Assembly: GCA_976226885.1 (NCBI GenBank)
Contig: OZ320313.1
Location: 115,630,001-115,694,000 of the forward strand
Source: Iphione sp. A-MEVVRFRX5
Lineage: Eukaryota
DNA: 64,000 nt
Reading direction: 5' to 3'
Every line of letters starts with the position of its first letter. The stretch's first letter is position 1. The notes beneath the pieces were generated by a model that made no database searches, was not told where the DNA came from, and saw only the letters and a list, made by a program, of their open reading frames with translations. The position numbers and the translations under genes were made by a program. Of this stretch, positions 1 through 64,000 are shown piece after piece.

Positions 1-130
1 TCTCGTCTGCCCCCTGGTCATACCTTTCAGCTTAGTCTCACAGAGTACTAAGAGATTGAAGTTCATACAGTAACATCAATAGAAAATTAAACCGCCTTTA
101 TTTGATCCAATTTCATTATTCGCCACACAA
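1..130 (-). mobile_element. Possible degraded non-LTR endonuclease fragment
   Basis: Minus-strand MNFNLLVLCETKLKG resembles the APE motif LxLxETKLKG; short and flanked by stops. Confidence 0.25.
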
Positions 131-2643
131 CTGACTGCTTTGGGAACACCAGGCCCTCATTAATAGATTCCTTGCAACTGAAGGAAAATACCAGTCTAAT
201 TTCTTCGAAGAAGTCATAGGCATTGAATAACTGCTTCAGAGTGGTAGCATCACATAAACATGCTCTCCACAACAGAAACATTATTTAGTTCATCTTCTTA
301 ATCTTCAGATCAATGATTGGCTTTGAGTTCTTGGCATCACCAAGTGTAGAACCTAGAATGAACCATCCCTAACCTTCTGTAACCTAGCATTTCCCATTTC
401 CAATTCAAAGTAAAAAAGCCAGCTGCCTTTGCAAAGCACACATATTTAGTTTTTCCATCATTTAAGTTTAAACGACTTGCTTTGCACCAAGAATGAATAT
501 TTGATGACGTATGCTATACTTTAAAGGAGAGACCCGAAATAGTATCATCATCTGCATATAAATACAATTCGCGTGGAATTACCCGAGTAGTTATATATTA
601 TCTACTGTGACTTGCCTCACCTGCGATTTGATTCCATTGCAGGTTACTAGCTGAAAATTTAATGTGGCATATAAACGAATTAAGTAGAATACCATCATAA
701 CTGAACATAATCGAACATTAGAGTGTTATAATTGACCACATTGAACGAATTGGAGATGAAAATAGACGTAATATATGTATCATCCATCAAAAATATTCTC
801 AAATAAATCCTTTAGCAATACCCCAAAGTGTTGAGTGTGAAAGGCTGTGATAGGCACTGCTAGTGGGCACCAATCGTTAACTAGTGTAAACCCACTTCTG
901 CTTGGTTCTTGGTTATCAGAAAACATTATTTGTTGATACTATATTATGGTTTCAAAACCTACAAATTTGTTGTCCTAATGACATGCTACCAGTACGACCG
1001 CCCTTCATGCACGTTGCACTCCCGTTTGCACTGATTCCCATTCTCACACAATACTCACCCATCATCTTCCACTCGTCTGACGTCAGGCACGAAAACTAAT
1101 TGCAAACGGTTGATTAACATTAATGTCCCCATCAGGGTGTCGCCGATTGACAGTAGCATACAGACACCAACTTTCATTGCCTCCGAAGAGACATGGTGTG
1201 TGCCTCTGACTGTTATCGACCCCTCCCCTCCTTGCCTCCACATTCCCTCTCCGACACTGCCCCCACCCACCCTGGGAGCTCTCCCCGAGAAGGCGCCACG
1301 GAGGTAGATTATCGAATATAGACGCTGACGGGTATGCCGTGTAATTTGGCGCCTTCTTCTGTTTGATGAAGGCAGGAAAGGACGATATTCGGCGAGATCA
1401 ATATGCAATTACTCGCATACCGTAGGCCTAATTTGGCGACTTTGCTTTTCCTTTTCCGCTTGCGGGGATAATGGTGCATCATAAGGGGCAAAACGCAAGG
1501 GAGACAGCTAAGCCTTCAGCCCTGAAGTCGGTGAAGAATACAGCCCTCTTGGCTTCAAAGTGAACCAAATGTACTTGTCCTCCATACCTGACATTTATCT
1601 AATACAGCGGTTCCGCGGCTTTTACCTAAGCCAATGATTCGCCGGATCGTGGATTGAGAAGACGGAGCTGGGGCGAGACAACAGGTTGTCAACAAAGGTT
1701 TGGTGTAAGCCTGAACAAGATCCCTGTTTGTTATAGGACATTTGTGGTAACGTAGGATAAGCTGTGGATGTTGTGTGTGATTAAGCTGACCCGGAATTGA
1801 TTTTGCCCAGTACACATAACGCCTATGGGCCCCATAATGTTTATTTATTCATGTTAAACGTGTACATGGAAACGGGTGTTTCCTCGTTCACACGTCAATC
1901 GTCCATCGCACCTAAACGAGAGCTTTCACCTAAATGTCCCTCATTGTAGCGACATTGTCGGTGTCGACAGAAACGAGAAAAGCCAGACCGCTTCAATCCC
2001 CATTTTTTTAACACCACCGCGCCACCTCTCCAATATCACCGCAGGCTGTCAGACCCGATGACCAACCCGCCCTGTAGCAGAATATGGGCAAACTGGCTCA
2101 CTGTCAATTACAACCATTAAGAATCGATACAGCTGCTTGTTATTTTATTACCCTGGCCACCGGGAATCTATCATCGCCGTATTCGAAGGGCATTTTACAT
2201 GATAAGTGCGCTCCGGTGGCAGGTTTGGCAGGTAGTTTCCGTTGGCTGGACTCTGTCAAGACCGGAAAGGCAGTCAAGTCCATAGAGCTATGAAGTAAGT
2301 CCAGATGTAAATAACAAATAGGTAGGGTATAAATTGGTTCAATCTTCACACTTTAGGGGTGACCCTCGTTTATCTGCTTTAGATTACCTGGAAATTCAAG
2401 TTCTAAATTTGACTTAATACTGAAAATATTATTGGGTCTTTTGTTAAGCCAAACTTTTGACAAAACGTACATAAAACGTACGATCGCAAATCTGCGCACC
2501 AAGCGATTTCAAGACATCCTATACCTCGCACATATACATGCGATAAAAATATTGGCTGTCCGGGTGCATTTCAGATATTCCTTTTGGTAAAAAGACTTCC
2601 CTCATTCACCCAAAATCATATCTAATTAAACCTGGAAAGGAGG

Positions 2644-2738
2644 ACATGTGGGATAGCAAACTACATTAAATGTATATGATCGCCTCTATCGGAGAACATG
2701 TGGGATAGCAAACTACATTAAATGTATATGATCGCCTC
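2644..2738. repeat. Direct duplication of a 43-bp unit (period 52)
   Basis: ACATGTGGGATAGCAAACTACATTAAATGTATATGATCGCCTC at 2644-2686 and 2696-2738, exact. Confidence 0.95.
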
Positions 2739-3499
2739 GATTTAGAATCGGCCCATCACTTAAAAAATCGATATAAATCATACCCAGTGCACGTACATGT
2801 AAAGAATAAAGACAATTCGATATTTGTTCAGAAAAAATCCAAAATAATTCCAACCATTTTACACTGGGAGAACTTCCTGTACACTCTACCCTGTACCGAA
2901 GATGTGTAATAAAATATTTTCAATTTCTATTTCAATAAAAACTTTCCCTGATGGCAGTTGCAGTCCCCAGGTGATTCCTTTATATGGGATGGTTCTGCCA
3001 TCATATCAATTTGTTTCGAATAAACAACGGATAAATCCAGAAAACAGTAACTTAGGAAGATGGACCATACATTTCTAATCACAAAATGTAATAATCATAT
3101 AGTTTCTCTTAGATGTATATGAATTAAATGATTACGAATTTAGGTCATTTTACTTCTTTCTCCCTATCACATTTGCTCGTGGATACATTTAGTTTGTATG
3201 AAACTGGGGCATCGAGCCACAATCTGTTCTTTCGAGGTAGAAAGGTAACTTTCTTTATTACTTTACACTCAATTATATTTCAACATACCACACATGTAGC
3301 TCTCCAGTAAAATACACGAGATCCATCATAAGAAACATGATACGAAGTTGATTTGAGAATACTAGGTCACTTTTTAGTGTAACAACATAAACTGTATTAC
3401 TAATATTTTTATACTCTTTGATATTATTCCCTAACATATATTCATTATAAAGTAATAACCCAGTTAGTTATAACTATAGGGAAATGTTTTAGATTAGTT

Positions 3500-4900
3500 C
3501 AAAGTCTGACTTATTTATATTTTGAAGGGTGTATCTGGATAGCAATCTTCAATTATTCACGAAGGTATTCTTCCACAAACTAAGAAGTTTATAATTACCT
3601 CAGAAGCTATACATCAAATACTAATTACAAACGTTAACTCGGTCCTCATATAGAGTTAATTAACGAAGTAGATGCAGATACAGATTATATTAAATAAAAC
3701 ATTACATAAAATAGATATTAATTCTAAGTTTACTATTGTCTTTGCCCGCGGTATGGAAACATGTAATCAGTGCATCAATACAATATAGACAACGATTTGC
3801 CTGTACAGATTTGTCAATATAATGAATGCGTTGTTATGTTTGGATATGACTAATTTGGCTGTAGTTAGAACATATAAGTATAGCGGATGTTTTATCAGAG
3901 GCTACTAGCTAATTGGAGCAGGTCAAAGGAGCCACAAACAGATTACACCATTGCAATTTTGATTACAAATGCTGTTTTATGGCCTGATAACAAATAGTGT
4001 CATGATCAAATAACATCATGACAAGATTAAACCATGTTTGTAAGGAAAACCCACAGAAAGAGGGCAAAAGGGATAGAAAGAGGTAGCTATGGAAGTTTAG
4101 ATATACAGGAATGGATATGAATACATTTAGGTGGGAAATTAATGCTTCTGATGGTATTCAGAAAATAATAGGGAAAATGCACAGTACATACCATGATGTT
4201 TAGGGAAACCCATGAAAATGCCAAGTTGCTGCAATTTTCAAAGGATTTCATGAAACGGCAAGGATTTACAGGAGATGAGAGGGTTAGGGCGATGTCGTTA
4301 TGAAGTAAGACAACAAAGCAATAAATTGGTGATAGAGCCAAGGGATTGTGGTGCAGTATGGTTGTGGTACAATCTGGTGGCATATTTCTAACTTGGCATG
4401 ATCTGGTTAATCATATTATTCATTCATCATCCTGGAAATTCATGCCCTGTTCACCAACCATGTTATTCAAACTCCAATTTTGCATTTTTAACTCGCCAAA
4501 GCTGTGTCATTACAAAGCTGTGTCATTACAAATGATAGGCAAGGTCTTATTTTGGGCATATATATCAATGGAATGCCCCTGGAATTGGCCAGTGTGATAA
4601 ACCACACTTACACTATACTATAAGAATTATGCCGAGATTCAACGTATTGGAAACCCATCCACCACAGCAGCATCAGTTGGTTACTAGACCACGTAGATTC
4701 CCCAATCCAGATCCAAGAGATTAGAATTAGGATATCTTGGGAATTGCCTAGCCCTAGCTGTTAATATATTTTAATGAATGAACGAATGATTAGAGGTTTA
4801 TTCACTTCTCAAGTTCATTGTGAACAAGAGGTCATCCAGTGAAATTGACAAATATTGATTAGAAAACACGAAAAGACGTGGAAAATACATAAGAAGACAA
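3500..4900 (+). mobile_element. Highly degraded CR1/L2-like LINE 3' portion
   Basis: TRGHPVKL at about 4823-4846 (CR1-type TRGH motif), plus faint RT-like residues upstream; many stops; boundaries approximate. Confidence 0.35.
4499..4532. repeat. 16-bp tandem duplication
   Basis: AAGCTGTGTCATTACA repeated twice. Confidence 0.85.
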
Positions 4901-5004
4901 AAACTTGCGAGGGTATACCAAAGACATGTACACAACACTCAACTCCCATTGTTATGCAGACATCATTAAGGTCCTACTTGCGATACATTTGGTTCTTGAA
5001 TGTC

Positions 5005-5340
5005 CTAACAGCCTCTCTGATTAGCTGGTAGACTGTTCCACCTGTGGACGCTCATGTACCAAAAACACCGTTGAGCCTTGGACAATTTTGCTTTATATGG
5101 AGGTAACACTGGCCCCATACTCCTTCTAGATATCCTTCTTCTAGACAAGTGCTTACATATCCCTAGACACACCAGATTATGAACAAGCAACAGACCCTTA
5201 TCCATTTCCCTGTCATACAGATGCTTGATACTTAAGTGGCTTCTAAATGCCTTATCTAACTTTCGGGATCTCCTTGAACACAAGACAACTAATTTCAAAA
5301 GATTGTTGTACTCTATTTACGGACTTGAGATCAACTTCTT
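5005..5340 (-). mobile_element. 5'-truncated non-LTR retrotransposon C-terminal remnant
   Basis: ...YKAKLSKAQRCFWYMSVHRWNSLPA matches the F...WNSLP ORF2 C-terminal pattern of CR1/L2-type LINEs. Confidence 0.5.
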
Positions 5341-8300
5341 ACCAACATCAACAGCCAAAAACAATCCGTAATCAAGAAAAGGGTCGATGAAGGCCCTGAA
5401 CGATATTTGCTCTAATCAATGAGTTTATTACGAGATTGAATTATTCCTAATGTGACGTCTGTATTCGAGAATCCAATTATTCTAACGGATATTACTAAAT
5501 CTATAGACTGTATTCGAATTAAAGGTGATTCCTAACATTTTCAGTTGCTTAAGCTGAACTGAATATATTGTAAAGTGGCATTTATATTAGTGAAGTGCTG
5601 GGGGGTTGTGGTCGATTTATCAGCAATCTTTGGTGGATTTATCTACCCTAAGAATATACATTGATATCCCTAACTCTAAGCACGCCCTTTACTGTGTTTT
5701 GGATTGAATAACTGCAAACATCAAGGAGGGAAAGAGAAACAGAATAAAATAGTTAACAATAAGTTGACATACCTCGGCATATATCGACCCCGAGGAAGTG
5801 ATGATCTAATACAAAGTGTTATGAAGACTATCAAAGGAATTTAGGTCAAAACTTACCACTTAGTTCCCGCTAAAAAGCGTTTTATATGTATATAATAAGA
5901 GATTATGTGTTGTAGTTAACAGAAGGCTTGCATTTATGAGCAGCCCCATCTATTCATGATCTAGTTGAGTGAATCGTGTAAATAAAAAATACATTTGAAA
6001 TGAAAAAAAAACGATAGAACACTCATTCCTAGATGTTGTCTCCAACAGCAATCAGCGCCTGGCAATACGTTGTCGTTTATGGGAAAATGTGATGAAGTCA
6101 CGCACTCCTCCTTGTATGAGCAAGGTAAATGACCTTTGGCGGCGGCTCCCAGTCCACAAAGCAACAGCTGTTATTGGCCTCAGATGCAACTGGCTATGGA
6201 CCAGTTCGTCTCACGATGAGAGAGATAGCCAAGGACTCAATGACACGTAGCCATCCTGTTTCCTATCCATGTGTCCAGGTATCTCTTCTTAGGTTCAGCT
6301 CCCTTCTCTAAATACTTGCTAAGAAACCCATTACTGGTTGATAAGCACATCCCTATGAAGTAACGTGTATACGTATGTCTCCTTGGCCACTTTGTGTAAC
6401 TTTTGGTTCACACTCGGCAGTACATCATTTAGGTTCCATGTTGTGGAAGTGACACCGAAAACTAAAATTATGGATGTACTTCACAAAGTGTTTGCTCCTT
6501 GGCACATAGAATTTCAAGTGATGGGGGTTCGTGGGGAAGTACTCCTCTCTTGCACACACAACAAACTTTCATTCTGTTTAAAAACATTTCACAATAATTC
6601 TCAAGATAATTTTTGTTGTCTTTTCCGTATTACTGCCAATGTAGTTGGTGGCCATGCATTCAACATACAGTAAAACAGCCTTTGTAAAAGAACAGTCATG
6701 GAGTTACATCTAGGAGAAAAAATGTCAGACTCACAGCACTGTCCTCCCCTCACGTCGGTATGGTGCAACGTCCTCATGCGCATTTAAGTCTCTCAGGTGT
6801 TGGGGTGGTGTTTTTAGAATTGATTAGCACATTGATTGTGTTTTATTGTCTCCCCCTTTTTTTATCCATTCTCACAGTTGGTGTTCCAGTCCTAGTAAGT
6901 GTTTGTTGTACTGGCCTTGCGTGCGGCCGTCAGTTCGAGAACCCCAACTTAGACCAGCAGTGTTATTGTTCAATGAGAGAATTGAATATCCATTTTATAA
7001 ATCATTCAGAGTAGAATTAGGGACTCGCGTGCGAGCGCCGCGCAGAGGGAGAACGTGTCATTTGAATGTCGGTGCGGCTTGTAAAACACGGAGGAAGGTG
7101 CTCTGCTTATTGGTTCGTATGTTAGACGATCGGAGGTATGCCAAAGGAATTTCTTTATTATGCGTGGCCTTATGAATTTGTTTTTTTGTTTTAGAATTCA
7201 TTATTCAATAAAAGAAGCCTAAATCATTACAGTCTTTGAAAGAAAGACAATTGTTCATTTGCTAAAGTCATTTTCTAATCATAGACTGTCGTTTGCCAAA
7301 GGTAAGAAGACGCTGCAAATAGATGATTGAAAATACGTATGCAAGTTCAACGACACACAAACACACAACGGGCAACTCTGTGGTGTACTGTCGCCATGGG
7401 TAGTCTTTTCTGTACAGCCAGGCCCGTAACTAGCCCTCTTAAATTCCCAATGGATTTTCTCTCAGTCTAAATGGCGCACTAGGACACAGAGCTTTATTTG
7501 AAAATTGGGTTTATTTTCGAAGTAATTGTGTTTTATTCTTGAGAACGGTTCTATTGGTAACATTATTATATAATCTTGTTTACTCTAACAGTATGAACAG
7601 ATTCTGACATGAAAGTTCTGGTATGATTGACATTTTATAGCAAAACAGCTACATTCAAGCAGTGCTCCGTGACTAAACGCAGCACTCTCTAGCATTTGAT
7701 GATTAAATCTTCAGTATATAACCATCTCCTTTGCTTTGGTGTCCCAGAAGCATATTTTGGCATCTTTCGTGCGTTGCTTATAGACTGGAACTTATCTCTG
7801 TCCACGACGCTGAGACTAATTGATAAACAGATTAGGTTGCTTGACGGTTGTCGCTTGAGGTCCAGTCTCTTGGGGTTTCCTTGTATGTACAGAAAGCGGT
7901 AGGGCAAAAAAAGTAAAAAGGTCTTTTTTTAGATTTTTTTTTCTCTTCCTCCCAAACTCAGGAAAGTATACAGCTGGCGCGGCGGCATCACCCCAATCTA
8001 AAGACAGCGCTCTCCCCGCCAGCCTTTTCAGGAACTGCTTATCGGGAGCATCCCGCAAAAAAAATCTTTGATGGGAAGAAGAGAGTAAAAGAAATCATTG
8101 CGGGAAGACCTATGTCTCTGTCTGGGCATTAGGGGGAAACTCGGCCCCATATTGTCTGCGTCCTTGTCTAGCCAATTTAAAATCTCATCTTCGCTCGTCC
8201 ATGGTTATGCTGCAATTTTTCGTCGAGTGTAAAATGCCTCCCGAGGCGGGACTGATTCGACGATTACGGGCTCGCCATCTTTACTTCAGGTCGCCTGTGT

Positions 8301-11300
8301 AGTGATGAGACTATCTTGTTACTTTTCTTCTTTTCCACTTTAGACTCCAAGCATCGGGAAATAGTATTTTATGAGCCCATTGACGTGGTCACAGTTGTGT
8401 GTAACACATTTTGTGGAATACGAAGTAATCTCCTGTTTTTGATTTTTAAAAAAAGCCTGCATGTGATTATACCGGTTTGTTTTCCCCGAAGGAGTAGCAC
8501 ATACCGCCTTATCCTCATGCAAATTACACATGCGACTCTACTCCCCATTGCTAGTGTTGCCTCGTGTTTATAAACACGTAATGGATTTTTCAAGTCGGAG
8601 CCCCTTGTGATTAACAGTAAGATCTACTTGGTGTAATTATCAGTCTAAATGAGTGGCCCGGTAGTGTGGACCGTAATCTTTCATTTCTGATTTAAATTGC
8701 AGGGATAGAATGCCGGACTTTACCAGCTGATTGCGATCTCTTTTTTATTGTAGAGAAGCAAGGACTTTTGAGTTCCAATCCCCGTTGTTTTTTTACACTA
8801 AATACAGATATATACAGTGAAGGAAGTTAGATTGAGTCTCGTGCTGGAGCCTCATTTATAGGCACATATGTGAGTCCGATTTATTTCTCCCTCGGTCTCC
8901 AATTTCCAGACAGGATGCAAGTTGGCACTGTTCACGAAGGTGTCCAAAGACTGCGAGTAGCCGGCCAATCCCCTACCTGTCCAGGCACAAGACGTCCTAA
9001 TGAAACGTGTTTTTTTTTTTTTACTCTTTCTTAAAGATAGACATGTCTACCAAGAGGCAGCGGTGTAAACCACAAAGCCCAGCACACGAACTATACTAAC
9101 ACGACCATTACTACCAATACCTCCGGCAGCGCCACCGCATTCGCTCGGCCAACATTCCCTTCTAACCTACTGGTCATCCTCAGGGGCCTGCCCGAGGATA
9201 AAAGAGGAATGAGGGTCAAGGAAAGCGATCATGTCGCTCCCACAGCGAATGAACGTTGTGGTTGGCGCCTCATTTCGCCGCATTTCTCTGGCCCTCCCTC
9301 TCATTGCCTTTGATCTATGATCACGTGTCATTCCCTGCCTGCGCCACGCTGAATTTGTCCCGATTATCGCTCGGCCATCTACGTTCATAGCCTCAGACTA
9401 GGAGCAGGAATCAAACCGGCTTTCTTGGGAGCGGCCCTTGCTGGGCCCATAATACCCTGTGGACATGCCATTCGTGAGAATCACGACGCCCTGAATCTAC
9501 CTCATTCTTGCCACACTCAAGAAGTAGTTAGGTATAACCCCTTCCTTCCTGCGAGGTACTACTCTCTGCGTCTCATACCAAATCAACCTGATCTAATTTT
9601 CCTCCACTGACCATGGTTTACTTATTGGAATGTCAATATTGGGGATGCCAGTCCTCACGCATTCCGCTCACAAGTTGCCACAAAAGCCACAACTCACTGT
9701 GCTTGCTGCTACTCTATTCATCAGGGCCCCCACAACCCACCTCCACCCTCCCCGTACATTTTGCCCACGCACACCATGTGTCCCAACATTTTCAATGTGG
9801 AGCCTACGCATTTTATACGAACAAGAGACCCTAGGAAAGAAGTCAAACACAGATTACAAATAAGGCCCATAGGTTGGTCAGCGGGAAGTGCCGTAACACA
9901 CTGCCTTCAGGTGGACGAAAGGGGCCCCATTAAGGCTTATTTGGGCGCAATGTGCCTGGTCCCGCCCCTCATAAAACCCACAAAAGCACATCTAGACATG
10001 CTGCGATCTGGCGGTTCTTTCCGGTGGCATGTTGTGGACCTGACACAACGTTGCCGGCCGGACCACTATCTAATAGGACGTGAAGGTTGTGCTTAATAGG
10101 TGGCTTGTCAGACCAAATATCCGCACGGCTCGCAGGCAGCGGAGAAGGACAGATCAATGAACCTGGCGACTAAGAGGGTCACTGACAATCAAGTGGCGCG
10201 CTGTCGGGGTAGGTGTGCTTCCTTCTCCCCGCCTTGGCGATGTAGGTGGATCGATGAGGCGAACACAAGAAGTGTTTTACGCGTCTAATATGTCCAGCTC
10301 GACGGCTTCCATCAGGCCGCACCATGCTTAAGCAGCGGATGATCCCGAGAGAAGAGGCATCGAATCTCAGTCTCCCGTCTGTCCAACATCAGGCACACAG
10401 TAACTACTGGGTAAAACGTGGTCCCCTTTTTGATATGCTTGCCATGCTACGCCAGGCCGACATGAACCGGTCAAGACCTTGACTGATAATGATAAAGGTC
10501 TCATTATTTATCTCTACTTTGTCTACAATTTATGTGGTTAAGACCCGTCCCTTGTTTAATGATAACGATATACATTATTCATCTGTATTTTCCTATTAGA
10601 TGAACTGTCCTGTAAAGCAACCGATATTAAGCTCGGTTGATTATTTTTCCTCTTCAAAACTGATAATACGATTTACTATTGCATAAATTCTTCCTCCTCT
10701 TCTCCCTCGCAGGTGTTAAAATATTCTAGTCGATGTAGGCATATAACTGCAAAAGGGAAACCTTTCGTCATGATGAGCGGAAACGATTTACCTTCGATTA
10801 GAGCACTGGATTTTTCACGTTCCCAATGAATAACATTGGTAAAATATGATACATGTGTATACTGAAGAAAAGCAAAGTCTCATTTTGACATTTATTGCAA
10901 TGTAGGCACTATGCCAAGCAGGCTTATAAATAGCTAGGGCTCCGCGATATGAGGGGGAGAGAAGAGGAAAGGAGGGAAACAGCAAGAGAGGAAGAGACGG
11001 ATAGTCATTGGAGGGAGAGTATGACGGAAAGATATAGTTCTGAAAAGAAACGTCGGAGTTGGGGTATGGAATAGGGGATATGGAGACTGGTGATGAAGGG
11101 AAGAGAGGGACTTACAGTCAAATAAAATAATACCACAAAATAGGCCACGTAAGAACCATCATGGGTTACAACTTTTATTCTATCAAAAATCTCCCCTGGA
11201 GGCTGCTAATTCTCTTTCTACGCAATCCACGAGTAGTTTCATTCAAGATAACAAGTGGTTCATGAAAGTCTGTGTTTCCCTCTGCCACTCTTTTCATTCT

Positions 11301-14300
11301 CTAATTGGTAATTGTTAAGTACCAAAGGGGTCCGAAGGTATAAGGAAAACGGTAAAATGCAACAAATGAAATATATTGGAAAAGACCAATATGATCATTT
11401 AGTTACACCACAGATTTGTTGAATTTACAGATTTTAATGTTCATTTACAGGGTAATGCTTTGTGGGATTTGGTGCCATCAAACTGTGAAACACATTTGTG
11501 AACTTGTGAGCATCCTTCATCTGAATGCATTGTTCACTTCAAATGTATTCATGAATAGACGGGGCAGTGGACTACCATACCGCTTTTACCTATGGTGTAT
11601 AACACTCGAAGACTTGTCCGGTATACTTTGCAGAAACCGAATAATAGAAACTTATTCAGTTAAAGTATGAGGTAGATTTCAAACAATTTTAATATCATTA
11701 CAGTTTTATGTGTAACTGTCAAAGATATTCATCCTCACTTTGATCTCACTAGATTTTTTAGCAAGTTACTACATGTATTCACATTTTCGAACACGCCTTT
11801 ATATATACATGTATTATAGTATTTCATGATAACCTTAGCGCTGTATCATCAAAGGTGACTTAGCTCTCCGAAAATCAGTTCTAATTCACCGACATATTAG
11901 TTCAATAGTACGACGGCATGGAAATTGATAGATTATTCTATCCACAAGAGTAAGTACGGAAATTACAGAAGTGCTGAGTTTATGAAATTAAAATTAAACA
12001 TAGACCTGCATATCTGAAAGTACAAAGACAAAGAAAAGCAAGAATGAGAACCATAACTGAAGCGGATAAAACTGGGAAGGACAGGGTGGAAGGGAAAGAA
12101 GGGGTTTTTGATAGGTGTTTTCACCGTCCTGGAAGATTGGTTGTTCCGGTAAAAGCCATTGGCTGGTTAAATGTGTTCGAATGTACTATTCTTGTGTGGT
12201 GGGATGGCATTCGTAAATATGCTTGTCCTCCTGTTTAGTTGATGGGCTGCTGGTCGCTTGGTTGTGTTCAGTGTCTATCAGCTTCGGCAATTTATGTTAT
12301 ATACTTTTTGCTATTACCTTTTCACCAAGATATCTTATCATGCGGCATGGGACACTTGTTTAATTAAGGTACCTAAATTATTCCATCGATTTGGATTGTG
12401 GATTACCATTAACTATAGAATTGTGTTCCAAAAAGTAACACATATAGACTGTTAGCCACAGTGAACACCTTGCTGAGCCCTCAAAGTTTTCATTCACTAC
12501 ATTGAAATCTACATGTACATGTAATGGATTGCGTCTGCTGTATCAGCCTCGTCACTAACTTCCCTTTTTTCATTACTTGGTGTCAGATCGCTCTGTGTAC
12601 TTCAGCGATGAGTAATATATAGTAATATAGTGAATAACAATGAACATTCGCCCAGGTCTAGTTTTCACCATCGGATATACAATGTATGTACACCAAATAT
12701 GAAACTGTACTTGTATCAATAAAAGAGATGGACAAAATAACATACAAGGAGTGAACGCATTGTGCAAAAAGCATTCCTATGTTACCACATGTATGTTGGA
12801 TGGGAAATAAAAGAACGTGGCAGCAGAAAGTACCTTTACAAAACCATACTTAAAATTACCCAACATACCTGTACTACACATGCAGGTATACCATGTCCCT
12901 CATATCTATGTGTAAGGCCCAGTTTCCATACATGTGGTGGTCTGCATGTGCATTGACATGTGTTGACCTGCATCAGTAACAGTATATAGGGAAAGAGTGA
13001 CATCGTTTCTATACCTGTGGGGGCTGTCTGTGTGCGTTGCCATGACATTGTGTTTGCTCGTTTTCGGGCCATGACTGTAAATTTGCCACACACGGACACC
13101 AATGCAGACAAATGCACTGCCATTTCTTCATATTTACTTACATTTCTTCACTTTTGAAGGTGATTACTGCATTTCTGCACATGTATGTCCTCTTCCACAC
13201 CTTTTCCAGTTATTTTTGCGTTTTTTGGCATATTTTCCATGAAAAAAGGCTATTTGGGGGCTGATTTTCCATGTAATTTGCTGTTTTAGGGGCATTTTTG
13301 TTGTCTTCATATTTTCCAGTCATAAAATGCACTGGTCCACACTGGCACACACTGGTTGTCAAAAGACACCCCTGTGTGGGAGGGTGCAGGAGACTGGGGG
13401 AAAGAAAACAATGAATGGTGATGCACACCAACAGCTCACACACTCTCCTGGACATCGCCGCATGTATGGAAATCAGGCCCAAGGCTAGTGTATACCACAT
13501 ATTGTGTAGTAAATATGTAACAGTATCCTTCTGTTTGCAACAAGTGCAAAGCTTTAAAACAAATGTACGGGAAAGCAGGATGGAATGAAAACTAGAATCC
13601 ACATGTGGCTTTTCTATAGCATGTATTTAGTCAACTGCACCCTGTGTACCTTTTGGTTTCCTACGTTTCATCCAAACGCATACAGATTGCTTGGTAGTCT
13701 CATCTTCATACAAAATATGCCTTTTTAGCAATGTGAGCACAGTATGAAAGAGATGTACCTTTAAGATTATTTTTATGTTCATGGTTAGGATTAGGAGTAG
13801 TTACAGTATGCCTGTTAGTGTTACATTGTGAAGATACTGGAGCAAAACCCATGGAAAATCCATGCACACCATGTTCATGCATATGAGCTCAGCTTAACTG
13901 TGAATGAGTACCTAGCTCATATGGCCCTCACTCAATGAGGTTTTGTTATGATTACACTACCTATATAAGACATTGTTTGAAAGTAGCTCTGCCATGGGGA
14001 GAAGATCTCACCCAGATGAGATTTTAAGATATGGAAATTACTTTTCATTTTTACTCATATGTACAGTCAGAATATTGCAAAGAAGACATGTTACTTGCAC
14101 TTTATCAAGATTAATACCATTTAAAGTAGAAACAGAATTTTACACTGGACTATTTTCTTCAGCTTGGAGTAGTAACACAACAATAATCTTGACCTTGTAA
14201 ACAAAGGCCTCCACTTCCCTACTACCCCTGTGTATGTGCATGTGTATGGCAGTCTGTACTTTGACCCCTCCACCCCACCCCACCCCAAACCTTAACCAGT

Positions 14301-14808
14301 GCAGATGCCAAAGGGACTTGTTTATAAGATTGCAGATAATATGATGGAAAGATAACATACCCAATAATCAGTTTTTTAGTTCAAAATGCAACTAAACCCA
14401 CACATTTATGAAAATCTATTGCCAACTCAATCATTGCCAAGCTTGAAGATTCATAAATTGGACCTTAGAGTATTGACATATAAATAGGCTTTATGTAGCT
14501 ATAACCCTTTTGTTAAGATGCGTATTGTCACATCCAACACATAAGGTATATGAGGCAACGGTATGTTTTTGTAAGGGCTACATTTTTTAGTGCACTTCTA
14601 AAAAGACTCACAGACATGTATTCCCGTGAAGAGAGTCCTCTTCACAAGCCTCTCCGACAGCAACTTTGACATTCCAGCTATGATTGCTAATTTCTTATCG
14701 AGACCTGCTTGAAATGCAAACAAATATGCCACGTCGTATGATATCTATTATAGCACTCCTATTACGTTGGATATGGAAACACTGAGATGTTGTTGATGCG
14801 TCTTCAGT

Positions 14809-14922
14809 TCAATTCTGCCGTGGTACGAAGGCAAGTCTTGCCGGCCTGTCAGGAGTCATTACTGTCTTCAACACAGGTTCAGGAACGGGTGCCAGCAACC
14901 GCACTTTGAAATGTTGCACCAA
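14809..14922 (-). CDS. CYP10: CYP10 exon 11 (LVQHFKVRLLAPVPEPVLKTVMTPDRPARLAFVPRQN*)
   Basis: CAG acceptor; TPDRP C-terminal motif; TGA stop at 14809-14811. Confidence 0.93.
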   Translation of the reverse strand: MVQHFKVRLLAPVPEPVLKTVMTPDRPARLAFVPRQN

Positions 14923-17900
14923 CTGTAATAGAGAAGGTGGGCGCTCTTCATTGAGTAGACCACACTATAGTGATATTGAGGAGACTTTGGAATATGCAAT
15001 GTGTTCTGAGCAAACACCACAAGTTTATGGCATTCTCGTTTGGCTGCAGTCCTATGAACAAATAATTCAACGTATGCGCCATCTCTGACATAACCTCCTG
15101 GAAAAAGACTTCTGTATTCAGTCTTCTCCATAAGCCGTAATGTATGGCACCATTGAAAAATGCGGATGAAAAGACCAATCTGCATCACATCAAGAAAGAA
15201 GTCCCGCGGACAGATGGCTGCGGCCAAATGGCGCATCACAATAACCTTGTGTGTCCTTGGCATAGGTTTTATTACTAATATGCCGGAAATACGCTGTGAT
15301 ATGAGTTATGTTCATTAAAAGCAGATCACTGTAACTTTGAGGTCGGTAGAAGATTGGACGTACATTTCAGCCCAATGATCATTATATGGTGAGATATGGC
15401 TGCACACCAGACACCCCCTCGAACTATAACGTGTTCACACAGGACCAAGTAATGTTCGTTTAGCTTTTTACTGACATATTCGTCTGATGACGTGTATATT
15501 TTGAAATACACCTAGCAGGATATAGAATTGTGTCCGTGATATTATTCGGGTATAAATAAGGACAGACTTATCTTACCTTGGCAACTGCTATATAAATTTC
15601 CTGCTCAGCAATTCGCCGCCCTAAAACAGACATTCGGAAACAAAATATATATTGATACCTTCAGACTTGACACGGTATCAATTCATGTCAGATAAAAAAG
15701 ACTAGAAAATATTACATAATATGATATATGTATTTTTTTTAGCGAAGACGTAATTCTTTCAAACTTTCGTCAAGAGCATTAGTTGTCAAGTTTTGAATCT
15801 TTCTAAAGTCGAGATGTATACTTCTACGCTGTATATGTACCATGTATATGTTACACCATTCCTACCTACCTATACACATCCTTGCACCATGACCCCAGGG
15901 CAGGTTAGTGAACGCTTTGATGGAGCTGTCTTCAGTTCCCCTCAACCATCGCTCGGGTCTGTACTCTTCAGGATCGTCAAATAGCTTCGGGTCGTGTCCC
16001 ATTCCATACAGATTAGCCTGTACGTGGGTCTAGAAGGGAAAATATTGGGACCAGTGTCTGTCAATTGTTACGAAGTTATTGCTAGAACTTTCATTAAATA
16101 CACATTTCTAATAACTGTAACTTGTGGATGTACTTATCTTTCTTATCAGAGCTGACTACAAAAGGTATAAACCTCTATATCAATTCCAAGGTTTTCTTAC
16201 TATCAAAGAGTCGAATGATAATGAATCGATTTCTTGAGACAAAGTCTTTATCCTACTTCAAAGGAACGTGTCCTCACATTATAAGTAAATTAGACACACA
16301 AATCTAGATGCATTCACTAAATCTTATTTTTATTATGACATTCATGTTCTTGCTCATCTGAGGTTATTGCCTCTCGAGATGAGTTCCTCCGAAGTAGCAT
16401 ATAAAGTCTTGATGACATGCTGCATGGCGGTCTGAGATAAGAATAAATAGATTGGAGTAAGTACTAGTCTCAATGGCGCATCCGGGAAGATTCGCCAGCG
16501 TCAAACGTGGAGAGACTTATGCCTTGTCCATATTGAAGTCCATGTATTATTACAAGTCAAAGTTCCGAATCAATGATTGGAATCTGAAGGACGCGCTGGA
16601 GGATTGCAAGGCGAAGTAACTAATGATAGAAGTGGCTGGTGGGTGCACCCATCTAAAGGTCAAGCAGCATTGACTATCAAATCGGGGGAAATGGTACCGA
16701 GGATGAAGAGGCGTGAAAATCCAATAGTTGGCTGCGGAGTATCGGATCTTATGCAACGCCTTCAAAAGTCGCACCAATGGGAAATCGACGGCCGATGACA
16801 GCGTTCCAGTTGCACGTGCACCCCGGACGTCTGCGCCTTCCATGTGACGGTTGCGCCCAAGCCTGCCTCGGCGGCGCGTCCGGATCACGGAAGCGTCAAT
16901 TGGTAGTCCCTCCATCGAGCTCTTCTCTGCTGATGCAAACATCGATGGCTGGCTGGCTGGTGAAGCGCCCACGATGGAAGCGTTGAAGGATCATAAAACT
17001 TCGTATGCCGGCTATGAACGAGCTGAGTTGCTCCGAAGGGCTCTTTGACACTTTGTCTTCCGACCATTTTAAACATGTCATCGAATTTTTTTCCCAAGTT
17101 TTATCAATAAGAATATGTTCGTAGATTACTACAGAATCAATACCATATATATGCGGTTTTGTATACATCCATACATACATTGTATATGATTTCAGTACAA
17201 AACGATTTATGTAACACAGTATTTGTTTGGGGCAAAACGTGAACAATGCGAACAATTGTCTGAATATATTCTGTGGCGAAGAGTATAGACAGCGAAACAT
17301 GAGAAGAATGATATGTCTTTGATGTAGGATGGATGGTCCAAAGAGACTGTAGAAAGTCGTACTTACTCCGGCAGGAACATGAAAGCCGCCCAACTCCAAG
17401 TCCTTGGCAATGATCCTGCTTGTGGCGAAGGTGATCGGGTAGAGCCTGAAGAGGAGAGGGTGAAGGAGGAGGACATATACACCAAGTCTGCATGAGTTCT
17501 TCTCAAGGTAGTTTGCGTTGATTAGTGCGAAATCTTCCGTATCGCCACTACTTTCTGTTGCTATATAACTGACACTATTTCTACCCAATACAACTTTGTA
17601 TATGCAGTCTTAATCTTTAATACTAATGCTGGTTTTAACATCAGGAGGGAAGAGAAAAAAATTAAATCTTTGTCAAATAGAGCAAGTATATTTCTAGCTA
17701 CTCAACGACCAAACTTCCGTATATTTGACCATAGCTGTTCCATTTCTTACCCATGCACTTATAATTCATGAGATTATCTCTTAAATCTATGACACTTTCA
17801 TACAAATGGGGACGACATTTTACAATGAAAATATCATCGAAGGTTTTCGACCATCTTTATATATACATGAACTTACTGGGAATTATCCCTGAGATAAGCT

Positions 17901-20900
17901 AAGTCAAGGGGTCAATTCTGATTTGAATAACTGGTAGCTTTTCAAGATATTGTTATTATACCAAATGCATTTACCAAGAAGCCAAACAAGCCTTCTTTCA
18001 GTAGGCACAATGAAGGCCTTCAAGTTTTGTAAATGGGACCATTGTGATTTAAAGTCAGAATAATTTCTGAAATAACTGGTACAGTGCTACCCATCTATGG
18101 TAATCTTGTTCAATGACTATTTGATTGTAAGCCTTCAGACTTTTCACTATAAGAAGTGGTTATTTTCAAACACTATTAAAATTTGTCTAACACTTTCATG
18201 TGCTAACATGTTAATAAAATCAACACTTATATATAGAAGTATATCTATTAACATGTTTACTGACTTCTGACACATTTTAAACAATTTAATGTTGTTTACA
18301 AGAAAAGGTAAACAATTCTCATATCTAAGATAAAAGGTTTAAGCAGCTTCTACAATCAGCACCCCTTTATTGAAAGTATTGATAATCTAATATTCCTATT
18401 TAGTCCCCTACATTGACATGTGTATGACCGAATTTTTACCGTGTTCCTTTTACCCACCTGAAGGTTTCTTTAAGACAGGCTTTAAGATAAGGTAGCCGAG
18501 CCAGTTGGCTGGCCGTAATCGCCTCCCTCCCGGGCAGTACCTCAGAGAGTTCTGCATGTAGAGTATCTTGGACGGCAGGGGCTTGAGCCAGACACAGTAA
18601 AGTCCATAAAGTGGCGTTTGACGTCTAAGGAGATAATATAATTATAGATGTGAATACTACGTTGAGCGAATAAATGTGCCAACCATGGAAACACGAGTAG
18701 ATGTATATATGCAGGGAGGATTTCCTCGGGTACAATCTGATAGCAGGTTGATGGCAGCATACTCTCTAAAAGGCATTATTATAACCGAAAAACGCTGGTT
18801 AAATGGGGCAGTTTGGAGGTCGATTGACTGGGAAAATATGAAGCGGTTGGAAAGATTGACTGGCATTACTATATTCCTGCCTTGGATGTCAAAACAGCTT
18901 AGACAGCCTTATTTAGTGGTCGGTTTATCGGCTTGAAGGGGTTGTTCCGTGGCTGAATTTGATCACGGAGCGAGAGTGATCATAGTCGAAAGAGAGATCA
19001 CGTAAATACAGAAACCTGAGTATGTCTGGGGAGTTGAGGAACGGCTTGACTTACCGTCTCTACCCCACCCGTCATCATGTCTATGGCGTGGGAGTTGACC
19101 TCCTCGGGGCTGAGAGATTCTTGGGTCAGCAGGTAGGTCAGCATGGCCTCGTAGTCACCGCCATCACCAGCGGATCGCAAGGCTTCCACCCGCTGAGGGA
19201 CCAGTCATTACGAAGGTAAAGTGCGTCAGAATGGAAATTAATATCGGTCGGGGCGACAGAGAAGAACAAGGCGTAATGATTACTTGGCAAGGGCCATAGA
19301 AAGTACAAAAGACAACTTCCGACAGCAATATGCTAAAATATAACACGTGTAATGAATTATCTAAAATAGCAGGTGTGAAGAGGCATAATCCGGTTCAATA
19401 TCCAATGAAAGGGGAATTAAAATACCCGTCTCGGATGGCAATTACAAACCCAAACTGCGCATTCGCCGTATTGAGGCAAGCCACTCTCTCAACCAGAATA
19501 ACCAGATCCCCTCTTTAAAGCGGTATGGGTTAATTTCTTTGCTTCATACAAACTATGATTACGTAATTGAATAAGGGACACTTAATGGATTTTGATTGTA
19601 TCAAAATTATATAATTCCGAAGAACATTTAGCACAAAGGCATAAATATAAAGATGATAAAACACAATAATGAAGGTAAAGGAAATGCTTTCCATTTTCCA
19701 CAGAAAACCACATGAACCGCACAAGACTATTGTTCTTCAATACAGACTGGGTTGATGTGATAATTCAGACTGGAAAGGCCCAGCACTATCGTGGTACATG
19801 TGCAAAAACAATGACCATTTAAGTTTGAAGTATTGTAAAGTATCGCACGAATGACCAAGGCAGTGTACACGTATTACTCACATCGCATTAGCGATATCCA
19901 TGATTATTCATTAGACCTGTAGCCTTTCCATACGAAGGCAACCCCTGGTGATTTGAGATGATACAAGCTCCTATGCATCAGCTTTTGAGGTATACCTTCC
20001 TTTATATCCCAAAGATATAATTCCTTTCGTAAAAAATGATGATTTGAGCTAGCTAGCAAAGTGAAATACCATGCACTGCCTTGCCAATTACGAATGCTGG
20101 AACCATCGGCAACACATTTGTCAACCGTTTTATGAATGAATTTCCATAAATGAACAAAGAATATCACTTAGATAAAAATGTATTGATTATGCACTTAGAA
20201 GGACGAAAAAGAACAAAGCAAGAGTACTTTTTACTTTGCCCTTGAAACAGCTTCAACTTACATTAAAAGGCTTGTTCCTTGCGTGTACATTTTAAAAGTA
20301 TAGTTATGTCTAAACCAATTCTTGGGCACTTTGACGTCAAACATCCGTGCAAGTTGTGCGTGTGCACTTGGAGAAGAACAATAATGTTTGATACTGCATC
20401 TCTCTCTCCTATAGCTCAAAGACATTAGTGGTGTGTATATAAGTGGTTTGTATACATGTATAACATTAGGAATAAACATCATACCGCTGCCGTGGTGATG
20501 CATGCTTGTCTCATATCTGATAGAAGCAGACATCAGCTATGCCGGCGCGTGTTATGGGCTTTTTACATCAGGGTAGTGGCTCCAGAGCTTCAATACTGTT
20601 CGTCTGGCTATTGCCCATTGCTACACTGTTGATCTTAGTAGCGATCAACGTCGTTCCAAAGTGGGAATCACGTACAGAACCGATCAGGAAAGCGGGGTAA
20701 GGCACAGGCGATACGCCCGCCCTAAGGAAACCCACCGACCACTTAGTCACTGTTCCTGAACTGGTCGATTTATCTGTTTTATCGAAAGATAAACCAGAGT
20801 ATGGTATTTCTGTCTTATCGTAAGATTGATCGGTGCATTCTCAACCAATAACTGTGAATTTATCAGTGTTATCAAATTGGTTTTCGCTGTGCAAGCAGAA

Positions 20901-23900
20901 CTCCAAAGGAAACTCCAAGGATGGAAATCAGACGAGAGCGCCTTAATATGGACAGGTCAAACTGTCACATATGGTTAACATTGTTGCGCCAATCATTAAA
21001 ATTAGTTCACTTAAGGGGGCGGTGAACGGGCAGCTCACATGATATAACAGTCTTTGACTGTCCGTCACAGCCAACTGTAGCCCATTAACAACAGGCTTCA
21101 CTCTAGGCGAGGAGCACATCAGCGGGTGATGGGAACCCGTCGTTAGAATGCCCTTGCTAATTTTCCTCTCAGCGTCTCGGTCACCTTACGACCTAATATC
21201 TCCGGAGACATGTTTAGGGCGTTACCTCCTGCCTTTGTGTTTTGGTAATGATGTCCGTTACGGAGCGAAGCCGCTGTGAACCCAAGGCCGTGATGACTGC
21301 GGGACTAGTCTTGAAGAGGGTGATTTTGATAATGTGAGCAAAACACGCCATCCATATTGTAGCTTATCGGGATAAAGGAATACAGGTAGCTCGTTTGTAC
21401 ACGCGGTACACTTCACGAACAGGCCTAGTCCATTAACTGCGATTGACCATCTTGGGAATTACACGTATACTGCTCGCGAGGGTTAATGGCATCCGATTCG
21501 CAAATATTTATCAATCGTTTGCTTACTAATGTACGGTATGACCCTTCATACATTAGCATGATTACTAACGGCACAGCTCACTGTGACACGCGGAACTATC
21601 AAGACTGTCAAGCCGGCATGAAAAGGGAATCGAAACAAGTATAGGCAGAACGGAGCATACCGGCGAAATGGAGAGTGGACGGAGAGACGTGTCGAAGGAA
21701 ACGCAGTATTACATGTTTAATGGGGGTTCCTTCAATACACGTAATCCTTGGTCATGATGAAAAGATGGCTTGCGGGTATCACTGTATGAAAACAAATGCC
21801 ACTGTTATGTTTATTAGGAGTAAGTGCAAATGCATTGGTGCATATCTTTGACCATAATATTGTTTGTAGAGTTACATAAGCTACATCTGTGTGTTTCTGA
21901 ATTTCGTCTGGAAAAAGCAATAGTTATGTTAGTGACCACTGGAAACTAGTTTGATCAGTGACACTACCAAGCAACAATAACTACTGCCAAGGAGACATGC
22001 AACAGGAAAATCTTTTTGCGTGCAAATAGAACGCACTAGGGAAACAAGACATATATACTCTAATGACATCTACTGGACCTAGACCGAATCACCCCCAACC
22101 ATACGTTCTCTGAACAGTGCCCCCCCCCCCCCTGTTCCCTTTCCACCCTAAGTGCCCCGTGGTGATAAAAGGACATCCTAGTCTGATGGGTCCCAGGCTG
22201 CCAAGCAAAGACATAGTTTGTATCTGTTACCGTAATAAAAGCCCTATATCTAGTAAGGTCGCTAATGGAAGTGGCTCCGACCATTAGGAAGTTTATTTCA
22301 GATGGAGGCGTCTATTTGCTGTTACTTGTAGCATTATTTTTGCAAAGGTTAGCATATTAGTGACGATGGCGCCAGAATAGTGCTGGAGAGCTTTAAAGCA
22401 TATATCCCGCGTGTATATTTAAAGAAGTACATTAATATAGAAAATGTTTCCTTGTGCAATGGAAGGGTTGCTGGTAAGCACTCTGCCCCTTTGCCTTGAT
22501 TGCTGTACCATCAGATGGGCTACGGAAACTATGAACACCTGTAATCTGAATCCTACAGACATGCCCCAACATATGTACACATTAAGGAAAACGACTCAAC
22601 AGCATACCGCTGTTCCCATGGTTTGATTTCTCAGTTCGTAACCGTTTGAGCTTTGAAAAGCACTCCGCAGGACAATACGCCCAAACCGAAAGAAGCTGTG
22701 TACATTTGTAGTAACGTGATCAGGCCTTATGCACGACTGTATGAGACAATGAAAGGGGAAACAGACCGAGAATCCCTTAAGCACGTCCTTAAATGTCCGT
22801 GCAGAGTATATTGCCCTTCACAGTTTTATTAGTCTACGTCGGAACTTTCTTCAATTACATGAGCATACAGGCGCAGCAAACACAGACGTTACATTTTCGC
22901 ATCGGACTATGACATGGAAAGTAGTTTGTTTTTATTGCCTGCCTATAGGTGCCATCTCCTTGACTACACCCGTTGGTGAACAAGGAAGAACACTTCCTTA
23001 AATTCTGATTGGATTCCATTGGATTCGCTCCTTATAGACTTGATCAAAGTCTCCTCTCTTTCAAGGGTCCTGTAGGTTCGTGCTATAGCTAGCTGCTGCT
23101 TCCAGAAGATAAAGGATTCTAGTCAGTGTCTACAACATGACCGTCACGGTTAACTACACATCCAAACGTCAAGGTCGTCCGCACATGTGAACGATTCTTC
23201 TGCTGCTAAATGGCGACTGACAGGTGAAACCAGCAGGTACTGATGCTCTTTTGGAGAAGAAATCAAACCCTTTGATCCAATCCTTTTTAAAAGACAGCTC
23301 TTGTTATATTAGGCCAGACCATCGTACGTATGAAACGCATTGAATTTGTGAGGTATGTGCTACCTATTGTAAATCGAAGAGTACAAGAAGCATAGACGCT
23401 TAGTTCTATATTTGGACATGGCATTCAAAGTATGAAAAGCACTGAACTTGTGAAGTAAGTACCATTCCGTTTTGAGCAAACAGTGGACGTAAACCGCCTC
23501 GAGTTTATATTTATCTCACCTTGTCGACAAACTTTTGACCTATGCGCAGTAATTCGTCAGCATGACGGCGGTACCGCCGCCAGGTCGGCGTCGGGAACAG
23601 CTTGTAGACGGGAACGTTGTACATGAGTGGCTGTAGCAAGTTAAAGAAGCCGATCAAGTGCTGGAGGTAGGCCTTGGTGTCAGCGTCCGGTGGCTCCTGC
23701 AGGCAGCCAATGCGGTCTTCGAAGAGCACCATTCCGATGGCTGGAGTGACAATGTTTGGTCGAGTGAGACATTACCGCGATGGACATGCACTGTCATTGA
23801 GACAGGAAATCGAGTTCAAGATTCAAGAGTACACGTATTTCTGTCTTTCTGTAATATTATTAATCCACTCTCAATAACTTTATGCAGTATAAATCCAGTG

Positions 23901-26900
23901 TAAGACCAACCCATGTAAGAGACTAAACGCGCATTTTCAAGGAGATGTACATTACTGCCAAGTACACGAAGAGATCAAAACTGGCCAGTTCTAAAAATTG
24001 TTCTATTTGAGGGGTAGTCTTGTGCATCGAAAGCGTTACCTTCAATGTGGCTGGATGCCTTGAAACTGTTTTAAAACCCCTAATAACAAGAATGAAAACC
24101 CCGTATGTCATCGTTACAGATAATATGATATACAATTATGCACTTGTATACATGTAGTCCCATTCCGACCACGTTCAACGGCTTCTAGTTTTATATATAT
24201 ATATGTTTGTATGTCCTCTACATGGAGTTTTGCCTGATTGGATAAGTGTAATATCATTTTCTCCACGCGTGTAGGGATAGCACTGGGGATTAACGGAATA
24301 TTTGTCAAGTGATTATGGACGTGGGTTGTGTATAGGTATTTGTGTGGCAACCACACGCTAGGTCTCCATCTCAAATATCTAATCCAATACATTTATTTGT
24401 TAATACCAGGGCTTATATGAAAAGAAACCACGTTTCGAGTTATTACAATTAGGATCAAAAGGCTGACCCTTGCCCAACATAACTTGACGGAGGGTCACTG
24501 GGGCGTGTGTTAATTTAAAATCCTCTTTCACAATATAGCTATTTGGTACATACATTCAAACGCCCATCGAAAGAATTGTAGTTCCATCTCCGGAACGGTG
24601 CCATCTTCATTTTGAAGGCGCTTGAGGTGTCGAATGAAGTCGTCGGCAACCTGAGCCATGGCGCCGAAGTAGGTAACCACTTCCTTAGGGCGGAGCATCT
24701 TTTTGTTGAGCGAGCTTCGATGGCGGTGCCACTCCTCGCCTTGCCTGCAACAAAATTCTGCTTCTAGTACTTGTGTTGGTCTATATTCTACAGTTTAAAT
24801 GCGTTTCTTCAGTACTGTGATAAGAATTAAAAGAAGACCTATCAAATAATATATAATTTTCACACATTAAGGAAATATTCATTGAGAATTCAATGAAAAA
24901 TGCGTTGAGTTATCACTGCTGTTTTGTTTACGGAATATAAGTTGTTGTTTTGTATTTAGAAATGTACAGAATGTTGTAGCATTACATTGTTAAATGAAGT
25001 TGATATTTAGAAATTGTATCCCTGGTATATTATATACATGTATACATAATTGTGTTGAGGTGCATACGTATATGAACGTCTGTATGTATGTCTGAATTTA
25101 ATGCAGTTGGAATGAGGATTTGCAAATATTATAGCATGGAAATACCTCTTTTATATGTTTTTATTCACTCTGGCAAAATGTATTCTAGTATGGTTTACGT
25201 GGTTTAGATTAAACGTGCTCTTGGAAAACTGATCGTATAACGAAATGAAATCATATAATACTTTTTTCTGAATTTATTGACAGGGTTGTTGCTTGTAAGT
25301 AGTGGATTTGGATCACATTTAGAAGATTCTCATGTCTTACGATCTAGTCATACGATACTGGGAAAACCCATGTCTGTCGTGGATGCCACCATTAGCGCGA
25401 GAAGAACAAAGCGTTGACTTTGAAGCCCATTTTGTTTTAATTTGAAGCATGTAAGATAGCCTAAATACCGAACAATTACTTTTCTTGGTCTCAAACATGA
25501 ATTCGACGGACACCATCTACGATAGCTTCAGATACATTGTTGTCTGGTAACGTACGAACTAACTGTGCCTAGGGTCAGTGAGCGGCTGCGGCGGTAGTAC
25601 GCTAGTGGCTCCATCTCCACGCGGTGGGGGTACTTGCCATCGACCCGGATGACCTTGGCATATTCCACCGGGTCAGACACAACGACTGCAGTTCGGTTAG
25701 CGATCTTCTCACGGTAAACAGGTCCATACTCCAGAGCGCGGTTTTGCATCGCCTTAACAGTAGTTAAAGGGTTTACACGAAAGGAACATTTTCTCATTTC
25801 AGAACTCCCTACCAACGTGAAGAAGCCGGCGTCAGCATTAGGGATTGTCCATTAAACATATTAAATCGCCATAGTTCTCAAATAGGGTTTGATGCAATTA
25901 CTTTCAAATAATAAAATCAATATTTTCCGTAAGCTATTTTGAACGACACTAACTCACATCTAGTAAGGTTCCTTCGCGACAGCATAAATTTTATATGAAA
26001 TATCACCCACTCATGTATACAAGTTGTGAAAAGCTGTATAAATAAACCATCCTTGTTAGGTTTTTGTTGTTCATTATCACCCTCATCTTCTAAAGGTTAA
26101 AGATTTATAAACATGCGACTATGTTGTTGGGAACTAAGAATAAGTTAGAGTTGCTTATTTCAAACAATTCCGATTTTTTCCTCTATCTTGGAAACGCACC
26201 TTGAACATCTTGTTGAAGCGGAAGCCATCCTTCTTCATGTAGTCCCACAGCGTCCCAACGATCATGTGACCCCTGGGGCCAGGCATGGCGTCGAAAGGTC
26301 TCAGTCGTTGCCGCTGGTCATTGGTAGGGCCTTCTGCTTGCCGCTCGATTAGAGGGCATTGCGCACCCTCTACCGGCTGTAGTAGAGAATGTGGAATAAT
26401 CCTTTTACTTACATTTAAGCCAGTCTTCCCTCTGTGCTGCCTACGTGGCGAGTCGTTTTAACGTGGATGTAGATATCTGAGATAAATTATTATCATTGAT
26501 ATTACTGTTTTGTGGTGTCCACAGTGTATATTAATCTATTGCACACGTTTTTAAAGTGAAACATCCTTGGAATCCACACATCACATAGGAAATGGTACTA
26601 CTTTAGTCTTTACTTAAGGGATAACTTCAACCATACACTAACATGTTGATTCCTCTTCTAAAAATGAAGCAGTGCATTGCGTCCTGGGTGAAACAATGAA
26701 CTAAACATCTCTTTAAGTGCATGCTATTTAACCACTGTAAGCTTTTTCTCGTGCAGTGTCAAGGGTCGGGATGTACATGTACACTGATTAGGTTTATTCG
26801 CTTCCCCTATGACTTTTCAAGCATGGCTTACGACGTAGTCTACCAAGGTATACATATATATGCATGTACAAATATGTATATAACACTCAACGTATGCCGG

Positions 26901-38900: not shown

Positions 38901-41900
38901 CCGACGCAATTTTCGCATGCGACACTGATGCAGATTTGTTAGCCGCACTCTCTGTATCAGGGACCTTTTTTTACACATGGTGCTTTAGTACATTCCAATA
39001 TATCATACGGAAGCAGGTAGAATACTAGATGATACATTTGTATTGTTTATCAAGTTAGATACATGTATCATTTTTATTTGTCTCATAATTTATTTAGCTT
39101 AGTTCAACAGTAACGGTTTGTAGCAGTAGATTACTCTTATGAAAAAATTACTTTGGCATTTCTGACGGGATTTTCTTTTGGGTAGGATTCCTTTATTTAA
39201 TATTTGGATCAAGGGATATTGGCAGAAGCATCTAGAACATCAACTGCCAGAAATCGTCCCCAACAATTTCGAAAGTTTCTAAATGTATTGGCACGAGTGA
39301 TACCTTTACAAAAAAAAGAAATGAACGGGTCGGATGGGGAAGTTGCCCATTGTAAATGAGATACACTCAGGGTAGAAATGTTCTTTTGTCAGATTAGGCC
39401 AGACGACTGAGGCCGGAAATAGATGCATACTTGTCCAGGATGACCAGAGAAGAATTGGATGTCGGTCGATTGGGGGCGAAGGCAGCCTAAGGGCGTTTCT
39501 AGTGGAGTTGCTCATTGCGTGAGCTGAGGTTGTGGGCTGCCTGGCGAGCTGCTCAGTCACCTGTCCCTCTTGCGGCTAAAGCTCGGAGCGGATCATGTGC
39601 CGACCCCTCGCCGTGCGCCCAAATGCAATCACCATCAGAAGACAGGCAATTAATTACCGGCAGGCCAGGACGATGTTTGCTGGTGGAGGAATGGACACCC
39701 CTCGTAGTAATAACGCCACCTCCCATCGCTGAGCTGCTCACACCACGATGACACAGGTATGAAGGCTCTAGCTGCAGTGAACAGTATTTGTGTGACAAAC
39801 AGGTGGGCTCCCCCATGCTGACACAATCAAGCATACAGGGGAGCTCATCTCCTGCACAAAACCGCCCACTACAACTGCTCCAACAATGGAAAATCTATAT
39901 AGTAGAGAACCAGGTGAAACGCAAATGTAATATAATCTGTCTTATAACCTTCGTGTGGTTTCGGCTCGCGTGCTTTTGTGTTCTCGTAACTTTTGCGCAG
40001 ATGCTGTGCAAGACGTTTTCACATCCTTAAAAACAAGCTGGTAATAACCAGCAGGTCACAGCTGTTTCTCCTTTACATAAGTGAATAAATAAATGTTTAT
40101 CTACAAAGTCGAGTACATGGAATATATGCCGCAGCACTCATGGGAGCTATGAGGTACCCTCGTTCTACGTCTAGAATATCTTAGTACCATGTATTACGAC
40201 ACGTTAATGTCTTTAATGTTTAATGATATATCACCTCGAATTAATTAATGATCCTGAAAGATAGGCAATAGAGCAAGTACTATCTATCAATATCGGTTAC
40301 ATTTCAAACTAATTAGTCACCTACAGCTCGTGTCGAGAGCTGTATGATCGATAAAACACTGACCTCATATTCTTCCGAGGGAAATTTTGCTGATCATCCG
40401 TGAGAAATTACACTTCAATTACACTTTACTATAATATTACTGTACCGGAGAGTATCATGATCAGGATTATAGGTCTATTTTAACAATATAACCAGGTGAA
40501 ACTTCGGGAAATTGTTTCTCCTAGCGATTCCATTTAAATAGCATGTACCTTGCATACACTTGAAACAACATTGATTTCACGGGTACCATCGGTCACACTC
40601 AAATCTTCTCCATCCGGCGTTCCACAGAGTTCCCATGTGTCAGGCTTGTGCAATTCTAAATTATTTATAATGAATGTCACAAATTATCTGCTGAGAAATC
40701 ATATGCATTGCCCTGATGTGAGGAAGGTTTTTATAACATCAATTACGCTGGTCTGTCGCAATGCAAGAACTGAGAATTACTTCAGAAACCTCAAATGAGT
40801 AGGTTTGAGTCAGGCCAATTTTGGTCTCTCCCATATGATGGTCTTCCAGTGAGTTGGTCTTCAAGCGGGTCTCCGCTGTGTTTCCAAATTATGTCATGAT
40901 TTGCGAATACGATCAAGCCATAGTTATTTATCTTGAAAAGGGTTAAATACCAATATGTGGCTTCTATTAGTGGGAAAGGGATGGGCTCCCTGTGTGCCTT
41001 TAATGGTTTATACTTGTCTGTGATTGCAGTCCATTCATGGGAGGTGGGGAAGGAGCCGTGCTTCTCAATAGCGGATTTACCTGAGAAAGTCTTTTCGTGT
41101 AAGTCACCAGTGATAAAGCAACCTATTTTGTCGCTGTTTACTTGGCGATTACACTTGCAGAGACCTGACACCCATAACACAATTTAAGCTATATTGTGTC
41201 ACGCACTGTATTTTTATAGAATTCTTAGCTGTGGTTTTTCACCGGTGTAAGTGCCTAGGGCCGTTTCTGCGAATATGTTATGCTTTTCCTCGTGTCCCCT
41301 GAGGAAATTGGCCATCTCTAGCCCCGGCTCTGTGCCCATATATACAACATAGGCCGATGCTAACTGTCGAGAAGATAGAGGTAGGCAAAAGTACAAGTTA
41401 AAAAGGCACGACCGTCGGCTTGTTGTCGCGTCGCCCTAAATTGCCTTTGTCAGAAGTCAAGGCAAGACAGCAGGCAAACATCTCCGGCGGCAATCGGAGC
41501 CATCAGTGGGTGGCGAGTGTATTCTCGCCGGAGCACGGTCGGCAGGGATGGTGATACCCTTAATGAGTAGGAAGAGAGTGCCAGCTTCGGGAGAGGGCGA
41601 CTGCAGGGTGGGGCTAAGGGAGCACGGAGTGGCCGCCAGTCGGTGCGCCCGCGTGCCGCGCGCGACTTCCATTAGCACAGAGCGCGTAGGGGCCCGCCGC
41701 AGGGGCTTGGCGGCCATTATGACAGCTCTCAGGCAAGAGTCCTCTAGCGGGCATCACGGTAACTCGCGTGCTATGTACCCTGCTACATAACGCAGCTAGG
41801 CGCCCCGCACTGGCTGACGGCAGTGGCCGTGGATAAAACACAGACCACTCAATCTCACTCATGTTTAACGCCAGCCAGTGCAGAATTACCTTCGGCTGAT

Positions 41901-44900
41901 GATAGAGCATTGTAATGATGGAACAGAATGAAGTGCAAACTGTTTAGAATGCGAATCGTGATGACTATGGCTTTTCATCGCTTCGGTCCAGAACGTTGAT
42001 TATGAGGTATTCGTTAATACATGTACACGTATACGCGAGCATATATAGTTTTAAAAATATTATGGTAATATGTAAATGTATACATATATATATTTAACGT
42101 GCGCGTCTAGAGAAATATCATCCACAATCTTTATATATGTACAGTAAAAATGCAATACACTGCTTGGTACCTAACGGTATATACTAACGAGGATTCTGTA
42201 AGAGTAAGCAGTTTTTACAATCTGTACCAAGTAGATTTGTTTGGAATAATTGAAGTAACGGAAGAGAAAGGGGTTTCTCTGCGTGCAATATATGATGTTT
42301 CCTTCAAATGTTGTGTTTGCTCTCATAAGATTTTTGGCAAGTTAAGAGAATAAAGTTATTTTCCGAGGATTCTATTATAATAATCAAATCTATTCGTAAA
42401 ATTGCTGTAAACTATAGGTAGTGTTTTACCCGAATATTCCCCTAGTTGAAACATAAAGTGATTTTCTTCATACCAACTCTTCAGTGTAAAGAAAATAAGG
42501 AATGTGATTTGTTTGGGAATTAAAATAAACATAGGCAGGTTGTATTATATCGCTCCTATGTATTACCCGGTGTCTTGCATGCAGGATTAATTTTCTAAGA
42601 TAAAGTAGTTGTGCACACATCGCTAGGTGCGTAATGGAAATTTTGCCTTCCTTCATGGAGATCCCTGCAAGATCAGTTGTGCTGTACTTGATTGTCGATC
42701 AATTTATAACGCCCTTTATTTACAAAGCGCAAAAATAAAATCCTCCAGGCTGTGTTTCGTCCCTAGTTTTCAGTAAGAAATTGGTCACGTCTGAAAGATT
42801 TAATATTAATATATTAACCAGTATTCTTTCCTGTTCATTATGATCAAATAATGTCTTCCGTACACGGATCACACCGTTAATCAGGACATGTAAAAATGTG
42901 TGCCCATCATTTTCAAGCAAGATAAACAGTGATTCCAAGTTAAGTGAATTACTTTTCTGTCGTTCATGTATGAGAATCCCCAAAGTAATATGTATATCAT
43001 ATATATATTTCATGTGTCTGGAGACCGCCATGCACATATTCCTCTTCATTCTGCTGAAAGTCATGCCATCTTCCTTTTGTCATTTCCATCTACCAAATTC
43101 CCTCATGTCGGAGCCAACTGCCTAAACTTGTCTGCGTCGTCGCGGCGTTTGCTCCTCTCATCGTGGGCGAGCACACCCACAGTTCCGGCGGCGACTTCGA
43201 GCCACATCGATCGCCAATACCGCTCCCGTGGGAAAGGGCTCTAATGACGCCAGTAACAAAGGAGCCTACGCCTGAGATGTGAGAGATCCCGAACATGGGC
43301 CTTCAGAATGAATCAAATGTCAGCCGTCGCCCACCTACATTATTCATCGGCAGTCGCCTCTAGACCACAAAACCAGGACGCGTCACGGAACTGAGCAGCA
43401 GGTTTCGCTTGTGAGTCGATGTGTTTTGGATAGTGGTGTGTGTGTGTGTATAGGAGGGGGCGGGGGCAAGTGGAGGGACAGGGGCGGGGGCTTTCATCGC
43501 ATGTGGTCGTTTACTCTCTACCTCTTCCCGGACGCTCTGGCAATACATTTGTGATTGATCTTTTCGGGGATGGCTGGTCATGTCTAGCTTTGCGTATTCA
43601 TGTGTTTTTTATATCCACAGGAAACCCACGGCATTGAGTTGGATATCCATTTCTATCTGCCTACGGGCTAATAGAGAAACTATTTCCGATCACCAACCAT
43701 TGTACACCTACTGCGTCACAGGGACACCAGAGAGTTAATGGAACATACCTCAGATGTTGTGAGACAGAGTCTGAAATCGGACTGAAAGGGTAAAAAATAA
43801 ACTTCAGCCAGCAGGCAAGATTGCCGCGCGAGGATTCTGCCGAATCCTTACTCTGTGTTAACACGCAAAAATGCAGTAGCACCAGCAGAATGGTCCTTGG
43901 TCGCCCACAGGCAGAGCAGGTAGGTTTAAGGCCATGCGTCTGGAGAGCAGCGTATCTACCACCTGGACAGGGCAGATAGCGTCCTCTGGGTCTAAAACTC
44001 TGCACGCAAGGCCAGCATTAAGATAAGCACTTCCGGAAACATTCCGTCCACAGCGACCTCTACAGGATATGCCTGTAATAAAACATCTGGCTGCTGGATT
44101 AAAGATGTGGTCCGGCCTAAAAGGTGCTTTGATACCACAAAATCATCTCCAAATTGATAATCACCAACCATGGAAAGCACCAGTGATCACTGACGGAATA
44201 TACATTTGCATATGCATTTGTAGATAAAAAGGTATGTACATAGATGAAGCGAAGTGGTTTTGCATTGCTTTTATTGTCGACCAAGAAAACCTGCCGATGG
44301 TTTTGCATTATTGATAATTTGAAGTTTTATCACTAAACTCTGGATACCAGTACCGGGCGCTTGCCTGTGTATACCGTGCAGTAGAAATTAAATATTGATG
44401 TATTATTTTTCATATGAATTTAAGTGCCTCCTGTCCCCCCTCCTTCTTACTAACCCTTTTTCTTGCCACTCGCTTGTCAGATATTCCATGCACAAGCAAA
44501 GCTCTGCGGCCACTAAAAGAAACACAAAAACTGATAAGGTGGGTGGTAACATGAAAAAAAATGCCTACCCATTAGTTTGTTAATAACCAGATGCCTGCGG
44601 GACTTAAGAAACGACCCCGGCAGAAGTGGAGGGAATATAGGATAAAGTGAGGCTTGCTAACGAAAAGAAAAATGCAGTCTCCAGAGACAGTGTGACAAGC
44701 AAAGGAACATTGCTTGTTAATATTCTTCCCTCGTTTACATGTTCTTTTAAGCGGAGTGCATCGGCACTAAGAGAAAGGATAATCGAATATTTTAATGTCA
44801 AAGATGTAAATCCATCCACAAGACAGCTACTTATCCTCCAGTGAGACTGTCGAACATATGACGGAAAGGTAAAAATAATTCCAGTCCGTTGTCCTAGGCA

Positions 44901-47763
44901 TTTCCTATGACTATGAGGGTTCACCCATTATGTATATTCAGGAAAAGAATTGAAAAGAGGGATGTCTCGCATCGTCTTTAATCTAGTAAAAGCCTAATTT
45001 AAGTTGACATGGTGCCTGATGGAGCACTTTGGAAAACTGTGTGGTACACTGCCTAGAGCAATACCCAAGTGGTGACACTGAAGCAGAGCAATGGTAGCGT
45101 CATTGCAAAATGCACGTAAGCCCATTAGGATATAATTTGCTGATCTCGTAACCGCGTACCCCGTTGCCTCTGGTACGTCAGGCGATTTCAAATCGGTTTT
45201 TCACATTAAAATTGGGAGCCATGTATTCAAAGCATGAAGGTCCCCTCAGAACAGAACTGTCAAAGGATGTTAAAATCAATTTACCCTCCTGTTATAGTGT
45301 TTCTATGCACATATTTGATGGCCACCAGGAGGGCCGGTAGATCTCAAACGGTTCCCCTGCGTTACTTCCGACAGTTGGACGGAAGCCACCATGGTTTCCC
45401 TCTCCTGAAAACAACATCTGAGGATGCTGGAAACGGCTCTCCAATTGCTCAGCGTATCCTACACGTAAGAAACATAGACGAAAAAACACTACACATGCAA
45501 ATCAGCAGCGGTAACTGGGAAATCCGTTCACTACTGTTTATTTTGGCTCGTTTTTAGGAAGGCAACACTAACATGACCCGCATTTCAATCCTCAGTGAGT
45601 TTAGCAATGTCGCGTCGGTGAACCGAAGGGTTTCACGTAGAGAGAAAATGCATCTCACAGTGTTTCTTACGAACCGGCTTACTAACGGTGAGATAAGAAA
45701 GTTTAGCTAGTCAGTGTTGCCGAAATACATTGACTCATTTCAGCAAGGACCCAATCCGACTTCAAACAGTCCTTCCATTGGCCCGGAATTTAGACGGAAA
45801 GGCGAATCCTCGAGGGAAATCAAAAACACCTATTATGTTCCGAAATGCGCTGCGCATAGATTTGACTGACATCTATATCTACGGCATAGGGTGCTAGGAG
45901 AATATACCTCAACCGAAACAAGATTGAACTCAAGGCGTATTTAAAAACGGTGGTTCCTCAAAACAAAAGGTTGACTCCTGTGGATAAAATGAACATTTAG
46001 TTTTTGCAGTCAAAGAATATGTCTTCAAGATCACCATTCCTCATATTCATTGGATGTGTCTTAGGTCCCCTGCAATGTAACTTTGGCATTTCTGGTTAAA
46101 TAAACCGTATGGTTAGGTTCACAAGGACAATTGATGCCTTTCTTTGTGATCTCGTGCGCATAAAACGAAATTATTGGGTACATTTGGTTATTTTACTGGA
46201 TGGTGAGCGATTTTAACTTGTTTCCACGTGCTCCTATTTTCTATATCATCTTAAGCACTATGATTCTGATGCTCGGAAAGTAAACATTTTCTCTACGGTT
46301 AATGTGTTACACTGGTATGCTTGATACCGATTTTATTCTGCTTTGTGGGCTCATGTGGTGTGTCTGTCGCAGCTGGCAGATACAGGTTTTCATGAAAGGC
46401 TTTATAAAGACCTTTTGGAAATGTCGCTACCATCAGTGTCAAAGACATGACAGGTACGTTGGACAACATTCCACTATTTCATCAGATAGATAACCAGAAG
46501 TTCTAAGTCGTTGGGCTTTTCGTCTCGGCCATGTCTGGTGATTTCAGTAATGTTTCGTAAAAAGCAGCTGTGCACCCATCATCAAAAACAATGGTACACG
46601 TGCAGAACTCGTGTAATATGGTCCTGGAATCTCTTATTTATGACTGAATGTCCTTTTACTTTTCGATAAAATAGCATTCTCTTCCAATTAAACATGATAT
46701 TGTTCCCGAGAATCATGTCTTCCTGTAATCGTCGCCTTATGTCTGAAGTAAATTGTAGATAGCAGAGATCTTTGGAAACTTTCCTTCGTGCAAAAAGTTC
46801 GTAAATACTAATAGATATTTAATCAAATATTTAACATCTATACTTCCTTCCTAAAATCCTTTTTGCTATTAACGTTGAAGTATGTAATATATACATGTTT
46901 ATATATCTTTTTTCCACTACCATATTTCTATAACTCTAAATTTCCTGTCTAGTCTGTGTGAAACTTGCAAGAACAAGAAAAATGCTTGAAGGATCCTGGA
47001 GAAGCATTATGTAATATCGTAGTATTATATAGGAATGATGTTTCTTGTTGTATTAACATTGAAAAGCCTCTATTTTGACTGGAATATATTTCGAAGATAG
47101 TAAGTCTGTATAAAATATGTATATATATTGCAGGTAAACATAACTAAGGCGGGAATTATGAAAAATTGATGTAACTTTATTATTAACAACAGACTGCGTA
47201 GCCTTGCATCTCTCACTGAACCTGTGAAAAAGGGCAACAACCTATACTTTCTCCAGATCGCACTTCGAATGAAAATAAAGACATCGTTGTAAGTCTGTGT
47301 GATAATTACTGGTATGACAATTTCGTAAAAGGTATTATAAATATAGCCCCTCCCCCCCTGAAGTATTTCGTCTCGATTTGGGTCACTTGTAAACTCACTT
47401 TGTTACCCATCGTAATGCTTGACATGGTCACCTCGAAGACAACGTTGACATTGAAGACGTCGCTGACACTATGGTGGTAGAGCCACACGAGCAAAACAGC
47501 TACAACAACAAATGAGTAAAATACCCTGCAGGAATCAGCCAGTGCCGCCTCGACTGACGCACCACTATGGGCGGCAGGTTCTGATCACAATTGTCGCCAT
47601 TAATAGAAAAGGAAAAACAAACCAACAGAAAAACAGGAAAAGGGCGAGTTCTTGATACACTCCAGACACTTCGCTGTTATTGTCGATGATCTTATAACAC
47701 GTCAGTGGAGGGTGAGCATAATTTAAATATGCAATGTGTGTATGTGTGAGAGAGGTTCAGACG

Positions 47764-47781
47764 ATAATAATAATAATAATA
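47764..47781. repeat. (ATA)n microsatellite just downstream of the nAChR stop codon (putative 3'UTR)
   Basis: ataataataataataata. Confidence 0.85.
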
Positions 47782-47813
47782 AAAGAACAGACGGGCTGGC
47801 AATATGCGGGCTG

Positions 47814-47960
47814 CTAATTGACCTCAAGTGGCTCTCGGTCGTCGTAGAGTGTGGGAGCTTGGAGGATTATTCCGAAGGTACCCACCACGCATGCGGTGGT
47901 GAAGATCCACAGGAAAAGACGGTCCAGCACTAGGGCCACGTACTTCCAGTCTTCCTTAAT
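47814..47960 (-). CDS. nAChR last coding exon ([48 protein letters not shown])
   Basis: 147 nt; TTGCAG acceptor in phase 0; TM4; TAG stop. Confidence 0.95.
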
Positions 47961-50900
47961 CTGCAATGGAATCGGGATGGGAGGATTAATCACTCGCCTA
48001 ATTAATTAGCTGTTGAGACTAGGCGCCTTGCTCCCAATGTGTAATTGGTTGTTATGCACCAAACACAACCTATTAGACTTGGAGATGCGGCGAATATACT
48101 GCCGGATTGGTCGTTACAGGGCCTGAGGAATGCAGGGTCCACGTAGCCACTAAATCAATTCTACAAGCTCATTGATACGTTTGACTGGGTTCAATAAAAT
48201 TTCATTAACTTTCAAAATGGCCATGGAACAATAATTTTGCCCCCCTCTTTTCAATAGCCAAAGCTTTTATAAAATTCTTGTGATTCGTAATGGTGTTGTG
48301 AATCATTTCAGTGTCACGCTCCGAGCAGCAACCTTTTCTGAGAAAAAACTTCATGACTCATCATGTCACATTCTTTAGATTTGAAACACTAATTAAAACC
48401 ATAGTCAATCTTCAACACCCACTTTTGTCTGTAAATTGTCGAAAGGGAAACAACCGTGTTGATGCAATTAATTCTAAAAGCGTTCATTCTGGGGGCTTTT
48501 AAATTTCATAATTTCCATTCGATAGATGGACCAGTTGGTTGTTGCAAGTGTCAAGACAATCGTGCTGTTAATTATATCATTGCGATCACCATTTATTACT
48601 CTGCAGATCAAGGCATACATATGTATTTCGTAGGAGATCAGGGCGGTACGACATCTACACTTGCTATAACAATTACTCGGTAAGGATTTCCTGTCATTCT
48701 AAGCCTGTTGTCACCAATGGGGGAACCCATCATATTTCAGTGAGGGACTAAATCTTTATGCTCTCATATCATATTTCATTACCTAAAGACCCTTTCTACA
48801 AATACCTGATGAAGTACAATTCATTCGGCACTTATTGAAAAGAAACCCGACCGTTGTAGAGTACTCCTCCCACCATGTCACTCTCTGTGGGACAATAAGC
48901 TCCACCTCACGCACGTCAATGACAGCTATGGCGCCGTCAATATGCCTATTATCAACCAAGATGTCGACTGAAAGCTGACTGCTCCTGACACGCGGGACAG
49001 GATCAATTGATCATTCACTTTGCCTTGGGGCCTTTGAACGAACGACCAATATTGCATGGTGTCCGTAATCATTGCACCCTGGTAGAGGATGTCTTCTACC
49101 CTGTAGTCACAGAACACATTGCAAGTAGACCACTTGTCACATGATAAAAAATACCAGCGCCCTGTCCCTATCATCGACACCCATTTTGGGACCATATGGG
49201 ACTTCAGTAGAATGGAAGTAGCTAGTTTATAACTAGTTGATAACTAGTGCCCTTTATATTCAGCATAAAGTGGACACCTAAAACTGTCGTCTAGGAGACT
49301 ATTTTTGACATACCTAATGCCGTTCTGAGGCCATTCCATCATCTTTATCGTAGAACACCTTTCAACTCATTGGAAGTCTGAATACAATGCTTTTACAAAG
49401 CGTAAGTTTATTTATTCATATCTAAACCCTACCCTACTGTCTGCCTCCTTCTTTTTAGGATGAGTGAGAGACATAGTTTGCAAGAAGAGACGCCTGCCGG
49501 ACCTGCCAGTCTAGACACGTTTCCCATCAACCGGTGGTAGTGTGGTACTGAGGTGTAAACTCTCGTAAAGGTCATGTCACCTAGAAAGCTTCCCCCTATG
49601 GATCATAATTAACTGAGTAGGATCAATGACAAGACTGGACTTTACGGGGTGCCCTTGGGTATGAGAAGTATTGTTAAGCTATATTTAGAAGATTCGTAAC
49701 AGCAGAAGGCAACCTGCGCTGATGGGAAAGTCATTATTACACGAACTCATTTAAGTACGTTAATAATGAGGTTTCTGTCTTCGCCATGGTTGTGTGTTGT
49801 TTTCCCATAAGCTGACTTTCTTGAACTAACGCCATGGAGAACCTTATCTTTCCTCTCGGTAGACATGTCGCTATTTTTGAAGGGACCTACGCGATCAAAA
49901 ATGATATTGAATCTGCGCTACGGCATCAGAATTTTGTATGGTATTCATTTGTGGCCATACGTTCGAAATTACAGCGTGAAATAATTTCGGGTGCTTGAAC
50001 GTGAAAGAAATTCAAATCGGGCAGAGATCAGTTCTGACATTCTAAAGAAGTTCTGTTGATTATCGGCTTCGTCTATGTTTAAAAAGGCACGACTTCAAAG
50101 AAAGTGAAGTTGGTGTATTACAGCCTACAGCCACACAAACCCTCTGTAGCCTGCAACGTGAGTAAGGATCGATCACAAATGACTAGATGTTGTTTAGGGA
50201 TGGAAACATTTCTGTTCTTTGTCACAATACGAGCTAATGAGAACCATTGCAAGAGCCTTGTCATTTTCCTCACCGTACCATATTGACTTATCTCAGATTT
50301 AGATTGTAAGCCAAGAGCTCCATGGACAGATTGTAATATATAAATGTTTCAACGTACTATCGCTGGCGATGTGGATGCATTGTTCCCCCCATTTCACCAT
50401 CTACATTAAGAACGATACATTTATGGCGATTAATTAAGGGGTTATGAAAATCTATTTACAACACTGCCTGTTATAAAAATACCTAACATAAAGATCTTAA
50501 TGTACCATCTTCCGTAGAATTGAGATAGGTCGAGTTCATATAACAAGTAGAGGGAACACTTACTTACATTGCAGAAACATTGCTAGCAGGTGAAATTCAA
50601 CCCAGATTATTGAAAGGTGCATGGTGCCTATAGCAGAGGTTGTAGAGTAAGAGGGTTATTCCGACCGACGAACCAGACTTACATTTGAGGCATCATCCTC
50701 CTCCTTGAGATGCTCAGCAATGTACCGAACCCCCTCAATCGCCTTTATCACCTCCGGCGTGTAGTTAGCCCGCGCATGGAGCCCGGCGCCGAAGTCGGCG
50801 TCCATATCGTCCGTCCCTCCCGACATCATGCCCGAGTAGTTCCCCATATTGTCAAAAGTCAGGTCTCTTGACAGGCGCCCACCGGCGCCGGCACCGGCCA

Positions 50901-53900
50901 CTTCCCCGCTGCCGCCGCCGACGCTTCCGCCGCCGGCGCCGTAAGAGTCGCGGATTTCGACGCCGTTGCAAGTGCGGACGACGACCTTGGGCGCGCGGTC
51001 GCGGTCGATGTGTGGGCGGCGCATGATGAGAAGGCGCGGCAGGATGTTGAGAAAGACCTTTCGCACCCAGGGCGACATAGTGTGGGTGGCGGGCGATCGG
51101 AAGTGGACGTTGAGAACAATAACGGTGACGATGATGGAGAGCGTGACGAGGATCATAGTGAAGAGTAAGTATTTGCCGATTAACGGCACGACGAGGGAAG
51201 TTGGCGGGATGATCTCGGCCAGCAGCAGGAAGAAGACGGTGAGCGAGAGCAGAATGGAGATACACAAAGTAATCTTCTCGCCGCTGTCCGACGGCAGGTA
51301 GAAAACAAGGACGGTGAGAAAACTGATCGCCACGCAGGGGATGATCAGATTCACCGTATGAAAGAGGGTCTTGCGCCTCATCGTAATATTGAAGGTTATA
51401 TCTGGATATGGTTCGCTGCAGCAGGTATAATATTTTTCGTTTTTGCGAGCGGGAACGCTAAGTAAGTCCCATTCAACGGACCGATAAAAGTCCTTCAGAT
51501 CAATGCCATTGGATATGATATCTAGATCACGTACGCCGGCCGCCTCTTGACCTATGTGTTTAAGGTCAACTTGGTAGCCATCGTAGGTCCAAGAGCCGAA
51601 CTTCAGAGTACATAATTGTTCGTCGAATGGGAAAAACTCAACGTTTATCGTGCAAGAACTCTTGTAGATTGCTGGCGGCTCCCAGTGCACCCGTCCGTCA
51701 GGGTAAAGTGTTGCTTTCGTCATCAGTGTTACCTCGTAGTTACCATCGGCACTGCAATTGTCATAGATGGACATCCAGGGTGTGCTCAGCTACTCAGGGA
51801 AATCATGCATAGACCTTCCCGGTCGACCAGGGACAGAGTAGGGAAGACAGGCGAGAATGGCAGTGGTCCTTGTTCAAGGAATTCCTTTTATGGAATATAC
51901 TTCTGAATGTAAATATGATGCTTTATGGTACCGATTACTAGATCCAGTAGCAAATCACCTCGTAGGCAATTCTACAAGGAGGGCAACTTAGAATAAAGGG
52001 TACGTTGGGCAGGTCCCAACGGTATATTTTATATAGTAAAACCAATTTAGAGAACATGGTGACAGTTAAGAGCACAATATGTCTGGTCCTATTTGCAGTC
52101 TTAATTCTGAGTTACTACTGTACATCACGGGTCATACATGGAGACGACATTGCAGTCTAGTATGAGAGAAAGTGGAATTTCATAAGTGCGGCCTCATATT
52201 GTTTGTATGGGGAGTGGGTGTAAAGCTTTACTGGCTATGCAGAGATACCGCGGTGGTACTACAAATTTCGGTTAGACATTTGGATCTCGTGGTGTTCATG
52301 TGGACCTAGAAATCGGTTACCCTTGGGATATTCAAGACAAGAAAAGGATAGAACGCTTCGGTCAGGAAACGTATCATTTTTTATGCACCAATTTCCTAAT
52401 TTCCCAAGGCAATTGTTAGCAATGACATCAGTTTGGACGACCAGGCTGCCATTCTTGCTGCCCACAGTTTCCAAGGAACAGAACAAATAATTCAGTGCGA
52501 CAAGCAGCAAGCAAACCAACATCACTTGATATTCAAATGCAGTTGTCATACAGATTAAAGCACAATCAGGTGGCTACTCAGGTGAATCTAAGGCATGCAA
52601 AAGGTTTGAACAGATCATCGCATTTTTAACGTGCTAGACACATTTCAAAGTGTCTGCTTAGTACAAGCCCCTTCCAGTCATAATTGAATTTCGATTATTA
52701 TCCTAATATATCATATGATAATGCGTCAAATAACCAACTTGAATACTGAAATAATATTCATACCAATGAATACGCGAGCACAAGAAATAAAATGAGGGTC
52801 TTACATTTATATGTGATTCATTTTGGATTATTGACAGTCTGCTGTCAGGTTTTTCTAATGATTTATGAATATCAATTCTCTTCCAATATGCGAGCTTCAA
52901 ACAACTTGCGCTATGGCCAGAAACACATAATTTTGATCGGAAAAACCAAGGCTAATTTCAGGGGTAATGGAAATCTGATCCATTTTAAATCAATTTAGGA
53001 GCCAATTTGTCAAGGCCATAATATTTCACTTCACAAATGGATTTTTCCCACCAATCTATCTTAACAGGGAGTGAAATGATCTTCGAAAATGCCTCTCCTT
53101 TCTTTCTCCGTAGGCTATGGGGAGGGGGGGGGGTAATTTCGCAGTAGTAGGAAATCACGAAGCAGCGCATGCAGATAAAAGGTGCGATCACGTAGACGGC
53201 CTGAGAACGTGCGGGTGGCGAAAGAGAAGAGGCTCCATGCGATAGTGAAGTGGAATTGTGTGCCCTGCACAGCGCCGATGAGGTGAACAGGCGAACTAAT
53301 GATGCCTCAAACGGCTACGTTACAGTATTCGCACCTCTTTCGGCCGGCAGAGGCTCACTAAGAATAATCATCACAGTTCACTGTCAGCGCAGCTGTGCAG
53401 GCACAGACAACCAGAAACGGTATAAATAAGAATACTGCGGCCCGAACTACAAGAAAAAACAACATAAGAGTAACAAGAACAAATAACATGTGCTGACATT
53501 CACACAGAAATACTGTATTCCTAAAACGTAAACGGGGCACACACAGTGAGATCTAAGTGAAAAAAATATGAAAAATAAAAAGACATGAATGCAAACAAAA
53601 CCGGAGAGAAGTGCGGTGCCTGGACTTCTACAGGGTGGTCTGGTCAGTATAGGAGAAAAGGAATAAACAGCGTGTGAGGGCCATAGAGCATGCAAGTGGT
53701 GAAAGGGCGCATAGATTCGTCGATGGGAAATGGATTGAGCTGCTCAGAAAATCCAGCGCAGGCATCATAGTCCGTGCCTCTCCCGCCATTTTCCAGCGGT
53801 CGAGGGATTACATTCATATAACTCCATTCTGCTCATGCCATTCACACAACACTCCAGGGGTTCGTGGTGGCCATCTGACCCCTACTGCCTGAGACAGACT

Positions 53901-54865
53901 TAGGGTGTCTCCCTGGCCAGAAAGAGTGATGAGGCTATCCAGTCGGGGTGATGTGGTGTTCCGCTCTGGTCTGAAAGAAATGGCTTCCTTGGGCTCCTGT
54001 CTTAAGTATAAAGAAACATGCTTAGCTTACGCGCGGCGCCACCGGGCTTGAAAATCTTCGCTCTGACTTTTGGACTGCAAAAGATAGAAAATCATTAATT
54101 GTTATTTTTTTCCAGAATTCCCAGCATGTCCTGTAACGACCCATCCGTCTTCAGCTAAAGCAACTAAAAACACAAGCATAACATCACATTGTTCAGGGAG
54201 CGATACATGGTGAGAATTATTCTCCAATGACCCTTCGCTTCGTCCACGATGGTGGCGATTGCATTCTGGCTCTTATTGTACTTACTTATTGAAGAGAACT
54301 ATCTCTGGCGTCCAAATAGATGCGGCGGGTACGTGGAGACTGCCTATACCTCCGTAATCTGATGGTCTCCACCTAAGACTCATATCCTGCCAGATCTTCA
54401 AACGGAAGATAGTCATTGTCTCTGGGTTAAAATTCATTTTATAATTGAGTTTAACTCGATATTATTCCTCGCACAGGGAGCCCAACCAGGTACGTAGAGT
54501 TAGTTCTTTGAGGATGTCACGAATCACAATGTTAATAGGTACTAACGAATAAGTAGAACGTTACAGCCGTGCACCCAAATTCTCACCGTTTTAAAGACAG
54601 GATTCTAAGTTTTAATCTTTAGTATAGAAGATGTGGTGTTATTACCGTGACACCGTCAAAGCCGTTGGAAAGTCTACGTTGGTTGAAATACTGTGTCTAT
54701 GCCATCGACAATCCGATGATGTTTTGCTCATTGCTAAACAAATGCGTTTACTTACTTATTGTAGAGTACAATATCTGGTAGCCATATTTCCTCAGACGGC
54801 ACGTACAGCCTATTTACTCCCCCGTACTGGTTAGGGTCCCATTTTAGTTTGTAGTCATCCCATTC
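47814..54865 (-). CDS. Nicotinic acetylcholine receptor alpha subunit, cation-type, 5'-partial: [54756-54865 OR 54286-54395] + 50683-51751 + 47814-47960
   Basis: Loop [11 protein letters not shown]; Cys-loop [15 protein letters not shown]; loop B FGSWTYDG; loop C vicinal cysteines [11 protein letters not shown] (alpha subunit); TM1-TM3 with [23 protein letters not shown] (GEK, cation-selective); MA/TM4 [20 protein letters not shown]. All junctions are GT-AG and in phase. Upstream exons were not found in 54866-64000. Confidence 0.96.
50683..51751 (-). CDS. nAChR large exon: loops E/B/F/C, Cys-loop, TM1-TM3, Gly-rich cytoplasmic loop
   Basis: 1069 nt; TTGCAG|T acceptor; AAT|GTAAGT donor; matches ORF 50656..51774 minus its intronic ends. 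Confidence 0.97.
54286..54395 (-). CDS. nAChR loop-A exon, copy B, putative mutually exclusive alternative ([37 protein letters not shown])
   Basis: 110 nt, open frame, 19/37 aa identical to copy A without gaps; AA|GTAAGT donor; AAG acceptor (in-frame CAG 9 nt downstream). Confidence 0.85.
54756..54865 (-). CDS. nAChR loop-A exon, copy A ([37 protein letters not shown])
   Basis: 110 nt; TTTCTTGCTGGCAG acceptor; AA|GTAAGT donor; phase 0 to 2, joining T-GCC-GAT-GGT of the next exon. Confidence 0.95.
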
Positions 54866-55029
54866 CTGCCAGCAAGAAACAACAATTTTTTCTAGACATA
54901 TTTAAGAAAAATAATTATAACACATGTGTGTATCTGTAGGAATTCATTAGTGAACAGTGAAACAACAGGACACGGCCAACAATAAGAAACACCATTCATT
55001 TTCTAAACCCAAACAATATTTTTAATATA

Positions 55030-57460
55030 CAGTCAGACTGCAGTAACCGGAGCATTGATGTTAGTTTGAAAATACTCTGGATACCAGATATTCCGTATGC
55101 TGAAATCACTACACATGCATCTCCTGGCAGGGAAAACTTGTGTAATAGTACAGTATTGGTGAACTATTATATTGAACATATATCTATTCTAATCACTACA
55201 GGAGCAAAACCTGGTGGGGAAAACGTGCATAAAAGTCAAGTATGGTAGAAATGTCATATTTTAAATTATGTTTTTCCTAATGAACAAAATGGACATAAAT
55301 CAGTTCTGAACAGTCCAGAAATCATTTTATTAAGCTCAAAGCATATCTTACAGGTATAACATTGTTGGAAAGAGTGAAATATTAAATTACTTGGAATTGA
55401 AAAAGTCTTTGAGCAAAGTCTGTCTACAACTCCTCTGTGAGGTCTGGGCCTTATGTAGGATTCCATGAAGGAAGGGGACTCTTTCCATATCCTTGTTGTC
55501 CTCACAGTACCTCACCAGGAAATTCACTGATCTGGTATCTCTTTCATGGTTATAGGAGGTGGTGGCATCTCCTGTCTCTTGCTCCTCCTCTGTGTCCCCA
55601 CACACCTCAGGGCCTCTCACTAGTGCCAGTAGAGCATCATTGGTGAGTTCCCCTGAGGTCTCTGCAGTGGAGTCCACTTCTGTGAACTCCTGGGCAGACA
55701 TCATTCCTTGTGACTCCTCAGGTGGCAGTGACTAGAGGAGCATCAGGAGTTCAGACAAGGACATGTCCTCCTCATCCTACACATCTTCCACATGTCTGGG
55801 CTTCCCAGAGAGAATGTCAGTGTGCCTCCAGCAGTTCTTGATGGTGGTTGGAGTGACAGCCTCCCAGGCCTCATGCACCATGAGAATTTCCTTTCTCATG
55901 TCAGCTGTCATGGGGTTGCCTTGCTCCACACACCTCAAGAAGTGCCTGACCAGCCTTCCCCCATACTGGGCCTTGAAAGAGGCAATGATCCCAGCATCTA
56001 GAGGCTGGATTTGGGAAGTGGTGTTGCGGGGCAGGTGCTTGATGGTGATTTTGGGGAAGGTCTTGGATGTTCTGTGACTTCCAGTATTATCACAGAGTAC
56101 CAGGTGGTGGTGCCCCTTGGATCTGGCCCTGGTGTCAGGCAACTGGAGGAAATCTTCCCAGAGGATGGATGTCATCCAGGCCTTGGTGTTATCCCTGTAA
56201 TGCACATACATCCCTGGATCAAATGTCTTTCCAATATATCTGGGCCTTGCAGCCTTTCCTATGAGGAAAGGCCTCAATTTGTCACTTCCAGTGGCAGTAC
56301 AGCAGAGGGCCACTGTAACTCTGTCTTTGCTCTTCTTCTCTCCCTTCACAGGCCCAGTAGGGAGGGTTAATGTTGGTTTCAGCCTATAAAATAACCCAGT
56401 TTCGGCCACATTGTAGACATCCTCTGGATCAAAGCCCTCAAGCTCTTGGTGCAGCTTCAAGTGCCTGCCGCATACGGTGGACTGGTTGACACTGCCAGAC
56501 TCCCTGTGTTGTCTGTACAATTTTATTCTATGGCATTTCTTGAAGCAGCTTATCCACCCTTTGCTATATGAGAAGTCTTGGATCTGTAGTTCGTCTCTGA
56601 GCTGTCTGGTTTTCTCAATGAGCATATCATGACTGATATTTGTACCTCTGCCTCTGAAATTCTGAAACCATATCAGCAATGCCTGTTTGAGCTTATTCTG
56701 CTTGAACAGGTAGGGGGACCATGTACAAGAGAACTTGGTATCCTCAGACCCCATGGATAACCAGTGCGCTGAATGCTTAGGATGTCCAATGTGGTTGACC
56801 TGGAGAGAGCAAATCTCCACTTGGTCTAAAACATCTGAGAACATGTCAGATGTGCTTTCTTTTATTCACAGAGTTCCTTCTTTTGGACATTGGATATGCA
56901 TATTCTTCATCTTTTGGAGTCAGCTGAGATATCGTGGTTGCTCCAGGGTGAATGGTAAAGAATGCCTGGAGGGTCCAGCTTATATCATCCTCCTAGGGCT
57001 GTAGTGATTTCAAGGCTTGACAAGACAAGACAATGACTGGGGAAAGACTTTCACAGTGTGCAACTGCTATCTGGCCCTCATAAACTTAATCTTTGGTTAG
57101 GGGAGGATGGCAGGAGTTACTCTGACCATGGATATTCATTTCATTATGAAATACAGCCCTACCCGCCACCTCCACTGTGGGCAGCCTGTGTTATTTGAGC
57201 AACTTGGCCATCGCACCAGTTGCACTAATGCCAGGCTTATCACAGAGGTGCCCCCACCATCAAACTAATATCTGTATCCAGTTAACTGTGATTACTTTGT
57301 ATATAAATCAATTTAAAATGGCTTGAAATATGCTCCGGTTGTGGATACGGGGGTCCAGATATGTAGTACAACTTATAATGAAAATAGTCTAGTCCCTGCA
57401 TTTCATTATGGTTAAAGTGACATTATGGTTACAGGGTCTCCAGTTACCATGGTCTGACTG
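55030..57460 (-). mobile_element. pogo/Tigger-family (Tc1/mariner superfamily) DNA transposon, full length (2431 bp) but defective
   Basis: TA on both flanks (55028-29, 57461-62); imperfect TIRs CAGTCAGACTGCAGTAACCGGAG vs CAGTCAGACCATGGTAACTGGAG (18/23 identical); internal transposase pseudogene. Confidence 0.9.
55387..56935 (-). pseudogene. pogo/Tigger transposase pseudogene (CENP-B-type HTH, DDE_1-type catalytic domain, C-terminal PIP-box-like motif)
   Basis: N-terminal HTH remnant QKKELCE*KKAH...LSRSTTLDIL with stops and a frameshift; ALLIWF and FSYSKGWISCFKKCHRI; YNVAETGLFY (first catalytic D is A), LCDNTGSH and QPLDAGII (DD30D); two in-frame TAG stops near 55777 and 55732; ends RQTLLKDFFNSK. 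Confidence 0.9.
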
Positions 57461-60376
57461 TACATGTGTGTTAGTGCAAAATCATGCTTGTGATATCATG
57501 TTATAATCACTCATGTAGAAATATCAAATTTATAAACAGTCTTCAATGAAACAATGCAGTAAAACATGGAGATTACTCCTAGATAATTCGTGCACACAGT
57601 CAGTTCTAGAACAAATATCATTTTCTGTTGATAAGTATGGAAGATATTATGGACTATATGGATAACATAGAAAATATTAGGTAAAATCAATCATTTCTGT
57701 TGATAAGTATTGTTGAAAGATTAGGTAGAATCCATCAGGAATTTTATCGTAGTAATAGGTGGTAATTACGGTACAAACCTATTTCACACTATATACATAC
57801 TATATACTATGTAGTACTAAAGTGTCACTATGGTATCTAATAACGTAAAACAAAAATCAGACTAGATAAAATGCCTATGAGGACAATTTTAAGCAGTGAT
57901 ACATTTAAGCAAGAATATATTGATGAACCCGGATATACATACCTTATCAATACACAGAGGTGGCAAACAATATCAAATCGTCATGAGCTTGCCTGATGTA
58001 CCTCTCATGATATGTTCTCGCTCGGCTGTTTCTTACACTTATTTTTTACAAAACTAAATGATGAACGGATCGCCTTTTTATGTCGGAGTAGGTGAAATGA
58101 TGTTAGAACAATCAGTGCATCGGGTGGGGAGGCTACGACACCCATGTCAAACTATGACTTGTGTTTACATTCTGGTGGTCGGTGAGGATCAAAATCAAAA
58201 TTACTAACAGCTATAACTTCTTTGATAATAGTCAGATGGTAAAGTGTTCCCATGGACTCATGGTAAAAATGACTCTTTTTTTACATAGGTCCTGACCGAA
58301 GTGCAAACAACGTAATCTTGCATCGTAATGAGGTACCAGGTATGTCAATGATCGCTCCATTAAGCCCAGCTCTTCTACCCAACATGAACGTAATCCATGA
58401 ATCGATGGCTCTTTCAATCATATATCTCAAAGTAGGGAGTGAGATGAAAAAATTCTCACGTACTACCTTCGGGTTATTTTCCTCATGAACAGTTCTCAAA
58501 ACCATTTTTTCGACTTAGCTATTATATGCACATATACCGTACGTACTCTATTCTTGCCTAGCATATTCCAACTGAATACATAGGAATCACAATATTATAT
58601 CATAGAGTCTGGGTATTATACCAACGCCCCCCAGAAGTACCAGTCACATATTCAACGGAAAGGGAAAACACATTTCTACCGCGTGTATTGGAGAGTGTAG
58701 CCGTCCTTATAATACTAATATTCCATGACATTTCGAGTTGGCTCCATGGCAGCGGCTTTGATCGCTTTCTTTAATACCGATCGTTGTGCCTACCCACCAA
58801 CATTTTCATAACCTCTTCCAGGACTGGCGTGTCTCTCCTTAACCGGCCATACTTGACAGTGTATGATGACCTAGAGTGACTGTTCGCTAACAGTGTAAAC
58901 AGCCCCGGGTGAAGGGCAGCTAGTATGCAGCTTATCTGGCCGTTTGACTGGCAAGGCCTAGGTGGAGAGAAGCCCAGTAGCTTCCCTTCGGCCTGCGGAC
59001 TAAACTTGGGTCAAGCTGACCACGCGCTTTAGCATTGCGTGACGGAGGGCGATAAGATCGAGCGTAATTGAGGCCGATCCCAATGTCTTGATCTGCTCAT
59101 ACGAAATATGAAGCCATAAAATGGCCTACAGAGCAACTCTAAGGCATCCGCTCAAGTCGATGTAGTAACGATATGTCTGTCAGGTCGTAGGGATATTTAT
59201 TTAGCAAGAGTCCGCGGCTTTCGGTAAAACATAAGAATTACATGACAGACAGATATTGAATAGTATTTGACATAAAATATAGCAACCAGATCTTGGAGAA
59301 CATTTACTAACCAAGATATTTCATCAAAACACAGGCTTTCTTTCCCAGTCTCAGATTCGTCATCGAAACTTAGCCACTTCGTTGCAGACAGAAAACTATT
59401 AAAAAAAAACCTTGTTGTACCAAAAATGACGCAAGTATACGGCCGTGCTGTTTTAGTGTCGTTGAGCAATGTAGTCACTCCGTCAACCTTGGGAAACAAG
59501 AAGACGGATACTGAAGAATTGTATAATTTCAGGGAATGTAGATGTCCCGTTAATTACTCCTCTGATCCCAATTTATTCATTTCGTCCATGCACCATGTGT
59601 CGTTCGGATATGTCACATATAACCTCTAACAGCCAGGCGACTGCAGCTGCTGATATAGGAGATAATTGCATTTCTCTGGAGTCATTATCACATCATCACT
59701 CAACGTAAATATTGCATTGCCAGAACGGCTCATTATGCCTGTCTCAGAGGCTAATGGATTGGTAATGTAACTTCGAAATGGTACGGCTTTTAGGGAGAAT
59801 ATTCCGGGAGAGAAAGAACATTGACAACGATATTGAAATGTGATTACTTACGGAGAAAGGTTTTCTCTGGTGTACATGCACCTTTTTCAGACATTGAGAG
59901 GAACGGGGTCAGAATAAGACGGACATAAGATACTCGGGATCAAATGTTAGACTAAAAGCTCCCGCGAAAAAATATGCGATAGAGTTACTGTTCCATCATT
60001 AATCCCATGTTTCGAGCATCACGTTCCCTCTATGCTGACTCGCCCAAGTGTCAAATCCGTTTGGTAATTTCCGTTGGCCCCCCTCCCTATTTCGTGGACA
60101 TGTGTCAGATTCAGAAAGGCCTCTGTCAAGGCAGAATAGTGCTCTGGCCTGTTCCCTGCTTTAAGGCCGAGTTGCAATAGACTGTACCTGTCGATTTGTC
60201 GGGCCGTATAGTAAGGAATCTAGAAGTGAAATGGCGGATGCTGTACAATATACAGCCGATACTCTATATAAGGTACATCGTCAAGACCACAATCTTTTTT
60301 CAGGAATACATAATAGGGAACCAATCATGGAATATTTTCGGTCGGTAAGACAATTCCCTCCGCCTACCCATGTCAC

Positions 60377-60394
60377 CCTCCTCCTCCTCCTGCT

Positions 60395-60448
<54 letters not shown>

Positions 60449-60484
60449 ACTCTCTCTCTCTCTCTCTTTCTCACTCTCTCTCTC
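60377..60484. repeat. (CTC)n followed by (CT)n microsatellite
   Basis: Directly visible; creates the spurious LSLSLS ORF 60231..60728. Confidence 0.95.
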
Positions 60485-63400
60485 GTTCCTCTTTTTTTTG
60501 GTGAGGTGCCTCTATGCTGGGTCTATCATGACGGAAATAATCTGTCCACGAACGGCAGGCCCTCTGGTCATAATATGGACCTCAGTAATGGCCATGGGTC
60601 GAAGACATGCAACCACTTGCTTTTTATTGGCTGAGAAACTCTCGATTTGTGCTCAATATCCGGCTGTGAAGCCAAGTCGAAAGATGCCGCCACATAGCAA
60701 GGCGGCCATCAAATGGAGCAGGCAATAACGACCGGTTCTCCTCAGGTCTGACTGAGTGGTCTTGACAAAGTGACGTATTCTTTGTGGTAATGGGGTATAT
60801 TACTGTTACAAACGTACTGTCTAAATTGAAAAACCTGTCTATTTTCCTGTATCTATGTGTGCTACCGAGTCGTATCATACTGCCTGAAGTAACAGGACAA
60901 TAACAGATATAAAGACACTTAAGATATGAACACCTATCTGCAAGTAAAATGCGGGATACACTGATGATTATACCCAATATATAAGCATACATTTACGCCT
61001 TTTTGTTAATTGGCATCGATGCTTCTTTCGTGTCAGATATGGTGCTGATTTACAACAAAAACTCATACCGACCATCCGTAAAACGGTTGAAATATAGTTA
61101 GACGCAACAAAGCAGCAAGTCGGCTTTGACACCTATTTACCGATACGGTTGTCAGTGCCACGTCGCCTCCCCGCTTGCCGAGTACAAAGCCAATCAGTGA
61201 CGATGAGGTGGCGCCCTCGGAGCCTACCAGCGCGCCAATCTAGTCTTCTAATTTTCTCATGTTGCGGTATTCAACCCGTGTAAACATTGGCCAATAATTG
61301 GCGCGATTACTATGAAGGGTCACGTCCATGATCAGCCTCCCTCAGTCGTGGGCGCCTATGTGACTTTGCCTGCACGTCCTACACCCACCCACCCACCACC
61401 TCCAAAATCACAGCCCACCTACCCAGCCCGGTGTTCAATGTGGAATCGCAACCCGTCCGGAGGCAAGAAAAATACATTGTGAGTCGCCATATGACTCGGA
61501 GGTGGCTTTTAAAGCTGGCATTTTATGGCTGTGACAAGCATAAGCACGAGCTGGCTGACTGAGATAAAACATCCAATAGACGGCAAGACCTTGTGTCTAA
61601 AGACGTTAACCCGGCGTTCGCCGGATTCCCTAAGCCTGTGAAGCATAGTCCTGCATTCTGGGGCAGGCGACCCGGCAGGTCAGCTCTTGCACATTGTTCC
61701 GCTACGGACCGGTGATTTGGGACCAGTTTTTCCCACCTGGCAATGATTCACTTCACCGTAATGTCAATATGTATGGGCGCTTCCGGTAGGGAAAATCATC
61801 TATTTTTTCAATTCGGTTTTATAAAGGAGATTCTAAGGATAGGGGCAAAAGATCATGTATACATATGTTCAAAAAAACTTTGAACGGAAAGCAATACGAA
61901 CGGATACCAACGACAATTAAAATGCGAGGGCGAGATTTTAAAATCTATCAAAGAAGTAGTTGCCTTTTTATGATACATTGCTCCAACCAATGTATATTGC
62001 TATCTTAGAGGTCCCTTTGTCACATTTTGTAAACCGACGATGCCTTGATAGCAATTGCATTGCTTGACGAGATTCTGAGTAAGGCAACTGACTGCTCAAG
62101 CCCCAGCGGGAGATAACCCGCGCCAATAACGGTCACACAGGTATGATCACTTTCTAGATGTGTCCAGACAAAGAATGGATTGTACGACTATACCTTTCCC
62201 CCAGGAGATGGTTGCAATCTACGAAAATCGGTTTATGTAGTCAGCCTGGTGAGACGACTAAAATTGCCCCTGACATGCCTCTGAGGAAAGGAAAAACGTA
62301 AATTAATTTCCATTGCTTCAGGATTCGACTCACGCTGTCGTCTACTAGAACGTGTGGGATAACTGTCTCTTAGGCAAATGGAGTTGAATTTAGGAATTAA
62401 AAGAAAGACTAAATAGTTTTATCCCACTGAAGAAGAATGAAGAAGATTTGGGTTCACCAGAGTTTCTAAGAGAAAGCCGAATTGAGACGAAAATCTTACT
62501 GCTTTATGAATTGGAAGTAGTTGATATTAAGTAGATTATGACTGAATCGAAATCACCGTATCTGGATGTTTCACGGCTAAGATTTGTAACTCGCTTAATA
62601 ATAGCAACGTCCTCGTGCACATAGGAGTAATATAGGAGAGACAGCTCCTTTGTCTCTCACGATTGATAAAACAGATTAGTGTTTTTTACATCTACTTGTC
62701 GGGGTAGTACTGATACCAAAAATCTCCGATTGGAATTCCATCCAATCTGGACTAAGGATTTAGGGCAACATCTACTTCGGAGAGATGTGCCCTTAGATAA
62801 CTCAGTTCATATTTGAGTGAAGGATATGGATGAGGACAGCAAGGTTAGATGGCGACAATGTGAGAAGAAATCTTGTCAAGCAAGAAAGTTCAACTGACTC
62901 TGCTACATACACAACGCAAAGAGAGGGACCATACGTAGATGGCATTTTCAATGGACGTTAGAATGCAGATGGCCTAGTGGTGCCTAGAGGTCCAAAACGA
63001 AACGCCGCTAACTGTGCAGATCAATCACTTCGTCGCCATGAACCGCACCAGACATTACTCATGAAAAAAGCTCCTTTCATCCTTCCTTCGGTTCCATTAC
63101 TTCAGAGACGAGGGGAGAGAACTCGAGCGCCAGCAAACACTGATGACGCTAGTCCATACACAGTAGACCTGCTCCGGCCTGCCGCCATGTTAACTGCTAC
63201 GGATAACTATAGGAACGGCTTGGTGCTGACGCCTCCCTAGCTCCTCTCCCTTTGCATCGGCCCTATGAATGATTTTTTAAAGCTTCACGCCAGCAATGAA
63301 TTACTTATGCTGATCATGGGCGATGAAGGGAGGAAGGGCAAATGCCAACCGAGGCAATTAGGAGTGCAGATTCTTGCCCGGCGGTCCCCCCAGTGATGAC

Positions 63401-64000
63401 ACAGCGATCAAGCCCGCTCTACGTTGGACCTGCCCTGAGTAAGTATCAAGCCCATCTCCAGTCCGCCCTCCGTTTACCACATGTATTCATCACTTTGCAT
63501 TAAGTTCCTGTCACCGATTGCATAATGACAGGCGATTACAAGTCTTGGAAGCAGAAACCAACTCTTGTTGTAGAGGCAGCCAGTCAAGACTAGCAGTGAG
63601 ACTGACCTTTGTCTGTGATGGGGAAAAAAAGGGTTCCTCTAGAAGTCTGAGATTGGATGCCGCGGTCCGGTTGACACTGTTGGCGACCGTAGAAAGCAAA
63701 TATTTTCAGTATAAGCTGGCAGCATCACTATTCCGCCCTTTTTATGTGACCCGCAAGGTGTTAAAATACCCCATCGATTTTGTAATGAAAGCGACCGAGT
63801 CCCGTAGCTAGGATTTCTTTTTCCACTCTCCTCTGTGTTGCCTTCGGAACGTAATGACGCTATCGATGAAACCAACAGTCTGCTCATGGGGAAAAATGTA
63901 TTGTTGATATTCGAGATGAACGAGCTATAGAAAGTTTCATGTCCAATTCCCAGCGGTGAAAAATGGTATGATAAACGGGGTCTGGCGGTAGGCCCTCCGC

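Follow-up and report, generated by a model that had tools for sequence, protein, structure and literature searches.

The locus studied here raises the question of whether a single nicotinic acetylcholine receptor gene can furnish two different agonist sites by the exchange of one small exon. In the window, by which we mean the whole stretch of 64,000 nucleotides analysed from the genome of Iphione sp. A-MEVVRFRX5, a first-pass annotation had reported two copies of a loop A segment, one reading WLPDIVLY (copy A) and the other WTPEIVLF (copy B), and had proposed that splicing could switch between them. Both motifs were confirmed on the minus strand, at 54784-54758 and 54314-54288, respectively, and the interval annotated earlier turned out to cover only the last third of exon B. 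The features of the gene, including two exons located outside the window, are as follows.

Ending near G000:C1 115718431, outside the window: exon preceding the loop D exon.
G000:C1:115696173-115696217, outside the window, upstream: loop D exon, 45 nt.
54756..54865, minus strand: exon A, 110 nt, alpha1-equivalent residues 59-95, with the canonical loop A W86 L P D89 I V L Y93 N; Pfam PF02931, 48.9 bits.
54784-54758, minus strand: loop A motif WLPDIVLYN of exon A.
54396..54755, minus strand: intron separating exons A and B, 360 nt.
54396..54398, minus strand: acceptor AAG of exon B.
54286..54395, minus strand: exon B, 110 nt, tandem duplicate of exon A, with the loop A W86 T P E89 I V L F93 N; Pfam PF02931, 41.9 bits.
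54288..54314, minus strand: loop A motif WTPEIVLFN of exon B; E89 codon at 54305-54303, F93 codon at 54293-54291.
50683..51751, minus strand: shared exon, 1069 nt, encoding the Cys loop, loop B with W149, loop C with YYTCC and Y198, M1-M3 with GEK, and the intracellular loop.
47814..47960, minus strand: last coding exon, encoding M4 and the stop.

The two exons were found to be alike in length, phase and donor, their ends being cag ... AA/GTAAGT in A and aag ... AA/GTAAGT in B, and the last AA of either exon combines with the first T of the shared downstream exon to encode the second N of "NN". They are identical at 18 of 36 residues and 61 of 110 bases. Residues 2-36 of exon B aligned without gaps to residues 60-94 of the mature Torpedo and human muscle alpha chains (2bg9_A, 6uwz_A, 9gu0_A), which places its W, E and F at positions 86, 89 and 93. 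The equivalence to D89E and Y93F in muscle/Torpedo numbering, as asserted in the first-pass annotation, was thus borne out, and the roles it had assigned to these loop A residues, namely that D89 supports loop B and Y93 belongs to the aromatic agonist cage, were likewise supported. The other 16 differences between A and B all fall at positions 59-87. Thirty-one distinct homologous exons were inspected in the genome, namely the best 30 of 106 loop A matches ranked by likeness to A together with one tandem copy. The acceptor is CAG or TAG in 30 of them, the exception being exon B, the AAG of which is accompanied by a short pyrimidine tract; D89 is likewise present in all but exon B (30/31), and Y93 in 28/31. 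Loop A motifs could be matched in 84 of 120 homologues, with D/Y at the two positions in 72, D/F in 11 and E/F in one. A second, in-frame CAG acceptor (54384-54395, minus strand) was also noticed 9 nt inside exon B, the use of which would give a form without I59-W60-Q61 and hence delete the conserved W60.

In the gene as a whole, Pfam PF02931 and PF02932 scored above the cut-off, and the shared exon carries a C-x13-C with FPFD at 51654-51610 (minus strand), GSWTY (W149), the GEK filter motif ahead of M2, and YYTCCSEPY with Y190, the vicinal cysteines and Y198 all present; the earlier statement that loop C (YYTCC) comes from a common downstream exon therefore held, the motif being found in exon 51751-50683. 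In loop A, isoform A shows W-x-P-D and the tyrosine TyrA, and isoform B departs from both (E89, F93). On these sequence features, the gene is a cation-type nicotinic alpha subunit gene. Its closest named homologues are those of Lineus, Owenia and Paralvinella (72-74% identity), and the shared exon is 63-74% identical to the mollusc and nemertean genes that possess isoform pairs, which by sequence belong to the same subunit group. In a FastTree analysis of 216 columns the gene was placed among annelid sequences with modest support (83-89, none starred), and the annelid-rich group (83-89) and the mollusc group (98) formed a fork with the nemertean and arthropod groups without resolved branching order. 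The 106 loop A matches in this genome fit the annelid/mollusc expansion of nicotinic receptors described in the accessible part of PMC6896357, and the gene is probably an annelid one. Exon 2, exon 3 and the M4 exon each occurred once in the 48 kb searched, and the idea that exon B is a piece of a second gene was rejected on the lack of a second copy of any of the three there.

Other elements were noticed around the gene. The intron upstream of exon A holds a Tc5/pogo-like DNA transposase with an open frame of 362 codons (Pfam HTH_Tnp_Tc5, DDE_1; 55777-56865, minus strand), and a (GA)n microsatellite lies on the minus strand in the long intron at about 60395-60490. On the same strand, about 140 kb away, resides a beta1-like subunit gene with WKPDIVLFN and without vicinal cysteines (G000:C1:115818596-115824929; L020, L054), which is a candidate for the partner subunit of the alpha gene.

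Whether the two exons are alternatives was assessed from the reading frame. Exon 3 joined to the shared exon through either A or B is open for 408 codons; in contrast, inclusion of both leads to a stop at codon 57, and skipping of both to a stop at codon 19, each more than 1000 nt ahead of the next junction. Owing to these early stops, the frame together with nonsense-mediated decay could enforce exclusivity. Steric exclusion of splicing requires introns below a limit of about 50 nt, and this mechanism was rejected for the 360-nt intron between A and B, which is far above that limit. An inverted repeat of 34 nt, pairing 52609-52642 with 54692-54725, has a folding energy of about -33 to -35 kcal/mol; docking/selector pairing by this repeat is not claimed, as 16 of 40 shuffles were as good or better, and a search for a partner of similar strength 3' of exon B found none (best -24.3). 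Taken together with the isoforms described below, exons A and B are likely to be spliced as either-or alternatives.

The divergence between the copies indicated that exon B is both old and maintained. Differences from A at codon positions 1, 2 and 3 amount to 12, 11 and 26 of 36, and 8 of 10 four-fold sites have changed, a pattern which implies an old duplication; a recent duplication was rejected on these four-fold differences and on flanks that match at only 25/60 and 23/60. In a simple neutral simulation with uniform substitutions starting from the present A, without indels (200,000 runs), AG, GT and an open frame survived in 3100/200,000 runs when divergence was set to the observed 45%; at least 18 residues were kept as well in 3/200,000, and at 60% or 70% in none. 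Moreover, the B exon of a relative (ENA reading frame P0175) was identical to exon B at 28 of 36 residues, including the entire WTPEIVLFN and 11 of the 18 B-specific residues; P0003, an 87%-identical homologue of the shared exon, probably belongs to the same locus as P0175, the two contigs being equal in length (1,404,834). B-type exons elsewhere were recovered by an HMMER search, and a word-index search with stretches of exon B gave no match. The possibility that exon B is a pseudoexon was ruled out by its saturated synonymous sites, its intact frame and splice sites, and the 28/36 identity in the relative. By these measures, both exon copies are under purifying selection.

The same exon swap was found in molluscs and a nemertean. 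Two forms of the loop A exon occur in 8 of 10 homologue clusters (Haliotis, Octopus, Patella, Aplysia, the Pecten group, Ostrea, Biomphalaria and Lineus), and the swap was absent from the Tubulanus and Littorina clusters and between two Owenia isoforms. When 20 isoform comparisons were made, 16 proved to swap the loop A exon, 12 of them without any other difference, and four did not. In Aplysia, 18 of the differences between "alpha1" (AAL78648/NP_001191489, subunit type E) and "alpha2" (AAL78649/NP_001191490) lie within the exon and four elsewhere, and the "alpha2" sequence equals RefSeq isoform X1 of the alpha1 gene. Annotated database isoforms of this sort generally rest on cDNA or RNA-seq. 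The proposal of a splice switch in the first-pass annotation thus gains support from the frame logic, the selection on B and the annotated either-or isoforms of molluscs and the nemertean.

Comparison of 16 A/B pairs (the present gene, 13 annotated pairs and two models with both copies) further delineated the two forms, with A and B being assigned by eye and several of the species being congeners or close kin. All 16 A forms have D89 and Y93. Among the B forms, F93 is present in 14/16, Patella and Lineus retaining Y, and E89 in 3/16, namely the present gene and two abalone pairs, the B forms of which carry the identical WTPEIVLFN. E89 with F93 was also found in two further B-type exons, and the unpaired B-like forms of Lymnaea, Bradybaena and Arion keep Y93. 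Y79 and L87 are kept in 16/16 A forms and changed in 15/16 and 14/16 B forms, respectively. Between species the B exons are more variable, with a mean identity of 20.7/36 versus 27.6/36 for the A exons. In this sample F93 is the prevailing mark of the B forms and E89 a recurrent extra; as F93 is not universal and E89 occurs in only 3/16, the conserved purpose of B may lie elsewhere than in these two residues.

As to whether the pair arose once, the exon trees (FastTree and a 25-row IQ-TREE, built on 36 columns that resolve little) split the A forms, together with the arthropod single exons, from the B forms (FastTree 0.89; SH-aLRT 93, unstarred), with both Lineus copies grouping with the A forms. 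A separate A/B duplication in the present lineage was not rejected (AU p 0.156). In a Tegillarca gene model and in one genomic read-through, the A form again precedes the B form. In addition, Lys stands directly before the exon in 5/7 B-type genomic read-throughs versus 5/94 others (Fisher p 6e-5, the classes being drawn post hoc and the rows non-independent), a count in which an AAG acceptor would give Lys, AAA could do so too, and TAG acceptors are invisible. A single ancient origin of the A/B pair is the favoured reading of these sequences. A broader extension, which we put forward tentatively as possible rather than probable, is that one splice switch predating the annelid-mollusc split, with a weak AAG acceptor in common, sets the agonist site of the main excitatory alpha subunit in lophotrochozoan neurons to either a high-sensitivity state (D89/Y93) or a low-sensitivity or accessory-like state (F93, repeatedly with E89). 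The Aplysia "alpha1" and "alpha2" would then be its products, and cell-specific choice could underlie some of the distinct cationic ACh responses of mollusc and annelid neurons.

The consequences of exon B for agonist binding can be gauged from functional figures that all derive from vertebrate muscle receptors. In the accessible part of PMC2234004, human muscle alphaD89E shifted K1 from 35 to 83 μM and K2 from 77 to 340 μM, which corresponds to an ACh affinity lowered about 2-4-fold, with gating little changed and surface expression low but measurable. Mouse alphaY93F, according to the accessible part of PMC2525745 (Table II), lowered the gating constant from 45 to 0.7 (64-fold) in a receptor still gated by ACh; on the effect of Y93F, this report and PMC11655062 disagree. 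The hydroxyl of TyrA was termed crucial in a review (PMC4006026). From the 2-4-fold affinity loss with D89E and the conflicting data on Y93F, isoform B is predicted to be weakened, not dead. The first-pass annotation had stated that exon B rewrites loop A, and while the replacement of D89 and Y93 is real, its effect is likely to be smaller than this wording implies; the altered nicotinoid or toxin sensitivity that the annotation also suggested is speculative. Our preferred reading, held with moderate confidence, is that the gene holds two intact loop A exons in tandem, A and B, likely used either-or, and so would give rise to two subunits, a canonical one (A) and another (B) predicted to bind ACh several-fold more weakly yet still to form a site. 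The 16 further changes in B may matter as much as those at 89 and 93.

Under the preferred reading of a weakened B site, exon B would be spliced in the present species, with exclusivity kept at least by the frame, since nonsense-mediated decay would clear any transcript that included both exons or skipped both. The upstream exon A, with its CAG acceptor, would serve as the default, and exon B, with the weaker AAG acceptor, would have to be activated in some cells. In the B subunit, the missing hydroxyl at position 93 and the extra length of the E89 side chain would loosen the hydrogen-bond network between loop A and loop B under W149. W149, Y190, C192-C193, Y198 and the loop D tryptophan, all supplied by shared exons, would keep the site usable, and subunit contacts may be shifted as well by the remaining 16 substitutions at 59-87.

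The chief rival reading is an effect on assembly exerted through these 16 other changes, in which the exons are still either-or alternatives and B mainly yields an accessory-like or partner-selecting subunit comparable to vertebrate beta3, its loop A changes reflecting a relaxed need for the principal face. We regard this as unlikely, while recognizing that it has several observations on its side: 16 of the 18 A/B differences lie outside 89 and 93, Y79 and L87 separate the two forms as counted above, and Phe occupies the TyrA position both in accessory beta3 (8a5u_B; PMC9319688, as far as its accessible text goes) and in the beta1-like gene L020 of this genome. Furthermore, D89E reduced surface expression of the muscle receptor (accessible part of PMC2234004), and insect alpha4 exon 4/4' has been reported to influence assembly (cited in the part of PMC2064938 available). 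Against it, the loop C tyrosine is missing as well from beta3 and alpha5, but isoform B retains W149, Y190, both vicinal cysteines and Y198 through the shared exon; the exact E89 and F93 of the relative, too, look more like selection than relaxation. It is less probable still that both exons are used and the isoforms are pharmacologically near-alike, D89E and Y93F being tolerated conservative changes; a distinct B form in 8/10 clusters (molluscs and the nemertean) and in the relative implies some selected difference, and the 64-fold drop in gating constant with Y93F (PMC2525745, accessible part) also speaks against near-identity.

Two further readings have very little probability in our estimation. 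One takes exon B to be dead or a poison exon in the present species, rarely spliced or joined with A to trigger decay, for which the unusual AAG acceptor, the short pyrimidine tract and the stop at codon 57 upon A+B inclusion could be invoked; against it stand synonymous sites that are saturated while the protein features remain intact, the 28/36 identity in the relative and the B-only isoforms annotated in related genes, and a poison exon would have no need of a conserved loop A. The other, similarly remote, regards exon B as an adaptation reducing sensitivity to the nicotinic toxins of predators or prey. The exon does span loop A, B exons vary among species more than A exons, and residues near 77-79 within the exon face the neighbouring subunit where peptide antagonists bind, which we count in favour of such an adaptation; nevertheless, the canonical A form is retained, and F93 B-type exons span snails, bivalves and cephalopods of very different ecology.

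Duplicated exons were also encountered in other nicotinic-family genes of this genome. An alpha7-like gene (G000:C13:78187245-78188003; L010, L012, L013, L026, L041) has four intact tandem 110-nt loop A exons, all with D89 and Y93; the introns between them measure 213, 48 and 58 nt, and the second and third are short enough to block joint inclusion; its preceding N-terminal exon is present twice, and it has two similar terminal regions. Another gene (G000:C2:119433860-119434325; L024, L044) contains two intact tandem loop A exons that both read WIPDIMLYN. In an alpha7-like gene about 330 kb from the window (G000:C1:116015425-116015898; L056) the loop C-M1 exon occurs in two tandem copies, and a paralogue without vicinal cysteines (G000:C1:28093176-28094435; L053) has two M4-type terminal exons about 1 kb apart. 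The paralogues at C22, C1:28284813 and C1:28102734 showed one loop A exon each, with no second copy within the 20-30 kb examined. Outside this genome, the spider alpha-type subunits P0064, P0071 and P0086 (Oedothorax, Argiope and Stegodyphus) bear a constitutive-looking F93 along with vicinal cysteines (YYDCC).

If the preferred reading of a weakened B site is true, one gene yields two agonist sites through one small exon, which amounts to a natural experiment on D89 and Y93, residues that rank among the most thoroughly studied of the binding site, and this would bear on the responses of annelids and molluscs to nicotinic drugs and pesticides. Sequences of both isoforms from Aplysia, Lymnaea and Octopus are already in databases, so that the pair is testable at once in these animals. 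Primers, knock-downs and names directed at the type E subunit may meanwhile pool or split two splice forms.

Among known systems, the insect alpha4 and alpha6 genes resemble the present gene in combining tandem exon duplication with either-or splicing that alters functional parts of a nicotinic subunit. Exon 3 of insect alpha6 encodes loop D. The either-or exons described in the accessible part of PMC2064938 are alpha4 exon 4/4' and alpha6 exons 3a/3b and 8a/8b/8c, of which alpha4 exon 4 corresponds to loop E and the Cys loop and alpha6 exon 8 to M2; in the present gene it is the loop A exon that is duplicated instead, and none of the insect cases in that text swaps a loop A exon or changes D89 or Y93. 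The arthropod homologues listed here were of the single A-type form only. Vertebrate beta3, and alpha5 with it, offer a second parallel in that Phe94 of beta3 occupies the TyrA position, as does F93 in exon B; according to the accessible part of PMC9319688, they are separate genes rather than splice forms and lack the loop C tyrosine, in contrast to isoform B, which keeps YYTCC/Y190. The same two substitutions have been engineered in muscle AChR as alphaD89E and alphaY93F; in the accessible parts of PMC2234004, PMC2525745, PMC4621750 and PMC11655062 these are single mutants of vertebrate receptors, whereas exon B combines both changes in an invertebrate subunit with 16 other differences, and the literature searched, within its accessible text, yielded no test of the double change in such a background. 

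No account of paired loop A exons from molluscs or annelids was found either in the accessible text of the literature searched, including PMC6896357, PMC13174522, PMC3874043, PMC4193815, PMC8414863, PMC4569296 and bioRxiv 10.1101/2025.04.02.646353; an earlier mention, for instance in the original Lymnaea and Aplysia subunit papers, is possible. The closest counterparts are Aplysia "alpha1"/"alpha2" and the RefSeq pairs of Haliotis, Octopus, Pecten, Mizuhopecten, Argopecten, Ostrea, Biomphalaria, Patella and Lineus, in which the same 36 residues are swapped as in the present gene. These are known as database entries, and no paper was found in which the two forms are compared with each other or explained by a splice switch. 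Either-or exons are a known device of insect nicotinic receptors at other exons, and the loop A exon pair, judged by its sequence, is a real and conserved addition to them, with a function that we infer.

Follow-up and report, generated by a model that had tools for sequence, protein, structure and literature searches.

A tandem-duplicated and probably mutually exclusive pair of loop-A exons in an annelid-type nAChR alpha-subunit gene, with counterparts in molluscs

The 64-kb stretch of DNA analyzed here (64,000 nucleotides, referred to as the window) contains two adjacent homologous exons, 4A and 4B, in a nAChR alpha-subunit gene. Comparison with other loci and with annotated mollusc isoforms makes it very probable that these two exons form a mutually exclusive pair, the product of a tandem duplication, in an annelid-type gene of this family; a single origin of the pair before the split of annelids and molluscs is the likeliest history. 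The swapped segment would comprise loop A of the agonist site and the main immunogenic region (MIR) loop. A side finding is a conserved element in the intron downstream of 4B, which is a candidate ADAR editing complementary sequence (ECS) for the second transmembrane segment (TM2).

Results

Anatomy and reading frame of the exon pair

Exon 4A lies at 54756..54865 and exon 4B, the alternative loop-A exon, at 54286..54395, both on the minus strand and separated by an intron of 360 nt (54396..54755, minus strand). Each exon is 110 nt long, runs from phase 0 to phase 2, is preceded by AG, and ends in AATAA followed directly by the donor GTAAGT; the acceptor of 4B (aAG) is the weaker of the two. 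The sequence-only reading had given the lengths, spacing, phases and donor ends of the pair, and these were confirmed from the sequence. Its figure of 19/37 identical amino acids without gaps also holds if the common split Asn codon completed by exon 5 is counted, the peptides being identical at 18/36 ungapped positions otherwise. Nucleotide identity is 61/110, with matches at 24, 25 and 10 of the 36 first, second and third codon positions, respectively. Third codon positions are thus saturated between the two exons, from which it follows that the duplication is old. When the whole 64-kb window was searched by tblastn, the 4A peptide found 4B at E = 1e-12, and neither peptide found a third exon-4 copy (two matches only).

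Either exon alone fits both flanks, while inclusion of both or of neither breaks the frame, as the sequence-only reading had claimed. The reading frames of all four combinations were inspected: 4A joined to 4B meets a stop 6 codons into 4B, and with both exons skipped the fourth codon of exon 5 is a stop. The joins of 4A to exon 5 and of 4B to exon 5 are both open, and both read ...NNADGNYEV. The downstream exon begins at 51751, the position previously given for it, and this first base of exon 5 (T) completes the Asn codon left as AA by 4A or by 4B. The pair consists of neighboring homologous exons that agree in length and in splice phase.

The host gene and its other exons

Exon 5 (50683..51751, minus strand, 1069 nt) is 90% identical to P0001/P0002, which bear the domains PF02931 and PF02932. 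It encodes loop E, the Cys-loop, loops B and C (the latter with YTCC), and then TM1-TM3 and the greater part of the cytoplasmic loop. In the last exon, TM4 and the C-terminus are encoded at 47814..47960 on the minus strand; the tblastn match runs from 47960 to 47817 and is followed by the stop, and the 5' boundary is approximate. Together these exons hold the features of a nAChR alpha subunit, namely a Cys-loop of the form C-x13-C, a YxCC pair, four transmembrane segments and the GEK ring before TM2, with the Cys-loop, YTCC, TM1-TM3 and GEK all within exon 5 and TM4 in the last exon. The YTCC in loop C marks the subunit as alpha-type.

The nearest protein matches to exon 5 are genomic ORFs (87-90%), followed by the nemertean Lineus (74%), then the annelids Owenia and Paralvinella, then molluscs and brachiopods (65-66%), and then arthropods. 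In a tree built on the exon-5 region, lophotrochozoan and ecdysozoan sequences form separate orthogroups, and the window belongs to an annelid group together with L001, L002, Paralvinella, Dimorphilus and Owenia. A lophotrochozoan host, which had been posed only conditionally, is borne out by this tree, and by its sequence relationships the host gene encodes a neuronal nAChR alpha subunit of annelid type.

No match to exon 3 or to the N-terminal part of the receptor was found between 54866 and 64000, so that intron 3 would be longer than 9.1 kb and exons 1-3 are not among the receptor exons of the window. This part of the window contains a CT/SL-type simple repeat near 60400-60560. A second gene copy as the source of 4B was rejected, given that the 64 kb contain two exon-4 matches and no more than one exon 5 and one TM4 exon.

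Conservation and selection on 4A and 4B

Three annelid-group genomic loci (L001, L002 and L003) and a Logan contig (L010) were compared with the window, and L002 and L010 were used to assess the conservation of 4B. In L002 the A exon is found at 6628 and the B exon at 7087, with an intron of 349 nt between them; in L010 the corresponding positions are 484 and 1033, and the intron is 439 nt long. All A and B copies in the window, L002 and L010 are 110 nt long and have AG/GT sites. The 4A peptide is identical to that of the window at 35/36 positions in L002 and at 31/36 in L010, and the 4B peptide at 28/36 and 23/36, respectively. Changes in 4B by first, second and third codon position number 7/6/22 against L002 and 13/5/23 against L010. 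Between the window and L002, pN and pS are 0.198 and 0.80 for 4B and 0.012 and 0.55 for 4A, exon 5 is near saturation (dS ~1.1), and the flanking introns cannot be aligned. Non-synonymous evolution is about 15 times faster in 4B than in 4A. When the 35 changes that separate 4B of the window from that of L002 were placed at random, 0/20,000 placements left an open frame with 28/36 identity.

The low pN relative to pS, the bias among codon positions and the outcome of these simulations together show that 4B is under purifying selection at the protein level, far less constrained than 4A. Between the window and L002, purifying selection has maintained both exons, and the earlier claim of such selection on copy B is thereby sustained.

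The survey of related genomes proposed in the sequence-only reading gave a mixed outcome: B is kept in the same order and spacing in L002 and L010, but L001, L003, L006/7 and Lingula have A only. These A-only loci suggest that B is dispensable in some lineages or paralogues. L003 contains two nAChR genes of the same family in tandem (L003:10187-12184 and L003:17314-19202, ~7 kb apart), the first of which carries a single A-type exon 4.

Absence from several related loci would be expected if 4B were a pseudo-exon, that is, an unused relic of the old duplication that stays out of the mRNA in this species. The weaker aAG acceptor and the faster evolution of 4B than of 4A point in the same direction. 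A relic is hard to reconcile with a 110-nt length, open frame, AG/GT sites and loop-A motifs that are kept in three genomes despite synonymous saturation and unalignable introns, with an excess of third-position changes that 0/20,000 simulations match, or with the orthologous B exons that are spliced into full-length isoforms in molluscs (below). We regard it as exceedingly improbable that 4B is such a relic.

Residues of loop A replaced by 4B

Alignment to muscle alpha1 chains places the exon-4 segment at alpha1 residues 59-94, and the identification of the two exons as loop-A exons is upheld by this alignment. The segment covers W60, the main immunogenic region (67-76), strand beta3 and loop A from W86 to Y93. 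Loop A reads WLPDIVLY in 4A and WTPEIVLF in 4B, which corresponds to the changes D89E and Y93F.

The Asp at position 89, within the WxPD motif, serves to position loop B. Of the five aromatic residues that form the core of the agonist site, Tyr93 is the one contributed by loop A, and Phe at this position removes a hydrogen bond (PMC4621750). With Tyr93 changed to Phe and Asp89 to Glu in 4B, the B form is expected, by analogy with vertebrate mutagenesis, to differ in agonist affinity or gating, or in assembly.

Exon pairs of the same segment in molluscs and a nemertean

Equal-length RefSeq isoform pairs whose differences are confined to the 37-aa exon-4 segment occur in three mollusc classes (RefSeq X-isoforms are model predictions). 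They were found in the gastropods Haliotis (3 species), Patella and Biomphalaria, and among bivalves and cephalopods in Pecten, Mizuhopecten, Argopecten, Ostrea and 2 Octopus species. The Haliotis pair (XP_048255854.1 / XP_048255857.1) and the Pecten pair (XP_033749539.1 / XP_033749540.1) are each annotated as 'acetylcholine receptor subunit alpha-like 1'. Compared with the window, these pairs belong to the orthologous gene, concern the same 37-aa segment and have the same A and B hallmarks in a different phylum. Because the orthologous mollusc isoforms carry one exon or the other, the mutually exclusive reading of 4A and 4B appears well supported by comparison.

The mollusc A-type is recognized by a 21-residue hallmark, and the B-type by ..EVP..IWTPD/EIVLFNN, with I/L after GG and Glu replacing Tyr before VP. 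Further hallmarks of the mollusc B-type are W-T/N/S-P and the usual replacement of the loop-A Tyr by Phe. Haliotis B and 4B of the window share exactly the same 11-residue ending; position 21 distinguishes the phyla, being His/Gln in annelid B versus Glu in mollusc B. A protein-database search with the ORF around 4B gave no candidate, and one with the Haliotis B region gave 5 proteins, none of them informative; neither outcome was given weight.

The layout of the window recurs in the Patella genome, where A (21693) is followed by B (22256) and then by exon 5 (24243), and the A/B intron measures 453 nt. In the cuttlefish Acanthosepion pharaonis (L011), B is the copy nearest to exon 5, and no A lies between B and exon 5. 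The intron between 4B and exon 5 in this cuttlefish (L011:9968-10077 to 47443) is ~37 kb long, versus 2.5 kb in the window. Full-length spliced ORFs of the B type are present in Logan assemblies (P0024, P0052, P0079 and P0089).

Deposited Aplysia sequences follow the same pattern. AGI03861 ('type E') and AAL78649 ('alpha 2') differ at 18 residues, all inside the exon-4 segment, and P0150 ('alpha 1') and P0046 ('alpha 2') differ outside exon 4 only by P9A, W295L, V296L and G379A. Judged by this confinement of the differences to exon 4 and the near-identity elsewhere, Aplysia 'alpha 1/type E' and 'alpha 2' are evidently splice forms of one gene.

A gene model of the bivalve Tegillarca (P0209) holds both exons in tandem, which is an annotation artefact typical of such pairs. 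The nemertean Lineus longissimus has an equal-length pair at the same exon (X1/X2, P0138/P0009) with 8 differences, one member of which ends in LYGN; both members are A-like, which suggests a younger duplication or a homogenized copy. Two near-identical exon-4 segments in tandem were also seen in the alpha7-like models P0212 (a Logan contig, 194 aa), P0213 and P0224, and these are either further exon-4 duplications or artefacts of assembly or prediction.

One origin or several

In a tree of 57 exon-4 peptides, a branch separates all B-types, those of the window and L002 among them, from all A-type and single exons, ecdysozoan ones included. The branch uniting the B-types is weak (SH-aLRT 63/80 on 37 columns). 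Forcing annelid A and B together costs 9-15 log-likelihood units and is not rejected by the AU test (p = 0.17 and 0.32).

Annelids and molluscs might therefore have acquired a working mutually exclusive cassette independently, in which case the B features (Phe at 93, Thr/Asn at 87 and the loss of Tyr at position 21) would be convergent. Besides the AU result, the A-like Lineus pair shows that renewed duplication or homogenization of this exon can occur, and B is missing from many annelid-group loci and from Lingula. What makes independent acquisition unlikely is that the best tree unites all B-types at the cost just given for an annelid grouping, that the A-then-B order and an intron of 350-450 nt are common to Patella and three annelid-type loci, and that 4B of the window matches Haliotis B exactly over its last 11 residues. 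The exon tree, the common order and the similar intron size favor a single duplication; most likely, the pair arose once before the annelid-mollusc split and was then lost in several lineages and paralogues.

Choice between 4A and 4B

Under the mutually exclusive reading, each mRNA would join exon 3, which lies outside the window, to either 4A or 4B and then to exon 5. The gene would then yield two subunits that differ only in 37 residues, corresponding to muscle alpha1 59-95 and comprising the MIR loop, strand beta3 and loop A. Exclusivity would follow from the exon length, since 110 nt cannot be divided evenly into codons and each of the two wrong combinations runs into an early stop. By the exon-junction rule, mRNAs with an early stop are NMD targets. 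Products with both exons or with neither would be unproductive and are probably removed by NMD.

The base at position -3 of the acceptor is A in 4B of 3/4 species, and C or T in 4A. From these bases and the difference in evolutionary rate, we infer that 4A, which is almost invariant, would be the default exon, and that 4B, with its faster non-synonymous change, would be the regulated alternative. The choice is probably made by trans-acting factors acting on the weak 4B acceptor.

The stop that 4A joined to 4B meets within 4B lies well upstream of the last exon junction, and 4B might on that account be mainly a regulatory poison exon, one whose inclusion with 4A gives a stop and NMD and from which no B-type protein is made. 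A poison exon needs no conserved in-frame protein; 4B, however, keeps W60, WxP, YGG and WxP(D/E)xVL(F/Y)N with pN well below pS, and there are mollusc isoforms with B and without A. It is thus very improbable that this is the main role of 4B, and a mutually exclusive pair is the reading retained.

Several known means of enforcing exclusivity were considered. Steric exclusion is ruled out, as the 360-nt intron is too long for it, and incompatibility of U2 and U12 spliceosomes is ruled out, as both donors are U2-type GTAAGT. Comparison of the loci by blastn found no conserved intronic block beside 4A or 4B. A search for RNA pairing between 4A or 4B and the 1.5 kb on either side in four species returned only matches of z ~-3 at inconsistent positions, and a 15-nt inverted repeat between exon 4A and intron 3 is within the range of chance. 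With no conserved intronic block and no outlying or position-consistent pairing, competition between a docking site and selectors, as in the fly, is unsupported.

A candidate ADAR editing element downstream of 4B

The segment 53786..53851 (minus strand), 435 nt downstream of exon 4B, is the only intronic block conserved across the window, L002 and L001. Read from 53851 to 53786, it is 91% identical to L002, and a core of 42 nt is invariant in the three loci despite saturated synonymous sites. It has no Rfam match, and an Rfam scan of 47000-56000 found no families. Its exonic partner is 51231..51300 (minus strand), which encodes the TM1-TM2 linker and TM2 (24 protein letters). The predicted duplex with exon 5 is nearly perfect and ~70 bp long, with energies of -63 to -78 kcal/mol versus a mean of -26 (sd 5.8) for other windows, and pairing with TM2 is also found in L002 and L001. 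Third codon positions in the target are identical in 14/15 codons across the three loci, versus ~3-8 elsewhere. An intronic element that pairs with an exon, is conserved beyond neutral expectation and has a target in which synonymous change is suppressed is what characterizes an ECS, and 53786..53851 is a candidate ADAR ECS by these properties. The prime candidate site would be 51270, where editing would convert Thr (ACT) to Ala at TM2 2'.

A recognizably homologous element occurs in Lingula intron 4 (L009, ~8590-8625) and pairs with its own TM2. The TM2 2' residue is Thr (ACT) in these genes and Ala in paralogous loci without the upstream intronic element. The Logan spliced ORF P0024 and the cuttlefish genome model P0035 are identical at 371/373 positions over the conserved core, and at TM2 2' P0024 has Ala versus Thr (ACT) in P0035 (L011:47866-47991, Acanthosepion pharaonis), a difference that would be compatible with editing in a cephalopod. 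P0024 also differs from the cuttlefish genome by K/M in exon 4B, a non-A-to-G site, and may therefore come from another (sister) species. The cuttlefish intron between 4B and exon 5 contains two candidate TM2-complementary elements, at ~31440-31530 and 45500-45610 (L011).

Discussion

The swapped segment combines loop A, one of the three loops on the principal face of the agonist site, with the MIR loop, and the two best-known loop-A residues, Asp89 and Tyr93, are both changed in 4B of the window. Should the A and B forms prove to differ in affinity or assembly, this switch would be a means by which molluscs and annelids tune cholinergic synapses, a route that, if real, is unused at this position in insects or vertebrates. 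We tentatively entertain a further possibility, which we hold to be somewhat doubtful: that a loop-A pair inherited from the last common ancestor of annelids and molluscs, more than 500 million years old, stands beside a comparably old ADAR site (Thr-to-Ala at TM2 2', directed by the ECS in the intron preceding exon 5), and that the B form is of lower affinity or assembles differently. If true, one gene would give four receptor variants from two binding sites and two pores.

The full texts that could be searched yielded no description of a lophotrochozoan exon-4 cassette, and the candidate TM2 editing layer did not appear in them either. The main survey of lophotrochozoan nAChRs treats introns and expansions and barely treats splicing (PMC6896357), and lophotrochozoan nAChRs have so far been surveyed at the level of gene counts only. 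The suggestion that such a cassette was not described outside arthropods thus stands for the searchable papers and fails for the databases, where RefSeq holds the mollusc isoforms and a pair is present in Lineus. The cassette is apparently present in databases and undiscussed in the literature. The annelid pair appears, from its sequence, to be the orthologue of the annotated mollusc cassette, and its annelid version is unannotated among the retrieved entries. If the splice-form interpretation is true, the Aplysia subunits named 'alpha 1/type E' and 'alpha 2' come from a single gene. Gene models that place 4A and 4B in tandem also call for caution in annotation, with at least one such case in a bivalve (Tegillarca P0209).

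Comparison with insect cassettes

In insect Cys-loop receptor genes, mutually exclusive exons are well studied and shape insecticide sensitivity. An exon 4/4' pair of the alpha4 subunit was reportedly described by Lansdell and Millar in 2000, and is said to be present in Tribolium, Apis and Bombyx. The sequence-only reading had offered this pair as the counterpart of 4A and 4B. Both systems are tandem duplications that give a core alpha subunit alternative exons for part of its ligand-binding domain, and both are old and conserved within their clade. The residues swapped by the insect alpha4 exons, however, belong to loop E or lie close to the Cys-loop (PMC2064938; PMC2045683; PMC8505678 Table 1). 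In the window, 4A and 4B encode the MIR and loop A (alpha1 59-94), and loop E and the Cys-loop sit in exon 5. The two cassettes therefore concern different parts of the ligand-binding domain, only the exon number is common to them, by coincidence, and the proposed correspondence was wrong.

The proposal of a deeply conserved protostome cassette is likewise unsupported within the limited sampling of ecdysozoans. The arthropod isoform clusters sampled (a thin ecdysozoan sampling) contained no B-type exon and a single, A-like type of exon 4, and the locus of the tardigrade Hypsibius has a single exon 4, with no B-like exon before exon 5.

Another point of comparison is insect alpha6, in which exons 3a/3b and 8a/8b/8c are mutually exclusive and swap loop D or TM2 (PMC8505678 Table 1; PMC1919356). 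As proposed here for the window, alpha6 combines exons that exchange a binding-site loop with A-to-I editing in the same gene. Unlike the pair in the window, those of alpha6 belong to the alpha7-like family and involve other exons, the neighboring 45-nt exon 3 being the one duplicated, and the two systems are not homologous.
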